64,000 nucleotides of DNA from an uncultured bacterium (GTDB taxonomy: Bacteria > Babelota > Babeliae > Babelales > Babelaceae): positions 1-64,000 of the forward strand of contig CAWGPQ010000011.1 of assembly GCA_963824495.1 (NCBI GenBank), written 5' to 3'. The notes beneath the pieces were generated by a model that was given only the letters and a program-made list of their open reading frames with translations, was not told where the DNA came from and searched no databases. This document shows, in pieces, positions 1-64,000 of this stretch. The position numbers and the translations under genes were made by a program. Within the stretch, counting starts at the first letter, position 1. Each line of letters starts with the position of its first letter.

Positions 1-1510
1 GCCATAAGCCGTGCTCATGGGATGGCTCTGCATAGGTGGCCTTATGGGTGGCTTTATAGGCATACAGTGCAACCATACATGAGCTTACAACAAATAATAC
101 GCTTGTTGCGTGCTTAAAGTGTTTCATAAGCCTGCTATCATGAGGAGCAATAGTAATGCTATAATATATACCCATTAAGAAGAGAAATAAGGCAACTGCC
201 CATAAAAGCTTATACCAGGCAATAATGGCACTGAGATAATAAAAGCACATACCTATGAGCATTAAGCCAAATAGTTTTTTAACTTCTACCATCCAGCTGC
301 CTGCTCGAGGAAGTAAATGTACCGAGTTTGAAAATGTTCCAATAATAAGGAGCGGTAGGCTTGATCCAACACCAAAAGCAAAGAGCAAAAGAAATCCAAG
401 AACTATATTGCCCATGTTTGCAACAATAGTCAAAACCAGTGCAAGACCGGGTGAAAGGCAAGGAGATGCAACGGTACCGCTTACTGCCCCAAAGAGAAAG
501 GCTGAAAGGAAAGGACCCCCGAGGGTCTTAACATGCGAAGTTTGGAGAAGCCGTGGAATATATATCTCATAAAATCCAAACATAGACAGACCCAAATAAG
601 CAAGAAAAGCAACAAGAATAATTACAAAAATAGGGTTGCCAAGGAGCTGCCCAAATTGTGTGCCTCCATAAGAAGCTAAAAGACCCAGAATAGCAAATGT
701 CGTACCAATGCCAAAGGTATACGAAAGAGCAATAAGGATGTTTTTACCAACTGATTGACCAGGAGTTGCTTGTAAAATACCAACAGTTATAGGAATCATC
801 GGGTAAATACAGGGAGTAAAACTCATGAGTAATCCCAGAAGCAGGACAAGGGCAAGGCGTATTGCCAGAGAATCGGTTTTTTCTACCAAAAGCGATAATG
901 AGTATTTCAAATTCTTAAAGAAAGACCCAAATGATGTTAGAAATGTTGAAAATATACTGTTTGCCAGGGGGATTAGTGCTTGAGGTGTTAAAGCTGTTGT
1001 GATGCTTGATTGAGGTAATGATGGAGGTACTATACGAGAGCTTTGAGCAGAGATAACGTTCGTAACCCCTGGCTGTTCCCCTGTACCATCAGGTGACACT
1101 GTTGGTTGGGTAAAAGAAAGTGAGAACGATTTTTCTTGAGGATGCTTTTCATTACTTAAAAGATAGTGCATGAACAATCTCACGTGATCAATGTGAGCGG
1201 CCGGATCACGCGTAACAGTCAGCGTAAATGAAACAGTATCATTATAGCTCAGCTTAGTATCTTTAAAAGCACTGTCATATACGTGTAATGGTGGTTTATT
1301 GCTTTCCCATGGCGAAAGAACAAAAGCTGGATTATCTACGGAAAAGTTCAGTGAATCTTTAAATAATACCTGCTGTGGCTCAAGTGCTATAGTAATGGTA
1401 ACTTTGGAAATATGATCATCGAGCGCTTCAGATACCAGGCAAAAGTTTTCTGCGTAAGCCTGTGTCGCATAGAGCGCAAGACATAGTCCTGCATATACTC
1501 GGTAGTTCAT
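1..1510 (-). CDS. dsbD: Thiol:disulfide interchange protein DsbD (3' end runs off the window)
   Basis: Not in the ORF track. Hand translation from ATG 1510 gives MNYRVYAGLCLALYATQAYA (signal peptide). In frame is LLMSFTPCIYPMIPITVGIL, and ASPCLSPGL follows downstream; these match the two catalytic Cys motifs of the DsbD membrane domain. Confidence 0.88.
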   Translation of the reverse strand, partial: MNYRVYAGLCLALYATQAYAENFCLVSEALDDHISKVTITIALEPQQVLFKDSLNFSVDNPAFVLSPWESNKPPLHVYDSAFKDTKLSYNDTVSFTLTVTRDPAAHIDHVRLFMHYLLSNEKHPQEKSFSLSFTQPTVSPDGTGEQPGVTNVISAQSSRIVPPSLPQSSITTALTPQALIPLANSIFSTFLTSFGSFFKNLKYSLSLLVEKTDSLAIRLALVLLLGLLMSFTPCIYPMIPITVGILQATPGQSVGKNILIALSYTFGIGTTFAILGLLASYGGTQFGQLLGNPIFVIILVAFLAYLGLSMFGFYEIYIPRLLQTSHVKTLGGPFLSAFLFGAVSGTVASPCLSPGLALVLTIVANMGNIVLGFLLLFAFGVGSSLPLLIIGTFSNSVHLLPRAGSWMVEVKKLFGLMLIGMCFYYLSAIIAWYKLLWAVALFLFLMGIYYSITIAPHDSRLMKHFKHATSVLFVVSSCMVALYAYKATHKATYAEPSHEHGLW

Positions 1511-1607
1511 AAATAGTGCCCCTTATGTAACCTATAGTGCTGCAAGTGTTTGCTATTTCGCCTATAATCTATTAGAATACTATAAAGTATTTCTCAAAAT
1601 TTTCTAT

Positions 1608-1683
1608 GGGGCTGTAGCTCAGTTGGCAGAGCGCATGGATGGCATTCATGAGGTCACCGGTTCGACCCCGGTCAGCTCCACCA
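1608..1683 (+). tRNA. tRNA-Ala(GGC)
   Basis: 76-nt cloverleaf GGGGCTG...CAGCTCC-A-CCA with anticodon GGC, the G3:U70 alanine determinant, a TTCGA T-loop and an encoded CCA. Confidence 0.97.
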
Positions 1684-1941
1684 TACTTCGCTTCATCCTT
1701 CGCTGAAGCTACGGATGACAAGAAAGCTTCGTATGACATACCAGCTATATTTGAAGGAATGACTTTAAAAGTAGATAAAACGTTGATAGTACAGAGCGAA
1801 AGCTGTCCGCCGAAGCCCCCTTAATCCGCCGTAGCTACAAAGTAGCGAAGGAGGATGGTGTAGGCTGGACTTACAACATTATTAGTTCGTTATCTTCTCC
1901 GCTATCTTCTTCATGAAAGCTATGAAGATCGTGAAAACTTC
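1683..1941. repeat. Cluster of nested imperfect palindromes (REP-like)
   Basis: catccTTCGCtgaaGCTACggatg (1694-1717); an inverted relative atccgccGTAGCtacaaagtaGCGAAggaggat (1824-1856); a decayed copy at 1904-1929. The first two each sit inside an outer copy of the same motif. Confidence 0.7.
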
Positions 1942-2047
1942 GTTTAATCCAGGGTAACGTGCTCTGCTGCTTTTGTTGAGCTTCAGTAATGTTCTTTGTG
2001 AGCCTTAAGCAGAAAGAGCTAACCGACATAGCGAGCATTTTCGTACC

Positions 2048-2575
2048 ATGGTAAATACTTTAGGAATCATAACGATAATTCTAACGGTTTTTATAGCATC
2101 CAATGGGAATAAGTATACTCAAGAAGTACAGGAAAAAGAGCATGTAATAATAGTGCCAAAGCTATATGAATTTGGGAACGAGCTGCATACTTTTCTACTT
2201 AAGATAAACGAAGGCATGCATCAGCCTTTGCCTACATTAGCACTTACAACATTCTTTACGTATTCAGTAGTATATGTAACGTATGTACTGATAACAAATC
2301 CGCACTTACCAATTGTTACGCAACTTGAATACTTAACCGTGCTTATGGGCGATATCGTAGCGTTAAGGCTTTTTTTACCAGCAGAAATCAATGTTGTGAT
2401 TATAGGACACAATCTAGGTATAATAGGCAGTCTCATTCTTGTCTATATAACAGAAGTGATAACGCTTCATCATCGAAGATTAATTGCTTTAAGGGCTAGC
2501 TTACTTGAACGAGGCTTGCCACTCAATGTCATAGACGAAATTATAGAGTACGCGCAGTGGGCAGATGCCCATTAA
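2048..2575 (+). CDS. Hypothetical membrane protein with C-terminal F-box-like motif
   Basis: 175-aa ORF with an N-terminal hydrophobic segment and further hydrophobic helices; ends GLPLNVIDEIIEY. Confidence 0.6.
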   Translation: MVNTLGIITIILTVFIASNGNKYTQEVQEKEHVIIVPKLYEFGNELHTFLLKINEGMHQPLPTLALTTFFTYSVVYVTYVLITNPHLPIVTQLEYLTVLMGDIVALRLFLPAEINVVIIGHNLGIIGSLILVYITEVITLHHRRLIALRASLLERGLPLNVIDEIIEYAQWADAH

Positions 2576-2682
2576 TTTTTGATCTTTTTTGAGATCCTGT
2601 TCTCAAAAATTAAATTTACGATAAGCTTATAATAAATTTAATTTTTTTAACATTTAGGTATCAGTATGAAACAAAAAAGATT

Positions 2683-3543
2683 TTGTTAGCATTCTTAATT
2701 ATCAGTTACCCAGCTTTGCTTAAGAGTAATGGGTATTTTATACGAGGTTTTGGTGATGCTACCAATCGGGTTATCACGCAAGGAATCGCTGCGCTTGAAT
2801 ATCGTTTTTTTAAGGCAATAACAAATTCTCAAAATCCAACAGCAAATCAAGAAGAGCTTGTTGAAGAAGCAAAAAAGAAACTTAATTTTAATGAATCGAT
2901 AAAGATAGCGTCAGGCTGGCCTTATTCGACAATCATGCCTTTATCTGGCATACCGTTTATGGTGGTCTGTGACAGCAACAAGCAGGAAGAACAATTGTGG
3001 CCCGTGTATCATGAAATGGGTCATATTGTCCACCAAGATTCGGTAAAAAGAAGATCTTTGGGATTATGGCGGCGTCTAGTAGGCTTATCCGTCAAAAATC
3101 GACTGGAAAACGTGACTGAAAAAGCAGAGTTTAGAACTGATTATGCAGTCATTCAAGGTTATATAGAGGTTGGGAAAAAAGCTTTTGATGAAACTACCGA
3201 TATAGGTCAGCTTGTCCATCAAGTTTTTTGTGAACACGACAGCCTCTGGATAGAACCTCACGATAGAGAAAACTATTTACTTGCTTGTATTAGCAGGCAG
3301 CAAGAATTTTATGCCGATCTTTTTGCCGTAGAAAAGCTCTTAGAGTACCATGAACATGCTATTATTCTCCAGGACGTCAGGGCAAAACTCACGAGCAAAT
3401 TTGTTGTAGCACAGGATATTAGTATGCCGGGCATGTATCAACGTGCTGATCACCCTTCGGATTTCGAGCGCGGACTTGCGATAATAGGCTTTCTTGTTAA
3501 TAAGAGAGTTGATATCAATGCATTATACGAAACAAATCTTTAG
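2683..3543 (+). CDS. Putative secreted zinc metallopeptidase (M48-like); natural start probably ATG 2666, one base out of frame
   Basis: HEMGH (HExxH), QEFYAD and HPSDFER motifs resemble the M48 signature. Confidence 0.65.
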   Translation: MLAFLIISYPALLKSNGYFIRGFGDATNRVITQGIAALEYRFFKAITNSQNPTANQEELVEEAKKKLNFNESIKIASGWPYSTIMPLSGIPFMVVCDSNKQEEQLWPVYHEMGHIVHQDSVKRRSLGLWRRLVGLSVKNRLENVTEKAEFRTDYAVIQGYIEVGKKAFDETTDIGQLVHQVFCEHDSLWIEPHDRENYLLACISRQQEFYADLFAVEKLLEYHEHAIILQDVRAKLTSKFVVAQDISMPGMYQRADHPSDFERGLAIIGFLVNKRVDINALYETNL

Positions 3544-3605
3544 GTTCCAACTGATCTCTGCTCTAACGAGATAAAGCTGCTAGGTCAAGAAGCATGTCAA
3601 TAAGC

Positions 3606-4736
3606 TCAAGAAGATGATCCAGCAGGAGGTATGCGGCCGGGAGCCAGAGCAAATTGAGCAATAAGGTATGCTAACTCAGGGGGAATGGTAAAACCTGACG
3701 GATGCTGCCATGCCAATTGTCCCATTGTACCTGCTCGTGATAGTCTACCGAACACAGTACGACCTGCCTCTCTTTCTAAAAAAGCAATAACATCAGCGCG
3801 ATGATACCTGTAGGCAAGAGCAATAGGTAAATCACCGTTCTGGTTAATAAGATTCGGGTTAGCATCACGTGCAAGCAGAAGTTTAACTACACTCAAGTTG
3901 CCATTACGTGCTGCCAAATGTAACGGTGTATTACCATTGGCATCTCGCGCGTTTATACCAAAGCCATGATCAAGTAATAATCTTACAAGGGCATCATTGC
4001 CCCGAGCAGCAGCCCAATGCAACGCTGTCATGCCAAAATTATCTCGAAGGCCAACGAAATAGGCTGAAATATGGCTAGGCTGAGAGCCCTCATACTTAGC
4101 TTTCTTACGCGGTGGCTCTGTCGGAGCTTGTTCTAAAAGCTGGCTAACGTGGTCAGTATTGCCAAGAATAACATCCAGTATAAAGGCATTGCCAATTGTT
4201 TCTTCAAGTTGATTTCTGATTCTTTGGATAAGTTGTGGATTATCAGGCAGTCTTGCGCCATGCTCTACAAGCAATCTTACTATATCAGTATGCCCTCTTA
4301 TGGTTGCTTCCATAAGGGGAGTCCGGTCGATTTTGTTAACGTGGTTAATATCAGCACCGTTATCTATCAAGAGTTTAACTACATCTGTGTATCCCTTAAA
4401 AGCTGCATCAAGAAGCGGAGCAGTGCCGGAAGTACCTACATTATTAACATCAGCTCCAGCCTGTATAAGCAGCTCAACGATTTCCCGGTTATTATTGCTC
4501 GGGATATCCCTAAGAATTGCTGATTTTAGAAGGGTAGTGTTACCAATAACACTATTAGCATCAGCACCTTCCTTAAGTAAAGAGGCTATTGCATCCGTAT
4601 TTCCTTGGCCTATCGCGTTGAATAACTTTCTATTAAGTTGGTGCTGGTAAACTTCTTGGGGTGCCATACTCATAATCTGATATGAACTGCCAACAAGGAT
4701 CATAAGGCTTATTACAACGTTAATGCACTTGTTCAT
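3606..4736 (-). CDS. Secreted ankyrin-repeat protein with NLS-like and C-terminal F-box-like motifs
   Basis: Signal peptide; repeated TPLH/TALH...G...LL..GA units; PPRKKAK; C-terminal IPPELAYLIAQF. Confidence 0.9.
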   Translation of the reverse strand: MNKCINVVISLMILVGSSYQIMSMAPQEVYQHQLNRKLFNAIGQGNTDAIASLLKEGADANSVIGNTTLLKSAILRDIPSNNNREIVELLIQAGADVNNVGTSGTAPLLDAAFKGYTDVVKLLIDNGADINHVNKIDRTPLMEATIRGHTDIVRLLVEHGARLPDNPQLIQRIRNQLEETIGNAFILDVILGNTDHVSQLLEQAPTEPPRKKAKYEGSQPSHISAYFVGLRDNFGMTALHWAAARGNDALVRLLLDHGFGINARDANGNTPLHLAARNGNLSVVKLLLARDANPNLINQNGDLPIALAYRYHRADVIAFLEREAGRTVFGRLSRAGTMGQLAWQHPSGFTIPPELAYLIAQFALAPGRIPPAGSSS

Positions 4737-4932
4737 ATACCATCTTACCTATAGTTAATTTATTTTAAAAATGCGCTGATTAAATTATTTATTATTATTT
4801 ATTATTTAGTATACTTTATTTGATTTTTCAAGTAAAGAATTATAGAAAATTCTTGATCGATTTGGCTGAATATTTGAATTAAAGATGCTTTGATCTGTTT
4901 TTAACTGTGATTAATGACCGAGAACTGTTGTA

Positions 4933-5730
4933 TTAGTATTCTAGGACTTCAATAGAACCTTTGGTCACATCTATAGTGATAGGAGCACCACCTTCGCCTA
5001 AGGTAGCTTTTACCTCGCGGCGTAAGCGGTTCCACGTGTCTTTATTAAGTTTCATGGTTTGCGGAAGCATGGTGACGGGGATATCAGTTCTAAGCTCACC
5101 TTTCAGTGTTCGTGCTTGAAGATTTGCATTAATATTTCGTGGAACAAATACTTGTACGTTACCTTGTAACGTTTCTAAAAATACACCTGCTGTTTCTGGT
5201 AATTTTTTTTGTTCAAGCGTGATAGAGCCTAGATTTGTTTTTGCGCGTACATCAGCACATGCATCATGGATTGCAATAGGGCCTTCATTGGTTGCAGCAT
5301 TGATGTTGCCCTGAACGTGCTTAATAGTTATTGAGCCTTTATCAGTATTGATTTGTTTTAGAATAGCATGCTGGGGGACTAGAATAGTATATATAACCGT
5401 TGCCGCTGGTGAATCATGAGGAACTAATGTGCTAATAACCATCGATTGAGCATTGAATTTTACACTAATTGTGGTCGTTTTAAGCGATTCAGGTGTACCT
5501 TTTTTAATGGCTTCAACAACTATTTTTGTGTGTTTCCATGTTTTAACCAGAATATCGCCCGAGGTGTTATAGAGTTCGAGTGTGGCATGAGCAGGAAAGT
5601 CATACTCTTGCATAAATGTTTCCTGCTGTGCTGTAGAAAATAACGATGAAAAGAATTCAGGAATAGCAAAGCTATAGAGAGTGCTTGTAAACATTAGTGG
5701 TATACTAATAAAGATTTTTTTGGCAATCAT
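4933..5730 (-). CDS. DUF4097-like beta-strand repeat exported protein
   Basis: Signal peptide and repeated T-x-x-G-x-I/V motifs (TSGDI, TDKGSI, TNEGPI, TNLGSI, TLQGNV, TKGSI). Confidence 0.75.
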   Translation of the reverse strand: MIAKKIFISIPLMFTSTLYSFAIPEFFSSLFSTAQQETFMQEYDFPAHATLELYNTSGDILVKTWKHTKIVVEAIKKGTPESLKTTTISVKFNAQSMVISTLVPHDSPAATVIYTILVPQHAILKQINTDKGSITIKHVQGNINAATNEGPIAIHDACADVRAKTNLGSITLEQKKLPETAGVFLETLQGNVQVFVPRNINANLQARTLKGELRTDIPVTMLPQTMKLNKDTWNRLRREVKATLGEGGAPITIDVTKGSIEVLEY

Positions 5731-5851
5731 GGTTATAATCCTTTATATATACGAGGACGTATATAGTATATAATAGACACATGAGCACGTAGAGTGTATA
5801 TCAAAATAGTTTTCACGTATATCATGTATACTAAGCATATAGGACACCCTT

Positions 5852-7261
5852 ATGGATCGTCTATTACTTCCCCGTGAAGATTACCAAAAACTACGAGCTC
5901 GTATACAAGAGTTTTATCCTGTGCTGGAAGTTATACAGCACATAGAGCACGTTGGGGGTCAATCATTTCTTGTCGGTGGTGCTGTACGAGATCTTATTAT
6001 GGGATTGCCCATTAAAGATCTCGATATTGAAGTGCATAATCTTTCACTTGATCAGTTGAGCAACGTTATGGGTGCCTTTGGCCACGTGAATTATGTTGGT
6101 AAATCATTTGGTGTACTGAGGCTCGAAGGGTTGCCGGTTGATTGGTCATTACCAAGAACTGATCAAGCTGGTCGCAAGCCCGACGTAACGCTCGACCCAG
6201 CTATGACCATTGAAGAAGCCCTGCGCAGAAGAGATCTTACCATGAACGCTATGGCGATCGACCTCATGTCATATGAGCTCATAGACCCCTTTAATGGGGT
6301 ACAGGATATTCAAGAGCACGTCATGCGAACACCTGATCCTTATTTTTTTATTCATGATCCATTACGATTTTTCCGGGTTATGCAGTTTATAAGCCGTTTT
6401 GCTCTGTGTCCTGATACTGAGCTTAATCGTGTCTGTAAACAGATGGATATTACGCATATATCACGAGAGCGCATTGAGATGGAGTTTAATAAACTCATGC
6501 TTCTATCAAAGCAGCCATCATTGGGTATACGATGGCTAGAACATCTTGGTAGGCTTTCAGAAATATTGCCTGAGCTTGCAGCGACGCGTGCTGTGCCCCA
6601 AGATCCCTCATGGCATCCTGAAGGTGATGTGTTTGAACACACTATGCAAGCTTTGGATGCAGCTGCGCAAGAAAACTATGACTCAGATCGTCAAAAAATT
6701 ATTATCACGTATGCGGCCTTATGTCACGATTTAGGTAAAGTTGTTACCACCCGCTTTATTAAGGGTCGATGGCGTGCATATGGGCATGATAGAGCAGGCG
6801 TGCCCTTAACACGAGCGATGCTCAAGAGAATAACCCATGACCGAGAACTTATTGATAGTGTGAGCTTGCTTGTGGAATACCATATGGTGCCATTTGAGTG
6901 GGTAAAATCCAATGCACGACCTGCTGCATATAAGCGTTTAGCTTATACACTGAGTCCCTACGTAACGCTCGGTATGCTTGCACGTTTAGCATGCGCAGAT
7001 AAACGGGGGCGTAATCCTGAGCTTGGACACCCTCTTATAACACCATGTCCGGAGGTTGAAGAGTTTGTACGACGAGCTGAAGCCGCCGGTGTGCTCCATC
7101 AACCAGAGCATCCTGTGCTTCAAGGCCGGGACTTACTCGATAGCGTGCCATCTGGACCGGAACTTGGTAGATTGGTTAAAGAAGCATATAACATTCAAAT
7201 TGCCCAAAACATTCACGATAAAGGAGAACTCAAGCTACGTGTATTGAAGCTCTTTAAATAA
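5852..7261 (+). CDS. cca: CCA tRNA nucleotidyltransferase with HD domain
   Basis: VGGAVRD..DLD, RRDLTMNAMA, DPLR and ERI..EF motifs, plus HPEGDVFEH and LCHDLGK. Confidence 0.9.
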   Translation: MDRLLLPREDYQKLRARIQEFYPVLEVIQHIEHVGGQSFLVGGAVRDLIMGLPIKDLDIEVHNLSLDQLSNVMGAFGHVNYVGKSFGVLRLEGLPVDWSLPRTDQAGRKPDVTLDPAMTIEEALRRRDLTMNAMAIDLMSYELIDPFNGVQDIQEHVMRTPDPYFFIHDPLRFFRVMQFISRFALCPDTELNRVCKQMDITHISRERIEMEFNKLMLLSKQPSLGIRWLEHLGRLSEILPELAATRAVPQDPSWHPEGDVFEHTMQALDAAAQENYDSDRQKIIITYAALCHDLGKVVTTRFIKGRWRAYGHDRAGVPLTRAMLKRITHDRELIDSVSLLVEYHMVPFEWVKSNARPAAYKRLAYTLSPYVTLGMLARLACADKRGRNPELGHPLITPCPEVEEFVRRAEAAGVLHQPEHPVLQGRDLLDSVPSGPELGRLVKEAYNIQIAQNIHDKGELKLRVLKLFK

Positions 7262-7341
7262 TATCTTAAACTACTATACAGATGTTTTGGAAAATACCTG
7301 TAATCTTACTATCGCAATTTCTATTTCTATAAGGATCAACT

Positions 7342-8022
7342 ATGGCTCTCGTGCATCTTATTGCTCAAGCCGATGCCCTGAGCAAGCTTACCCTGCTGAC
7401 ACTAACGAGCATGTCTATCGTATGCTGGGGAATCACGTTATATAAGCTTGTTCTGTTACGTGTTAAGAAAAATCAATTGCGTAAAACGTATAGCGCCCTT
7501 TCCTCAATTACGAGTTTAGATGGTCTCTTAAAGCTCGGTGCTTCTGTACAGGATTCAGCCGGAGGGCATGTAATAGCACATGCCCTTACTATGCTCAAGT
7601 CACTCTTAACGACTCAGTATGGTACAAAAAATATACTTTCCGAGCATGACATGAGGCTTATGCAAGCATCACTGGAACATGTGCTTGATGATATTCATTC
7701 CCAAGAAGAGGAATATATACCTGTGCTCAAAGTAAGTGCTGAGGTTGCGCCGCTTATAGGTTTATTCGGTACGGTATGGGGCCTGATACATTCGTTTATT
7801 CGTATTAGCCATCAGCAATCGGCTGATATAGTCACGGTTGCTCCTGGTATTTCTGAAGCGCTTATCACAACGCTTATGGGGTTAATTGTTGCAATCCCTG
7901 CACTTGTAATGTTTAATTACTTGCGCTTAAAGATACAAGAACTTGATCGGCAACTTTTTGCTCTTGCTGAGCGTATTGAGTGGCTCATTATACGTAATTT
8001 GGGCAGAGAAGAAGGGGGTTAA
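7342..8022 (+). CDS. tolQ: MotA/TolQ/ExbB proton channel protein
   Basis: APLIGLFGTVWG and VAPGISEALITTLMGLIVAIPA; first gene of a tolQRAB-like operon. Confidence 0.85.
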   Translation: MALVHLIAQADALSKLTLLTLTSMSIVCWGITLYKLVLLRVKKNQLRKTYSALSSITSLDGLLKLGASVQDSAGGHVIAHALTMLKSLLTTQYGTKNILSEHDMRLMQASLEHVLDDIHSQEEEYIPVLKVSAEVAPLIGLFGTVWGLIHSFIRISHQQSADIVTVAPGISEALITTLMGLIVAIPALVMFNYLRLKIQELDRQLFALAERIEWLIIRNLGREEGG

Positions 8023-8460
8023 ATGCGCATCTATCGCTATAGACGGCTTGCTCGTAGTTCTGGACATCAAGAACCATCTGTCTCCCTTACGCCTTTAATT
8101 GATACCGTGCTTGTCTTACTTGTTATTTTCATGGTCACTACACCTGTTATACGTCATGCTATAAAAGTAGATTTAGCATCAGGCGATATGCAGGAAGCGC
8201 AAGGTATAGCACAGGATGTTATTATCACAATTGATCATCAGATGAAAATTTATTGTAATACCGTACCCGTAACAGAGCCTGAACTCCTTGTAAAGTTGCC
8301 GACTTTGTTGCGTGAACTTAAAACTGACACAGTGTTTATTGACGTTGATGGGGTTGTTGAATCTCGTTTTACTATAGAGCTGATAGACAAGCTAAAGCAT
8401 CTTGGAGGTGTTGGACGTGTTATTTTGGAAACACAGCAAAAGCGCACAGCTACTGCTTAA
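8023..8460 (+). CDS. tolR: TolR/ExbD biopolymer transport protein
   Basis: LTPLIDTVLVLLVIFMVT motif; abuts tolQ. Confidence 0.85.
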   Translation: MRIYRYRRLARSSGHQEPSVSLTPLIDTVLVLLVIFMVTTPVIRHAIKVDLASGDMQEAQGIAQDVIITIDHQMKIYCNTVPVTEPELLVKLPTLLRELKTDTVFIDVDGVVESRFTIELIDKLKHLGGVGRVILETQQKRTATA

Positions 8461-9415
8461 GGTATTCAGCTCATCAGCACTTTTGCATATGGTACTTTTT
8501 AGTATACTTTTTATGCAGCGAGAACCGATAAGAACCGAGCTTGTCGTACTTGCGGGCTCTTTAAAAAAAGAGGGAGCACCGGTTTTTTTCAGATCATTGC
8601 GCCATTCTAATGGACAGAATCAAGTATTGCCGGTATCGTCCCCTGTGCCAACCCCTCCACCAGCTCATACAGGAGCTCATAAAATAGCTCAGGCACAACA
8701 TAGTCCAGCACCTCTATCCGCTACGCCTGCTCAATCTGCTATTACCAAGGCTCCTAAGAAACTCCGAGCAGCAAAAGCACAACCAGTAAAAGTGCAGCAC
8801 AAGCCATTAGCTTTAAGAAAAAAAGTTCAAGAAAAAAGTAAGATTAAAACGGCAGCACCAGTTCCGGTTGCGCCTCAAGCTCAAAATTTAGCTGTTCAAA
8901 AAAAGATAGAAAACCCTGTAGCCAAGCAAGAAGTCTTGAAAGAAGCTTTAGCACCCGTTATTACTGAAGTTGTGCCTCAAAAAAACCCTTTACATCAAGA
9001 ATCTCTACACCGAGAACCTATAGAGATACCAGAAGAGATACGAGCATCTCGGAATGTCCCAGCTCCCTTGAAGGAAATCACGACCGTTGCTCTCAACCTA
9101 TCTAATCTATCTAATTTATCTATGAATGAGCACATAGTTGCTAAAGATGTCCCTGTGCCTGAGTCATCGGTAGAACACATAACAAGTATTGAGCGTGAGA
9201 TACGTCGGAATTGGCGACCACCCCGTGGTTTAAGTAATACCGGAACATGTGTCTTTAAAGTACGGGTTAGAGCCGATGGAACTGTTCATGCTCATGACTT
9301 GAAAACAGAGGAAAACTCATGCGTTTTGAGCTATTACGTCTCGATGCGTGAGGCAATCTTACGCTCTCGATTTCCACAATCATGTGGTAAAGAGCTTATA
9401 CTTATTTTGGGATAG
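8402..9415 (+). CDS. TolA/TonB-like protein (start uncertain)
   Basis: N-terminal TM with S-x-x-L-H motif, Pro/Lys/Ala-rich linker and C-terminal IRRNWRPP domain; lies between tolR and tolB. Confidence 0.75.
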   Translation: MEVLDVLFWKHSKSAQLLLKVFSSSALLHMVLFSILFMQREPIRTELVVLAGSLKKEGAPVFFRSLRHSNGQNQVLPVSSPVPTPPPAHTGAHKIAQAQHSPAPLSATPAQSAITKAPKKLRAAKAQPVKVQHKPLALRKKVQEKSKIKTAAPVPVAPQAQNLAVQKKIENPVAKQEVLKEALAPVITEVVPQKNPLHQESLHREPIEIPEEIRASRNVPAPLKEITTVALNLSNLSNLSMNEHIVAKDVPVPESSVEHITSIEREIRRNWRPPRGLSNTGTCVFKVRVRADGTVHAHDLKTEENSCVLSYYVSMREAILRSRFPQSCGKELILILG

Positions 9416-9418
9416 CAT

Positions 9419-10735
9419 ATGCACCATATTAGAAGCTTGCTCATAGTTTTACTTCATGTAGTTGTGGTTAATCTACAAAGCACTACGGTTGTTCATATAG
9501 ATCCAGAGCAGCATAGCAATCTCGATGCTAGTGCAGCGTTGCAAATGCCCATCTTTTTAGGTGTTGTTGCAGCTTCATCCTCAGATCAAGAATTAGAAGC
9601 TATCGTTAAGGTACTCAAAGCTGACCTTGAGCGTAGTGGCCAATTTTCAGTAACCGTTCAGCTTCTTGCCTATCCCAAGACTATTGGCGAAGTGACGGCC
9701 CTGTTCAAGAGTGGTTATTCGCTGGCACTCTTTATTAATGAGCTTAAAGATTCAGCCGGTATTGAATGGCGTTTGTATGATGCTACGCAGGTCCTTATGA
9801 TAAAGGGTAAGCGATCAAGCAAGTGGGGAAATAGTGCTGCCGAATGGGCACATCATATTGCTCAAAATGTGTGGAAGGAGTTGGTAGGTAATCGTGGACC
9901 TTTTATATCTAAGATTGCTTATATTAAGAAAGTTGCCCGTAATCGTGCTCAAACACTGTATCAATTATGGGTATGCGATAGTGATGGTGCGCATCACCAG
10001 CTCATATTATCAAGTAATCGTATTATCGTTGCACCCTATTGGACTAATGATAGCGAGCACCCGGGGCTGCTCTTTTCAGAGTTTACGCTTTCTAATGTCG
10101 GCTTAAGAGCGCTTGACATGCAAGGCAATAAGCGTATGGTGCTGGATCTTGAAGGTACTACAGTGGGTATATCTTATGTGCCTAATTCCTCTGATATTGT
10201 CTACGGTAGATCCGGAGCACTATGGCGTTATCACTTTGATCTTGAGCATAAAAAGAGTATCCATAGCCTTATAATTAAAGAAAAAGATGCATGTGCTAGT
10301 CCTATAGTGCTTGCACATGGTGATATCATCTATTGCAGCCAGGGCAAAATTAAATATCATCACAGTGATACGAAAAGTACTGAGATTTTAACCCCACATG
10401 GCTATTGTGTTGGACCTGCTTATAGTAGTCAAGAAAATGCTCTTGTGTATTCCAAAAAAGTTAAAGGTATAATGCAGCTTTATATGTATAGCTTTATTAC
10501 CAAAGAGCACGTGCAATTAACACATGATAAAGGTGATAAGACTGAAGCATGTTGGTCACCCTGTGGTAATTATATAGCATTTTGTTGGGACCAGGGTATA
10601 ACAAGCTACATCGCAACACTTCACTGTAGAACTAAACAGTGCGCTATTCTCACCGGTGTTAAAGAGCACTGTAGCTATCCTGCATGGTCCCCATTATTTG
10701 AAACATTTCCTGTTATTAAAGAGTTAACGTTATGA
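9419..10735 (+). CDS. tolB: TolB-like beta-propeller protein
   Basis: DL..SG.F N-domain, AH.IA..V...L.G..G.F.SKIAY, and WSP/PAWSP repeats. Confidence 0.85.
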   Translation: MHHIRSLLIVLLHVVVVNLQSTTVVHIDPEQHSNLDASAALQMPIFLGVVAASSSDQELEAIVKVLKADLERSGQFSVTVQLLAYPKTIGEVTALFKSGYSLALFINELKDSAGIEWRLYDATQVLMIKGKRSSKWGNSAAEWAHHIAQNVWKELVGNRGPFISKIAYIKKVARNRAQTLYQLWVCDSDGAHHQLILSSNRIIVAPYWTNDSEHPGLLFSEFTLSNVGLRALDMQGNKRMVLDLEGTTVGISYVPNSSDIVYGRSGALWRYHFDLEHKKSIHSLIIKEKDACASPIVLAHGDIIYCSQGKIKYHHSDTKSTEILTPHGYCVGPAYSSQENALVYSKKVKGIMQLYMYSFITKEHVQLTHDKGDKTEACWSPCGNYIAFCWDQGITSYIATLHCRTKQCAILTGVKEHCSYPAWSPLFETFPVIKELTL

Positions 10736-11226
10736 CAATCAAAAAGCCCCCGTTCATTGAGAGTGTAGAGCATCAAGCAGTCTAAAGCTTTAAGAGCTGC
10801 GTGAACAGATTCCCTAACTGCATGTATATCTACTTGTTTTCTCTCATCTGCGCTTAAGGACTCTAAATAGCTTGAGATATTTTTATATGAACATTCCTCT
10901 AAGTTAGCCTTGTGCGCTATGCTATCTACCCAACCTTGAGCTATACCACGCACAATAGTGTCTACCAAGGTGTTATTGGGGTAGGCAACATCAAATTTTA
11001 ATGTGAATACAAACAGGGTGTCATACTGATCACTAGATTTGATCGATGCTAAATCCAGTAAGAATTTTTGAAATTCGATCTTTGTTTTACTGTCGACTTT
11101 TGATGTATACCTATACTTCATAATATCAGCAATTGCTTGTTCTATCCTAAAGCATGTATCGCTTGCGGTAGCGATTGCTGCCGGCAATAAACATGTAATA
11201 GTTATATATATGAAAAGCTTTTTCAT
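10675..11226 (-). CDS. Hypothetical secreted protein
   Basis: Start MKKLFIYITITCLLPAAIATA (ATG 11226) with an upstream GAAAGGA SD; overlaps the tolB 3' end by 61 nt. Confidence 0.65.
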   Translation of the reverse strand: MKKLFIYITITCLLPAAIATASDTCFRIEQAIADIMKYRYTSKVDSKTKIEFQKFLLDLASIKSSDQYDTLFVFTLKFDVAYPNNTLVDTIVRGIAQGWVDSIAHKANLEECSYKNISSYLESLSADERKQVDIHAVRESVHAALKALDCLMLYTLNERGLFDCHNVNSLITGNVSNNGDHAG

Positions 11227-11436
11227 GGACGTCCTTTCTTGACAAGGGTCTACTAGTGTTAGTGATAGTATAGCACAGTACTTAAAATTAACTTCTGTTT
11301 TTGGCTTAAAACCCAGCAGTCGTCTCAAGCTTCTCTCAATATTTTAAAATATTATAAATAAATATTGAAAATAGAAATTTAATTTGATTATACTAAGATT
11401 GGTAATAGTTTTAATAATAATTTTTCTAGAGGAGAC

Positions 11437-11916
11437 ATGATGAGCTACAAAAAATTACTTTCTTTAGCGCTACTTGCTCTTGTTGGCACATATCAACATG
11501 ATAGGGCAGCGGAAAGCCAAGGGGCTGAGCTTGAGGATATAGAAAAACTTGAGCAAGAAATACTTGAACTTCTTAAGAAAGACTTTGAAGGATTTAAAGA
11601 AGCTGAAGAAGTCCACAAGCCTGCAGAAGAATTGAGCAAAAAAGCCGAGGAAGCCCATAAAGAAGCAGAAGAAGCTCATAAAAAAGCTGAAGAGGCTGAG
11701 CAGAAAGCAGAAGAAGCTCGAGAAAAATCAATAGAAGCTGAGCAAAAAGCACATGATGCTCATAAAAAAGCAGTTCAAGCCAGCTTAAAGGGCAAGGTTT
11801 TGCCACAAAATCTCCATAATCTTTGGCAAGAAGACTTCGGTCGTTACGGGGACGATGAAGATTTCGGTCCAGTGGGGGGCCGTCAAATCTCCCTTGAAGA
11901 GCTGCTCAATGCTTAA
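11437..11916 (+). CDS. Secreted acidic coiled-coil protein with heptad repeats (AEEAHKK-like)
   Basis: GAGGAG SD, TTGAAA-N18-TATACT upstream, signal peptide and tandem 7-aa repeats. Confidence 0.8.
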   Translation: MMSYKKLLSLALLALVGTYQHDRAAESQGAELEDIEKLEQEILELLKKDFEGFKEAEEVHKPAEELSKKAEEAHKEAEEAHKKAEEAEQKAEEAREKSIEAEQKAHDAHKKAVQASLKGKVLPQNLHNLWQEDFGRYGDDEDFGPVGGRQISLEELLNA

Positions 11917-11939
11917 TTAAGCTCTTTTTTAAGATTTAA

Positions 11940-12001
11940 AATTCTGGGGTAGTCAAGATGGTCATAGAAACCCATTAGACTTCTCCAGAATTCTTTTTTT
12001 T
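11940..12001. terminator. Probable intrinsic terminator between convergent genes
   Basis: aattctgggg...ctccagaatt stem followed by a T-run. Confidence 0.55.
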
Positions 12002-12014
12002 GCTGCATTATTTC

Positions 12015-14069
12015 TTATACGGGTTTATGTCGTGAAATAAGAAAAGCAGCAATAAGCACTTCTAGCTCAAGGGGTAGTGTGATGCCTGTACGCGAGATAT
12101 TTTCAAATCTTCGCTCAGCACCGTGTTGAAAAAGTTGAGCAATCTCGTAATGTTGATTTCTGTCAGCCAAGCCGCCTGGAGTATAGCCTTCATTATCATG
12201 AGCATACATAGTTGCCCCATGGGCAAGAAGTTCTTGCACTATCTCTACATGCCCCTGAGCAGCAGCCCAATGTAACGCTGTCATGCCCAAGTCATCTCGT
12301 ACATTAACGTCAGCTGGAGCAAGACTGGGCAATAGTTCTCTTACAAGATTAAGGTTGCCAATCACTGCTGCACGTGTTAGCGGTGGGTTACATGTAGCTG
12401 GGAAATTACTTACATGTTTCTCTCGTCCGGGTGGTACCCTAACTCCATATCTTAACAAGAAGGTAGCAATTTTATAGTGACGTTGATCGAGTGCGATGGT
12501 AACAGCAGTATTTCCATCATTGGTAACATGATTTCTATTGGCACCATGAGCTATAAGCAATTCGATTACCTCCCGATGACCTCTAGCTGCAGCCCAAATA
12601 AGAGCAGTATTGCCATAACGGTTAGCATGGTTAATTAAAGCACCATGAGCTAGAAGAAGCTCGACTATGCTTTTATCTCCTCCTATAGCTGCCCATATAA
12701 GAGCAGTATTGCCGACAGAGTTAGCTTCATTAACATTAGCACCACGTGCTAAAAGAATTTTGATAATATTTACATAACCCTCTTGGGCTGCCAGTATAAG
12801 GGCTGTATTGCCCCACCTATTGGCATGGGCAATATTTGCGTTACGTTGTGAGAGTAACTCAACAGCTTGAGCATGACCATTATAAGCTGCTTCAATAAGG
12901 GCGGTATCGCCAATGTTAGTGGTCTCGTCTATGAAAGCACCATTATCAAGAAGAAGCTTAATAACTTCCGTGTTTCCAGCGGCGGCAGCTTCATGAAGGG
13001 CAGTCCAACCATCACTTTCTCTTTTATAATGAGCTTGAGCGCCATAATTTAAGAGGAGCTGAATAATTTCAGTATTGCCCCGCCAGAGGGCAACTATAAG
13101 GGGAGTGTTTTCATTATGAGCGATATAGTTAGCATTAGCACCATGAGTTAGAAGCAACTTGATCACGTCTGTATGTCCATAGAAGATGGCCAAGATAAGG
13201 GCGGTATCACCGTCAATATTGTCCATTTGACCAATATGTGCTTGATGATTATAAAGAAGGAGTTGTGCTAGAGCAGTACGACCATATTGTGCAGCGAAAT
13301 GTAGTGGTGTCTGGTCTTGATTATTAAGGGCGTTTACCTGAGCATTATGAGAAAGTAGAACTTGGGCAATTACTTGGCCATTACGTATTGCTATATGTAA
13401 TGGTGTATTGCCCTCTTCATCTTGAGCGTTGATATTAAAGCGTTGATCTTCAAGTAATAGCTGTACAACTTTACCGTTTCCTTGAGCAACTGCCCAATGT
13501 AGTGGGGTAAACGTTCTTTCAGGTATTGCCAGATTTGGAGAAGCCAAGAGCTGCCTTACTTCTTGAGTATTTCCTAGCATACATGCTCGGGATAGATTAT
13601 CAGTAATCAATGACTTAAGCCCATCCATAGCTTTATTATTGCTGCCAGGGTATACGATAGAGGTATCGCAACCACCATACTGTAAAAGCAAGAGGATAAT
13701 CTCCTTATTGCCACGGTGGAATGCTATGTTAAGTGCTGTAGGTCGGGCTAAGGGAGATTCTGCTTGATTGACGTTGGCGCCGTACTGCAAGAGGAGTCTA
13801 ACTATTTCTATATCTCCACGATTGGCAGCAAAATAAAGAGGACCATGGAGGCCAGACGTGCCCATATAGTTGACGTCTGCACCTTGACTTAGAAGTCTTG
13901 CTATTTCAGCTTTGTTGGTCTTGGGATTGTTTACTGCCGCAAGCAATTGCTTGTTAAGATCGCCTTGACTGCTGCTTGTGTTATCGTTATTGCTATTCAT
14001 GCAATGGCTATATAGGTATACAGCGAGGAAAATAGGTAGTAAGAGTAGCTTTTTATAGATATTTTTCAT
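12015..14069 (-). CDS. Large secreted ankyrin-repeat protein with C-terminal F-box-like motif
   Basis: Signal peptide; many GNTALI/TPLH ankyrin repeats; ends TLPLELEVLIAAFLI. Confidence 0.92.
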   Translation of the reverse strand: MKNIYKKLLLLPIFLAVYLYSHCMNSNNDNTSSSQGDLNKQLLAAVNNPKTNKAEIARLLSQGADVNYMGTSGLHGPLYFAANRGDIEIVRLLLQYGANVNQAESPLARPTALNIAFHRGNKEIILLLLQYGGCDTSIVYPGSNNKAMDGLKSLITDNLSRACMLGNTQEVRQLLASPNLAIPERTFTPLHWAVAQGNGKVVQLLLEDQRFNINAQDEEGNTPLHIAIRNGQVIAQVLLSHNAQVNALNNQDQTPLHFAAQYGRTALAQLLLYNHQAHIGQMDNIDGDTALILAIFYGHTDVIKLLLTHGANANYIAHNENTPLIVALWRGNTEIIQLLLNYGAQAHYKRESDGWTALHEAAAAGNTEVIKLLLDNGAFIDETTNIGDTALIEAAYNGHAQAVELLSQRNANIAHANRWGNTALILAAQEGYVNIIKILLARGANVNEANSVGNTALIWAAIGGDKSIVELLLAHGALINHANRYGNTALIWAAARGHREVIELLIAHGANRNHVTNDGNTAVTIALDQRHYKIATFLLRYGVRVPPGREKHVSNFPATCNPPLTRAAVIGNLNLVRELLPSLAPADVNVRDDLGMTALHWAAAQGHVEIVQELLAHGATMYAHDNEGYTPGGLADRNQHYEIAQLFQHGAERRFENISRTGITLPLELEVLIAAFLISRHKPV

Positions 14070-14428
14070 GGTTATGCTTTCTGGTTATACTCCTTGATTG
14101 ATTGGTATAAATCGAGCCTATCTGAAGAAAATAGTATATCAAAACAAATAAATAGTGTACATTAAAAATAAAACTTGCAGCAGTAGGGCACTCTAATGTG
14201 TGGAAATTTTTAGCCCGAGTTTTGGAGCCTTGGAAAAACTGAAGATTGAGGCTATTGAGAATTCGACAAAAATGTGGATTTGAGTATACTAATAGTACCA
14301 AGGGTATGCTGGCTAGGCTACTGTAAGCTCTTCTTTTATCGTGTTTAAATTAATTATCGACGAATGGGTAGAGAATAGGGTAAACTAGAAATTGTTAGGT
14401 AGTTTATACGTAGTACGTTAGGTTGGTT

Positions 14429-16264
14429 ATGAAAACAAAAATAAACTTTAAGAATTTTAAAGGTGGACCAAGAAATCTTCTCCTTCTCGGTGCCTTCTTT
14501 TTGGTCAGCGTTATGGTGCTTACTCAGCTTACTGAATACTCACGTAATACTCACCCTATGAGCTATTCGACCTTTTTAAAGAACGTTGAGCTTGACCAAG
14601 TGCGGTCTGTGCATATTATAGGTCAAAAGGTTTATGGGCTCTTACGTGATGGTCGGACTCGGTTTGAAACCGTTATGGGTGACAACCCTAAGAATTGGGA
14701 TATTTTGCGTGATCATAACGTTGAGATGTTTGTAGCCGAAGCATCATCACCATTTGGCTTTTGGCATATTCTGTCGTTTTTTGCGTTATTGCTTCCTCTT
14801 ATGGTGGTAGCAATCTGGTATTTTACCCGTCAATCCCGTACAACAGGAAGTGGTGGTAATAGTATTTTTACTATGGGTAAAAGTAAAGCAAAGATGTTCC
14901 TACCATCTCAAATTAAGGTTAACTTTGACTCGGTTGCAGGGGCAGAGGAGGCCAAAGAAGAGCTGAGCGATGTTGTAGATTTTTTAAGAAACCCAGAAAA
15001 ATACCGACGCCTTGGGGCTAAGCTAACCCGGGGGGTATTATTGGTAGGTGAGCCTGGTAACGGTAAAACGCTTTTAGCCCGGGCAGTTGCTGGTGAGGCT
15101 AATTGTCCGTTTTTTAGTATTAGTGGGTCAGATTTTATTGAGGTATTTGTTGGTGTTGGAGCCTCACGTGTAAGGGATCTCTTTAGCGAGGCTCGTAAAA
15201 AGGCGCCGGCTATCATCTTTATAGATGAAATTGATGCGATTGGACGTCAACGAGGAAGTGGCCTTGGCGGTAGTCATGATGAGCGTGAGCAAACCTTGAA
15301 CCAGCTTTTGACTGAGATGGATGGGTTTGATACCGCTGGAAGTCCTGTTATCGTTTTGGCAGCAACGAATATACCCGAAGTTCTTGATAAAGCTTTGCTC
15401 AGACCTGGCCGCTTTGATCGTAAAGTAATGGTCCCTTTCCCGGATTTGGTAAGCCGTGAGCAAATTCTTGAAGTTCACGCTAAGGGCGTTAAAATTGATA
15501 GCGCAAGTGTTGATTTAAAAAAAGTTGCTCGTGGGACAACGGGGTTTAGTGGAGCTGATCTAGCTAATTTGATTAACGAAGCAGCTATTAATGCATCCAA
15601 GAGGAATAGAGATCGCGTAGAGCTTCAGGATTTTGACGAAGCACGTGACAAAATCCTTATGGGTAAAGAGCGTAAATCCCTTATTATGTCACCTGCAGAG
15701 TTGAAAATGACGGCGTTTCATGAAGCTGGTCATGCATTAGTTAATGTGCTTATGCCTGAAGATACTGAGCCGCTTTATAAAGTAACGATTATTCCTCGCG
15801 GGGAATCACTTGGTTCAACTCATTGGATACCATTGCGCGATAAGTACTCGCAAAGTAAAGAAGAATTGCTAGCAGCTATTATTTGTGCACTTGGTGGTCG
15901 TGCTGCTGAGGAGCTTGTCTTTAGTAAAATTTCGACCGGTGCCGCCAGTGATTTTTATAAGGCAACAGATTTAGCACGAAAGATGGTCTGCTTCTATGGC
16001 ATGACCAGTACGCTTGGCCCTATTATCTATATGCGTTCAAGCACGGGTAAGCAAGAGTATTCTGAAGAAACAGCACGTATGATCGATCAAGAGATACGAT
16101 CAATCATTGACAGCTGCTATAATAAGGCCTTAACGCTGCTTAAAGACAATCGAGATAAACTTGATGCTCTGGCTCATGAACTGCTCGATAGAGAGACTCT
16201 TCACGCAAGTGAGGTATATGCACTGTTAAATATTCCACCGCGAGAAGGACATTTGTTACAGTGA
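14429..16264 (+). CDS. ftsH: ATP-dependent zinc metalloprotease FtsH
   Basis: Two TM segments, GEPGNGKT Walker [19 protein letters not shown] and HEAGH. Confidence 0.97.
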
Positions 16265-17058
16265 TAGTCCTTACTCCCCTTATTGCCAGCATTGAATTGA
16301 TTATTAAGCAAGCCGGTGCTTTAGTACTTGGGTATTTACGTAAACCCCTCGTACGAATCTCTAAAGATCATGCGGGATTTGTAACCCAAGCAGATCTTGA
16401 AAGTGAGCACTATCTTATAGCTGAGCTTAAGAAAGTCTTGCCACAAGCAGGATTTTTTGCTGAAGAATCAGGCCAAGAGGGTAGTGGTGTTTATCGTTGG
16501 GTTATTGATCCCCTTGATGGTACAACAAACTTTGCTTATGGGCTACCCTATTTCTGTATTTCAGTGGCCCTTACGTACCATGATGAGCCAATTTTTGGCA
16601 TGATATATGATCCGTTACATGATGAGCTCTTTTATGCCCTTAAGAATCAAGGAGCGTTTCTTAAAAAATCTTGCTCTAGCAGCCCTCAGCAACTCAAGGT
16701 TCTGCCTACATCGGAGCTTGGGCAGGCACTTGTATTCTTTGGTACACCTTACACTCATGATATATCATTAAGAAGGGTTATACATAATGTTGATGGATTA
16801 GCTCGACGTGTTGCCGCTCTCAGGCATTTTGGTGCGGTAGCGCTTGACCAAGCACAAATTGCTGCTGGTCGTGCTGATGCCGTCTTTTTTACTAACTTGG
16901 GCTGGTGGGATGTTGCGGCAGGGATGCTGTTAATCGAAGAAGCTGGAGGGACCGTAACCACTTTTGAGGGTAATCGTGTGCGACCCGGCTATCAGTCATA
17001 TGTTGCAGGTGTGCCGTTAGTACACGCTGAACTGCAGCCCTTCTTGAAGAAAGCATAG
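16261..17058 (+). CDS. suhB: Inositol monophosphatase family protein
   Basis: WVIDPLDGTTNF and WDVAAG motifs. Confidence 0.9.
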   Translation: MIVLTPLIASIELIIKQAGALVLGYLRKPLVRISKDHAGFVTQADLESEHYLIAELKKVLPQAGFFAEESGQEGSGVYRWVIDPLDGTTNFAYGLPYFCISVALTYHDEPIFGMIYDPLHDELFYALKNQGAFLKKSCSSSPQQLKVLPTSELGQALVFFGTPYTHDISLRRVIHNVDGLARRVAALRHFGAVALDQAQIAAGRADAVFFTNLGWWDVAAGMLLIEEAGGTVTTFEGNRVRPGYQSYVAGVPLVHAELQPFLKKA

Positions 17059-17143
17059 TTTGAAAAAAAATGCCCTCTCAAGTAAACTATAGTATATCTA
17101 TACTGTGTAATTATTAACTGTGTAATTATGAAAGGATTAAGAC

Positions 17144-17347
17144 ATGTCTCGTATATGTAGCGTATGCGGTAAACGACCGCAGGTGGCCAATATTGTTAGC
17201 CACGCTAAAAATCGTACTAAAAAGTGGGTATACCCTAATGTTCATGCAATGCGTTTTACCTATGTTAATTGTCCATCGCACAAGGTACACGATGGTAAAG
17301 TATGTACTAAATGCATTAAAGCAAAAAAAGTTCAAAAAGTTTTATAA
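17144..17347 (+). CDS. rpmB: 50S ribosomal protein L28
   Basis: [10 protein letters not shown]...[15 protein letters not shown]...CTKC. Confidence 0.93.
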
Positions 17348-17362
17348 CCGAGAAAGCTAACC

Positions 17363-17665
17363 ATGGCAAATACTGTATCAGCAAAAAAGAGCGCTCGTCA
17401 AAACGAAAAATGCCGTCAGCGTAACCTTGCCCGTCGCACAGCTATTAAAACATCTATTAAAAAATTTATGACTGCTCTTGAAACCCCAAACTCAAGTGCT
17501 TACCTGCTAGGTCTTTTACGTGATGTTGAAGCTAAGCTAGCTCGCGCTAAGGGTAAGGGTGTTGTGCATGCTAATACTGCAGCACGTAAATTAAGTCGCT
17601 TAGCTAAAAAAGCTACGCAAGCCCAGCAGCGACAATCCCAAGCCACTTCAGAAAAATCAGCGTAA
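17363..17665 (+). CDS. rpsT: 30S ribosomal protein S20
   Basis: MANTVSAKKSARQ...KGVVHANTAARKLSRL. Confidence 0.95.
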   Translation: MANTVSAKKSARQNEKCRQRNLARRTAIKTSIKKFMTALETPNSSAYLLGLLRDVEAKLARAKGKGVVHANTAARKLSRLAKKATQAQQRQSQATSEKSA

Positions 17666-17705
17666 AACCTGCTTGATCGCCAACGCTTTTTTGTAGCTTG
17701 TTGAG

Positions 17706-17766
17706 AATAACTGTTAAATAACTGTTAAATAACTATTGACAACATAAAATTTATAATTCTATTATA
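17706..17766 (+). promoter_or_regulatory. sigma70-type promoter preceded by 11-bp tandem repeats
   Basis: (aataactgtta)x2 plus aataactattg runs into TTGACA (17736), with TATTAT 18 nt downstream. Confidence 0.55.
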
Positions 17767-17823
17767 AAAATGTTAAGTCATGTATACGTTATTAAAGAAA
17801 ACAAAAGAGAAGAGGGATTCTTT

Positions 17824-18168
17824 ATGAAGCGGCTCAAGAAACTGTTGGCTGCAGGATTTATTCTGGCGTATAGCACAGTTCAGCCTCTACAGGGGGGAAC
17901 CTGCTATTGTGAGGTGCGAGCTTATAAGAAGGATAGTCGTGGATACGTTGAGGTAGGGGCTGCCAACAGTGAAGCAGAGTGTAAGAAAAATTGCATAAAC
18001 TATAGTTATCGTGAACCACGCTATCGTAACCGTGTTAGGTCATATGTCTATTATCAATCCGAAGGGTTGGCACCACGAGCAGGTGATCTCTTTCCACGGA
18101 CAGATGCCGATCGTGCCCTTGAACGATTTCAGGACTATGCAGAAGCACACCCCGAACTAGACCTATGA
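17824..18168 (+). CDS. Small secreted Cys-containing hypothetical protein
   Basis: Likely start MKRLKKLLAAGFILAYS after GAGGG; contains CYC and CKKNC. Confidence 0.7.
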   Translation: MKRLKKLLAAGFILAYSTVQPLQGGTCYCEVRAYKKDSRGYVEVGAANSEAECKKNCINYSYREPRYRNRVRSYVYYQSEGLAPRAGDLFPRTDADRALERFQDYAEAHPELDL

Positions 18169-18277
18169 GAAGTTTGAAGTTTGTTGAAAATAGACAAAAA
18201 TAGTATTTCAAGTAACATAAGCTTTGTTATACTTAATTTTAACTAGCTGATAATCTATTTTTACTCGAGAGACTTCT

Positions 18278-18946
18278 ATGGTAACTTCATCTTGTTCACG
18301 TCCACGTGTTACGCATATGGCAATCGTTATGTTCCTCCAGCTTTTTCCTCTTAGGGCAGAAAAAGATGGTGTAGTATGCCGTCATCGATGTCCACATCTC
18401 ACTACTACGTTGGTCTCATGCTCAAACTGCACAGCACCCTGTCAAGAAGAATGCAAAGTAGCTGAAAATTCTAGTAAATCTATTCCCGATATCAAATTTC
18501 AGGATCTTTTCTTACACATAAAAAATAGTGAAATTCTTAGCAAAGCGCACAAGAGTTATGCTCATCTTGCCAGTGCTACGAAAGAGCACGTTCAGCACAT
18601 TAGAAGTACTCTCAAGCCACTTTTAGAACAACGCTATAGAGGCGTACAAGTATCTGAATTACTTGGTTTAGTTACAGGTGTGGTATTTGGTAGCGCTCTT
18701 CTCTATAGCTATCATGCGCAATTAGAAGCATCTGAAGCTGCACTATCTATATCACAGGGAGATTTTGATAAGTTACCTCGTAATGCCTACAAAGAGCGCA
18801 TATGGCAAGCCATGTCGGAAAATAAAAAGCTAGAGTTCTGGGAAAACTGTGAACAAAGTGGTCAACTATCAAAGCAAGATCAAAATAATAAGCTTTATAT
18901 AGAATTAAAGCAATCACAAAGCGCTAATGGTGATAGACAAAGCTAA
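18278..18946 (+). CDS. Hypothetical protein with Cys-rich N-terminal region and an internal TM segment
   Basis: Signal-like N-terminus, CRHRC...CSNCTAPCQEEC, and one central hydrophobic helix. Confidence 0.65.
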   Translation: MVTSSCSRPRVTHMAIVMFLQLFPLRAEKDGVVCRHRCPHLTTTLVSCSNCTAPCQEECKVAENSSKSIPDIKFQDLFLHIKNSEILSKAHKSYAHLASATKEHVQHIRSTLKPLLEQRYRGVQVSELLGLVTGVVFGSALLYSYHAQLEASEAALSISQGDFDKLPRNAYKERIWQAMSENKKLEFWENCEQSGQLSKQDQNNKLYIELKQSQSANGDRQS

Positions 18947-18958
18947 GCATATCGGGTG

Positions 18959-20686
18959 TTAACAGGTGTTACTATGTTCAGTCAGATCTTTGAGCTTGCG
19001 ATAACCCATAAAGAACTTAGTTGCCACACTTAGTGCCTCTCTAGATGAGCTTGCATGTTCTAGTAAGATAACCAGGGTAAATGGTTCGTAATCTTTATAG
19101 CTAATATAAGCAACAAACCAGGCGTGCTCAAGATACTGTTGTCCTTGATCATGCTTAGCTAATGCAGCAGTTTGAGCAGTACCAGTTTTTGCATAAATCT
19201 TACTATCGCTGAATTTGCCAAGTCGCTTACCAGTGCCATGGGTTATAACAAACGTCATCGAACTCTTCAGGAATTCAAGGGTATCCGTTGAAATATCAAG
19301 AGATTTCGTTTCGATAGGTTGATTGGCAAGAATACGAGGCGTTACCAGATAGCCTTGACAAATAGCCGAAATCATACGGGCCACTTGTAACGGTGTTACG
19401 AGTAAGAAGCTCTGTCCTATTGCAGCAGAAAGCGTCTCTCCCGGCCACCATGGTTCACCTTTAGTGCTTCGTTTCCATTGGGCTGTTGGTACTAATCCTG
19501 CACGTTCGGACAAGATAAGAGCAGTCTTGTCTCCCAGCCCAAAGCGATGAGCATAGTCAGCAAGTGTATCGATCTTGATACGTTTGCCAATTTCAAAAAA
19601 AGGAATATTGCATGATGAAGCGAGCGCTTCTTTAATAGTAACGATCCCGTGCCCCTGCCGATTGGCACAATGATACGGTCGGCCACAGAACATACAATAT
19701 CCTTTGCAATTCCATACTGTATCAGTATCTATTATATCATGTTCGAGGGCAATGCTGACCGTTACGAGCTTGAAAATAGAAGCTGGAGGATAGCACGCGG
19801 CGAATGCACGGTTAAGAAATGATTGGTTTTCTTGTAGTTTTGACCATTCTTGTTCGTCAAGCACGTCAAGAAACTTATTTGGGTCAAATACCGGTCGCGA
19901 TACTACAGCCTGCAATGCACCTGTTTCCGGACTCATAACAAGCAAAGCACCAGCATAATTTTCAGGCATTACCTCTTCGGCAAGTTTTTGAATATCCAGA
20001 TCAATAGTTGTTTGCAACGTAGCACCCATGCATGCTTGCTTAATTTCTCGTTCTTCTAGTGGCCTGCCCGCTGAATTTATAGTCATGAGCAGTTGGCCCG
20101 GTGTTCCCTTAAGAATATCCTCACATACTCTTTCAAGTCCCATCTTGCCTGTCGATTCTTGATGAAGAGCACCTAAATAGCCAACAATATGGCTTGCTGT
20201 TGTTCGATGAGGATAGTAACGTTTAAAATGTGTTGTGATCACAATATTTTTTTGATGGGGAAATTGCTCAAGAATACGGCTTAATTGCTCAAGTTGTATA
20301 TCCGTCTTAAGCGTTAATTTTTTACCACGTTTTTCATGTAACTGTATAGCTAATTCATTAATAGTATCTACACCAAACATAGCTTTTAATGTTTGTATAA
20401 GAGCTGTCTGTTCTTGATCAAAGGTATATTTGCCGGTACCTTGCCAGTAAAGCGTTATAATAGGCCTACTGGTTGCCAAAAGTTTGCCCGTACAGTCAAC
20501 AATATTGCCTCGCGGTGATGCGATACTTTCAAGTCTAAGAAAATTTCGCTGAGCCAAACTAAAAAGCGTTAGTGTCAGTGTAATCTGTAAGTAAAAGAGA
20601 CGTGCTATAATACCAAGCGAAAGTGTAATAAAAAAAGCAGTGATAATTTTTAAGCGTTTACTGAACAGCCGTGATGGTAACTCCAT
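18959..20686 (-). CDS. mrdA: Penicillin-binding protein 2 (class B transpeptidase)
   Basis: RLFYLQ, RGNIVD, R.YP, SIFK (SxxK), SCN (SxN) and KTGTAQ. Confidence 0.92.
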   Translation of the reverse strand: MELPSRLFSKRLKIITAFFITLSLGIIARLFYLQITLTLTLFSLAQRNFLRLESIASPRGNIVDCTGKLLATSRPIITLYWQGTGKYTFDQEQTALIQTLKAMFGVDTINELAIQLHEKRGKKLTLKTDIQLEQLSRILEQFPHQKNIVITTHFKRYYPHRTTASHIVGYLGALHQESTGKMGLERVCEDILKGTPGQLLMTINSAGRPLEEREIKQACMGATLQTTIDLDIQKLAEEVMPENYAGALLVMSPETGALQAVVSRPVFDPNKFLDVLDEQEWSKLQENQSFLNRAFAACYPPASIFKLVTVSIALEHDIIDTDTVWNCKGYCMFCGRPYHCANRQGHGIVTIKEALASSCNIPFFEIGKRIKIDTLADYAHRFGLGDKTALILSERAGLVPTAQWKRSTKGEPWWPGETLSAAIGQSFLLVTPLQVARMISAICQGYLVTPRILANQPIETKSLDISTDTLEFLKSSMTFVITHGTGKRLGKFSDSKIYAKTGTAQTAALAKHDQGQQYLEHAWFVAYISYKDYEPFTLVILLEHASSSREALSVATKFFMGYRKLKDLTEHSNTC

Positions 20687-20772
20687 GCTGTAATAACCAT
20701 TTTTAGGTTGCAGAGTTCATGTTGGTTTTGTATAATAGTAACTAATATCAATAATATACGCAATGGGAACTT

Positions 20773-21450
20773 ATGGATGAGTCTTTGAGCCAAAAACGTG
20801 CACGAATACTTAAGGTTTTAGAGCGACTTAAGAAGGTTAAGCGTTACGTACAACAACCTATGATGTCACGTATTATTCATGATTATGGGCGAGATCCATT
20901 TTTAATTCTTATTTCATGCTTATTAAGCTTAAGAGCGCGCGATACCGTAAGCTATGGTGTCAGCAAAAATCTTTTTGCCTATGCTCGAACACCACAAGAG
21001 CTCCTAGCGTTACCACGTCAAAAACTTGAAGAGATTATACACCATGTTGGGTTTCATCGAAAAAAAGCAGAAATACTGCAATCGGTGAGCAAAGAACTTA
21101 TAGAACGATTTAATGGCCATGTGCCCTCAAACGAAGCTGATCTTCTCAGCATTAAGGGTATTGGACCAAAAACGGCAAGCCTCGTGCTTTCTGAGGCATT
21201 TGGTATTCCTGCTATAGCTGTCGATACCCATGTACAGAAACTTGCTCATATATTAGGACTTGTTACCACTGATAATCCTCATCAAACTCAGCGAGAGCTA
21301 GAAAAAATTGTACCCCGTGATCATTGGCAAGAGGTCAATCAGCTTCTTGTTATGTGGGGCCAGAACATATGCATACCTGGCAAATCGGTGAAAGTAGATT
21401 GTGTTACTATTACACAACACCCTTTACTGGGCATTAAAAAAAGCACCTAA
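20773..21450 (+). CDS. nth: Endonuclease III (HhH-GPD glycosylase)
   Basis: PF..LISCLLS, HhH LLSIKGIGPKTA and AVDTHV. Confidence 0.88.
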   Translation: MDESLSQKRARILKVLERLKKVKRYVQQPMMSRIIHDYGRDPFLILISCLLSLRARDTVSYGVSKNLFAYARTPQELLALPRQKLEEIIHHVGFHRKKAEILQSVSKELIERFNGHVPSNEADLLSIKGIGPKTASLVLSEAFGIPAIAVDTHVQKLAHILGLVTTDNPHQTQRELEKIVPRDHWQEVNQLLVMWGQNICIPGKSVKVDCVTITQHPLLGIKKST

Positions 21451-21459
21451 AGCTCCACA

Positions 21460-21488
21460 TTGATTTTTTTCCCTGCAGGTACTATACT
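21460..21488 (+). promoter_or_regulatory. sigma70-type promoter for the small peptide operon
   Basis: TTGATT-N17-TATACT. Confidence 0.6.
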
Positions 21489-21544
21489 CTCTTTTATATC
21501 TTCTTTGCTCGTGTGAGTAATGTATTATTATTATGGGGGTTTTT

Positions 21545-21685
21545 ATGACAATCTATTACAAAAGTTTTCTGGCTCTTGCTCTGAGTATTTTAGCTCTCGG
21601 GGGCTCTTATCCGTATGGGTGTGGTGAGTGTGTGCCTAACTGCAAACCTCCTGCTCCGTGCCAAGAATGTTCGCCAACGTGTTAA
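21545..21685 (+). CDS. 46-aa secreted Cys-rich peptide (6 Cys)
   Basis: Hand translation MTIYYKSFLALALSILALGGSYPYGCGECVPNCKPPAPCQECSPTC; GGGGG SD-like run upstream; the stop overlaps the next ATG (TAATG). Confidence 0.75.
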   Translation: MTIYYKSFLALALSILALGGSYPYGCGECVPNCKPPAPCQECSPTC

Positions 21686-21837
21686 TGAGGGCTATTTTAC
21701 TGCTCATGCTTGTGTGTGGCAGCCCTCGAGCTGACGCTATCGCTTGCTTTAAAGTTGGTGTAGTAAAAGCAGCTAAAAATAATACATGTGTCAGACCACA
21801 CCGTTATCGTGCAGGAGCTCGTGTATGTATAAAATGA
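21685..21837 (+). CDS. 50-aa secreted basic Cys-containing peptide
   Basis: MRAILLLMLVCGSPRADAIACFKVGVVKAAKNNTCVRPHRYRAGARVCIK; coupled at both ends (TAATG, ATGA). Confidence 0.65.
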   Translation: MRAILLLMLVCGSPRADAIACFKVGVVKAAKNNTCVRPHRYRAGARVCIK

Positions 21838-21998
21838 GCTATTATGTGAAAATCGCAGTGTTAGTATTAGGTGGTAATCTTTCACTATATGCTGAATGTG
21901 CTGATGTTTCCTGGAAATATATACCGGGAGGATGTCCACCTACTAAGTCAGGAAGACCGTGTGGCCAGCCTAAGCGTCCTGTTAATCATATAAGATAG
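21834..21998 (+). CDS. 54-aa secreted Cys/Pro-containing peptide
   Basis: MSYYVKIAVLVLGGNLSLYAECADVSWKYIPGGCPPTKSGRPCGQPKRPVNHIR; ATGA overlap with the previous gene. Confidence 0.65.
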   Translation: MSYYVKIAVLVLGGNLSLYAECADVSWKYIPGGCPPTKSGRPCGQPKRPVNHIR

Positions 21999-22046
21999 AA
22001 GAGACACTTTTTCTAAATCGTAAGTGCCTCCTCTAGTATATACTAA

Positions 22047-22862
22047 TTAACGCGCTATTGAGCTTCTGCGAGTTGTTCTGCGTGGCGTTGTTGTTTTACG
22101 TGTTGTGGTTTTGCGTGATGTCACTCTGCGGGTTGGCCTTTCACCACCAAATGGGTGAATGACCGATTCAACCATGTGCCCCAATTTTTCTAGGGCGCTT
22201 TCGGAAGTTCTGCGTCGTGTAACTGTTCGTCCTGTTGCAGCTGTTGTACTACGACGTCGTGGCGTTACTGCCGCTGTTGTACGCGTTCTTCTTCCATCAC
22301 CAGTTATTGTAGCGCGACGAACAGTTGTACGTCGTGGTGTTGCAGTTACACGTGAAGTTGTACGCGTGGTACGTGTTCGAGGTGTTGCTGCAGTAGTACG
22401 GGTGATCGTCTTGCGGGCACGAGTAGTTGTAGCTGCTGGCCTGCCACGAGTACTTGTTGTCTTTCGAGCAGCGGTAGCTGTTCTGCTGATTGCTTTTTTT
22501 GCAGCACCGGCTCGAGTGGTAGTTTTTTTGGTAGCTCTACCGATAGCTCGAGCAGTAGTTTTGCCGGCTGCTGTTGTGCGGGTTCTTCTTCCATCTCCCG
22601 ATACACTGCGTTTGCTTGTGCTTCGGGCTGGTGTTGCTCGTTTTGTTGTGCGTCGTCGTGTGACTGCGGTAGCTGTTGTGCTACGACGTCTACGTGGTGT
22701 CTCTTGTGATGAAGTTGTCGGTTTGTTTTCTTCTAATCCAAGCCCCTGGTTTGTAGATGTTCCTGTTGTCCCTGATTCTGAAGCTGAAAGTGAACTTGGA
22801 TGTTCGTTGTTTGCTGAGCCTCTATAGACATTACCGTTTCTGCTGGCGTTTCCATTTGCCAT
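22047..22862 (-). CDS. Highly basic Arg/Thr-rich low-complexity protein (histone H1/Hc2- or protamine-like)
   Basis: AAGGAG SD before MANGNASRNG (ATG 22862); long tract of TPRR/TTRR/TTAA motifs; GDGRRTRTTAA occurs twice. Confidence 0.8.
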   Translation of the reverse strand: MANGNASRNGNVYRGSANNEHPSSLSASESGTTGTSTNQGLGLEENKPTTSSQETPRRRRSTTATAVTRRRTTKRATPARSTSKRSVSGDGRRTRTTAAGKTTARAIGRATKKTTTRAGAAKKAISRTATAARKTTSTRGRPAATTTRARKTITRTTAATPRTRTTRTTSRVTATPRRTTVRRATITGDGRRTRTTAAVTPRRRSTTAATGRTVTRRRTSESALEKLGHMVESVIHPFGGERPTRRVTSRKTTTRKTTTPRRTTRRSSIAR

Positions 22863-23006
22863 AATACGCTCCTTTTGTAAAGGTTGAGAAATACTATCTA
22901 ATATTAGCGTAACCGAAACTGTTATACACAATCAATAATTTCTATCACTTCACGATAAATTTGTTTTTTTATAGTATACAAAAAACTTAAATTCTTGTGT
23001 GGATAT

Positions 23007-24728
23007 TCAAGGACGTAATGCTTCATGTATACGCTGTGTGAGCTGTTCGCGCGTAAGTCCGTGTTCTTGTTTGCCATCGAGTGTTCTCAGTGTTACGGTT
23101 TCGTTTGCAACTTCACGTGGACCAACAACAAGCATCCATGGAATCCTCTCAAGTTGCGCAGTTTTAATTTGAGCAGAAAGAGGTTCGGAAGAGTGTTCAA
23201 CATCACTACGTAACCCTTCAGCTTTTAAAAAGTTTGCAAGCTGCTGAGCATATTCTTTTTGCGCGTCGGTTATGGTCAAAACTCGTGCTTGCAATGGCGC
23301 AAGCCAGAAGGGAAGCTGCCCTCTATAGTGCTCAAGAAGTATTGCAAAAAATCGTTCAAGGGACCCGTAAATAGCTTGATGAATAATAACCGGACGTGCT
23401 TTTACTCCTTGTGTTGTTACGTATGACAGGTCAAAGTTCTCCGGCTGAAAGAAATCGACTTGAATAGTGCTACACTGCCATGAACGGCCCATAGAATCTT
23501 CAATAACTACTTCAATTTTTGGTCCATAGAAAGCACCTTCACCTTCTTTAATGCTATAGTGCTTTCCCATACGCTTGAGTGCATGAGTAAGTGCTTGTGT
23601 TGCTATCGTCCATTGTTCGTTGCTACCCATGGAGTTGACCGGACGCGTTGCTACCGCATAATGAGCATTATTGAACTTAAACTTGTCGAGCACGTGCTGT
23701 ATCATGGTCAAGCCATTAATTATTTCTCCCTCAAGTTGATCAAGCGTACAGAAAATATGCGAGTCATCTTGAGTAAAAGCACGAACACGTAAAAGCCCAT
23801 GCAAAACACCCGAGAGTTCATGACGATGAACATGACCAAATTCGGCAAGCCTTAAGGGTAAATCGCGATATGAATGTGGTCTATTTGAGTACACCAAAAT
23901 AGCACCCGGACAATTCATGGGTTTTATTGCATATGTTTTATCGTCAATTGTTGAAAAATACATATTATTTTTATAGTACTCATAGTGTCCAGAACGTTTC
24001 CAAAGATCTATACTGAGCATCGTTGGTGTACTGATTTCTTGATAGTTATGATCTACATGCAATGTGCGCATATAGTCTACAAGAAGATTAATAACCTTCT
24101 TACCCTTAGGGTGAAAAAATGGAAATCCCGGACCTTCTTCATGAAAAGAAAACAAATCCAGCTGTTTACCAATTTTACGGTGATCGTAACGAGCTGCTTC
24201 TTCACGCTGCTTCAAGAAAGCTTCAAGTTCTGCATCAGTAAAGAAAGCGGTGCCGCTTATGCGCTGAAGTGCTGGATTATTTTTATCACCACGCCAGTAT
24301 GATCCTGAAATACCTAAAAGCTTAAAGTTTTTCAATAATCCGGTAGAAGCAACATGGCCACCACGACACAAATCGTAAAAATCGCCTTGGCGAGATAGAC
24401 CAACGGTGTCGCCCGGTATTTGGTCAATAAGCTCTAATTTAAAGATATTATCTTTATAGAGTTTACGTGCTTCTTCTTTGCTGATCTCTTCATGCGTTAT
24501 AGGCAGATTTTTATCTGCGAGCACGTGCATACGAGCTTCAATTCTGGATAGATCCTCTTCTTTAACGTGATTAAGGGGTAAAAAATCGTAAAAGAAGCCC
24601 TCATCGGTTGCAGGACCTATAGTAAGAAGCGTCCCGGGGAAAAGCTCACTTACAGCATGAGCTAATAGATGAGCGACAGAGTGACGAAGTATCTTTAAAT
24701 CCTGTGTTTTGTTCATGGTGGCCCTCAT
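23007..24728 (-). CDS. thrS: Threonine--tRNA ligase (short form without N-terminal TGS domain)
   Basis: LRHSVAH, DLCRGGH, RYDHRKIG, KPMNCP, EGAFYGPK and GSLERF. Confidence 0.96.
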   Translation of the reverse strand: MRATMNKTQDLKILRHSVAHLLAHAVSELFPGTLLTIGPATDEGFFYDFLPLNHVKEEDLSRIEARMHVLADKNLPITHEEISKEEARKLYKDNIFKLELIDQIPGDTVGLSRQGDFYDLCRGGHVASTGLLKNFKLLGISGSYWRGDKNNPALQRISGTAFFTDAELEAFLKQREEAARYDHRKIGKQLDLFSFHEEGPGFPFFHPKGKKVINLLVDYMRTLHVDHNYQEISTPTMLSIDLWKRSGHYEYYKNNMYFSTIDDKTYAIKPMNCPGAILVYSNRPHSYRDLPLRLAEFGHVHRHELSGVLHGLLRVRAFTQDDSHIFCTLDQLEGEIINGLTMIQHVLDKFKFNNAHYAVATRPVNSMGSNEQWTIATQALTHALKRMGKHYSIKEGEGAFYGPKIEVVIEDSMGRSWQCSTIQVDFFQPENFDLSYVTTQGVKARPVIIHQAIYGSLERFFAILLEHYRGQLPFWLAPLQARVLTITDAQKEYAQQLANFLKAEGLRSDVEHSSEPLSAQIKTAQLERIPWMLVVGPREVANETVTLRTLDGKQEHGLTREQLTQRIHEALRP

Positions 24729-24815
24729 GAGTAATGCTACGTATTACTATTTAGTATAGCACACTCTCACTTAAATGCTGATACTCAAAAAAGGGCCAGG
24801 ACCAATACGGGCTAT

Positions 24816-25229
24816 TTATGCTTTTCCTGCAAAACGCGCCCGTTGTATAATGCCCTCTGCGCACGTTAGGTTAAGTGTTTCCCCTTCTTGAACGTTAAGA
24901 GTCCCTTTGCAATCTAAAGCAACAGGTGCTGATATAGCAGTGGAACTGCCTGCGCCATTTGATGAAATAGGATAGCGGATTCTAGCAGTAAATGTATAGC
25001 GTCCCCCAGGCAAATTAACTATATGTACTCGCTCTTCTTTTGCTAAGCTAGGTTTGAAATAGTGGTAGCCAAAGTGTTGGATAGGCTGGCCTTGCGCATT
25101 GGTGATTGCAACACTATAGGAAGACGCATGGGCAAACATGGGCCCTGTCACCGTAAATTTTGCCAGCGCTCCATGTGAACTAAATAAAAATAAAAAGCCA
25201 AGGCTGAGCGCTCGAGAAAGTATTTTCAT
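24816..25229 (-). CDS. Hypothetical secreted beta-rich protein
   Basis: AGGAG SD, signal peptide ending ALA, and an LPGGRYTF strand motif. Confidence 0.7.
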   Translation of the reverse strand: MKILSRALSLGFLFLFSSHGALAKFTVTGPMFAHASSYSVAITNAQGQPIQHFGYHYFKPSLAKEERVHIVNLPGGRYTFTARIRYPISSNGAGSSTAISAPVALDCKGTLNVQEGETLNLTCAEGIIQRARFAGKA

Positions 25230-25480
25230 GCTAAACTCCTTCAGATACTACAAGAAATACATAGTATTCTTACATTTAAGAATCTTAAATTAATGCTTCT
25301 TGTATTAAATATACTTTATTATACATAGATTATTCAAGAGTTTAATAGTCCAATCAAGTTTAAATAGCTACTCTAAGAGCTCATAAAAGCATTAGTTCCA
25401 CCTTCAAAACCCGTCCCGACTTTATCAGATGTCAAGATAGATCTTTCAGGGCGCACCGTCCCAACGTAGGGATAAGCACG

Positions 25481-25933
25481 TTAGTGTGAAGAAAGCTTTT
25501 TGTTGGGTTTCCAACGCTTAAGAAGTTCCTTAAAAAGAACTTCTTGTTTAGTGCTTGTGCTTGCTGTCGTGGCTTTGGCAATACTCATTGCTAGGGTAGT
25601 TTGATCACATAACGTAGTGTCAAGATGTTTAATTGCAGGAAGCATAGTATGCTGAAGCACCGTTTTAACCGTGTCTTCATGGATAACTTCATGCAAAAGC
25701 GTTTCAAGAAGACTAAAAAAGTCGACGATATTCTGCTGAAGCTCTTCTGTCGACTGCTGTCCCTGCTGATGAGAAGTTCTTACCAAGTGCTCGCCAAGCC
25801 CTTGATGAAGCGCACGATTAATAATACGCTTGAGGGCTTCTTGCTCATGATCAAAAAGCCATTGCAATAATTGTAAAAGTTCATATGAGGCAATAAACTG
25901 TTGAGTATCAGGTTGAGCAGAATGGTTTGTCAT
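25481..25933 (-). CDS. Hypothetical protein, third gene of the hspR-htpX run
   Basis: 150-aa ORF with an AAGGA SD, co-oriented with htpX. Confidence 0.7.
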   Translation of the reverse strand: MTNHSAQPDTQQFIASYELLQLLQWLFDHEQEALKRIINRALHQGLGEHLVRTSHQQGQQSTEELQQNIVDFFSLLETLLHEVIHEDTVKTVLQHTMLPAIKHLDTTLCDQTTLAMSIAKATTASTSTKQEVLFKELLKRWKPNKKLSSH

Positions 25934-25988
25934 AGATGTTCCTTAATATAAGCATACATATAAGCACGATTTTTATTAATTAAATTTT

Positions 25989-26870
25989 TTAGCGCATAGT
26001 CGTCATTTTTTCATAAAGTCTACGTAGACGATCAACGCGTTGAGAAGTTGGTGGGTGCGTTGAGAACAGATTAGCTATTCCTTGGGGTAAAAAAGGATGA
26101 ATAATAAATAATGGAGCTGTCGATGTTCGCGCAATATCGTTAGAAGATAAATGAGCCTCAGGAATGTGGTTTTGGATTTTTTGTAGGGCTGAAGCAAGAG
26201 CAAGGGGATCATCTGATATATAGGCACCGCTTTCATCAGCTAAATATTCTCGGGATCGTGAAATAGCTAGCTGAATCAAAGTAGCTGCAATGGGCATAAC
26301 AAGTGCCACAATAAGCATGACCAATGGGTTAGGGCCCTGGCGACGATCGTTACTACGTAATGATCCCCAAAAAGCAACATTCTGAAGCATATTTGCTAAA
26401 AATCCTATTGCTGTTGCAAGTGTGGCAGCAATTGATGACACAAGAATATCCCGATTTTTGACATGGGATAGCTCATGGGCTAAAACGCCACGCAGTTCTT
26501 GCTTATCAAGAAGTTCGAGTATGCCTGTCGTTACAGCAACAGAAGCATGTTGAGGATTTCTTCCTGTTGCAAAAGCGTTAGCCATTGGAGTACGCACAAG
26601 CCAGATCTTGGGCATTGGTATATGCATGCTTGAGCTGAGCTCCCTTACTATTTCATAAATGTCAGGGTAGGCAGATGGATCTAGAGGCTGAGCTTTATAT
26701 AAACTTAATACAACTTTATCAGAATAATAGTAGGCGAAAAAGTTTAAAGCAAGCGATATAACGAATGCTACAATAATACCTGCTTTACCTCCTATAAAAC
26801 CACCAATGAGCATAAGTATTCCACTGAGAGCAGCAAGTAGGATAACCGTTTTGAGTCTATTTCCCCACAT
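25989..26870 (-). CDS. htpX: Zinc metalloprotease HtpX
   Basis: NAFATGRNP, HELSH, SRSREYLAD and STHPP. Confidence 0.95.
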   Translation of the reverse strand: MWGNRLKTVILLAALSGILMLIGGFIGGKAGIIVAFVISLALNFFAYYYSDKVVLSLYKAQPLDPSAYPDIYEIVRELSSSMHIPMPKIWLVRTPMANAFATGRNPQHASVAVTTGILELLDKQELRGVLAHELSHVKNRDILVSSIAATLATAIGFLANMLQNVAFWGSLRSNDRRQGPNPLVMLIVALVMPIAATLIQLAISRSREYLADESGAYISDDPLALASALQKIQNHIPEAHLSSNDIARTSTAPLFIIHPFLPQGIANLFSTHPPTSQRVDRLRRLYEKMTTMR

Positions 26871-26885
26871 TATAAGAACTCCCTT

Positions 26886-27323
26886 TTAATCGATCTTTGT
26901 AATAACCTCAAATTTCTTATCTTCATTTTTTCTATCGTCTTTTTTATCTTCTCTCCTAGTGCGCTTGAGAACTGCTAGTTGCTGAGCACTTTCTTTAATC
27001 AGCTGCTGTGAAGCTAGTGTTTCCTGAACAAGCTCATCATGAGCATGCTTAAAGAGCTGATTGACCTCTTTTTGTAGTTTTTTTATTTGCTTTTGGAGCT
27101 TAAGGATCATCTCTACACCAGCTAAGTTAATACCTAACGTGTGTGTCAAGTAAATAATTTCTTCAAGGCGATTAACGTCTTCCTCGGAAAAGAGGCGCGT
27201 GTTGCCCTCTGATCGTTTGGGTGCTATCAGTCCCTCTTTTTCATACAATCGTATAGTTTGCTGATGAATAGAGAACATTTTAGCAACCGCTGAAATAGAA
27301 AAATATCCCTTTTTTCGTTTCAT
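26886..27323 (-). CDS. hspR: MerR-family heat-shock repressor, HspR-like
   Basis: FSISAVAKM..IHQQTIRLYE..GLI.PKRS.G.TRL...GINLAGVEMIL; lies upstream of htpX, and a HAIR site precedes dnaK. Confidence 0.8.
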   Translation of the reverse strand: MKRKKGYFSISAVAKMFSIHQQTIRLYEKEGLIAPKRSEGNTRLFSEEDVNRLEEIIYLTHTLGINLAGVEMILKLQKQIKKLQKEVNQLFKHAHDELVQETLASQQLIKESAQQLAVLKRTRREDKKDDRKNEDKKFEVITKID

Positions 27324-27446
27324 GTTCTACTATAGTGCGTGGTTATATGCTTTATTATCTGTTCGCGCCTAGTAACACTCGAGTAACACTTGCGGAAAGA
27401 TACATCAATAATAGTATACTAAAATTTAAGAAACAAATCACGAATA

Positions 27447-29213
27447 TTGAAGGCTGACTTTATGATAAGCTCTACGTCTGCTCTACTTCAACCTCTGCCC
27501 GAGGCGATTCGTCTTTATTGTGGTACACCCAACTACCAGCGTGGTCTTGAGTACTTTCAGGCAGGGTATATTTATGGTCCAGAGCGTCATGGAAGAGTAC
27601 TCCGGTCATTTTGTCGAGGGACATCTATTCCAAGCTATCGCCCCGAGGTTCTTTTGGGCCATACGAGCATACTTTCTTCTCGTTGTACCTGTCCCGCCCA
27701 TGCTTATGATGGACCTTGTAAGCATGTCGCTGCTCTCTTGCTTGCATGGTATTATAAGCCGGACGAGTTTGATGTCAGGCCTGCCTTATCTACCATTCTA
27801 GCAAACTGGACAAAGCGCGATCTACTTGATTTTATTGATAAAATCGTTACGCTGCACCCTGACCTTGATGATAAGCTTTTTGCGCTTGCCCAGCCCCGCC
27901 GGATAACACAAGAAGATTATGATACGCGTATTGCTGAAATTTTTCGATGGCGTTGGGACCTGTACGAAGCGGAGTTTCGTTCTGATCCAACAAGCGAGAT
28001 CGCTCATCAGCTTAATGAGTACTTTGAGCTTGCCAAAACGTTAGTAGAACAGGAAGCTTTTACTCAAGCCTTGAGCCTGTATAGCTCGCTTATCAAAAAA
28101 ATTGTCAAAAATTACCTGTCTTTTGAGCGCGAAGGTCAGTTAGATGATATTTTTCGCGATATTATTCACACGCTCTATGTACTTTTTAACACGTCGTCTC
28201 AAGATTCACCAGTGCGGCTGGCAATTCTTGATATCTTTCTTGAGGCCCTTAAAAGCCCAAGTTATGATTTGGGGATTATCGAAAGCATTGAAGAGTTTAT
28301 CCTATCAATGACAACCAATAAAGAGCGTTCAATGCTGGTACCTAAGCTCCGCTCAGAACTCACGATAACCAATAAAGAGTTGCGTAAGCGATATGGTGGT
28401 TTACTTCTTGAACTTGAGGGTGATGCGCTCAGTCCTGAACAATTTAAAGAGCTCTGTCTCTTCTGTGGCTTTATGCATGAGCTTGTTAAATATCTTCTTA
28501 CTCATAATCGGCTGCAAGAAGCCTTACAGATTATTAACGATCAAAAAAATCCTATTTTTTTGGATCTTATCACACTGCTCATGCGCTTTAAGTATACCCA
28601 AGAAGCACGTGATAGTGCTCATAACCGCCTTGCTGAAGAAAAAGACAAATTTGCCAGGCTTGAACTAGCAGCATGGCTCAGGGATTTTTACGCTCAGCAG
28701 CAGGATTGGCGTCTAGCATATCGCTTTGGTATACGTGTTTTTAGAGCCAAACCTAATTTTTTTGAGTACACGATACTGCGAGATGTTGGTCATCATCTTC
28801 GTCAGTGGCAAAAAACAAAAGCTACTATTATTAATTTTCTAATAAAAAAGAAAAAATATTCGGAAGTTGTCAAAATCTATTGTGATGAACGTGAGTTTGC
28901 CAAGCTTTTTGAATTTGCTGACGCTATATCTTGGACAGCTTTAGATCCTGATCTACGACGTTCTGTCGTACAGATAGCTCAAGATAGTTATCCATTACGA
29001 GCAATAGAGTTGTATAAAGTTTTTGTTGAAGAAGCTATTGCACGTAGAACTCGAGTAAGCTATCAAGAAGCTGCTGCTGACATGCTGAGCATTAAGCAGC
29101 TTATGGCTGCGCAGGGAAAGCTTGACGAATGGCAAACTTATGCACAGGATATTAAACAGCGTTATCGCTTGCGTAGAGCGCTCAGGGCAGAATTGGGTGC
29201 TCTTGATATATAG
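27447..29213 (+). CDS. SWIM zinc-finger protein with helical C-terminal region
   Basis: RG..YF, then CTCP...GPCKHVAALL (CxC...CxH SWIM). Confidence 0.85.
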   Translation: MKADFMISSTSALLQPLPEAIRLYCGTPNYQRGLEYFQAGYIYGPERHGRVLRSFCRGTSIPSYRPEVLLGHTSILSSRCTCPAHAYDGPCKHVAALLLAWYYKPDEFDVRPALSTILANWTKRDLLDFIDKIVTLHPDLDDKLFALAQPRRITQEDYDTRIAEIFRWRWDLYEAEFRSDPTSEIAHQLNEYFELAKTLVEQEAFTQALSLYSSLIKKIVKNYLSFEREGQLDDIFRDIIHTLYVLFNTSSQDSPVRLAILDIFLEALKSPSYDLGIIESIEEFILSMTTNKERSMLVPKLRSELTITNKELRKRYGGLLLELEGDALSPEQFKELCLFCGFMHELVKYLLTHNRLQEALQIINDQKNPIFLDLITLLMRFKYTQEARDSAHNRLAEEKDKFARLELAAWLRDFYAQQQDWRLAYRFGIRVFRAKPNFFEYTILRDVGHHLRQWQKTKATIINFLIKKKKYSEVVKIYCDEREFAKLFEFADAISWTALDPDLRRSVVQIAQDSYPLRAIELYKVFVEEAIARRTRVSYQEAAADMLSIKQLMAAQGKLDEWQTYAQDIKQRYRLRRALRAELGALDI

Positions 29214-29216
29214 GAG

Positions 29217-30329
29217 TCAAACATTAAACTTGACGTTAATAATATCGCCATTACGAACAACGTAATCTTGTCCCTCTGTGCGCATTTTGCCAGCTTCTTT
29301 TAGTTTTACTTCGCTTCCCAAAGCAAAAAGATCGGCACAATTAAAAACATCGGCAAAGATAAATCCGCGCTCTAAGTCTGAGTGGATTTCACCCGCTGCT
29401 TTGCGTACAGTTGTGCCATTGCGTATGGGCCAGGCATGAATTTCTTTCGGACCGCACGTAAAAAATGTTATAAGTCCTAGGTGCTCATAGCTTTTGGCAA
29501 TAAGTATATCAAGACTTCGCGCTTTAAGCCCCATCATGTTGGCTATTTCTTCAGCTTCATCTGTACTAAGCTGCGAGAGCTCATACTCAAGCTTTATGGA
29601 AATAGGAGTAACAAGCTCCTGACCAAATGCTGAAATAAGTTGTTGATAGTGAGGATTTTGTTTATAAGCATCATCTGCTACCTCATGCTCAGCGATATTG
29701 GCAATAATCAAAAACTTTTTCGTTGATAAAAGATCAAGCGTTGTTATGGGCGACGTGCTTATAATACGGCGAACATCAGACAATTGTGACGCATTAAGCG
29801 CTGCCTCTACCTGCTCAAGAAGAACACTTTCTTGTGTAAGCTCTTGAAGCGTGGCGGGGTTATTACGTGCTGATTTCATAAGCTGCGAGATTTTGAGCTT
29901 TCTTTTTGAAACTGATTCGATATCCTTGAGCATGAGCTCAGTTGTAATAATTTCAAAATCGAGCAAGGGATCTACTTCTTGTCCTGCATGAATAATCGAA
30001 GGATCTTCAAAACAACGTAGTACATGAAGAATAAGGTCTACGGCATGTATATGACTAAGAAACTGATTGCCGAGCCCCTCGCCCGATGCAGCACCTTTTA
30101 CGAGTCCTGCTATATCTATAAATGTTACAGAAGCAGGAATCTGCTTCTGTGAATTATATATTTTTTGAAGTTTATCAAGCCGCTCATCAGGTACGATCGT
30201 ACAGGCACTATGTGGGTCGATCGTGCAAAATGGATAATTTTCTGCGGGAACTGCTGATTTGGTGAGGGCATTAAACAGCGTAGATTTACCAACATTAGGT
30301 AAGCCAACAAGCCCTGCGGCAATACTCAT
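29217..30329 (-). CDS. ychF: Ribosome-binding ATPase YchF
   Basis: GLVGLPNVGKST, NYPFCTI, DIAGLVKGAS.GEGLGN and AAGEIHSD. Confidence 0.96.
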   Translation of the reverse strand: MSIAAGLVGLPNVGKSTLFNALTKSAVPAENYPFCTIDPHSACTIVPDERLDKLQKIYNSQKQIPASVTFIDIAGLVKGAASGEGLGNQFLSHIHAVDLILHVLRCFEDPSIIHAGQEVDPLLDFEIITTELMLKDIESVSKRKLKISQLMKSARNNPATLQELTQESVLLEQVEAALNASQLSDVRRIISTSPITTLDLLSTKKFLIIANIAEHEVADDAYKQNPHYQQLISAFGQELVTPISIKLEYELSQLSTDEAEEIANMMGLKARSLDILIAKSYEHLGLITFFTCGPKEIHAWPIRNGTTVRKAAGEIHSDLERGFIFADVFNCADLFALGSEVKLKEAGKMRTEGQDYVVRNGDIINVKFNV

Positions 30330-30400
30330 GCTTAAACTTTCGTCTTATTCTTGTATGTGTACATAGCTTTCTCTCTAGTGTGCTTGAAAATTATAGTTTT

Positions 30401-31927
30401 TCAAACTGGGTCAGCTTGAACTTCCTGAATTAGGGCAATTATTGCTTGATTAGAGCGCTGCTCGGCCAGCTGTAATGCATTTAGTCCAGCATGATTGGTC
30501 ATTACTGAAAGTAAACTATGGGATTTCGTAAGCTCTTGTGTAATTTCTTCATTTTCACATACCACAGCCCAATGGAGAAGGGTATTATCATGAGAATCTC
30601 TGTGTCCCATTACCGAAGCAGACTTTTGAGCCAAGTTGTCTGGCGATGAGCTTTTATTAAAATACCGAGTGATAAAGCTCTCTTTAGGCTGTTTTTGTAC
30701 CATGAGCTGTGCTTCGTGTTTAACTAGCTTTTCCAGAAGAGTTTTGGCAAGAACATTATCCCTCACAGCGATTGCTTGAAAGAGATCATCAGGCAAAAGC
30801 TTTTTAAGAGAGTTAGTTTTAGCTGCTAATTCAAAAGGCGTAATCTGTTTATCATTTTTGGCAGTTGCTTGCGCTCCATAATCGAGAAGCATATTCAGGG
30901 CATCTCTATTCCCTCGTACCGCTGCCCAATGAAGCGGTGTATTACGAGATGTCTTATCTTTATAGTTAACTGATCGCGATAAGGCTGGCTTATAATCTTC
31001 AATGATAACATAATGCTCGCCGTTGATTAGGGGATATTTGACTGGAGTAACCCGTTGAGGTCTCAAGTCGGGTTGTTCATGGTATATGCTTAGGATATCT
31101 TTCACGGTATTTTTATAGCGAGCAGCGAGATCTTGATCTTTGCCGAGAATAGATTGATCTGCGAGGATGATAGCTCGATTAAGAGCATTTGGCATGAGGA
31201 TCTCTGCTAATGTTGTCTTTTTTATTTGGTTTTTAGTTTGAAGCTCAAATGGCTCTCGTAATAAGAAATGTGAGGGTGGGCTAAGGGGAAAGCCGCGCTC
31301 TAAGAGCAATCGCGCATTATCAAAATAGGGTTGGGTATACTCAGTTAAAGCACAAATAAGCGCCAACGTTAGATTGCCCTCGTCTTGTTTTGTCCCATGC
31401 TCAAGAAGAATCTCAACGGCCTCCTTATTGCCTATCATAATCGCCAACGTGAGGGGCGTCTCGATTCCGTTGTCAAGACAGGGTACAGCACCAAAGATTT
31501 TTCTTTGAGAAGGTGCTTCATCTTCATAATTACTATCAACCGATTTTGGGGTAGGGGTAAGACATGACCAGTTGTCATCAAAACCTAGAGACGTAACCTT
31601 TTTTTTAGCACGTGGTTTGCTTGTTAAATTAACATTGACGATAGCAGTATCATCCTTACACGCTTGTGTGACATCTTCTGGCTTACGATTAATAATTGCT
31701 TTGAGTAACGCAATAAGCGTTATTTGATCGGCTCCCCGGGGTGATTCTAAAGATACCTCAAAATATGTATCGGGTCCAAGTGCTACATTCGAAGTGATAA
31801 GTGCTTTTATTTCGAGCGCAAGTGCGCGTGGATTACGGTCAAATTGTTCGGGCTCACCCGGTAGTGCTTGACCGTAATAGAGAAGAGTTATTGTTAGTGC
31901 TGGTAGTATCTTGTAATAGATGCCCAT
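30401..31927 (-). CDS. Secreted ankyrin-repeat protein
   Basis: Signal peptide; TPLTLA, TPLHWAAVRG and TLLHWAV ankyrin units; basic patch KPRAKKK. Confidence 0.8.
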   Translation of the reverse strand: MGIYYKILPALTITLLYYGQALPGEPEQFDRNPRALALEIKALITSNVALGPDTYFEVSLESPRGADQITLIALLKAIINRKPEDVTQACKDDTAIVNVNLTSKPRAKKKVTSLGFDDNWSCLTPTPKSVDSNYEDEAPSQRKIFGAVPCLDNGIETPLTLAIMIGNKEAVEILLEHGTKQDEGNLTLALICALTEYTQPYFDNARLLLERGFPLSPPSHFLLREPFELQTKNQIKKTTLAEILMPNALNRAIILADQSILGKDQDLAARYKNTVKDILSIYHEQPDLRPQRVTPVKYPLINGEHYVIIEDYKPALSRSVNYKDKTSRNTPLHWAAVRGNRDALNMLLDYGAQATAKNDKQITPFELAAKTNSLKKLLPDDLFQAIAVRDNVLAKTLLEKLVKHEAQLMVQKQPKESFITRYFNKSSSPDNLAQKSASVMGHRDSHDNTLLHWAVVCENEEITQELTKSHSLLSVMTNHAGLNALQLAEQRSNQAIIALIQEVQADPV

Positions 31928-32384
31928 TGTTAGTTCCTTTATAGTATAAAGTGTAGGATAAATATCGTATCCTGCGTCTATAGTTTGTTAAAGTTATTGT
32001 TTATTTGACAATATTTTACAATGCGGCGTTACTACTCTCGTTCAACTTTTTTAAAGAGCTTGGTCTTTCGTGATCCATCTCTTTGTGTGTCTAGTTATTC
32101 GACTGTTATCTTCTATCTCTTCTGCTGATGAGGCAATGCTTAAGTATATGCTTATGTGATTTGTAACAGGGACGTTACAAGCTATAGTATTGCCTCTGAA
32201 ACAATGCTGTAATTAACAGTTTGCTGAAAATTTTATTTTTTTCAAATGCTCGTGTGTGCCCTCTAGATAGCTCTAGATAGCTTTAGATATCATAAGAAGC
32301 AGCTCATAGTTTTTGACTCTATTTTTGCCAAAAATCCTATGAGCTTAGCCATAATTGGTGCAATTGCCCTTTTGCTCTTTGTAA

Positions 32385-32420
32385 AACTATTGACATTTTT
32401 TGTTATTAATTTCTATTATA
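32385..32420 (+). promoter_or_regulatory. sigma70-type promoter of the coiled-coil paralog operon
   Basis: AACTATTGACA-N15-TTCTATTATA, the same architecture as 17731-17766. Confidence 0.55.
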
Positions 32421-32464
32421 TAATATAGCACATTACATAATTCCTAAGATCCTAAGGAAATGCC

Positions 32465-33400
32465 ATGAACAAGCTAGTGGTACTCACTTTGCTCATATTC
32501 TTAATCATGCAAAGTGTAATTTTTAATGGAGAAGAGGGCAAGGGGATTATCTTACCATCTTCTGAGCAAATGGGACAGCTGCTTTTTGAGCAACCTATGC
32601 CCGAGCCGACAGAAATATATCGTCTGCCACAACAAGAACCAATCAGTAGTCAACCAGAACTTACATTAGAGATGGCTCAAAGGAGACTAACACACGGGAG
32701 ACAAGGGAAAACAGAAATCCTGACAGTTACCCCTCCGCCTGCTGAAGCTCCTCGAGCTGAAGAGGAACGAGCACCCTCGAAAACGCCAACTATTATTTTA
32801 GAACCTATATCCCGGCGTGCAGCTCTACAAACTACACCAAAGCTACCCCAAGAGCAACCAATAAATTTCTATGCTCGATTAAGCCAAGCATTCTCCAGGC
32901 TTGCTGGCTACGTAAAATTTTTAGCGCGTCCCACCCCGGCTGATTTGCAAAACATCGCCAACGGTATAGTTAGTGCACTTAGGTTAGAGCGAACGGTAGA
33001 AGATATGAGCAATGATGCGCTTGCATCAGGTAATCAGTCTATCAATCAAGCTATTGATATGCAAGACAGAATTAAAACTCCCGGTGAAACAATAACGCCA
33101 CAGGAAATTGATATTCGACGTCGCAGCTTAACTACAAATTTAAGCAGACTTACGCAAATCGGAAGCTATATTGAAGCAATAACAAAAAATGAACAGTTTA
33201 ACGAAGATCTCAAAAGCCTTCGTAGTTCATTGGCAAAATATAGTGCGACAGCTATTGGAGAGGAAGCATCTCGTACATTTGTTTTACTTGATGCGCGCGT
33301 TAACCGCTTGACGTCTGAACTTTTACCGGAGCTGAATTCTACGATTAAGGGCTTAGAAGAACAACAGAAAGCACTTGGAGAACTTACGCCAAATGTATAA
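32465..33400 (+). CDS. Secreted coiled-coil protein, paralog 1 (no J-like domain)
   Basis: AAGGA SD, signal peptide, P/E/Q-rich linker; FYARLSQAFSRL helix and C-terminal coiled coil resemble the next two genes. Confidence 0.8.
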   Translation: MNKLVVLTLLIFLIMQSVIFNGEEGKGIILPSSEQMGQLLFEQPMPEPTEIYRLPQQEPISSQPELTLEMAQRRLTHGRQGKTEILTVTPPPAEAPRAEEERAPSKTPTIILEPISRRAALQTTPKLPQEQPINFYARLSQAFSRLAGYVKFLARPTPADLQNIANGIVSALRLERTVEDMSNDALASGNQSINQAIDMQDRIKTPGETITPQEIDIRRRSLTTNLSRLTQIGSYIEAITKNEQFNEDLKSLRSSLAKYSATAIGEEASRTFVLLDARVNRLTSELLPELNSTIKGLEEQQKALGELTPNV

Positions 33401-35357
33401 AAGCATAAAAAAAGGGAGTAAGAATATTAAAAAGTGCAATCGCAAAATCCCACTGAGCCTATTAGGGGTAGTTATATCACTCAATATAAGTCTGACACTG
33501 CGAAGTGCTGAAGGTGAGGGAGAGAAAGTGCCTTCGGGGAAAACTGAAACTCAGGAACAACTAGAGCAGGAGCAAGAAGTGCTTCAAAAAGCCGAAGCAG
33601 AAAGGCAGGCTCAAGCTTCTGCTTCAGTTAAGACCGGTACAGGATCAACGCTTGCACCTCAAGCTGGAGAGGAAGCTGGTACTCGGCCTTCAGGCAGATC
33701 GGTAACAGAAGTTACGCCTCCACCAGGAGCTCAAGAGAATATACCAGGGACAAGTACCGAGCAGCAGGTTCCCACGCTTCCTGCTCTTGCTCCCCCTGTT
33801 GGTCAAGAAGCGCGAACGGGATCTCAAGCTCTAGCAGATCAAGTGGCAAGCAGACTTCAGGATATAACTACTTTAAGTGCTGAGAATATACCTGAACTTT
33901 CTAAGGCTATAGAAGATTATCAGCTTGCCAGCAATGAGAATCCAAATACTGTTCTTGAACAATTCGATACTATTAAAACAGCAGTGCAAGAAGCATTAAG
34001 TAAAGCCGGTCAAGCTGAGAATAAGCAAGCGATTGACCTACTTGTTTCTTTGCAATTGACAGCAGTCTATAAAGATCGCGATATGCGCTATGCTATCATT
34101 GTGCCCCAGGCTCAGGAGGCTATTCACGCTCCCATTATAGCTCAAAGTAACCCTGATCAATTGATAACGCTTTTTAAAGAGCTTGAAGCACTTAACCGAG
34201 AACTGGAATACCTTAAAAATGGCTTTGGATATATTGATATTTCTCGAGTTCCATCATCAGGTGGTATTTACAGTCAGTTTACCGATAGCGAAAATAAATT
34301 ACTTGGTATACTAGGGTCATATACTGCTCAACAGCTCTATAAGCTCTTGGGTCTTTCTGATTATGCTACAACTCAAGAAGTTAAAGATGCAGTCGCCAAG
34401 ATCGTAGCGCAGCATCCTACAGAGGAAAATGATCTATTGGGTCTAGCTGCACGTGAAGCCGGTAATCTTATCGGTAATCCAATCTCAAAAGCTTTTTATG
34501 ATGCTTATTTAGCGGCCGAGGGAAGTGACCGAATAAAAAGTTTTAATGACACTGTACAAATTACTCAAGCAGCTCTTGAATTTAGTTTTGAGAAGTCCCG
34601 GGAAGCAGCTCAGCTACAACAGAGCATAAGTGAACTAAGAAATAGTGTTGATCAAGCTATGGTCGACAAGGGGAATGATCTGCCGCCTGACCAGCTTGTA
34701 ACAGCGCAGCCGGAAAGCTTAGGATGGTTTGCTCGAATAAGGCAGGGTTGGAAGAGAATTCTTACTTTTTTAACAAATTTAACAAGTTTTTTTAGAACCA
34801 AGACAATAGGTACCGCAACAATCCAGGCACTAGCACAAGCTGAACGTGTCATAAATGATATTAACAAAATAACACAAGATCTAACAAGCAATAATACTAT
34901 TTTGATACGTCAAACCAATGATCTTATTAACGAATTGGAAAATGAGCAGATAACAATCAGTAACATTATTACATTAACATATCGAACACCTAATGAGCCA
35001 TTATTATTGCTGGAAAGAACCGTGCTCGAGACGTTACAAAATCGTTTGTCAAATCAACGAAACCTGCTTGAAGATATACAAAAAGGCTTTGCCAAGCAAG
35101 TTCTTAATGCCGATATTATTAATGTTAGTAGTCGACTTGACGAAGCAATTGAATCATATCCTAACCAAAAGCCAAGCGATGTGACGTATAATGCGCTAAC
35201 TGAGTTATACGGTCAAGTACAAACTCTTGGTTTGAAAGCATCGCCCAATCTTATGCAGCAGCTTGATCCTGCAATTAATAATTTAAAACAAAAAGAGCAA
35301 GTAGTTGCAAGACTATTAAGTAGCCCAACTTTACAAGCTAGTACTCAAACGGGTTAA
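33393..35357 (+). CDS. Secreted coiled-coil protein with degenerate J-domain, paralog 2
   Basis: Probable ATG 33393 overlapping the upstream gene end; LYKLLGLSDYATTQEVKDA...HPTE...EAGNLIGNPISKAFYD. Confidence 0.8.
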   Translation: MYKSIKKGSKNIKKCNRKIPLSLLGVVISLNISLTLRSAEGEGEKVPSGKTETQEQLEQEQEVLQKAEAERQAQASASVKTGTGSTLAPQAGEEAGTRPSGRSVTEVTPPPGAQENIPGTSTEQQVPTLPALAPPVGQEARTGSQALADQVASRLQDITTLSAENIPELSKAIEDYQLASNENPNTVLEQFDTIKTAVQEALSKAGQAENKQAIDLLVSLQLTAVYKDRDMRYAIIVPQAQEAIHAPIIAQSNPDQLITLFKELEALNRELEYLKNGFGYIDISRVPSSGGIYSQFTDSENKLLGILGSYTAQQLYKLLGLSDYATTQEVKDAVAKIVAQHPTEENDLLGLAAREAGNLIGNPISKAFYDAYLAAEGSDRIKSFNDTVQITQAALEFSFEKSREAAQLQQSISELRNSVDQAMVDKGNDLPPDQLVTAQPESLGWFARIRQGWKRILTFLTNLTSFFRTKTIGTATIQALAQAERVINDINKITQDLTSNNTILIRQTNDLINELENEQITISNIITLTYRTPNEPLLLLERTVLETLQNRLSNQRNLLEDIQKGFAKQVLNADIINVSSRLDEAIESYPNQKPSDVTYNALTELYGQVQTLGLKASPNLMQQLDPAINNLKQKEQVVARLLSSPTLQASTQTG

Positions 35358-35380
35358 GTCAATTTTTTTTAAAGAGTAAG

Positions 35381-37306
35381 ATGATGAAAAAGCGTAATGT
35401 TAAAAATTTATTGAGAGTGATGTGTTTATCTGTAGTAACATGTTCAAGGTTTTTGCTGCAGGGTGCCGAGGGCGAGGAGATACTTTTGTCGCCGGATCAG
35501 TCTGATCAGCCTCAAACTCAAGAGCTTATAGAACAAGAGCAGGAAGAACAAGAGCGCATGCAAGAGCACATGGAGGAGCCAAGTGATGCTCCACTACGTA
35601 CAGGTAGGCTTATTGAGCAGTTACCACGGGGACAAGCAACAGCTGAGCAGACCCCAAGATCGAGTATCATGGTTATGTTGCCACTTGATATTCCAAGCAC
35701 TACCTCTTCTGGAGTAGTACAAGCTCCGGCACTATACAGTTCTTTAACTATTGGCAGTGCTCCACAGGAAGCTCGCCTTTCATCTGATGTGCTTGCTACG
35801 CGTATAGAGAATGTGCTACATAATATACGTACGTTAAGTCCCCAAGCAATAAACGATAGTATTGAGAACCTAAAAAATTACTATATAGATGATGAAGATC
35901 CAGATACCGTGCTTGAGCACTTTGATACTATTAAGGCAATGGTAGAATCGGCACTCGCTCGAGCTGCTCAAGCTGGTCATAAACAAGCAATCAAGCAACT
36001 TGTTGATTTGCAATTGGCAACGGTGTATAAGGATCGTCGCATACGCTATGCTCTGGTTGTGTCAGAGGCTGGTCTTGTACTCAAAAAGATTTTACCTGCT
36101 ACGCTAACTGGGAGCACTCCTGAACAATTGGCACAGTTACGTGCTCAACTTGACCTACTTAACGAACAACTCTCGTATTTAAAAGATGGTTTTGCAACTG
36201 ATATTTACCGCATTGTTGGACCGAACTATAGTAATATTTACAATCAGTTTACCAAGAACGAAGACGCATTGCTTCAGGGAATAGGTGTACCCTATACTGC
36301 TCAACAGCTCTATAAGCTCTTGGGTCTTTCTGATTATGCTACAACTCAAGAGGTTAAAGATGCAGTTGTCAAAATTGTAGCAGCTCACCCTACAGAAAAA
36401 ATAGATTCTTTAGGTTTAGCTGCACGCGAAGCTGGCAATCTTATTGGTAATCAAATTTCAAAAGCTTTTTATGATGCTTATTTGACAGCTGAGGGAGACG
36501 AAGGAATAGAAAAATTTAATACAGCGTTACAGATTACTCAAGAGGCTCTTGAGTCAAGTTCTGAGAAATCCCAGGAAGCGGCTCAATTACAAAATAGTAT
36601 AACTGATACTATGGTTAATGTCGAAAAAGCTATTGCTGATAACTATTATACTATGCCGCATGAGCAGCTTATACGAGTCCAACCAAATAATTTGGGCTTG
36701 TTTGCTCGAGTAGAGCAAGATTGGGCAAACCTTCTCACTACTTTGACACCAATTCTTAAGAGCAAGATAGTGCCGCAAACGTCAAGGACGGTGCTTGTGG
36801 AAGCTTCTCGTCGTATAGCTGATGTGCATAAGACCATTGAGGACGAGAGGACAAACACTATGTTCTTGCTCTCTCAAACAGAAGAACTACTTAATGAATT
36901 GGCAAATGAACGGATGACTATTGATAACATTAGTAAGTACCAGGGGCCTCATGAGTCGCTCTTGTCTTTGGAAAGAGTGGTGCTCAAGGATTTGCAGGCT
37001 CGCTTATCGCGACAACGAGCGTTGCTTGAAGATATACAGAGAGGTTTTAGAAAGCAGGTAGCTAACGCTGACATCCGTACTGTCTCTGACCAGCTTACTC
37101 AAGCAATTAACTCGTACCCCAAGAAAAAGCAGCATGACGCAACGTATAGTGATCTAGTAAATTTGCAAAAACAGGCACGTACGTTGGGCTTGGAGAAGCT
37201 GCCTCAGCTCATACGGCAGCTTGGACCGGTAATTACCCGTTTAAAAAAGCAAGAGCAGGTCGTTGTCGATCTGCTCAATAGTCCCTTATTACAAAGCGCA
37301 GCTTGA
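35381..37306 (+). CDS. Secreted coiled-coil protein with degenerate J-domain, paralog 3
   Basis: Clearly similar to paralog 2 over most of its length, with the same J-like segment containing HPT. Confidence 0.82.
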   Translation: MMKKRNVKNLLRVMCLSVVTCSRFLLQGAEGEEILLSPDQSDQPQTQELIEQEQEEQERMQEHMEEPSDAPLRTGRLIEQLPRGQATAEQTPRSSIMVMLPLDIPSTTSSGVVQAPALYSSLTIGSAPQEARLSSDVLATRIENVLHNIRTLSPQAINDSIENLKNYYIDDEDPDTVLEHFDTIKAMVESALARAAQAGHKQAIKQLVDLQLATVYKDRRIRYALVVSEAGLVLKKILPATLTGSTPEQLAQLRAQLDLLNEQLSYLKDGFATDIYRIVGPNYSNIYNQFTKNEDALLQGIGVPYTAQQLYKLLGLSDYATTQEVKDAVVKIVAAHPTEKIDSLGLAAREAGNLIGNQISKAFYDAYLTAEGDEGIEKFNTALQITQEALESSSEKSQEAAQLQNSITDTMVNVEKAIADNYYTMPHEQLIRVQPNNLGLFARVEQDWANLLTTLTPILKSKIVPQTSRTVLVEASRRIADVHKTIEDERTNTMFLLSQTEELLNELANERMTIDNISKYQGPHESLLSLERVVLKDLQARLSRQRALLEDIQRGFRKQVANADIRTVSDQLTQAINSYPKKKQHDATYSDLVNLQKQARTLGLEKLPQLIRQLGPVITRLKKQEQVVVDLLNSPLLQSAA

Positions 37307-37309
37307 ATC

Positions 37310-39220
37310 TTAATGTTGGTATCTTCCGCCAAGATGGCGTGCTAAGAATTTTTCAGCATGTGCGTAAAACTTCAAGCGATTTTTAGACTTGGCTAAATTA
37401 TGTCCTTCATCAGGAAACAGAAGATATTCATGAGGCATGTTGCGCTCTTTAAGAGCAGCAACCATTTGTTCAGCTTCAGCTTGCTTTACCCGCGGATCCT
37501 TGCCTCCTTGGGCAATTAATAGAGGTATTTTGATAGCATCCACACTAAAGAGAGGCGAGCGTGATTTTAAGAAATCTTGTTCAATCTCAGGATTGCCTAT
37601 TCTTGTGTATATACTTTGTTGCGCATGGATCCAATAGGCGGGTGCAGATCGTAGAAAAGTGAGCAAGTTGCTTGGTCCACAAATATCGATCGCGCAACGG
37701 AAAATATCGGGAGTAAATGTAGCGCCGCAGAGCGCAGCGTAACCACCATATGAACCACCATAAATAGCAACTTTCTTTGGGTCTGCGCTACCCTGATCTA
37801 TAAAATATTTCACCGTATCTATAAGATCATCGTGCATTTTGTTTCCCCATTCTTTATCTCCCGCATTGGTAAAGGTCTTACCATAGCCTGCAGAGCCTCT
37901 AAAGTTTACTTGAACACACATATAGCCTCTATTGGCAAGCCATTGAGCTTCTGGATTATAACCCCAGGTATTACGAGACCATGGCCCACCATGAACTTTT
38001 AGTACCATGGGCAAGTTATGTCGTTCGACACCGACAGGGTAGGTAACATATCCTTCGAGCTTAAGTCCATCACGAGCTTGTAGCGTAAAAGGTTCCATGT
38101 GAGCAAGAGAATATTTGGCAAGCTCTGGTCGACTTGCCCATAAAAGTGTTGCTTCTTGAGTTGCTCTTTTATAAAGATAATAATTTTTTGGGTTTGTATC
38201 TTTACTGATTGCCACAGTCCATACAGTATCTGCGTCATCACGGTCTATAATGTCAATTTCGCCATCTTCTGTCTGCTTAATTTTTTCTATGTCGTGCTTA
38301 ATTGAAGGATCGAGCACTATAACTTCTCTACGTGCTTTAGCAACTTGTACTGCTTGTATTTCGCCTGTCTTAGGATGTAGTATGGTACTTTTTATATCGT
38401 ACTGTGCATCGTGATACAAAACCGTTGTGTGACCGGTAGCACTATCAAGCTTTATAAGGCGCGTTGTAGTGCTCTTGTCCGGACTTACTAGAAAGATACT
38501 ATGACCATCACTGCTAAAACTTATAACTTGGCTTGCATCAGCGTCATCAGGGCTAAAAGCTATTACCACGTTCCATTCAGCAGTTGGTGTCTCTCGTATC
38601 CAAACTTGAATGCCGCCATCGTCAGATTGAATAACTTTGCCGCGAATGTTACCTTGATTGTCAGGTAACCAACTCATAACGTTGCCGGGATTTTTCTCAA
38701 GCAGTGTTAGCTCCCCCGAGACTATAGTAACATTATAGAGATCGTGCAAGGCTGGATTATCTTTGTTAAGTTCAATAAGTATATCATGAGGTTTCTGAGA
38801 ATTAACGTTAAGGATGCGTGCTTGTATATTCTCAAAGGGTGTTAAATTTTTTACCTCATGTGTTTCAAGGTTAATGGTATATATGCAATCATTTTCATCG
38901 CCATCATTATCTTGAAGATATGCTAGACCGCTACTGTCAGGCAACCAAATATATAAGCTCGTTCCTCTGGTTATAGCTCGATCGTCATCTTTGCCAATAG
39001 TTTTTACCCAGATATGAGGCTTTCCGTTAAAAGGGGCTCTATATGCAAGTTTCGTGCCATCAGGTGAAAGATGAGGCTCCCCTTTTTCTGGTGTACCAAA
39101 TAATACCTCACGTGGGATCAAGGGCACAGGAGATGCCTGTATTACTGATTCTTTCTTATATAAGAGCCAGCCTAACGCTAAGCTCATTATGATACATAAA
39201 AGCGGCCGTAAACTTTTCAT
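37310..39220 (-). CDS. S9-family (prolyl oligopeptidase-like) peptidase
   Basis: VHGGP, GGSYGG nucleophile, DPRV and DEGH; N-terminal propeller and anchor. Confidence 0.93.
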   Translation of the reverse strand: MKSLRPLLCIIMSLALGWLLYKKESVIQASPVPLIPREVLFGTPEKGEPHLSPDGTKLAYRAPFNGKPHIWVKTIGKDDDRAITRGTSLYIWLPDSSGLAYLQDNDGDENDCIYTINLETHEVKNLTPFENIQARILNVNSQKPHDILIELNKDNPALHDLYNVTIVSGELTLLEKNPGNVMSWLPDNQGNIRGKVIQSDDGGIQVWIRETPTAEWNVVIAFSPDDADASQVISFSSDGHSIFLVSPDKSTTTRLIKLDSATGHTTVLYHDAQYDIKSTILHPKTGEIQAVQVAKARREVIVLDPSIKHDIEKIKQTEDGEIDIIDRDDADTVWTVAISKDTNPKNYYLYKRATQEATLLWASRPELAKYSLAHMEPFTLQARDGLKLEGYVTYPVGVERHNLPMVLKVHGGPWSRNTWGYNPEAQWLANRGYMCVQVNFRGSAGYGKTFTNAGDKEWGNKMHDDLIDTVKYFIDQGSADPKKVAIYGGSYGGYAALCGATFTPDIFRCAIDICGPSNLLTFLRSAPAYWIHAQQSIYTRIGNPEIEQDFLKSRSPLFSVDAIKIPLLIAQGGKDPRVKQAEAEQMVAALKERNMPHEYLLFPDEGHNLAKSKNRLKFYAHAEKFLARHLGGRYQH

Positions 39221-39376
39221 TGATTGTTTCCCATCTTGATATCTAAATTTTTAAAATAACGGGTAATGCTTGGTAAAATAATTATTAATAATTACATAAT
39301 AAGTTTGTTATGTCAACTTGAATTTTAATTTAGATAGTAAGAAATTTGCTGCATAGTAGTGTTGTTATAAGATGAG

Positions 39377-39419
39377 AAAAAGAGAAGAGGCAGAGATTAA
39401 AACTCTGCCTCTTCTCTTT
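39377..39419 (-). terminator. Intrinsic terminator of dnaK
   Basis: Perfect 17-bp inverted repeat aaagagaagaggcagag / ctctgcctcttctcttt with a 7-nt loop; U-tract on the minus strand. Confidence 0.85.
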
Positions 39420-39445
39420 GCTTAAGTTCAAAATTAGGAAGATAG

Positions 39446-41311
39446 TTATTCTTCGATTTCGGGCTCGATAGGGCCTTGCTCTCCCGCGCCAGGTCCTGCG
39501 CCACCTTGACCTTTATAGAGGGTCTCGGCGATCTTGTATGACGCTTGCAAGAGTTCGTCGGTTGCTTTTTGGAGCTCTTGAGGGTTGTTTTCGTGCTCTT
39601 TGAGTGCTTGTCGTGCTTTATCAAGTGCCGATTCAAGAGCAGTTATGTCATCCGGCGATAGTTTTTCACGGTTTTCGCGCAATGTTTTTTCAACATCGAG
39701 TATAAGGCCATCTAAACGATTGCGTTTTTCGATCGTTTCGCGTGCAGCACGATCTTCAGTTTCATGAGATTGAGCTTCTCTGACCATACGCTCAACCTCT
39801 TCTTTAGATAGTCCCGTGCTTGAGGTGATGGTGATCTTTTGCTCTTTGCCTGTTGCTTTATCTCGAGCTGATACGCTGACAATACCGTTAGCATCGATAT
39901 CAAAGGTTACTTCGATTTGTGGTACACCACGTGGGGCTGGCGGTATGCCTTCGAGTCTAAATTGACCCAAGAGTTTATTGTCTCTGGCAAATTCACGCTC
40001 TCCTTGAACAACTCTAATATCAACAGCTGTTTGGTTATCTTCGGCCGTGCTAAATACCTGTGATTTGCGTGTTGGAATAGTTGTATTGCGTTCTATTAAG
40101 CGTGTTGCGATACCGCCCATGGTTTCAATACCTAATGAAAGCGGTGTTACATCGAGCAAGAGGAGGCTTGTCACTTCACCGGCAAGAATAGCGCCTTGTA
40201 TTGCTGCACCGATAGCAACTACTTCGTCAGGGTTAACAGATTTATTAGGCTCTTTGCCAAAAAAGTCTTTAACCAGTTGCTGTACTTTGGGGATACGAGT
40301 TGAACCGCCGACTAAAATTACTTCATCGATTTTATCTTTGGTAAGTCCAGCATCTTCCATAGCACGCTTGCAGGGGACTAAGAGACGTTGAAAAATATCG
40401 CTGCAGAGTGATTCAAGTTTTGCACGTGAGATTTTTAGGCTCAAGTGTTTTGGCCCCGAGGCATCTGCAGTAATATAGGGCAGATTGACTTCGGTCTCAT
40501 CCAGCGTTGAAAGTTCTACTTTAGCTTTTTCTGCTGCTTCTCGTAGGCGCTGGAGTGCCATACGATCGTTGCGTAAATCGATGCCTTGTTCACGCTTAAA
40601 CTCGTCGATCATATAATTCATTAATACTTGATCGATATCATCGCCACCAAGATGCGTGTCGCCATTGGTTGCGCGCACTTCGATAACTCCATCATGGATC
40701 TCAAGAATTGAAATATCGAAGGTCCCACCACCAAAGTCAAATACGGCAATAGTGCCACTTTTCTTTTTATCAAAACCGTAGGCGAGTGCTGCTGCCGTTG
40801 GTTCGTTAATAATACGTTTGACATCGAGTCCAGCTATTCTGCCAGCGTCTTTTGTGGCTTGACGTTGTGCATCGTTAAAATAAGCAGGTACCGTAATAAC
40901 TGCTTGTGTAACTGCTTGGCCAAGGTAATCTTCTGCCGCACTTTTTAATTTAGCAAGTATTGCAGCCGATATTTCTTCTGGTGTGTACTCTTTGCCTTGT
41001 ACTTGAACGGCAACATCGCCATTACTACGCGGTATAAGCTTATAGGGTACAAGTTTTGCCTCGTTGCGGACTTGGTCATATTTTAGTCCAATAAAGCGTT
41101 TTATGGAGAAAATAGTATTTTCAGGATTTGTTACGGCTTGTCGTTTTGCAAGAATACCTACAAGTCGTTTTCCATCTTTGGTAAAGGCGACGACGGAGGG
41201 AGTCGTATTTTGTCCTTCTTGATTGGGGATAACTTTCGGTGTGCCTCCTTCTACGGCGGCGACAACCGAGTTGGTAGTTCCTAAGTCTATGCCTATGATT
41301 TTACTGGCCAT
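39446..41311 (-). CDS. dnaK: Chaperone DnaK (Hsp70)
   Basis: [33 protein letters not shown] and [11 protein letters not shown]. Confidence 0.98.
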
Positions 41312-41400
41312 GCAAACCTTTCGACTTTTATTAGTTTCTGTTTCTAGCTAGTATATTTTTATTAAATTTTCATTAAAATGTCAATAAAAGACTCAGATTT

Positions 41401-41421
41401 CTTGAGTGAAAGAGACTCATA
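41401..41421. promoter_or_regulatory. HAIR (HspR-associated inverted repeat) upstream of dnaK
   Basis: CTTGAGT-gaaagag-ACTCATA versus consensus CTTGAGT-N7-ACTCAAG. Confidence 0.75.
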
Positions 41422-41500
41422 TTTTTGTGGACGTAGTGTTGATGTAGTCAAGCCCCTCAGCTTTCTTGACACGAGCTTTGGGGTATGTGTGGTAAGGATG

Positions 41501-42997
41501 TTATACAGAGATCAAGCTTTGGGTTTGACTACGTGTGACAAGGGAAGCGATGATGGTGCTGTCGGTGACGGTAGAATATCTTTCAAGAGTAAGTAAAGAG
41601 CAGCAGATGGTACTAGCAATAGCTATGGACAGAATAGTATAGGGCTTGAGAGCTTGCCAGGGAAAATGACAAGCTGGCGTAGTGACGTATCTGCTACACT
41701 CAACGGAAAAAAGCGTTAGTAAGCTGCTGATTAATCGAGCAGCTTGTAGAATAAGAATGCATGAAACAACATGTATATATGTTTTATAAGCTAAAAATAG
41801 AGTAAGCACAAGCCCTATACTATAGGGAATGTACGAAATAAACAGGACGCGATACTGTGTGCTTATCTCAAGAAGTCGTTCATAGGGAGACAGCAATGTC
41901 TCAAGCAGATAGCTGCTGACTAAAACAAAAAAAATGATAGCACTCGTATAATGTGCTGGTTGTGTAGTATGTATAAAAATATGTATAAAAACAGGAAAAG
42001 CTACTGCACTTATAAGTGCCAAAAGGGGGATGCAGAGGCGAGCTATTTTGATGGAAAGCTCTGAAAATGAACGGGGAACGAGGATCATAAACTGAGGATC
42101 GGCGTAACTATGAGCGAGTAAGGCCGTATCGCTTACACCAATAGTCCTGACTACAATTCGATGAATGAGCAAGGCACCATCTTGAGAGACTTTATACGTG
42201 GCAGCTGCTGCTGGATCGAAAAAATGAGCAATAAGGGGTGTAACGACGTTACGCTCTGATAAGCTTTTTAAAAGCGTACTGAGCCACATAAAGAGCGAAT
42301 GCTTAATAAATGAAGGGGCTGGCTGTTCTTTGGGCTGCTCTCTGGTTTGAGAAAGCGGCTGCCATAAAAATTGCTGAAAGAGGGCAGGAAGGCTTAAGCA
42401 GCAAACAGCGATACTTAAAGCGGTTTTAATAAGTAATATGTGCGCCACGCTCAACGTATACCCCAAGCTCAGCACACTAAGTATGATAACAGATTCACAT
42501 AAGATGCAGGATGTCCATAGCATATTAAATTGCTTATTGCGAAATTGAGCATGATACACAAGCCGTAATAACGAGACAAGCCCTTCAGTGCAAAAAAGTA
42601 GAGCGGCGCATATGCTAATAGACCGTTCATAGGTGACATGAACAAAAGCAGCTAGTGATGGACCAGTTACCACAAAGAGTGTGGCAATCAGTGCCAAAAG
42701 AGTAGCATAACACCCAAGAAAAAGCGCAACGTAATACGGGTGGTTGCGACTTGTGAATAAGACTGTGCCATAGGAAGGGATAGATTTACGTAAGCCCCCG
42801 TCGAGCCACAAAAGGCACAAGTAGAGTATATTTTGAAGTGAGGCAAGTGTAACGAAGTCATTAACTGAAAGTGTATAATAGAGAAAAAATGTTGTGCAAG
42901 TTCCAGCACATTTAGAGATGCCATATGAGATACCATTCCAGGTGATACTTGTATTAAAACGTGCTATAAGATCATGATAGGCCATAGAAATGTGCAT
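41501..42997 (-). CDS. MOP-superfamily (oligosaccharide flippase/Rft1-like) multi-pass membrane protein
   Basis: About 12 hydrophobic segments and a D.GL...IP motif typical of Wzx-like proteins; real start may be ATG 42985. Confidence 0.6.
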   Translation of the reverse strand: MHISMAYHDLIARFNTSITWNGISYGISKCAGTCTTFFLYYTLSVNDFVTLASLQNILYLCLLWLDGGLRKSIPSYGTVLFTSRNHPYYVALFLGCYATLLALIATLFVVTGPSLAAFVHVTYERSISICAALLFCTEGLVSLLRLVYHAQFRNKQFNMLWTSCILCESVIILSVLSLGYTLSVAHILLIKTALSIAVCCLSLPALFQQFLWQPLSQTREQPKEQPAPSFIKHSLFMWLSTLLKSLSERNVVTPLIAHFFDPAAAATYKVSQDGALLIHRIVVRTIGVSDTALLAHSYADPQFMILVPRSFSELSIKIARLCIPLLALISAVAFPVFIHIFIHTTQPAHYTSAIIFFVLVSSYLLETLLSPYERLLEISTQYRVLFISYIPYSIGLVLTLFLAYKTYIHVVSCILILQAARLISSLLTLFSVECSRYVTTPACHFPWQALKPYTILSIAIASTICCSLLTLERYSTVTDSTIIASLVTRSQTQSLISV

Positions 42998-43015
42998 CTC
43001 CTTCAGCGCAATAAT

Positions 43016-44371
43016 TTAGCGCAATAAGAGCGAGTAATACAGGATACTAGCGAGAATAAGTGCAGCGCCAACGGTACGCTTTTCTAAGCTCCATGATGGG
43101 TGTAATTGCCAGGTATAAGCTGCGCTGAGGGTAAGTGCACAGTAGAGGATGAGTCGGGCACCCGCCATAAGCATGAGAACTGTGCTGGGTGTGTGGTTTA
43201 AGCAGATAAGGGCATAAGCAAGTATAAGAGCGCACAGGCTATTAAGAGAAAATATAACATGAGATTTTTCTTCAATTATGTACCATTTTTCGTAGAGTGC
43301 AAGAAATCCTTCTATAAAGCTCATGCTCATGATCGAAACGGTAAATAATAAGAGATTGATATCGGATGATACAGTAAAAATATGAGATCTATTTATAACA
43401 AGAATCAGCAAAAGAGCATAGAGTACCTGATGTAATCTATGAGTTACAAAAGTAAAAATTTCTTTCTTTGTAGTCAGTGATACATTCTTAGTTTGTGATA
43501 AAAGGGCCATGCCTGTCATGCCAAAGATCTTATGGGCAACAAGCGTTATCCACTGTGCTATAGAACTTGCTATCTTAAGAGCACTTGCTGATTCTACACC
43601 CAGACGAAATGCAAAGAACGACACTAAAAAATTTACTGAAAAGAGTTGACTTACCAGCTGATTGCCCCCTGTAAAGATACGTGCTTTAATCATGCGTGTG
43701 GCAAGCGAATAAGTATGATAGTTGTGATAATTGTGATGAGGCACCGGGGGTAGCTGACGATGCCAATGTAAAACTCCCAAGCTCAAGATACTTGCTTGAA
43801 CTAACGAAACGCAGAGCAGCGTAGCAAAAGAACAGGTTAAACTTAGGGTACCTGTTATAAGGTACCATGCCCATATTCCTAAGCAATAGACAAGCATCCC
43901 AATAACTTCAGTAAGCGCGGTAACTGGTGTATATAACGTAAGCTGCAGAAAAACCTTGAAAGTTTTCTTAATGCTTTCGCTTATCAGAGCAAGCGTGAGG
44001 ACAAAGATGAGCAGAGGTTCAGCTCGCATGAACTCAGGGAGCGGAAGCATAGGGGATTGCCAACAGGCAAGCACAAGGCAACAACTTACAATAAGCCATT
44101 GTGTTAGTACGAGAGAAAAAAGAACATGTGCGTGTGCCCTACTTTGAGAGAAATAATTGATAAAGGGCCCCAGAGAAAGGTCCAGTCCCATATTAACGAA
44201 AACGAGTGCAAGATAAAATGACGATAAAAGCGTGCCAAATTGTCCATGAAAGTGTATACCCATGCATGAGCGCACAAGCATATGATGCCCAACGAGCAGG
44301 CCCTGGGTAATCAACGAGTCGAGAGCATTCCATCGTGCTCCCTGCGTAAATGCTCTCGAAAAATTAAGCAT
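43016..44371 (-). CDS. MOP-superfamily flippase-like multi-pass membrane protein
   Basis: FTQGARWNAL N-terminus and NMGL..SL motif as in Wzx-like proteins; many TM segments; tandem with the previous gene. Confidence 0.6.
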   Translation of the reverse strand: MLNFSRAFTQGARWNALDSLITQGLLVGHHMLVRSCMGIHFHGQFGTLLSSFYLALVFVNMGLDLSLGPFINYFSQSRAHAHVLFSLVLTQWLIVSCCLVLACWQSPMLPLPEFMRAEPLLIFVLTLALISESIKKTFKVFLQLTLYTPVTALTEVIGMLVYCLGIWAWYLITGTLSLTCSFATLLCVSLVQASILSLGVLHWHRQLPPVPHHNYHNYHTYSLATRMIKARIFTGGNQLVSQLFSVNFLVSFFAFRLGVESASALKIASSIAQWITLVAHKIFGMTGMALLSQTKNVSLTTKKEIFTFVTHRLHQVLYALLLILVINRSHIFTVSSDINLLLFTVSIMSMSFIEGFLALYEKWYIIEEKSHVIFSLNSLCALILAYALICLNHTPSTVLMLMAGARLILYCALTLSAAYTWQLHPSWSLEKRTVGAALILASILYYSLLLR

Positions 44372-44545
44372 ATTCTTATCACTAGAGATAGTATGAGAAT
44401 AGTTATTAAAAAGTGTTTACTAACACTTTTAATACTATAGCACGTTGAAAGCCAGTCGACGAGATTTTTTTATGTGCTATACTATACTATAAGGGTAAAG
44501 GCTTTTTCGAAGGTCATTGGACCAATGCGAAAGAGGATTACCTCC

Positions 44546-45100
44546 ATGTTTTCCTTGTATGAAAAAGTTGTTTACCCGGGACATGGCGTTGCTCAAATCA
44601 ATCGTATTATAGAAAAAATGGTTGGCGGTCACTCTACTGCCTACTATGAGTTAACATTTTTAAATAAAGATGTAACGGTTCTTGTTCCTACCCATAACGT
44701 CCTTAGCGTAGGTATACGTCCTTTGAGCTCCCATGAAAATGTTAATGATGTTTTTAAAACTATTGCAGAACCAGCACGTAAAATTAATCACTATGAGTTT
44801 AATGCGAGTAATTGGAATAAGCGACACAAAGAGTATCAGGTGAAGCTCAGGACAGGAAATTTGCGAGAACTTTCTGAAATTTACCGTGACTTACGATTTA
44901 TAGAGACGCAAAAAGAGCTCTCGTTTGGCGAAAAAAACCTACTTAATCAAACTGAAGCTCTCTTGGTTGAGGAGATATCGCTTGTTGAAAAACTTGAGCA
45001 CTGTAAAACAATAGAGCACTTGCGTTCATTATGCGCAGCTCATCAGAGGAACCGCTTAGCTGAGCAGCAAGAAGTCAAAAGAAAGTTGGAGGGAGCGTAA
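44546..45100 (+). CDS. carD: CarD family transcriptional regulator
   Basis: F...EKVVYPGHGV..I, VLVP...VGIRPL, NWNKR and LSFGE; start after a GAGG SD. Confidence 0.92.
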   Translation: MFSLYEKVVYPGHGVAQINRIIEKMVGGHSTAYYELTFLNKDVTVLVPTHNVLSVGIRPLSSHENVNDVFKTIAEPARKINHYEFNASNWNKRHKEYQVKLRTGNLRELSEIYRDLRFIETQKELSFGEKNLLNQTEALLVEEISLVEKLEHCKTIEHLRSLCAAHQRNRLAEQQEVKRKLEGA

Positions 45101-45155
45101 GCTCCCCCATAGTCTCTTGTTATAAAGGGTGATAAAAAAAGGTGATAAAACAGTT

Positions 45156-46148
45156 ATGAATTTGGATTGTGCCGATCGTTTTTGTATTATGGTGCTTGGA
45201 CCTACAGGTGTTGGCAAAAGTGATTTTGCTCTCCAGCTTTCATATAAGGTGCCGGCAGAGATTATTAACTGCGATGTTTGCCAGTTTTATCAGCCTTTGA
45301 CTATAGGTACAGCAAAACCTGACTGGAAAGTACATGGTACCCCTCATCATGGGTATGACCTACTTACGCAACCGGTACAGTATGACGTTGTACGTTATCG
45401 TGAGTATCTGCTATCGATCATGAATGAGATATGGTCCCGTGGGAAAATACCCATACTTGTTGGTGGGTCACTTTTTTATAGCTACTCGCTCCTATTTCCG
45501 CCAGGCAGCTCTCTTTCGGGCAGGGTGTATGCTGCCGATCAAAAGACGACATATGAGCTTTGGCAAGAGCTTCATGTTCGCGATGAGAAGCGTGCCTTGG
45601 CTATCCACCTTCATGATCGCTATCGTATAGTACGAGCACTTTCAATTCTTGATGGTACTGGTATAAAACCGTCAGATATAAGACCAGCGTTTAGCCCGCC
45701 TTTTAGGAGCTTGATCTTGTTTCTCGATCGAGAACGCTCTGATCTTTATGATCGTATTAATAAACGGGTGGTTACTATGTTTCAGGAAGGCTGGCTCGAT
45801 GAAGTACAGGCCCTAACAGAACCATGGCGTATATTTTTAAAAACAAAAAAATGTATTGGTTATCCAGAAATTATTGATTTTCTTGAGCAGAAACAGCAGG
45901 AGAATATGCAGGAAAATGAGTATGCCTATAGTCAGCTTATGGCACGTATCCAGCGAAAAACAAGAAATTATGCCAAGCGGCAACTTACTTACTGGCGTAT
46001 GCTCAAGCGCCAGCTTACCCAAGCTCAAGCAGGATTGGGGGTACAGCCTATTGAGATCCAAGAGCTCAACTTGACTTTCTTGGATGTTGCTTTATACATA
46101 AGGCAATTATCTGATAAACTTATGCATAACGTTCGATGTTCCTTATGA
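45156..46148 (+). CDS. miaA: tRNA dimethylallyltransferase
   Basis: GPTGVGKS, IGTAKP, VGGSLFY, IGYPE and TRNYAKRQ. Confidence 0.93.
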   Translation: MNLDCADRFCIMVLGPTGVGKSDFALQLSYKVPAEIINCDVCQFYQPLTIGTAKPDWKVHGTPHHGYDLLTQPVQYDVVRYREYLLSIMNEIWSRGKIPILVGGSLFYSYSLLFPPGSSLSGRVYAADQKTTYELWQELHVRDEKRALAIHLHDRYRIVRALSILDGTGIKPSDIRPAFSPPFRSLILFLDRERSDLYDRINKRVVTMFQEGWLDEVQALTEPWRIFLKTKKCIGYPEIIDFLEQKQQENMQENEYAYSQLMARIQRKTRNYAKRQLTYWRMLKRQLTQAQAGLGVQPIEIQELNLTFLDVALYIRQLSDKLMHNVRCSL

Positions 46149-46723
46149 AACAAGATGAAACAAGCAAAAAACTAAATTATACTGTTGATCTCACGCATGT
46201 TCATATGAGCCGCATAAGCGCACTTGGTATCTTAGGAGCGTTTTTTATTTTTATGGCAGGTTACTATTGGGGAAAAAAGGGTGCTGCTGAAGACTTGACG
46301 CATATGGTTGCTCATGAATCATTGGCAGATAAAGTATATAGCTCAGTATGCTCACGCTATAAACCTCAAGCAGAGCAGTCCGGAGATGCCGAAGGTGCTC
46401 ATGAGGTGCGAGAGGCACAAGAGGCAGCGTTATCTGAATCAGCTAGTAACCAGCTTCCTTTTAAGCGATTTTCTGCAGAATTAATAGGATTTGGCTCACG
46501 TAAAGCTGCAGGTGATTATGTAAAGCGATTGGCTGCACGTGGTATTGCAGCTGAAAGTGTTGAACGTGTAAGCAGGACAGCACAGGGCAAGCGTCGAATT
46601 TGGTATCAAGTGGTTACGCCACCCATGGGCTATGAGGAACTTTGTTCATTGGTGGCTATGCTGAAAACTGTTGATCATCTTACCGGTGAAAAAATCATTG
46701 AACTAGCTTCTGAAACATCATGA
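46145..46723 (+). CDS. Single-TM protein with C-terminal SPOR-like domain
   Basis: TM ending AGYYWG, linker, then GF.S...A...V.RL...G...WYQV; ATGA overlap with miaA. Confidence 0.6.
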   Translation: MKQDETSKKLNYTVDLTHVHMSRISALGILGAFFIFMAGYYWGKKGAAEDLTHMVAHESLADKVYSSVCSRYKPQAEQSGDAEGAHEVREAQEAALSESASNQLPFKRFSAELIGFGSRKAAGDYVKRLAARGIAAESVERVSRTAQGKRRIWYQVVTPPMGYEELCSLVAMLKTVDHLTGEKIIELASETS

Positions 46724-46750
46724 ATAAAAAGATAATGAAAGGTTTTGTGT

Positions 46751-48439
46751 ATGATAGCTCTTATACGTAGACGCATTAGCCAAAAAGCTTATAAAGCTCT
46801 TTTATGGGTTACGGTATTTTCGCTTGTAGGATTCTCTACCATAACAAGTCTTTTTAAGCGACTGGGCAGTGGAAGCCCTCGGGAGATCGCTGAAGTTAAC
46901 GGTTATGAAATTTCTCCTCGTGAATTTCGTCGTAAAACGGCAGAAGAAGAGCGACGGCTTCAGAGCTTTAAGCAGCGCTTTGGCGATAGCGCACTCGCAA
47001 TGCTTCAATCAATGGGGATAAGCGGTAAGCCTGAAGAGCTGGCATTGCAATCATTAGTGCATGAAAAACTGCTTATAGAAACTGCCGATAAGCTCAAACT
47101 TCGTCTCGCACCGGAGTATGTTGCGATGAAAATGCGTGACCCGGTATTTATGATTCAAGCATTAAGTGATTTAATTCCTCCATTTGCCTTTACCGAAGCA
47201 GGCATAGATTACCCAACGTTATTTAAGTATTTACAGCGCCAAGGCATTTCAGTCAATGATTTTGATGAGTTGGTAGAGAATGCGATCAAGCAGCATCTTG
47301 TACTTGAACTCGCACAAGGTGCTTTGTATGTACCGGAGGCTGCGCTTAAAGAACGGTTTATCCGCGATTATCTTAAAAAGAAATATGCTCTTATGACTAT
47401 TCCACTTTCCTATTATAGTCAAGAGGTTACACAAGAGTCTGGGGTAAAAGTGGTAAAACCTGAAGAACTACAGGAGTTCTTTACGCAAGAAAATGCTCTA
47501 CGCAAACGTTACGTAGTACCTGAAAAGCGCAATGGTATAACATGGACATTTAAACCACAGGACTATGGCATTACTCTCTCAGATAAAGAAATCGAAGAAT
47601 ATTATCAGAAAAATAAGCAGCTTTTTATACGTAAAACGGAACAATTAGCTGAGCAAAAGAACGTACCGCAAGAAGCAAGCTATAAAGATTTGACAGAGGT
47701 GGGTAACGAGATTAAGCAACGCTTAGAACAAGAAAAGTTCAAAAAACAGTTTGCGGCCGATGCGCAGCGTACTATCAAGCAAGCGGAAGCATCACCGGAG
47801 CTATTTGATCAATTTGTACAAGCACATCATGGACAAAAATCTAATCTTGAGCATCAAGAGAAAACAAACTCTCGCAAAATTCAAAAGCTCTTTGATCTGT
47901 CTGAAGGCAAAAAAGCGTTCGTGCTTGAAGATGGCACCGGCTCTATTATGCAGCTCATAAATAGAGAAAAGAGCTATACGCCATCGCTTGATACTATTAA
48001 AGACCAGGTACTTCATGACCTTTATATTCAGCGAGCACGTGAAAGGCTTGCAGGTGATCTTGTACAGGTTTCTTCTCTTACGCTTGATCAACTACGTGAT
48101 TTTGCCAAAAAACATGGGGGAAGCGTAGAGGTAACTGACTGGCTTGCTCCTGATATGCAATCTGTCTGGTCATCACTTGAAAAGCGTGGCTTTCCCGGAC
48201 AAGCCATGATGGCTATGACGGTTACAGGGGCTCACGCTGATCTGCTTACGCCTGAAGCAGGACAGTATGCTCAAGCTATTGAAATAGAGCCCTTTGATAG
48301 CGCACGTTTTAATGAGCGCAAAAATGATCTATGGCGTGCTCTGTATGCAGAAGAGGCCCAGCAATTTTCTTATGGTCTTATTGCTTCTTTACAGAAAAAT
48401 GCTACAATTAAAATTAATAGCTCAGCAGTACGTTATTAA
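46751..48439 (+). CDS. SurA N-terminal domain / PpiD-like periplasmic chaperone
   Basis: N-terminal anchor, IAEVNG.EIS, and a C-terminal L...ATIKIN motif. Confidence 0.75.
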   Translation: MIALIRRRISQKAYKALLWVTVFSLVGFSTITSLFKRLGSGSPREIAEVNGYEISPREFRRKTAEEERRLQSFKQRFGDSALAMLQSMGISGKPEELALQSLVHEKLLIETADKLKLRLAPEYVAMKMRDPVFMIQALSDLIPPFAFTEAGIDYPTLFKYLQRQGISVNDFDELVENAIKQHLVLELAQGALYVPEAALKERFIRDYLKKKYALMTIPLSYYSQEVTQESGVKVVKPEELQEFFTQENALRKRYVVPEKRNGITWTFKPQDYGITLSDKEIEEYYQKNKQLFIRKTEQLAEQKNVPQEASYKDLTEVGNEIKQRLEQEKFKKQFAADAQRTIKQAEASPELFDQFVQAHHGQKSNLEHQEKTNSRKIQKLFDLSEGKKAFVLEDGTGSIMQLINREKSYTPSLDTIKDQVLHDLYIQRARERLAGDLVQVSSLTLDQLRDFAKKHGGSVEVTDWLAPDMQSVWSSLEKRGFPGQAMMAMTVTGAHADLLTPEAGQYAQAIEIEPFDSARFNERKNDLWRALYAEEAQQFSYGLIASLQKNATIKINSSAVRY

Positions 48440-48475
48440 GTACATATCATCAAAGATTGCTTTATAGGTGAATCA

Positions 48476-49513
48476 GTGACTCGAGAATCAGAAATAGTTG
48501 CCAAGAAAAAGGCACTTGAGGTTACCTTTTCCCAAATCGATAAGCAATATGGTAAGGGATCCGTTATGCTGCTCGGACAGACAGCCGCACAGCACATTGA
48601 CGCAATTTCAACCGGATCACTTCTTATTGATCAAGCGATAGGTATAAAAGGTTTTCCTCGTGGACGTATTGTTGAGATTTATGGGCCTGAAGCATCAGGC
48701 AAAACTACTCTTGCTCTGCAAGCTATAGCGCAAGCTCAAAAGGCAGGAGGTATCTGTGCATTTATAGATGCTGAGCATGCCCTTGATCCACTCTATGCAA
48801 CAAAGCTTGGAATTAATATAAACGATCTTGTTATATCCCAGCCAGACTATGGCGAACAGGCACTCGATATCGCAGAAAAGCTTACCCGTTCAGGCGCGGT
48901 CGATATTATTGTTATTGACTCAGTTGCAGCGCTCGTGCCAAAAGCTGAACTCGATGGTGATATGGGTGATGTGCATGTTGGGCTTCAAGCACGCCTTATG
49001 TCACAAGCCTTGCGCAAGCTAACGCCTGTTGTTCACCAATCGAAAACCGTGTTACTGTTTATTAATCAAATACGTCATAATATTAACGCTATGGCATTTG
49101 CCTCAAAAGAAGTAACAACGGGAGGTCAAGCACTTAAATTTTATGCTTCGCTACGTATTGACGTGCGTAGAATTGAAAGCATTAAAGATAAAGATGGATC
49201 ACATAAAGGCAATAGGGTACGCGTTAAGATTGCCAAAAATAAGATGGCACCACCATTTAAATGCGTTGAGCTTGATCTCTTATTTGGTGAGGGAATCAGT
49301 AAAGAACTTGAAATGATCGATGCGGCATTAACCCATCGGATCATAACCCAGTCAGGCTCATGGTTCTCCTTTAATGGTGAAAAAATCGCACAGGGAAGAG
49401 AGCACGTATTTTCGGTCCTCAAGACTGATGCAGAACTTGCGCACAAAATTGAAACACAAGTGCATGCAGCGCTAGCTGCTGGTGCTAATATTGAAACATT
49501 AGCAGAAGAATAA
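48476..49513 (+). CDS. recA: Recombinase A
   Basis: [26 protein letters not shown] and [10 protein letters not shown]. Confidence 0.98.
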
Positions 49514-49533
49514 GGAGTAGATAAACGGTACCT

Positions 49534-50085
49534 ATGACGCTGAAAGCAAGAACCGACATAACGACACCCTTGATTAATGAAAAAATACGTTTTGATCGTA
49601 TGCAACTTATTTCCCATGAAGGAAAAAACGTTGGTATAGTATCGCGTGAAGAGGCACTACGCATGGCACGTCAAGCTAGTCTTGATCTTGTTATTATTGC
49701 AGAAAGTGGCAGCGAGGGATACCCTGTAGCTAAGGTTATGGATTTCGGTAAAGCTAGCTATGCCAAAAAAAAGCAGCAGACAGAGGCTAAGAAAAAACAG
49801 CAAGTAATTCAAATTAAAGAATTAAAAATCCGTCCTAAGATCGGTGAGCATGATTTTCAAACTAAAATGAACCAAGGCTTGCAGTTTCTTAACGAGGGTA
49901 AACGTCTTAAAATTACGCTTATGTTTCGGGGCCGTGAGATTTCAATGAAAGAAGAGCGTGGCACTGAGATTTTTAATAAAATACAGGGCATGTTCGATCA
50001 AGCGGGGCTCAGTAAATATCTTGTTCAAGAAAAAGATCTTAAAACACCGCAGCTATGGAGCCGTGTCTATTATCTTAAGAAGTAG
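49534..50085 (+). CDS. infC: Translation initiation factor IF-3
   Basis: INEKI, LDLV, KVMDFGK, KELKIRPKIGEHD and FRGRE. Confidence 0.96.
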   Translation: MTLKARTDITTPLINEKIRFDRMQLISHEGKNVGIVSREEALRMARQASLDLVIIAESGSEGYPVAKVMDFGKASYAKKKQQTEAKKKQQVIQIKELKIRPKIGEHDFQTKMNQGLQFLNEGKRLKITLMFRGREISMKEERGTEIFNKIQGMFDQAGLSKYLVQEKDLKTPQLWSRVYYLKK

Positions 50086-50093
50086 GATACCTC

Positions 50094-50288
50094 ATGCCTA
50101 AAGTAAAAACCCATTCTGGGGCTAAAAAAAGAATTAAAAAACTTAAAAGTGCTCTCTTTAAAGCAGCACACCCTTACCGCCGTAAGCACTTGACACAAAA
50201 ATCGGGGCATAAGAAACGTCATTTGCGTAAAGCTTTCTATATTAGCAAAGCAGATGCTCGGCATATTGCCCATTTGATGCCATATTAG
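50094..50288 (+). CDS. rpmI: 50S ribosomal protein L35
   Basis: MPKVKTHSGAKKR; lies between infC and rplT. Confidence 0.95.
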   Translation: MPKVKTHSGAKKRIKKLKSALFKAAHPYRRKHLTQKSGHKKRHLRKAFYISKADARHIAHLMPY

Positions 50289-50300
50289 AAGGATAGCGTT

Positions 50301-50648
50301 ATGACTCGAGTAAAACGTGGTATAGTTACCAAAAAGCGCCACAAGAGATTATTAAAGCAAACAAAGAGTTACTGGGGCCAGCGTAAAAATATCTTTAAAC
50401 GTGCTAAAGAAACCCTGGTGCGTGCTCTAGCATTTGCATATAGAGGGCGTAAGCTTAAAAAGCGTGACATGCGAGCACTGTTTATTATGCGGATTAAAGC
50501 AGCTGCTGAAGCTCATGACATGAAATATAATACGTTAATGCATGGGCTTAAAAAAGCAGATGTACAACTTAATCGTAAAATGCTGAGCCAATTGGCTATT
50601 TATGATCCAGAAGTATTTACGCAGATCGTTAAAATAACGCAACGGTAA
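50301..50648 (+). CDS. rplT: 50S ribosomal protein L20
   Basis: MTRVKRG...LNRKMLSQLAI. Confidence 0.96.
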   Translation: MTRVKRGIVTKKRHKRLLKQTKSYWGQRKNIFKRAKETLVRALAFAYRGRKLKKRDMRALFIMRIKAAAEAHDMKYNTLMHGLKKADVQLNRKMLSQLAIYDPEVFTQIVKITQR

Positions 50649-50762
50649 TCCCTTTTTTATAACGTCTTCTTGACAAGCGTTGGTTCTTATTATTACAATC
50701 AACCTCGTGTAGATGAAGTCAGCATGATAGCTATCATGCGTGTAGGAAAAAAGGAGATTTTC

Positions 50763-51101
50763 ATGCAAAAACTCAATATTCTTGAACAAAAGATAGCAGA
50801 TTTGATTGAGCGTATAAAAGAACTTCGAGCAGATGTTGCTCAAAAAGCCGCGGAAAACTCAGCACTTAAAGAGCAACTTGAAAAAAGGGTTGAAGAGCAA
50901 CTCAATCTCCAAGATCAAGTTGAAAAGCTGGAGAGCTCATTGCTTGTGCAGCATCAAAAACTAGAAAAGCTTGAGAACTCATTGCTTGCGCAGCATCAGA
51001 ATATCGAGACTCTCAGCCAAGAACGCGAGATGACCCTGGCAGCCCTCGATAATGTGATAGAGAGTATTAATTTTCTTGTCGAGCATGAGCCACAACAATG
51101 A
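50763..51101 (+). CDS. ZapB-like coiled-coil protein
   Basis: AAGGAG SD, ATG 50763, L..LE.KI..LI..I..LR pattern; overlaps the zapA start. Confidence 0.7.
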   Translation: MQKLNILEQKIADLIERIKELRADVAQKAAENSALKEQLEKRVEEQLNLQDQVEKLESSLLVQHQKLEKLENSLLAQHQNIETLSQEREMTLAALDNVIESINFLVEHEPQQ

Positions 51102-51358
51102 GCAACGAAGTTAAAAAATATAAAGTCTCTATTTTTGGGGAGACTTATACACTTGTAAGCGATGAGACAGATGAGCAGATTATAGCAGCTGCTCATGCTG
51201 TCGATATACTTATGAGAGAAATATCAGAGAAGTCCCATCTGGCTGACCCTAAGCGCATCTCAATACTTGCCGCGCTTCAATTGGCAAGTCAGTTGAAAAT
51301 GATTGAATCAGAGCATATGCGATTGAGTAGCCATATTGATCAGGTATTTTTGAGATAA
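51098..51358 (+). CDS. zapA: Cell division protein ZapA
   Basis: VSIFGETYTL, AA..VD..MREI and ILAALQLA. Confidence 0.88.
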   Translation: MSNEVKKYKVSIFGETYTLVSDETDEQIIAAAHAVDILMREISEKSHLADPKRISILAALQLASQLKMIESEHMRLSSHIDQVFLR

Positions 51359-51397
51359 TTATCGTGCTATCGTCCTGCTTTCTAAAGGATGATAGCA

Positions 51398-51553
51398 CCC
51401 CGTCTGAGCGCATTCTACGTGTGCTTAAAACACAAGCTATATCAAAAAATTCTATAGTTTGCTAAACTGTTATCATAAACTATTATCATGAATAGCTATA
51501 TATACCCGCTCTCTTGGGCATGAAGTGCCGAGAGCTTTTAATGCTTAGATAGG
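51398..51553 (+). ncRNA. ssrS: Probable 6S RNA (boundaries approximate)
   Basis: Lies between zapA and rny. Terminal pairing tctgagcgcatt/aatgcttaga, apical pairing agcta..attc.atagttt/aaactat..gaatagct, an ACCCGC motif and a 3' bubble hairpin gctctc..gagagc. Confidence 0.6.
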
Positions 51554-51563
51554 AAGAACCAAC

Positions 51564-53123
51564 ATGATTGTTTTATTTAGCGTACTAGGGGCGGCAGCCC
51601 TTACAGTAGGTAGTGTACTCATGACACTATTTACCCAAAGAAAATTTACAAGAGCACACTACCTCTTACTTGAAGCCCGGCAAACACGTGAAAATATTAA
51701 AAAAGAGATTGATGCAGAGCGCAGAGAAGCGCTTATCAAACTCAAAGATGAATTATACAAAAAACGTAATGAATTTGATCTTGACATAAAACGCGAGCGC
51801 CTTGAGCTTGAGCGATTTCAAACAAAGCTTAACGTTAAATATGATAGTATTGAAAAAAAAGAACAGCGCCTTGAAGAGCTCCAACGAGAACTTCAGCAAA
51901 AAGAGCGGTCGATCTCTCGTACTACAGATCAGCTGAGGCTGAATGAGCAGCGGCTTAAAGCTCTCTATGATGAGCTTATAGCAAAGCTCGAAAACGTTAC
52001 GAACATGACAAAAGATGAAGCACGACAAGCCCTTGTCGACACCCTTCAAGCTGAAGTTCGTCATACGCAAGAAAAATGGATACAGAAAGTTGAAGAAGAA
52101 GCACGACAAACTGCCAAAGAAAAATCTATCCAAATTATTGCCAATGCTATGCAGCGTTATTCAGCTGATCAAGTGTCGCCTCATTCCTCAGGTATTGTGC
52201 ATCTGCCTAATGATGAGATGAAAGGTCGGATTATCGGCAAAGAGGGACGTAATATCAAGGCCCTTGAGGGAAGAACAGGCATGGAGTTTGTTATCGGTGA
52301 TACTCCCGAAATAATCACCATTTCTGGTTTTAACCCTGTCAGACGTGAAGTTGCTCGTCGGGCTCTCGAAAAACTTATCGCTGATGGTCGTATTAATCCA
52401 ACACGTATTGAAGAAACGGTGGATCAATGCGAAAAAGAAATTGAAGAAATGATCGAAGAACATGGTAAACAGGCAATTCTTCAGTTTAATCTTCAAGGAG
52501 TAAAGCCTGAGCTTGTTTCTATGCTTGGTAGACTTTACTTTCGTACAAGCTTCTCGCAAAATGTTCTATCACATAGTATAGAGGTTGGAATTTTTGCTCG
52601 TATGCTTGCTGAAGAATTAGGGTTGCCTCATCCCGAAATTGCCCTACGCGGCGGCCTATTTCATGATATTGGTAAGGCACTATCCGCTGAACATGAAGGT
52701 CCTCATGCGCTTATCGGTGCTGATATAGCAAAACGTTGTGGTGAAGATCCACTTGTTGTTAATGCCATCGCAGCACATCATGAAGAGGTTCCCTTCAGCT
52801 CTATTTATAGCATCCTCGTCACTGTTGCTGACGGTATATCAGCTGCTCGCCCTGGAGCGCGACGAGAAACGCTTTCTACGTATATTAAGCGTCTTGAAAA
52901 GCTTGAAGAAATTGCCCAAGCATTTGAAGGTGTTAAAAAAGCCTTTGCTGTTCAAGCTGGCCGAGAAATTCGCGTTATTGTTGAAGAAGACGTTCTTGAT
53001 GATGATAGAACGCTGGCTCTTGCACGCGATATCGCCTATAAAATCGAACGGGAGATGTCCTTTCCTGGTCAAATTAAAGTGAATGTTATTCGAGAAAAGC
53101 GTGCTATCGAGTATGCTCGCTAA
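51564..53123 (+). CDS. rny: Ribonuclease Y
   Basis: N-terminal TM, coiled coil, KH domain (KGRIIGKEGRNI) and HD domain (HDIGK). Confidence 0.96.
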   Translation: MIVLFSVLGAAALTVGSVLMTLFTQRKFTRAHYLLLEARQTRENIKKEIDAERREALIKLKDELYKKRNEFDLDIKRERLELERFQTKLNVKYDSIEKKEQRLEELQRELQQKERSISRTTDQLRLNEQRLKALYDELIAKLENVTNMTKDEARQALVDTLQAEVRHTQEKWIQKVEEEARQTAKEKSIQIIANAMQRYSADQVSPHSSGIVHLPNDEMKGRIIGKEGRNIKALEGRTGMEFVIGDTPEIITISGFNPVRREVARRALEKLIADGRINPTRIEETVDQCEKEIEEMIEEHGKQAILQFNLQGVKPELVSMLGRLYFRTSFSQNVLSHSIEVGIFARMLAEELGLPHPEIALRGGLFHDIGKALSAEHEGPHALIGADIAKRCGEDPLVVNAIAAHHEEVPFSSIYSILVTVADGISAARPGARRETLSTYIKRLEKLEEIAQAFEGVKKAFAVQAGREIRVIVEEDVLDDDRTLALARDIAYKIEREMSFPGQIKVNVIREKRAIEYAR

Positions 53124-53154
53124 CGGTACTTCTAGCAGTACTCTGGATATTTAA

Positions 53155-53985
53155 ATGGATACTATTCGTGTTTTACTCTTGGGTGATATTGTTGGGATTC
53201 CCGGTCGGGCTATGCTTCAAAAGCATTTAGCCTCTCTTAAGCAGAAGCACGCTATCGATGCTGTTATTGTTAACGGTGAGAATAGTGCTGGAGATGGTCG
53301 AGGTATTACGCCCCGTATCATGAAGTTTTTTAAGCATAACGGTGTTAATATTGTCACAAGTGGCAATCATATTTGGCAAAAAAAAGATATCTATCCGTAT
53401 CTTTCTGAGCATCGCGACTTGCTGCGTCCTGCTAATTTTCCGAGTGCCTGTCCCGGGGTAGGGTTTACAACGTTTATGGTTCGTAATATCTCGATTGGCG
53501 TTATTAACTTACAGGGGCGTGTCTTTATGCGCGAGCTTGTTGCATGCCCTTTTAGAACTGCTGAAACAGCGATTACCCTTTTAAAGCCCAAGACTTCACT
53601 TATTCTTGTTGATATGCATGCTGAAACATCAGCTGAAAAAATGGGAGTTGCTTATTTTCTTGATGGCCAAGTAAGCGCCGTTGTTGGCACACACACGCAT
53701 GTTCAGACTGCCGATAACCATATATTGCCGAATGGTACAGCCTATGTTACCGATCTTGGTATGGCAGGAGCAGTAAACTCTCTTATTGGCATGAAGAAAG
53801 AGCCCTTAATTCAAAACATGCTTACGCAAATGCCAGTTAAGTTTGTTGTTGAAACACAAGGTCCCATGATGCTATCGGGGGTTTGGGTTGATATTGACGT
53901 TATAAGTGGCAAAGCTCGTGCCATCGAACGTATTCGTATTATTGATGATCAATTACGATTTGATAGTCACGATATGGGTGATTAA
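53155..53985 (+). CDS. ymdB: YmdB-family metallophosphoesterase
   Basis: GDIVG, NGEN, TSGNH, DMHAE, GTHTHV and TDLGM; follows rny. Confidence 0.93.
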   Translation: MDTIRVLLLGDIVGIPGRAMLQKHLASLKQKHAIDAVIVNGENSAGDGRGITPRIMKFFKHNGVNIVTSGNHIWQKKDIYPYLSEHRDLLRPANFPSACPGVGFTTFMVRNISIGVINLQGRVFMRELVACPFRTAETAITLLKPKTSLILVDMHAETSAEKMGVAYFLDGQVSAVVGTHTHVQTADNHILPNGTAYVTDLGMAGAVNSLIGMKKEPLIQNMLTQMPVKFVVETQGPMMLSGVWVDIDVISGKARAIERIRIIDDQLRFDSHDMGD

Positions 53986-54108
53986 TCTTTCAGTTTGCCC
54001 AATTGCTCTTTAGACTTTATGCTTGATATTGACAAATAAAGTTAAATTAAAGTAATCTAATAATCAAGACCAGATTTGATTAAGTATAATTTTAACTATG
54101 GACAAGAT

Positions 54109-55194
54109 GTGAACTATAAAAAACCATTGAGCATAATTTTTACTGCATTCTTTACGGTTGTTACCGTAGTCGGGCAACCAAGCAATAGGGAAAGACAAGA
54201 GGAATGGAGAAAGAATGAGGAAAAAATCTGGTATCAGTTAGGTATTACTAACCCTTTAAAGCAGCAGGAAAGCTTACTTGATCGTATCACTGTTGGCTTT
54301 GGTAGTCCTGAATATTGGTTCGGGACAGTTAGCGCATACAATTACTTGAGAGACCTGCGTGTCAACGATCCTACTACCCCTCCAGCTCCAGCAACATCAC
54401 TCGATACTATCGATACAGATTGGGTTAACAAAGTTAGTCGTGAAGTTAGATACAAGCTGGAAATAGCAAGATGGCAAGAGCAGAAGCAAGAAGATTGGCG
54501 TAAAGAAGGTATTACTACTTCTTTACAACAGCAGGAATATTTGCTTTCTTACATTAATTACGGCCTTAGTAAGCCTGAGGTTTTTTCAACTTACGCTACT
54601 AATGCCTACAATGACTTAAGGGAAATACTTAAAGGAGATCCTAATACTCCTAAAAAGCCAGCCACATCACTTGATACTATTGATAAAAATTGGGTTAATA
54701 AACTTAACTATGAGGTATGGAAAGAGCAAAAGCAAGAAAAATGGCGTAAAGAGGGTATCACTAACCCTTTAGAACAACAAGACGATTTACTATTTAAAAT
54801 AAATTATGGCTTAAAAAATCCTAAAGATACCTATTATTTTACTGAAGCTGTTTACGCATACAATTACTTGAGGGAGCTGCATAGCAACGACGCAACAGTG
54901 CCCCAAGCCGCTACATCGCTAAGTGATATTAATAAAACTTGGCTTGAATCTATTAAGTCGGGTTTGCGTGTGCAACCTACGGTAGAGCTCAAATTACCGA
55001 AAGCTCAGATCAGCCTAAGGCTTTACGCATTAGCACTTAAGAATGCATCACCAGCTGATATTCAAAAACATGATCAACTTAAAGCTCTTTATAACCAGCT
55101 CCCTACAACTACGGCCACACAGCAGAAGATAAAAAAGATGGCACGAGAGAAGTTTAAAGAAAAATTTAATGTTCATCCCAATCACCATAACTAG
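54109..55194 (+). CDS. Secreted protein with three ~75-80-aa tandem repeats
   Basis: Probable GTG start and signal peptide; unit QE.WRK.GIT.(P/S)L.QQ..LL..I..G...P...AYN.LR.....D......ATSL..I...W repeated three times. Confidence 0.8.
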   Translation: MNYKKPLSIIFTAFFTVVTVVGQPSNRERQEEWRKNEEKIWYQLGITNPLKQQESLLDRITVGFGSPEYWFGTVSAYNYLRDLRVNDPTTPPAPATSLDTIDTDWVNKVSREVRYKLEIARWQEQKQEDWRKEGITTSLQQQEYLLSYINYGLSKPEVFSTYATNAYNDLREILKGDPNTPKKPATSLDTIDKNWVNKLNYEVWKEQKQEKWRKEGITNPLEQQDDLLFKINYGLKNPKDTYYFTEAVYAYNYLRELHSNDATVPQAATSLSDINKTWLESIKSGLRVQPTVELKLPKAQISLRLYALALKNASPADIQKHDQLKALYNQLPTTTATQQKIKKMAREKFKEKFNVHPNHHN

Positions 55195-55195
55195 C

Positions 55196-55286
55196 GATGT
55201 TCTCGGGCGTCGGTTGATATTGGCATTATACGTGACAAAGCCCGTGCCATCGGGCGTATTCTTAGTCACGATATGGGTGATTGATC
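55196..55286 (+). repeat. Decayed direct-repeat copy of the ymdB 3' end (53868-53987)
   Basis: ggttgatattg.c.ttata.gtg.caaagc.cgtgccatcg..cgtattc and an exact tagtcacgatatgggtgatt block, with about 27 nt deleted between them. Confidence 0.9.
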
Positions 55287-55288
55287 CA

Positions 55289-56541
55289 TTATTCTGTCAA
55301 CAATGAGGCAAGCGCTGCATCCTGTCGAGAAATTGCTATTGTCAAGGCAGTATTATTATACCTAGCAGTATGGGTAACATCGGCTTTGTTTTCTATCAAA
55401 AACTTTGCCATAGCTTTATCGCCATTTTTAGCTGCCCATATGAGAGGCGTATAGCCATCACTATCGGCACAATTAACATCAGCCCCATGCGCCACCAAGA
55501 GTTTTGCTACATCTTCATTGCCACGTACAGCAGCCCACATAAGCGGAGTGTAGCCGCTATCGGTAGCTTGGTTGACGTTGGCACCAGACTCTACCAAAAG
55601 CTTTACCATAGCCTCATGACCACTTTCAGCTGCAAGCATAAGGGGATTGAGGCCATCTTGTCTAGCATAATCGAGAGCAGCTTTATACTTTATCAGAAGT
55701 CTTGCTACAGCTTTATGGCAATTTTTAGCCGCTGCCGCAAGAGGGTCATGCCATCATTATCTCTATAATTAACACGAGCGTGATGTTTAAGTAAAAAATC
55801 AACCATTTCGTCCTTTCCTTGGCTAGCAGCTTGTAATAAACTTTTATCAAGATTACGTACAAGATTGCCGCGAGCATCACGAACTGTCCATTCTGCTCCA
55901 TGCTCAAGCAGTAGTCCTATACTGTCTTCAGCACCGCGAGCTACAGCCCAGTCAAGTGCCGTCATATCAAAGCTATCTCGCTCATTGACAATAGAAGAAG
56001 GCACAGAATAATAGGCATCACTCTTTGAGGTTGAAAGAGCAGATTGTAATACCTGATAAACCTCTTTGCTGTCTCCAAATACTAATGCTAGAGAAAGCGG
56101 TGACATCACATGTTTTTCTGCAAATAACGTTTTTATTTCTACTATCTTCTCAGGAGATGGGGTTGCACCATGACGCAAAAGCAGTGCACATAAATCTGCA
56201 TGACCCTTTTCAGCTACTTTTACTGCCTCTGTAAAGGCAGTAGTGCCATAATTATTGCTAAGATTAACGTCAGCTCCATGTTCTATTAAAAACTTTGCCA
56301 TGAGTTCGTCGCCATTTCTAGCTGACTCTATAAGAGCAGTCCAGCCAAGAAAACCAACACAACCATTGACATCGGCACCTTGGCCAAGCAGAGATTCAGC
56401 TACCGGTAGATCCGTTCTGCCTACTGCTTTTAGGAACTCTGCATTAAGTTCAGGGTGTTCTACAGCATTAAGCAGTATCGTGTTACTTAGATATATCACG
56501 ATGCCTATACTCATCACGATACCGTCATATGCTCTCTTCAT
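55289..56541 (-). pseudogene. Secreted ankyrin-repeat gene split by a 1-nt frameshift (or sequencing indel)
   Basis: ORFs 55705-56541 and 55289-55639 join into one 417-aa frame if one G is added to the run at 55743-55745, restoring GMTPLAAAAKNCHKAVARLL. Confidence 0.8.
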
Positions 56542-56641
56542 TCTTGGCTCCTTTTAAGCTATAAAATCGTGAGTGGAATATACTATATGCAAATTATCTG
56601 TATTACAAGTGCCTTCTAATATAGCTTAAGTCAGCCATACT

Positions 56642-57592
56642 TTACAGTACTCGATAGTGTGACATCGCATGTAATGCTACATATGCTCCTAATGCATAAC
56701 TAAGAAACTTAGGCAGATCATTGGGTAGATCTTTACCAAAAATTTCATCAGTGAAAAGATATGCCATAAGATTAGAGCCAAATAGAGCCCCAGCATAAAA
56801 ACCCTTGGATGTATTAGATCTCAGAGAAGATAAAAGACTAAGCTTTACTGCGATAGTCATGCATAGCTGAACTGCAGCAGTACAACCAGTGGTTGTACTG
56901 AGGCCACGAGCAAACTGCCAAAGTCTTGTATACCGTATACTTGACTGCAGCTCTTTCTGTAAAGCAGCAGCATTACCAGCGCTATAGTTTTTTTGATGGG
57001 CTATTAGAAACGCTTCATATTCTTCAGCGAGCTTCTTAAAAACTTTTTGCGTTTCTGCACTACGTCCGGGATTACTCAGAAAGTATTCAAGTTTTAGTAG
57101 TGTTTCTAATCTACCCAACATCGCAGCATTAAATTCTTGAAGTCTTGTGGTTAAGAGTTCAACTTGTTGAGTTTCAAGTTCCCCTATAACTTTCTTTAAT
57201 CCCAAAATTTCATAAGTTGTGCTTACTTGATCTTCGTTAAATTGCTTTAAAAGTTCAAACGATTGCGATAGAGGATTCAAGCTTTTAGTAGATGAACTTT
57301 GTATCTCAGGCATACTTTCTGCTTTATGTATAACTTCATTAATAAGCACGCGTATTTTTTCGTTGTTTGAGTCGCGTGTAGCAATATGTTGTTCAAGTGT
57401 ACGAGCAATCTCGGTAATACCAGACCACCAGTCATGATCCAACTGCTTAAGTGCTTGGAGTGCCTCTACTAGTCCGGGAGAATTAAACAAATGGAGCTCT
57501 TTGTTCAAGCCGAGTATAACGGTAACGCTTTTGACGTTACTTACTGCTACTACATTACAGATTATAAGAAAGAGCATTAACATTCTTTTCAT
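56642..57592 (-). CDS. Signal-peptide coiled-coil protein with C-terminal hydrophobic segments
   Basis: Same layout as the adjacent gene; shares a QALK.L...W..G...I motif. Confidence 0.75.
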   Translation of the reverse strand: MKRMLMLFLIICNVVAVSNVKSVTVILGLNKELHLFNSPGLVEALQALKQLDHDWWSGITEIARTLEQHIATRDSNNEKIRVLINEVIHKAESMPEIQSSSTKSLNPLSQSFELLKQFNEDQVSTTYEILGLKKVIGELETQQVELLTTRLQEFNAAMLGRLETLLKLEYFLSNPGRSAETQKVFKKLAEEYEAFLIAHQKNYSAGNAAALQKELQSSIRYTRLWQFARGLSTTTGCTAAVQLCMTIAVKLSLLSSLRSNTSKGFYAGALFGSNLMAYLFTDEIFGKDLPNDLPKFLSYALGAYVALHAMSHYRVL

Positions 57593-58617
57593 GCGACAGA
57601 CCCCAATAGATTCTCAAAAAAGCGTAAATCCTCCAGGATTGCATCCATGTCACCCCTTGCCGCATGATGGGTCATTCTTGAGGTCAATACAAGATTGAAT
57701 GCTACCCCTCCCGCATACCCAAGGCTTGATGTAAGAGTAACTTTACCGGGAAGTACCTGAGATAAGCAATACCCTATAATGCTAGAACTGACTGTAGCGC
57801 CCAAATAAGAGCCCCAAAACCAATCAAAGTCTCTTTGTGACGCGAGGCCAAGTTTTATGCTGAACGCCATAATAATTGGTAATAATTGAGCCATTAATAC
57901 CGTAATACAGGCAACACAACCCTGTCTAAGAACTCGTTTGCTCTGAACTACCTGCTTAAAACTATTGCTTATTCGATCGGTATTACTTGTATAGATAGTC
58001 GATAAGAAAAGCTCAGATCTTTGGTCTAATGCTTTAAATATAGAGTCAACCTCTTTTAATCCTTCAAGTTCAGAAAGAGCGTTTCGTCTACAAAGTACGT
58101 CTTCCTTAAGTGCTTTATAAGCTTTAATGCTCTTTGAATAAGCTTGCTGTACTGTGTCATCTATTAAGCTGCTTAATACAAGAACCTTAGATAATTTGCT
58201 TACCAAAGATTGATGAGCGTCTTTGACGTCCTCAGGTGCTGATGTTAGCTTGCCTAAGGCAATTCTATTGAGTTTGCCATTATCTACGAGCAAAGGTCTT
58301 TCTCCATAATCTTCGTAGAGCTCAGCCTGCTTAGATCCAATCTCCTTAATTAAGCTTTCTGCTTCACTGATATTGATGGTAAGCGTTTCTGCCAAAAGGT
58401 CATCTTCAAGCTGCTGTTTAATGGCTGCAAGGCCATCGCACCATGTAGAGACCAGTTTTTTGAGCGCTTGCTTAAGCTCTGTTGCTGTTGCTTTTGGTGA
58501 ACTTGGTAAGATGAGCATCTCAATAAGGTTAATGTGCGTGGTGGTTATTGTAGAGGGGTCATCAGCTAAAAGTATATTACAGGTAGCAAGAATGACCCAA
58601 AAAATCCTTATCAGCAC
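57589..58617 (-). CDS. Signal-peptide coiled-coil protein with C-terminal hydrophobic segments (paralog)
   Basis: GTG start, ATGA overlap with the downstream paralog, and three C-terminal hydrophobic stretches. Confidence 0.75.
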   Translation of the reverse strand: MLIRIFWVILATCNILLADDPSTITTTHINLIEMLILPSSPKATATELKQALKKLVSTWCDGLAAIKQQLEDDLLAETLTINISEAESLIKEIGSKQAELYEDYGERPLLVDNGKLNRIALGKLTSAPEDVKDAHQSLVSKLSKVLVLSSLIDDTVQQAYSKSIKAYKALKEDVLCRRNALSELEGLKEVDSIFKALDQRSELFLSTIYTSNTDRISNSFKQVVQSKRVLRQGCVACITVLMAQLLPIIMAFSIKLGLASQRDFDWFWGSYLGATVSSSIIGYCLSQVLPGKVTLTSSLGYAGGVAFNLVLTSRMTHHAARGDMDAILEDLRFFENLLGSVA

Positions 58618-58751
58618 TTTTGCCTCAAAAAGTAAAGTATATACGTAGTTGAGTGATTATGTATAGCACATAATGGTCATAAAGTAAACTCACTGTTTAT
58701 AGGCAAGAGCTATATATATGCTATACTATACATTATTAGTGAGATTAAACT

Positions 58752-60650
58752 ATGATACAGCTTAAAAATATATCATTATCGTATGGTGATCAGGATATCT
58801 TCAAAGATATTTCGTGTATCTTTAACGAGCAGCAGCATATTGGTGTTGTTGGGAGAAATGGTGCTGGTAAGTCAACATTGCTTAAGGCGATAGCAGGAGC
58901 TATTAATCTTGATGAGGGCAGTATTGCCCTTGAGCGTGGTAAAAAGATTGCTTTTATGCCGCAAGAGATTGTCTTGCTATCAGAACAATCAGTGTTTGAT
59001 GAAGCCTACTCGGCTTTTGCCGGTGTTATTGATGTAGAAAAAGAAAAAGATCAACTTGAGCAACTTTTATTGGCTGAACAACATGAGGCCGTCCCTCTCG
59101 ATGATGTAGTAGAACGATATGCTCTTGTGCAGGAACAACTTGCTCAACATGATACTATCGCCTATAAGAATCAGACTGAAAAAATACTTAAGGGCTTAGG
59201 CTTTACGCATGAGTCTTTTTCAAAAAAAGTTTCAGAGCTGAGTGTCGGCTGGAAAATGCGTATAGTGCTTGCTAAGTTGCTCTTATTGAGAGCTGACTTT
59301 TATCTCTTCGACGAGCCGACCAACCACCTTGATATTGTAAGCAAAGAATGGTTTTTTGACTTCTTAAAGAATACACGAGCCGGTTTCTTACTGGTAACTC
59401 ATGATCGTTATTATCTTGAACAAGCATGTGATTATATCTTTGCGCTTGAACGAGGCATTGGTAGACTCTATGTAGGCAATTTTGGTGCTTATATAGCATG
59501 CAAAGAGCATGAAGCAGCTGCACGACAAGCAGCATATGTACAGCAACAAAAAGAAATAAGCCGTAAGCAAGCAACAATTGAGCGGTTTCGGGCGTCAGCA
59601 ACAAAAGCACGCATGGCTCAATCTATGATTAAGCAATTGGACAAAATTGAGCTGATAGAGCCAGAACCAACTTTCCCATCGGCCACATTTAAATTTCCAG
59701 CCTCACCACGAGCTTGCTCAGTTGTTTTGAATTTTAACGATCTTGCTTGTAGTTTTAATGGCAGACGTGTCTTTGAAAAGATCTCTGGACGGATACAGAG
59801 AGAAGAGAAAGTAGCCCTTGTTGCTCCCAATGGCATGGGAAAGACTACCCTATTTAAACTTCTTGCTGGTAAATATCCGCTTACACATGGCTCTGTGCTA
59901 TTTGGCCATACTGTTTCATATGCTATTTTTGAGCAAGATCAAGTGGCTGCACTCAGTATGACCAATACCGTGCTTGAAGAAGTAGTCGGTGCGTGTCCTC
60001 AAGTTGACCAGATAACCATGCGTAAATTTTTAGGCTCTTTTCTATTCTCTGGCGATGATGTACATAAAAAAATTGAGGTGCTCAGTGGAGGTGAGCGAGG
60101 GAGAGTTGCACTTGTTAAATTATTGCTCCAGAAAGCTAATTTTCTCTTGCTTGATGAGCCAACGAATCACTTAGATATTTATGCTAAAGAGGTTTTGCTT
60201 CAAGCACTCCAACAGTATGACGGGACCCTTATGATCGTTTCGCATGATCACGATTTTATTCAAAGACTAGCAACTCGTATTGTAGAATTAACACCAACGG
60301 CACTTTATAGCTATCCAGGAACTTATGAATCATATCTCGCTCAAAAAAAGCATAGTGAAGATATACAGGCACATACAACTCAAGCTGCGCAGGCATCTAC
60401 TCAAGCTCCATCGAGCTCTCGCATCGACCACAAAGAGTCACAAGCACTCCGTAAAGAACTCACGTCGCTTGAAAAAAAAATAACTCGTCTCGAAAAAAAA
60501 ATTCAGGAAATCCATGAGCTTTTCACGCACTGTGCTTACGGTACGCCAGCATATACTGACGCTGTTACGCAACTCAGCGCTACGCAAAAAGACCTTGATA
60601 CTGCCTTAGAGCAGTGGGAAGCACTTGAGCGTGCTCGAAAATATTCTTGA
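58752..60650 (+). CDS. ABC-F family ATP-binding protein
   Basis: Two ABC cassettes (GRNGAGKST, APNGMGKTT, DEPTNHLD twice), no TM segments, C-terminal coiled coil. Confidence 0.93.
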   Translation: MIQLKNISLSYGDQDIFKDISCIFNEQQHIGVVGRNGAGKSTLLKAIAGAINLDEGSIALERGKKIAFMPQEIVLLSEQSVFDEAYSAFAGVIDVEKEKDQLEQLLLAEQHEAVPLDDVVERYALVQEQLAQHDTIAYKNQTEKILKGLGFTHESFSKKVSELSVGWKMRIVLAKLLLLRADFYLFDEPTNHLDIVSKEWFFDFLKNTRAGFLLVTHDRYYLEQACDYIFALERGIGRLYVGNFGAYIACKEHEAAARQAAYVQQQKEISRKQATIERFRASATKARMAQSMIKQLDKIELIEPEPTFPSATFKFPASPRACSVVLNFNDLACSFNGRRVFEKISGRIQREEKVALVAPNGMGKTTLFKLLAGKYPLTHGSVLFGHTVSYAIFEQDQVAALSMTNTVLEEVVGACPQVDQITMRKFLGSFLFSGDDVHKKIEVLSGGERGRVALVKLLLQKANFLLLDEPTNHLDIYAKEVLLQALQQYDGTLMIVSHDHDFIQRLATRIVELTPTALYSYPGTYESYLAQKKHSEDIQAHTTQAAQASTQAPSSSRIDHKESQALRKELTSLEKKITRLEKKIQEIHELFTHCAYGTPAYTDAVTQLSATQKDLDTALEQWEALERARKYS

Positions 60651-60781
60651 TATAGTTGCTTGTACATAAAAAAACTGTTGTTTATTTGTCCAATATTCGT
60701 ATAATGATTATCAATGACACCAAGAAATTACAGAACTGTTTTGGTGTAGTCATGAGGGATATAGAAGGGATACAGGTATTA

Positions 60782-61696
60782 ATGCTATTTCTTATTCTGC
60801 TTGTTAATGCCCTTTTTTCTGTAATATTTCCCTTAGGAAAAATTACGTTACAATATTGTCCTCCGTTCTTTATTATTGGCCTACGTATGTTACTTGGTGG
60901 AGCTCTATTGCTCTGCTATCAATATAGTTTTAGGCGCTCCCATTTTTATGTTCCAAAGCGCTATTGGTGGTCAATATTTCTGCTATCTCTTTTTAATATT
61001 TACCTACAAAATGCCTATGAATTCTGGGGCTTACAGTATATGTCATCAGCTAAGACAGCGTTTATTTATAATCTTGCGCCATTTTTTTCTGCTTTTTTTG
61101 CGTATCTTCATTTTGACGAACGAATGACCGTTAAAAAATGGAGTGGGCTTATTATAAGCTTTTTGGGTTTTATACCGATTATACTTTCAGGATCGGCAGA
61201 AGAAAAAGCTCTTAAGCACTATCTTTTTCTATCATCTGCTGAATGGGCACTGGTTGTTGCTACTATTGCTATGGTCTACGGTTGGATTATCATGCAAGAA
61301 GTTGTACGAAAAAGACACTATGATCCTATTATGGGTAATGGCTTAAGCATGGTCGGTGGGGGGATCATGTCTGTCATACACTCCTGGTTTGTTGAGCAGC
61401 CATGTCATATGCCAATGAGTAGCTGGGTTACTTTTTTAGGGTGGATAGTGCTTATTGTCGTAATATCAAATATCATTTGTTACACGTTATATGCTGAATT
61501 GCTTAAAAAGTATACGGCAACATTTTTAGCATTTACTGGATTAACGGGGCCGCTCTTTGCCGCATTCTATGATTGGATTCTTTTTGGTATTAGCGTCTCT
61601 CGGAATTTTTATGTAGCAACAGCACTGATAACGTTTGGATTATATCTTTTTTACAAGGAGGAGCTTAGGCAGGGACCTATACTTAAAAATCCATAA
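60782..61696 (+). CDS. DMT/EamA family transporter
   Basis: About 10 TM segments; PPF..IGLR and A.IYNLAPFF...FA...F.ER. Start uncertain. Confidence 0.88.
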   Translation: MLFLILLVNALFSVIFPLGKITLQYCPPFFIIGLRMLLGGALLLCYQYSFRRSHFYVPKRYWWSIFLLSLFNIYLQNAYEFWGLQYMSSAKTAFIYNLAPFFSAFFAYLHFDERMTVKKWSGLIISFLGFIPIILSGSAEEKALKHYLFLSSAEWALVVATIAMVYGWIIMQEVVRKRHYDPIMGNGLSMVGGGIMSVIHSWFVEQPCHMPMSSWVTFLGWIVLIVVISNIICYTLYAELLKKYTATFLAFTGLTGPLFAAFYDWILFGISVSRNFYVATALITFGLYLFYKEELRQGPILKNP

Positions 61697-61803
61697 TATA
61701 TATTTTTCTACTAATTACTAGGTAGTTGACAAGATTTTGCTTTCTGCTACTTTTTTAAACGTAGGGTTAGTTATAGACAACCACACAACTATAAGGAAAT
61801 GCT

Positions 61804-62652
61804 ATGAAGAGGATAGCTTTATTTGCGCTGAGTGCATTAATGGCAACATCAGCACTACAAGTTTCAGCATTACAAATTGCTGCAACTAACATTAACCCAC
61901 TTTTGCCATTCCGCGGGGCATATTGGAATCCAAATCAAAACCTAGAGGGTCGACGTCTTAAGAAGCAATTTGCGCGCCTTATTGATGAGGGCAAATTTAC
62001 TGACGCTTACGATCTACTCAAAGATCGCAAGTACAATGTTTTTGCAGCATCGGACTATGAAAAATTCAAGCGCGACTTGATATTAGAATTGGATTCTCTT
62101 GAGAATTCTATCTCTAATGTGAATAATGATTCTTGGTCCTATAAAATGCGCAACATTTCGTTTAGTGGTGCAGGAGTTGCAGCCCTTACTGCACTTTACC
62201 AAGCCTATCAAATAAAGAAGCTCATGAATACGCAGAAAAAGGTTTCAGCGGCAGATCTGAAAGATATGCATGCCCTAGGCTTGAACCCAGCTATCTTTAA
62301 TTTGCACACACTCAAGGCGCTTGGAGCTTTGTGGACTGCAGCAAATCTCGTTGATTATGGATGGGCCGGCTCATCACAAACAAGTGACTTAGAGAAAGAA
62401 AAGGTAACAATCCAGAAGTTGGTAGATCTATTAGATTTACGCCTTGCTCGATGGAATGTTGCTCCAAAGACAGCTAAAGTGGAACCTGTGCTGACAACTT
62501 CAGCTATCCCTACAGAATCAACTACTACTGTAAATGTAGCTGTAGAGACTAATGAAGAAGAAGGCGATATATATCAAGAAGAAGAAGAAGATGATGATGA
62601 TGATATTGTTGCCCCACAGGCACCATTTATTATACTGCCAATCAAGGCTTAA
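61804..62652 (+). CDS. Secreted/membrane hypothetical protein with acidic C-terminal tract
   Basis: AAGGA SD, signal peptide, two short hydrophobic patches and EEEEDDDDD. Confidence 0.75.
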   Translation: MKRIALFALSALMATSALQVSALQIAATNINPLLPFRGAYWNPNQNLEGRRLKKQFARLIDEGKFTDAYDLLKDRKYNVFAASDYEKFKRDLILELDSLENSISNVNNDSWSYKMRNISFSGAGVAALTALYQAYQIKKLMNTQKKVSAADLKDMHALGLNPAIFNLHTLKALGALWTAANLVDYGWAGSSQTSDLEKEKVTIQKLVDLLDLRLARWNVAPKTAKVEPVLTTSAIPTESTTTVNVAVETNEEEGDIYQEEEEDDDDDIVAPQAPFIILPIKA

Positions 62653-62685
62653 GTATTCTTGATACTTTTGCTCATAAGTAATTAT

Positions 62686-62719
62686 ATACCCCCATGACAT
62701 AAGTCATGGGGGTATTTTG
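62686..62719 (+). terminator. Intrinsic terminator
   Basis: Perfect 13-bp stem atacccccatgac/gtcatgggggtat with a 4-nt loop, followed by Ts. Confidence 0.85.
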
Positions 62720-62854
62720 TATCTTTACGAGTAAATTTTTCTATTTTAAATTATATTATTTTTACGAAATAGTTCTTGATATTTTTTAAACATTAAGTAT
62801 ATTTAAAAGAGTAAAACATCATACTCTACAATTTTTTACATAAAGGATTTACTT

Positions 62855-63514
62855 ATGATACAAACAAGCAAAATGCTTACGGTAGCATTACTCTGTGGTA
62901 GCTTGGCATGTCCAGCTTTGACCCAAGCGTGTCAGGGTGGGAGCAGGCATCGTGAGCAAGAACGCTCAATAGCATCTGCTTCACATTGTGCTTCAGGTTG
63001 TGGTAAAGCACGACGAAGCAGTACGCCAGAAGCGACCTCCCAAGAGAGTGATCAGGATGAGAAATGTCAAGGGTTTTGGGACAAAGTTAATCCTGTAAAG
63101 TGGTTTGGTTCTGATGAAGAAGAAGGCGCCAGTGAACACCATAAACGATGCAATAAGGCTCGCCGACGCTGCCATCGTGACATGAAACGCTGCCAGGGGA
63201 CTCGTGCTGCCACCCCGACATCAACAAGATACGCAACAAGATCTGGTAAAAAAACTACCGCTGTTGTAGAAAACGTACTTGAAGCTGATGGACAAGGGGA
63301 AGTTGTACAGCCTATCGGCAGTGATCAAGCAGCAAAAATCAGCACCATTATGCAAGCTGCTGAAAAACATACGCAGCTTAAGCAACAAGCACAAGATGCT
63401 GCTGAACCTCAAGAAACTGCTTCAAACACACGTAGCTCCGTACGCCGCTCTACACGCAGCTCTGCCAAAAAAGGCAAAAAAGACTGCCATTGGGAATGTC
63501 GTTGCGTGTGCTAA
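62855..63514 (+). CDS. Secreted Cys/Arg-rich low-complexity protein
   Basis: AAGGA SD, signal peptide, spaced Cys with basic tracts; ends CHWECRCVC. Confidence 0.78.
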   Translation: MIQTSKMLTVALLCGSLACPALTQACQGGSRHREQERSIASASHCASGCGKARRSSTPEATSQESDQDEKCQGFWDKVNPVKWFGSDEEEGASEHHKRCNKARRRCHRDMKRCQGTRAATPTSTRYATRSGKKTTAVVENVLEADGQGEVVQPIGSDQAAKISTIMQAAEKHTQLKQQAQDAAEPQETASNTRSSVRRSTRSSAKKGKKDCHWECRCVC

Positions 63515-63540
63515 ACAAGTATAAGCAATTATGATACTAC

Positions 63541-63573
63541 TACCGGTTGGGGCTATGCCCCCCCGGTATTTTT
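63541..63573. terminator. Probable intrinsic terminator between convergent genes
   Basis: taccgg-ttggggc-tat-gccccc-ccggta hairpin followed by a T-run. Confidence 0.7.
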
Positions 63574-63591
63574 GTTTTCTAAGATTTAGGG

Positions 63592-63939
63592 TTAGTGAAA
63601 TTTACGCCGCTCTTCTGGGGAGAGTTGTTCAAGTTCTTTATTGAGAAAATAGCTTAAAAATATTCGAATAACTACTAATCCTCCAAGAATTCCTAAATCA
63701 TAATAATCCGGTCTAACTATCGACTCCACGGCATCAGCTGCAACAATAAACTCAAGGCCTAAAATAATACCATAGCCTAATTGCAATCTTATCTGATTAA
63801 TAGTAAGAGCATTCTCTTTGCGATAGAAATAAGCAAGAATAACATGTGCTATTGCAACTAAAGCGCTGATAAGGATAACAAGTATGCCTGCAAAGGCGAT
63901 AGCCATGCGGATTAAGCTGATGGGCACTAACGTAGGCAT
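63592..63939 (-). CDS. DUF1622-like small membrane protein
   Basis: R..LG..I.LGLEF.VAAD...SI..P...DL..LG..V.IR..LSYFL..E. Confidence 0.85.
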   Translation of the reverse strand: MPTLVPISLIRMAIAFAGILVILISALVAIAHVILAYFYRKENALTINQIRLQLGYGIILGLEFIVAADAVESIVRPDYYDLGILGGLVVIRIFLSYFLNKELEQLSPEERRKFH

Positions 63940-63948
63940 AGAAGAGTC

Positions 63949-64000
63949 TTAATAGCTACCGGTTGCATCAGGCTTTTCGCTATCGACCATTTCGCGTAGC
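63949..64000 (-). CDS. 3' end of an unidentified gene entering from the right edge
   Basis: Open frame ...LREMVDSEKPDATGSY* ending 10 nt before the next start. Confidence 0.45.
   Translation of the reverse strand, partial: LREMVDSEKPDATGSY

Follow-up and report, generated by a model that had tools for sequence, protein, structure and literature searches.

Three short open reading frames (ORFs) that overlap end to end in a 596-nt gap behind an nth-like glycosylase gene raise the question of whether they are genes at all and, if so, what their products would do for their host. The preliminary description of the window (the whole 64,000-nt stretch of DNA that was analysed) had proposed an operon of coupled, secreted, Cys-containing micropeptides that would form a disulfide-linked coat or act as peptide effectors. 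The host is a member of the Babeliales (Dependentiae), and Dependentiae are obligate intracellular parasites of protists; among relatives from its family and order, proteins carry the label Candidatus Dependentiae or Babeliales. Its genome (1.33 Mb, 96.85% complete; hereafter G000) includes ATP/ADP translocase hits and encodes 96 ankyrin-motif proteins. No other genome of the same genus turned up in our searches, and the nth proteins of relatives are at most ~60% identical to that of this genome.

The micropeptide genes and their surroundings

The coordinates, lengths and TAATG and ATGA stop-start overlaps of the three ORFs are exactly as initially described (Table 1), and the count of six Cys within 21 residues of ORF1 was confirmed for residues 26-46; the product has a near-neutral net charge (-1) and five Pro. 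The N-termini, which had been called signal-like, all pass a simple signal-peptide filter, compared to 3.6% of 1491 shadow ORFs. Given cleavage after ADA in ORF2 and after SLYA in ORF3, as predicted by the Ala-X-Ala rule, the odd Cys counts of the mature parts also stand, with three Cys in each (Cys at positions 11, 21, 35 and 48 of the ORF2 precursor and 22, 34 and 43 of the ORF3 precursor). The G-run ribosome-binding site favours the 46-aa form of ORF1 over a 50-aa form. For ORF3, an alternative start codon at position 21825 is preceded, 7 nt upstream, by AGGAG at 21813-21817. A 57-aa form of ORF3 and a 56-aa form of ORF2 are present in the public protein collection, both as singletons; neither form of ORF1 is.

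Table 1. Features of the cassette locus in the window and of the three micropeptide arrays elsewhere in genome G000
Feature	Position	Strand	Remarks
nth-like HhH-GPD glycosylase gene	20773..21450	+	Pfam HhH-GPD; cassette immediately after
Sigma-70-type promoter TTGATT-N17-TATACT	21460..21488	+	T-rich -35 extension; 85 nt from -35 to ORF1 ATG
G-run ribosome-binding site	21535..21539	+	5 nt before ATG 21545
ORF1, 46 aa	21545..21685	+	Signal-like helix, YPYG motif, 6 Cys in two CxECxPxC units
ORF2, 50 aa	21685..21837	+	Signal-like N-terminus ending ADA; predicted mature part 32 aa, net charge +8, 3 Cys
ORF3, 54 aa	21834..21998	+	Signal-like N-terminus ending SLYA; W..IPGG and PP motifs; 3 Cys
Hairpin	21994..22034	-	z -4.7 on minus strand, weaker (z -2.0) on plus strand
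Histone-like ORF, 271 aa, Arg/Thr/Ala-rich	22047..22862	-	Convergent with cassette; no Pfam hit
Array 1 (L052)	G000:C17:130407-131089		Faces membrane regulator
Array 2 (L118)	G000:C11:127779-128616		Faces membrane regulator
Array 3 (L119)	G000:C12:923-1327		Faces membrane regulator

The arrangement is rare by chance. In 5000 dinucleotide shuffles of the 596-nt gap, three ATG-initiated ORFs (each of 40 aa or more) chained by -1/-4 overlaps arose once, and no shuffle contained even two signal-bearing ORFs chained within 20 nt; among the 217 intergenic gaps of at least 400 nt in the genome, this cassette is the sole three-member chain. Its GC content is 44%, compared to 34% and 33% in the flanks. 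Under a genome-trained model, the per-codon coding scores are 0.113 for ORF2 and 0.143 for ORF3 (gene median, 0.153; intergenic null median, -0.048, with a 90th percentile of 0.120); the ORF1 score (-0.018) is near the null, so that this test does not set ORF1 apart. The two CxECxPxC units of ORF1, a repeat with p=0.003 in residue shuffles, share six, five and two of eight bases at codon positions 1, 2 and 3, respectively, so that most differences fall on third positions. Contigs from two studies, one of which is possibly the source sample, match the cassette without differences, which leaves no variation usable for a selection test. As one of these contigs covers both overlaps (21588-21965), the junctions are not assembly frameshifts. 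A single frameshifted gene was rejected on account of the confirmed junctions and the three separate signals located at the overlaps; an antisense 80-aa ORF (21697-21939) was also rejected, given that the plus frames score best, a result that is partly trivial because the other frames contain stops. A hairpin across the start of ORF3 lacks significance (z -0.6), and single-sequence AlphaFold models are of low confidence (pLDDT 59 and 65, pTM <0.3). Overall, the three ORFs are very probably real genes for exported or membrane-inserted micropeptides. The core of the preliminary description, namely coupled, exported, Cys-bearing micropeptides lacking adjacent processing genes, is thus supported as far as sequence allows.

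Searches for homologues of ORF1 gave no match with a word-based method, three hits among 1.84 billion proteins with full phmmer (all repetitive or unrelated on inspection), a best hit in 40 other genomes of the family at E 0.012 that was spurious on inspection, and hits against the atlas at or below 0.82. Protein searches with ORF2 and ORF3 matched themselves alone, and 250 other genomes of the class yielded only weak, stop-containing hits. None of the three ORFs has a family, structure or atlas match; the cassette was found neither in viral contigs nor in Rfam, with no PDB match below E 0.48, whereas phage DNA gave short chance hits only and the one locus recovered by scanning metagenomes with nth was unrelated. 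Among the nth loci of 29 relatives, the convergent histone-like gene is retained in six; the gaps there measure 4-342 nt and contain no such cassette. Given this absence and the lack of orthologues, the cassette appears to be lineage-specific. The preliminary description had proposed conservation in related genomes as a check; with neither orthologues nor a close relative at hand, this comparison neither confirms nor refutes it.

The hairpin between the convergent genes is likely the terminator of the histone-like gene, possibly shared with the cassette. In relatives, Lys/Ala-rich proteins encoded at the position of the histone-like gene match Pfam HC2 below the cut-off. The window contains other orphan ORFs that combine a signal-like N-terminus with Cys clusters, at 17770-18168 (+), 18278-18946 (+) and 62855-63514 (+); the former two have no Pfam match over the cut-off. 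Genome-wide, a single sigma-70 motif and no RpoN motif were found, and radical SAM proteins, present in all 14 control genomes, were not detected. One contig end (G000:C6:1500-4500) looks GC-rich, unlike the rest of the genome, and is possibly contamination.

The promoter and the regulator-paired peptide arrays

Three further micropeptide arrays in the same genome (Table 1) came to light through weak self-hits of ORF3; their members are exported peptides that carry a common W/F-Q-L/F-P-[SP]-G motif after the signal. The genome contains exactly three copies of a membrane regulator, each encoded head-to-head with one array. This protein of ~900 aa combines a multi-helix membrane domain (five strong helices in a hydropathy scan; no match in Pfam or PDB), a degenerate sigma-54-activator-like module with degenerate Walker motifs and no GAFTGA, and a helix-turn-helix (HTH) domain. 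Its membrane domain was found in 127 of the 201 genomes of the order. At family loci (the best locus from each of the best 29 of 35 matching genomes), an automatic detector identified a head-to-head small signal-bearing ORF in 24 of 29 cases, 20 of which have a ribosome-binding site and Pro-Pro (PP), compared to 39 and, with PP, 5 of 484 control genes; two of these five PP-positive controls are regulators of this genome and one is ORF1 itself. A held-out set of 20 loci from other families, picked from the list of genomes with the regulator domain, gave a small signal-bearing ORF in 17 cases and PP in 16 (controls, 68/485 and 5/485, respectively), with the peptides being mostly 25-43 aa long and consisting of a helix ending in PP. 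Because these genomes are kin and not independent, the counts serve to describe a pattern rather than to test it statistically.

The pairing extends to the neighbourhood of nth. The regulator is present at 17 of the 29 nth loci of relatives, always head-to-head, and 15 of these contain an intervening small signal-bearing ORF, in 13 cases with PP (counted by eye); nth lies directly downstream of the regulator-paired peptide gene. The ancestral order is thus regulator, peptide, nth and histone-like gene. In G000, by contrast, the three regulators lie elsewhere, and the cassette occupies the opposite side of nth. A tandem duplication of the regulator-peptide-nth unit, such as that seen in relative G014, followed by losses, would yield the layout of the cassette locus.

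Several observations concern the arrays and their counterparts in relatives. Five ORFs at array loci have KDEL, KEEL or KDDL at the C-terminus, reminiscent of the ER-retention signals of eukaryotes; a [KHR][DE][DE]L C-terminus is found in 6 of the 1298 proteins of at least 60 aa, two of which are array peptides. The signal of one member of array 2 (C11:127971-128147) is interrupted by an in-frame stop, and the regulator opposite (C11:128713-131486) is split into two ORFs, owing to decay or assembly error. In three relatives, the peptides contain internal repeats or occur as three near-identical tandem copies (L128 in G009, L141 in G024 and L132 in G020). The repeats among regulator-paired peptides include three FPPMG units as well as WPP and FPP, similar to multi-copy pheromone precursors.

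The TTGATT-N17-TATACT promoter of the cassette is present as previously stated, and its strength depends on the matrix used. A generic promoter scan performs at chance (4 sites versus 4.8 expected), whereas a genome-trained matrix places the cassette promoter at the 97.6th percentile of real upstream regions, a score reached by 0 of 200 shuffled regions. With a matrix built from the three array promoters, it is the best non-training site genome-wide (20.7 bits; next site, 20.2). The -35 box is located 85 nt from the ATG in the cassette and 84, 85 and 86 nt in the arrays, a comparable spacing being found in 7% of 58 comparable promoters. When the matrix was built only from 21 peptide promoters of relatives, the array promoters ranked 1, 2 and 33 and that of the cassette ranked 5 among 219 sites. 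The extended -35 box TTGA[AT]NTTT is found in 11 of these 21 promoters, four of the 11 relatives bearing it being of one genus, compared to 8 of 139 promoters of G000; outside the family, it is present at just 2 of 20 loci. A search of the regions upstream of the cassette and the arrays revealed no sigma-54 promoter motif. The cassette promoter is of the array type, by a small margin over strong generic promoters.

The peptides themselves give a mixed signal. Similar to the array genes, the cassette consists of small ORFs with a ribosome-binding site and an N-terminal hydrophobic helix. The two best matches of ORF3 among 526 signal-bearing N-termini are array peptides, five of the eight array peptides are in its top 20, and a pairwise alignment with an array peptide shows 33% identity over 51 aa (E=2e-4). 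All eight array peptides share, downstream of the helix, a hydrophobic-P-x-G motif, a class defined after the sequences had been seen and hence partly post hoc; it is also present in ORF1 and ORF3 and in 11 of 518 other exported proteins. ORF1 (YPYG and a later PP) and ORF3 (IPGG and PP) thus carry both signatures and ORF2 neither, PP being present in 39 of the 518 proteins of the pool. No link of ORF2 to the array family was found, and there is no significant profile homology of the cassette to the arrays: the array HMM gives 3.5, 0.4 and 0.7 bits for the three ORFs (ranks 44, 231 and 194 of 510, respectively), and a pan-family HMM ranks them 421, 215 and 140 of 523, with true array members ranging from 5 to 349. 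Neither nhmmer with the array leaders nor blastn detected the cassette, and, among 518 unrelated exported proteins, 5 equal ORF3 and 16 equal ORF1 in their match to the family. Furthermore, the cassette genes overlap and are Cys-rich, in contrast to the array genes, which are spaced and encode no more than one Cys beyond the helix. No regulator is adjacent to the cassette, its neighbours being nth and the histone-like gene; lacking a head-to-head regulator, the cassette is called here an offshoot of the array family rather than a member. Taken together, the location beside nth, the promoter and its spacing, the ORF3 matches and the motif suggest that the cassette probably derives from, or is co-regulated with, the arrays. 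The more specific proposal, that it represents a displaced, diverged, receptor-less and Cys-bearing fourth copy of the peptide half of the arrays, has about an even chance of being correct.

Cysteine-rich proteins and other readings of the cassette

Small exported Cys-rich proteins form a set across the class (L072-L100; in this genome, G000:C6:77454-77585 and C17:88450-88641), with 49-160 aa and 6-16 Cys and no Pfam or NCBIfam family, and are a candidate OmcA-like envelope system. In relatives, their genes have strong ribosome-binding sites, and G-run sites precede exported Cys-rich genes; some are located directly downstream of a long exported gene or of a 200-aa Cys-rich gene. The genome also encodes DsbD and thioredoxin-fold proteins with signal-like N-termini (window 224-862 (-), G000:C4:15955, C17:105218, C17:97546 and C11:156992), the latter carrying CPHC, CARC, CEAC and CPSC motifs.

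The preliminary description likened the cassette to the disulfide-linked OmcA/OmcB envelope proteins of chlamydial particles. Indeed, iterated profiles that included ORF1 detected proteins of this small, Cys-rich and exported type in 37 of 251 genomes, and G000 encodes large Cys-rich exported proteins as well, for instance, one of 697 aa with 42 Cys. A similar family of Cys-rich exported proteins is described in Babela (PMC4378268), and free Chromulinavorax particles are reported to survive for long and to have a condensed nucleoid and dense material in the periplasm (PMC6561590). These protein classes and particle features make an OmcA-like layer in the phylum plausible. That the three cassette products are themselves cross-linked into such a periplasmic layer of the infectious particle is unlikely in our analysis, despite the histone-like neighbour, the odd Cys counts in ORF2 and ORF3 and the presence of DsbD and several exported thioredoxin-fold proteins, one with CPHC. 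When the profile was rebuilt in a leave-one-out manner from 27 proteins of relatives, without G000, ORF1 reached rank 6 of 6377 with E=0.38, and 42 of 500 shuffles of its mature residues did equally well, so that their order carries no significance; the best member in this genome is instead a 43-aa ORF at G000:C6:77454 (E=0.003, rank 1). There is no match to OmcA (Pfam Chlam_OMP3) and, by inspection, no clear lipobox before the first mature Cys, and no DsbA, DsbB or VKOR exceeds the cut-off in G000. A coat protein would be expected to be conserved, yet ORF1 was not found in 40 other genomes of the family, nor ORF2 and ORF3 in 250 others of the class, and the histone-like gene is convergent and hence not co-transcribed with the cassette. 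The chlamydial comparison therefore survives as a rival reading only, with the small Cys-rich class present in the lineage but matched by ORF1 without significance.

Host-directed or antimicrobial peptides unrelated to the arrays would account for fast turnover and orphan status, and signal-bearing proteins, which make up 44% of the Chromulinavorax proteins, are reported to be enriched in ORFans (PMC6561590). ORF2 is the best candidate, with its short, strongly cationic mature part and Cys near both ends; however, three Cys cannot make a defensin disulfide set, ORF1 is near neutral, the Sec route reaches the periplasm only, and no family, structure or atlas match points to an effector. Such a function is accordingly quite unlikely, and no single peptide has the six-Cys cationic beta-sheet framework of defensins, given that the six Cys and the positive charge reside in different peptides (ORF1, charge -1; ORF2, three Cys). 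Less probable still is a remnant, decaying or neutral, that selection has ceased to maintain, made up of once-functional array copies or of pieces of a single longer gene. Its restriction to a single strain, the lack of orthologues and the near-null coding score of ORF1 would fit such a remnant, as would the decay of genuine arrays (a stop in one signal, one split regulator), but the strong promoter, the ribosome-binding site and all three frames are intact, each of the three signals starts at an overlap, and the ORF1 repeat is conserved at the protein level. Finally, the length of ORF1, its six C-terminal Cys and its CxxCxxxC units are reminiscent of six-cysteine ranthipeptides (SCIFF), which would point to a ranthipeptide or bacteriocin precursor matured in trans. 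This reading is largely refuted and highly improbable: no SCIFF or other precursor family matches the locus, the N-termini are of the Sec type and not the leader type, and both a radical SAM protein and a C39 peptidase exporter are absent from the nearly complete genome, so that a modified-peptide (RiPP) origin fails.

A possible signalling role and comparison with known systems

If the cassette is an offshoot of the arrays, an array-type sigma-70 promoter would drive the three-gene operon, and the stop-start overlaps would couple translation and yield near-equal synthesis of the products. The helices would be inserted by Sec, leaving short Pro/Gly-rich tails facing the periplasm, where, braced or cross-linked by their cysteines, they might serve the three membrane regulators as ligands or modulators acting in trans. 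That the peptides still act on these regulators is possible, though we consider it somewhat less probable than not; the predicted complex of a cognate array peptide with the membrane domain of its own regulator scored 0.02, which counts neither in favour of such an action nor against it. Judging from the minimal helix-PP forms in other families, modulators that stay anchored are no less likely than pheromones.

A broader and rather doubtful proposal is that an order-wide circuit, formed by a Pro-Pro micropeptide and a one-component, ATPase-degenerate membrane regulator ancestrally encoded beside the histone-like gene, times the switch to the condensed infectious particle. In such a circuit, the cassette would supply disulfide-braced, receptor-less ligands, possibly including a covalent ORF2-ORF3 heterodimer, which could tune the three regulators of this genome or jam those of co-infecting relatives and could link the signal to the periplasmic redox state. 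Dependentiae have very few regulators; five are predicted in Babela (PMC4378268), and the report on Chromulinavorax gives no quorum-sensing mechanisms (PMC6561590). The peptide-regulator pairing, present at most of the loci examined, offers a concrete signalling hypothesis for how the life cycle is timed. Peptides of 25-70 aa tend to be missed by gene callers. A search of the literature outside most subscription journals and supplements found no published description of the peptides, the pairing or the small Cys-rich proteins in the phylum; the additional files of the Babela report list expanded families that could bear on novelty (PMC4378268). Known from one strain, the cassette is itself of limited importance, but it would illustrate how the system diversifies, through triplication of receptors, through peptide arrays and through a Cys-bearing set that lacks a receptor.

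Among described systems, one close parallel is the peptide quorum sensing of Gram-positive bacteria (Agr, Com and RRNPP-type), the group in which oligopeptide signals are placed (PMC5007282). Shared features are a short exported precursor encoded beside a dedicated receptor or regulator, a divergent layout, a variable peptide with a short conserved motif and, in one Babeliales relative, repeated units (three FPPMG). By contrast, the Babeliales host has two membranes and no dedicated transporter, the regulator is one polypeptide and neither a histidine kinase nor a cytoplasmic receptor, and the peptides of many relatives are a mere helix ending in PP that may stay in the membrane. MgrB and SafA are small membrane proteins that modulate the sensor PhoQ, with MgrB using cysteines. 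The cassette products resemble them in combining a tiny helix with a short periplasmic tail proposed here to act on a membrane sensor, but the partner regulator is not a kinase and there is no sequence match. Chlamydial OmcA is a conserved lipoprotein, whereas the cassette shows neither homology to it nor a clear lipobox nor conservation and, unlike Chlamydia, which has DsbA/DsbB, G000 yields no hit to these enzymes. The regulators, in turn, match models of the sigma-54-independent TyrR, DhaR and NtrX in their C-terminal third, far below the cut-off, and differ from them in lacking GAFTGA and in having degenerate Walker motifs and a membrane domain without counterparts in Pfam or PDB. Judged by sequence, the cassette falls into no named family and would work in the manner of peptide-receptor signalling or sensor modulators; together with the regulator pairing, it may represent an unrecognised signalling system present through much of the lineage.

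Follow-up and report, generated by a model that had tools for sequence, protein, structure and literature searches.

An arginine/threonine-rich outlier points to a candidate H1-like DNA-packing family in Babelota

In their life cycle, Babelota switch from a replicating mass to a very small free particle and back. Members of the candidate phylum are described as strictly intracellular, with protists as hosts (PMC12172432); Babela alternates amorphous replicating bodies with mature particles (PMC4378268), and a condensed nucleoid is visible in the free particle of the cultured Chromulinavorax (PMC6561590). A gene found in an uncultured member of the phylum may encode a packing protein for such particles. 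Searched by keyword, the main texts of PMC6561590, PMC4776705, PMC4378268 and PMC12172432 name no packing protein and do not contain the word "histone", and our literature search returned no histone-like or packing protein of Babelota; annotations or supplements may carry a histone-like label. The gene lies in a window of 64,000 nucleotides (the whole stretch of contig CAWGPQ010000011.1 analyzed here) of a genome that we call G000, and its product, P0001, is an Arg/Thr-rich, Hc2/H1-like basic protein of 271 aa. A first-pass annotation had read it as a candidate nucleoid-condensing factor, convergent with the chlamydial histone-like proteins and possibly switched by Thr phosphorylation.

The P0001 gene is real. 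Its ORF (22047..22862) lies on the minus strand, running from 22862 to 22047, and plus-strand frame 1 over this stretch is riddled with stops. As the first-pass annotation had noted, the 271-aa frame is preceded by a good Shine-Dalgarno sequence, AAGGAG (22869..22874, minus strand), 6 nt before the ATG, and no signal peptide is visible because the N-terminus lacks a hydrophobic stretch. A promoter-like element, TTGATT-N18-TACGCT (22906..22935, minus strand), stands 73 nt before the ATG and is a consensus match only. Soil-metagenome contigs (four runs from two studies) match the covered parts of the gene with zero differences; the largest piece spans 22036-22684, positions 22685-22860 are uncovered, and the best-matching run is possibly the very sample the genome came from.

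The expressed frame might instead be an antisense Val/Arg/Ala ORF of 222 aa (22159-22827, plus strand), or the locus might be misassembled. The antisense frame is indeed open over 222 codons, and a synonymous-codon score leans slightly its way (0.108 for the sense frame versus 0.162 for the antisense frame). However, an antisense stop-free frame accompanies 89 of the 93 genes of the family described below, which marks it as a shadow ORF. Its ATG has no spaced Shine-Dalgarno sequence, its product has no Pfam match, and both the Shine-Dalgarno sequence of P0001 and the island homology reported below belong to the sense frame; the agreement of the metagenome contigs over the parts they cover argues against misassembly. 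An artefact is therefore very improbable, and antisense expression, which had been named as a possible objection to P0001, is countered. A frameshift origin from a Lys/Ala frame was considered and rejected, the other minus-strand ORF not being Lys/Ala-rich.

P0001 contains 25.1% T, 19.6% R, 12.2% A, 9.2% S and 4.8% K (K+R 24%), with a net charge of +55 and a pI of ~12. Ranked by the most basic 80-aa window, it comes sixth among 2,300 ATG ORFs of G000; the five ORFs above it are shadow-like and lie in a GC-rich block (C11:176-186 kb). The protein, all of it encoded on the minus strand, begins with a non-basic, N/S/G/E-rich part (residues 1-54, 22701..22862, net -2). The basic core follows (residues 55-220, 22203..22700), with a net charge of +48 and an S+T content of 37%; pentamer periodicity is lost there (lag-5 autocorrelation -0.02). 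An amphipathic island (residues 221-240, 22143..22202) with a hydrophobic moment of 0.51 separates the core from the C-terminal tail (residues 241-271, 22050..22142, net +11), which consists of Hc2-type pentamers (two basic plus three small residues) with Thr replacing Ala. The first-pass description of a low-complexity protein was right for the bulk (R, T, A, K and S make up 70.8%) and for the short amphipathic island, which is not the sole break, given the non-basic first 54 residues. Likewise, TPRR (four copies) and RRRST (two copies) recur as described, whereas the supposedly frequent TTRR occurs once. The reported duplication of GDGRRTRTTAA holds: exact copies start at residues 89 (89-99, 22566..22598) and 188 (188-198, 22269..22301). 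The two copies show five base differences, all at third codon positions, and this restriction to silent sites fits selection on the protein, in a test that is biased because the repeat was chosen for its amino-acid identity. AlphaFold, run on the single sequence, gave a model with a mean pLDDT of 45 and low confidence over its whole length; its only two helices, at residues 98-135 and 223-235, are no exception.

Direct homology searches with P0001 were empty. A protein search found it in 0/40 relatives, no homologue appeared among the best 8,000 candidates of 149-475 aa, and neither Pfam nor NCBIfam gave a match. Leads in the ESM Atlas all scored below 0.9 (the best at 0.82, an HC2 cluster at 0.78), and a narrow profile of the Arg/Thr repeats matched 0/260 other genomes of the phylum. 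We therefore turned to synteny. Genes of this kind slip past Pfam and homology searches, and synteny is required to detect them.

The gene is flanked by two conserved anchors, each identified by Pfam: upstream thrS, for threonyl-tRNA synthetase (23007..24728, minus strand), and downstream, in convergent orientation, a gene for an nth-like HhH-GPD DNA glycosylase (20773..21450, plus strand). In 11 of 38 thrS loci of relatives, a Lys/Ala-rich gene (KKAAPKRK type) begins 96-218 nt past the thrS match on the same strand. The 38 loci are those with usable downstream DNA (not counted are one locus that ended at thrS and one relative in which thrS was not matched), and the filter applied to them would miss proteins as dilute as P0001; longer ORFs downstream of thrS were also inspected, and none was Arg/Thr-rich. 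With a profile built from P0001 and the 11 slot proteins, 93 out of 261 genomes of the phylum gave a match; 12 of these had supplied the profile's own sequences. Family genes are thus found in 92 of the 260 genomes other than G000, about a third. We read the ORFs around nearly all profile matches, leaving out one matching genome, and assembled a comparison set of 92 proteins besides P0001, from 90 genomes, in which some ORFs run off the end of their contig. Removed from the set were one duplicate, one ORF that was fused or frameshifted, one containing a run of N, and two loci where no ORF qualified. Among the 92 proteins, 31 are encoded next to thrS and 19 converge on nth (16 do both), as counted within flanks of 1.5-2 kb, and the remaining genes sit by priA or elsewhere. 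The thrS-adjacent genes span 7 families, and a named TM6 genome has a 50-aa version facing nth (L101).

The family proteins show Hc2-type pentamer spacing, with a mean lag-5 autocorrelation of 0.49, and 36/93 carry a short hydrophobic island of some kind. Pfam HC2 matched 6 of 12 aligned members, one of them above the cut-off: the protein of genome G005 scored 42.2 against a cut-off of 40, and stayed below that of NF038052 (35 versus 135). Three Babelota relatives matched NF038053 weakly, at 20-40 bits with a cut-off of 80. Against a large protein set, the family profile found mostly Lys/Ala tails on unrelated proteins (120 matches among 7,999 scored). Because such tracts are common on unrelated proteins, the relation of the family to chlamydial Hc2 may be convergent. 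The family is also patchy (absent from 27 of the 38 thrS loci, present in 93/261 genomes) and thus lends no support to an essential role. Further H1-like genes were seen in passing. G040 encodes a second, 140-aa H1-like protein (L044:1339-1761) with a short folded-looking N-terminus, which may resemble ChaB, and a Lys/Thr/Arg basic tail. G194 has several H1-like genes (L215, G194:C2:95300-102700; L199), two within ~3 kb, and one of its proteins contains twice an amphipathic island that resembles that of P0001 at background level.

Does P0001 belong to this family? Its gene shares the strand of thrS, is separated from the thrS match by 148 nt and converges on nth: this is the slot that Lys/Ala genes occupy in relatives. 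The island of P0001 is identical at 9/16 positions to the C-terminal island of the G005 Lys/Ala protein, ESAMERLSTMVENLNH. This 16-mer comparison scored 45, and the best of 430,563 background windows from G000 ORFs reached 36; the 20-mer island as first delimited scored 37, versus a maximum of 34 in 421,367 windows. The match was strong in one of the 92 family proteins, the next (G194) scoring 34, inside the background range, and a G012 protein ends in a similar but less well matching way. Searching 261 genomes with a three-row island profile added no credible member (the seven weak matches were off-frame or unrelated), and the profile's three matches among 1.84 billion representatives were all spurious repeat proteins. 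The homologue search with the island suggested in the first-pass annotation thus gave one match above all background windows and no further credible members.

Other features also link P0001 to the family. In the P0001 tail the pentamer spacing is kept, with a lag-5 autocorrelation of 0.38 versus the family mean of 0.49. TPRR in P0001 corresponds to APKR (62 proteins) or APRR (5 proteins) in the family; family prolines include 433 in Ala-Pro, and in P0001 six of eight are in Thr-Pro. The net charge of +55 compares with a family median of +48 (IQR 39-59), and P0001 has the family layout: a stand-alone polycation with a charge within +40 to +60, its own Shine-Dalgarno sequence and a TTG..-N18-TA...T element. 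With composition correction off, a family profile built without P0001 ranked P0001 first in G000 (66.2 versus 18.5 bits), and P0001 beat 200/200 core-shuffled copies of itself (46.9 ± 5.2); with HMMER's normal composition correction, the same profile did not detect it. Two other candidate links were rejected. The upstream DNA gave no proof of orthology: the syntenic profile placed it fourth in G000, at an E of 0.11, and the other two profiles left it outside their top six. An N-terminal motif similar to G040 scored no higher than background. The N-terminal 54 aa had no significant match in the family.

Taken together, slot, island and pentamer tail suggest a shift from Lys/Ala to Arg/Thr inside one family, and common descent of P0001 and the Lys/Ala proteins is very probable on these comparisons. 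The first-pass reading of a convergent, Arg-based equivalent of the chlamydial proteins calls for revision, as the same three features make descent from the phylum's own Lys/Ala family most likely. Most likely, P0001 is a diverged member of a Babelota Hc2-like family and no invention from scratch. It is the longest member and the only Arg/Thr-rich one found among the genomes searched, none of which is of the same genus. Its Arg/(Arg+Lys) ratio is 0.80; the 92 family proteins average 0.26 and do not exceed 0.48, in a set biased against Arg-rich members because it was recruited with a Lys/Ala-dominated profile. Long ORFs of G000 overall have a ratio of 0.49, and the Arg shift is thus no proteome-wide trend.

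The G000 genome is 1.33 Mb long, with ~41% GC and a completeness of 96.85%. When an alignment-based scan was made for its nth gene, the top matches that carry a name were labelled Ca. Babeliales, Babeliaceae, TM6 and Dependentiae. Together with an ADP/ATP translocase family match in the genome, these names place G000 in Ca. Babelota, and it is likely a parasite of protists. A single-protein scan with nth gave no match, and a quick thrS tree (29 rows) did not settle where G000 branches. The genome has two HU-family proteins, and no HC2, Hc1 (PF07432) or further family-like gene was found in it besides P0001. GC reaches 0.47-0.64, versus 0.41 elsewhere, at ~170-190 kb of C11 (outside the window) and at the ends of C2, C5, C6 and C14; these stretches probably represent foreign DNA or chimeric ends of contigs, and an additional sigma-factor match falls within them. 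Between nth and P0001, three tandem ORFs of 50, 50 and 54 aa (21533-21998, plus strand) are joined by stop/start overlaps (TAATG, ATGA). All three products start with a hydrophobic stretch and end in a basic or Pro-rich part that contains Cys, and none has a Pfam match; possibly the ORFs encode secreted Cys-rich peptides. Elsewhere in the window, 12015-14069 and 30401-31927 (both minus strand) encode long ankyrin-repeat-like proteins with N-termini that look by eye like signal peptides, as expected for Babelota.

We examined the upstream region for signs of regulation. A stock promoter scan did not include the TTGATT-N18-TACGCT element among its matches. An 18-nt spacer is found in 67 of 76 best promoter-like matches upstream of family genes and in 13 of 22 in other G000 genes, which suggests that the Babelota sigma-70 prefers an 18-nt over a 17-nt spacer. 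G000 has one native match to the sigma-70 family, the second lying inside a GC-rich, probably foreign block, and no sigma-54 was found in it: there is thus no obvious late-stage promoter system. In Chlamydia, sigma-28 drives hctB; a late factor of that type is not evident in G000. The Shine-Dalgarno sequence of P0001 lies inside a predicted 5-bp hairpin (22871-22883, minus strand) with a predicted pairing probability of 0.94. Mean pairing of the Shine-Dalgarno sequence was 0.79 in 34 syntenic relatives, which are not independent, versus 0.46 in 83 control genes of G000. The paired letters vary between loci such as L239, L184, L182 and L177 (CCTT/AAGG, CCCA/TGGG, ATCTC/GAGAT, CTCC/GGAG). The predicted hairpin is a possible lead for translational control of the thrS-linked family, and timing of translation through it, or protein turnover, would be a likelier control of P0001 than a dedicated Thr kinase.

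The reading that we favor, and hold to be probable, is that P0001 is an Arg/Thr-shifted descendant of a thrS-linked Lys/Ala Hc2-like gene and that this predicted-disordered polycation coats and packs the DNA of the particle. An abundant disordered polycation of this kind would bind DNA without sequence preference, its Arg clusters and TPRR motifs could neutralize and bridge DNA backbones, and its island may form a short helix for self-association or partner binding. Total charge would have been preserved but spread over twice the length. P0001 would thus help to pack the free-particle chromosome alongside the two HU-family proteins. The first-pass proposal of a nucleoid-condensing candidate is strengthened by the slot that P0001 shares with Lys/Ala Hc2-like genes and by the condensed nucleoid of the cultured particle. 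A protein of the same ancestry could instead be a constitutive, dispensable nucleoid-associated protein like BpH1 of Bordetella, with no special role in the particle and an Arg/Thr composition reached by near-neutral drift. We consider this less likely, while giving it more weight than any other alternative. The generic sigma-70-like promoter, with the 18-nt spacing of other G000 genes, the single native sigma factor and the patchy distribution all fit it, and BpH1 knockouts grow normally (PMC2848022). Thr-rich intermediates occur in the family (G025, G038, G195 and G207), and single transitions lead from GCN to ACN and from AAA to AGA. However, the Arg/(Arg+Lys) ratio of P0001 lies far beyond the family maximum, with long G000 ORFs overall at 0.49, 38 of its 53 Arg codons are CGN, two steps from AAA, and the 11-mer copies keep their amino acids despite silent changes.

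The target of the polycation may also be a different one: it could act mainly on RNA and ribosomes, silencing translation in the dormant particle, or on host nucleic acids after release. Arg-rich tracts favor RNA binding. Lys/Ala tails are also carried by a wide range of proteins with no relation to the family, DksA-like zinc fingers and adenylate kinases among them, and composition thus does not fix the binding target. An affinity for RNA, and stronger repression of translation than by Hc1, are described for Hc2 (PMC2848022). However, P0001 is a stand-alone gene product with the layout of Hc2, and with no signal peptide visible nothing points to its export toward host targets; we hold such a role to be improbable. 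Somewhat more credible, though still unlikely, is a switch: P0001 would condense DNA until APH-fold or host proline-directed kinases free the protein by phosphorylating Thr in TPRR, as in baculovirus P6.9, in which phosphorylation controls DNA binding (PMC12159748, PMC7881018). The Ser+Thr content of P0001 (34%) exceeds the family maximum of 25%, [ST]Px[RK] occurs at 5/8 prolines of the basic part, an enrichment equalled in 0.075% of 20,000 shuffles, and G000 has four APH-fold phosphotransferase genes (L277-L280, on C12, C14, C5 and C16). However, the genome, at 96.85% completeness, gave no match to PF00069, PF07714, PP2C (PF13672), McsB-type PF00217 or HipA (PF07804), and PF00069 was found in only 4 of 41 genomes searched. 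The closest models for the APH-fold proteins are those of aminoglycoside or small-molecule kinases, with every score below cut-off, and the protein-kinase model PRK11768 gave 19.5 (cut-off 194); one of the four resembles APH(6), at 122 bits with a cut-off of 325. Host kinases should not reach a cytoplasmic protein that has no visible export signal, and TP is explained as the family AP with Ala replaced by Thr. The switch proposed in the first-pass annotation is therefore unsupported, since these kinase and phosphatase families were not found in G000, with a loophole left by the APH-fold proteins. Seven Hanks-type kinase matches were seen in G029, possibly an effector expansion; most Babelota genomes searched have none.

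The preferred reading, a packing protein descended from a Lys/Ala gene, places P0001 beside several known systems. It would be an Arg/Thr outlier exposing a widespread Babelota H1-like family that we did not find described in the literature searched: a candidate DNA-packing family in about a third of the phylum's genomes, and a parallel to chlamydial Hc1 and Hc2 in another phylum. P0001 shares with Hc2 (HctB; PF07382, NF038052) a basic, low-complexity composition, a stand-alone gene and an intracellular bacterial source that has replicative and infectious forms, and both change in length by gain and loss of repeats. Hc2 is characterized by consecutive pentamers with two basic residues each and evenly spaced charge (PMC2848022); the Babelota family and the P0001 tail share these pentamers of two basic and three small residues, whereas the P0001 core does not. 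P0001 also differs from Hc2 in being Arg/Thr-rich rather than Lys/Ala-rich and in having an internal helix island and, at its N-terminus, 54 aa that are not basic. It matches neither PF07382 nor NF038052, and the matches of its family are driven by composition. As P0001 fails both the HC2 profile and the composition tests, we do not file it as Hc2. In Chlamydia, both histone-like proteins bind DNA, and Hc1 is able to compact the nucleoid of E. coli; as a caution, the chlamydial nucleoid still condensed after knockdown of hctA and hctB, although the following infection cycle was impaired, and hctB knockdown by itself had mild effects (PMC13317200). Hc1 (HctA; PF07432) combines a basic disordered DNA-binding region with a small non-basic dimerizing part (PMC2848022), a possible parallel to the P0001 island, which differs in being ~20 aa long, near the C-terminus and unrelated to Hc1 by any test run. 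BpH1 and the Burkholderia-type H1-like proteins (NF038053) have Lys/Ala pentamers, as do the Babelota relatives; P0001 has no NF038053 match. Bordetella makes BpH1 during exponential growth and can do without it (PMC2848022). In its mode of action, P0001 would resemble Hc2 or BpH1.

The Arg-rich composition invites a comparison with sperm protamines. Our search for literature on an arginine-rich, protamine-like bacterial nucleoid protein returned nothing. In its content of Arg, Ser and Thr, P0001 resembles the baculovirus protein P6.9. Like protamines and P6.9, P0001 has Arg clusters interspersed with Ser/Thr, by analogy and not by homology; unlike protamines, it is much longer (271 aa), has a lower charge density (K+R 24%), and no cognate kinase was found for it. 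Arg-rich protamines have been proposed to originate from a basic histone fragment (PMC11607694), and the shift from Lys to Arg in P0001 parallels this proposed origin. More speculatively, P0001 might represent a bacterial replay of the transition from histone H1 to protamine, in which a Lys/Ala pentamer protein became a tighter Arg/Thr packer and the TPRR motifs made by the change from Ala to Thr could let an APH-fold or host kinase unpack the genome after entry. P0001 and its Lys/Ala relatives agree in slot and net charge, and the pair lends itself to asking how a change from Lys to Arg affects DNA compaction, the question that lies behind protamine evolution.
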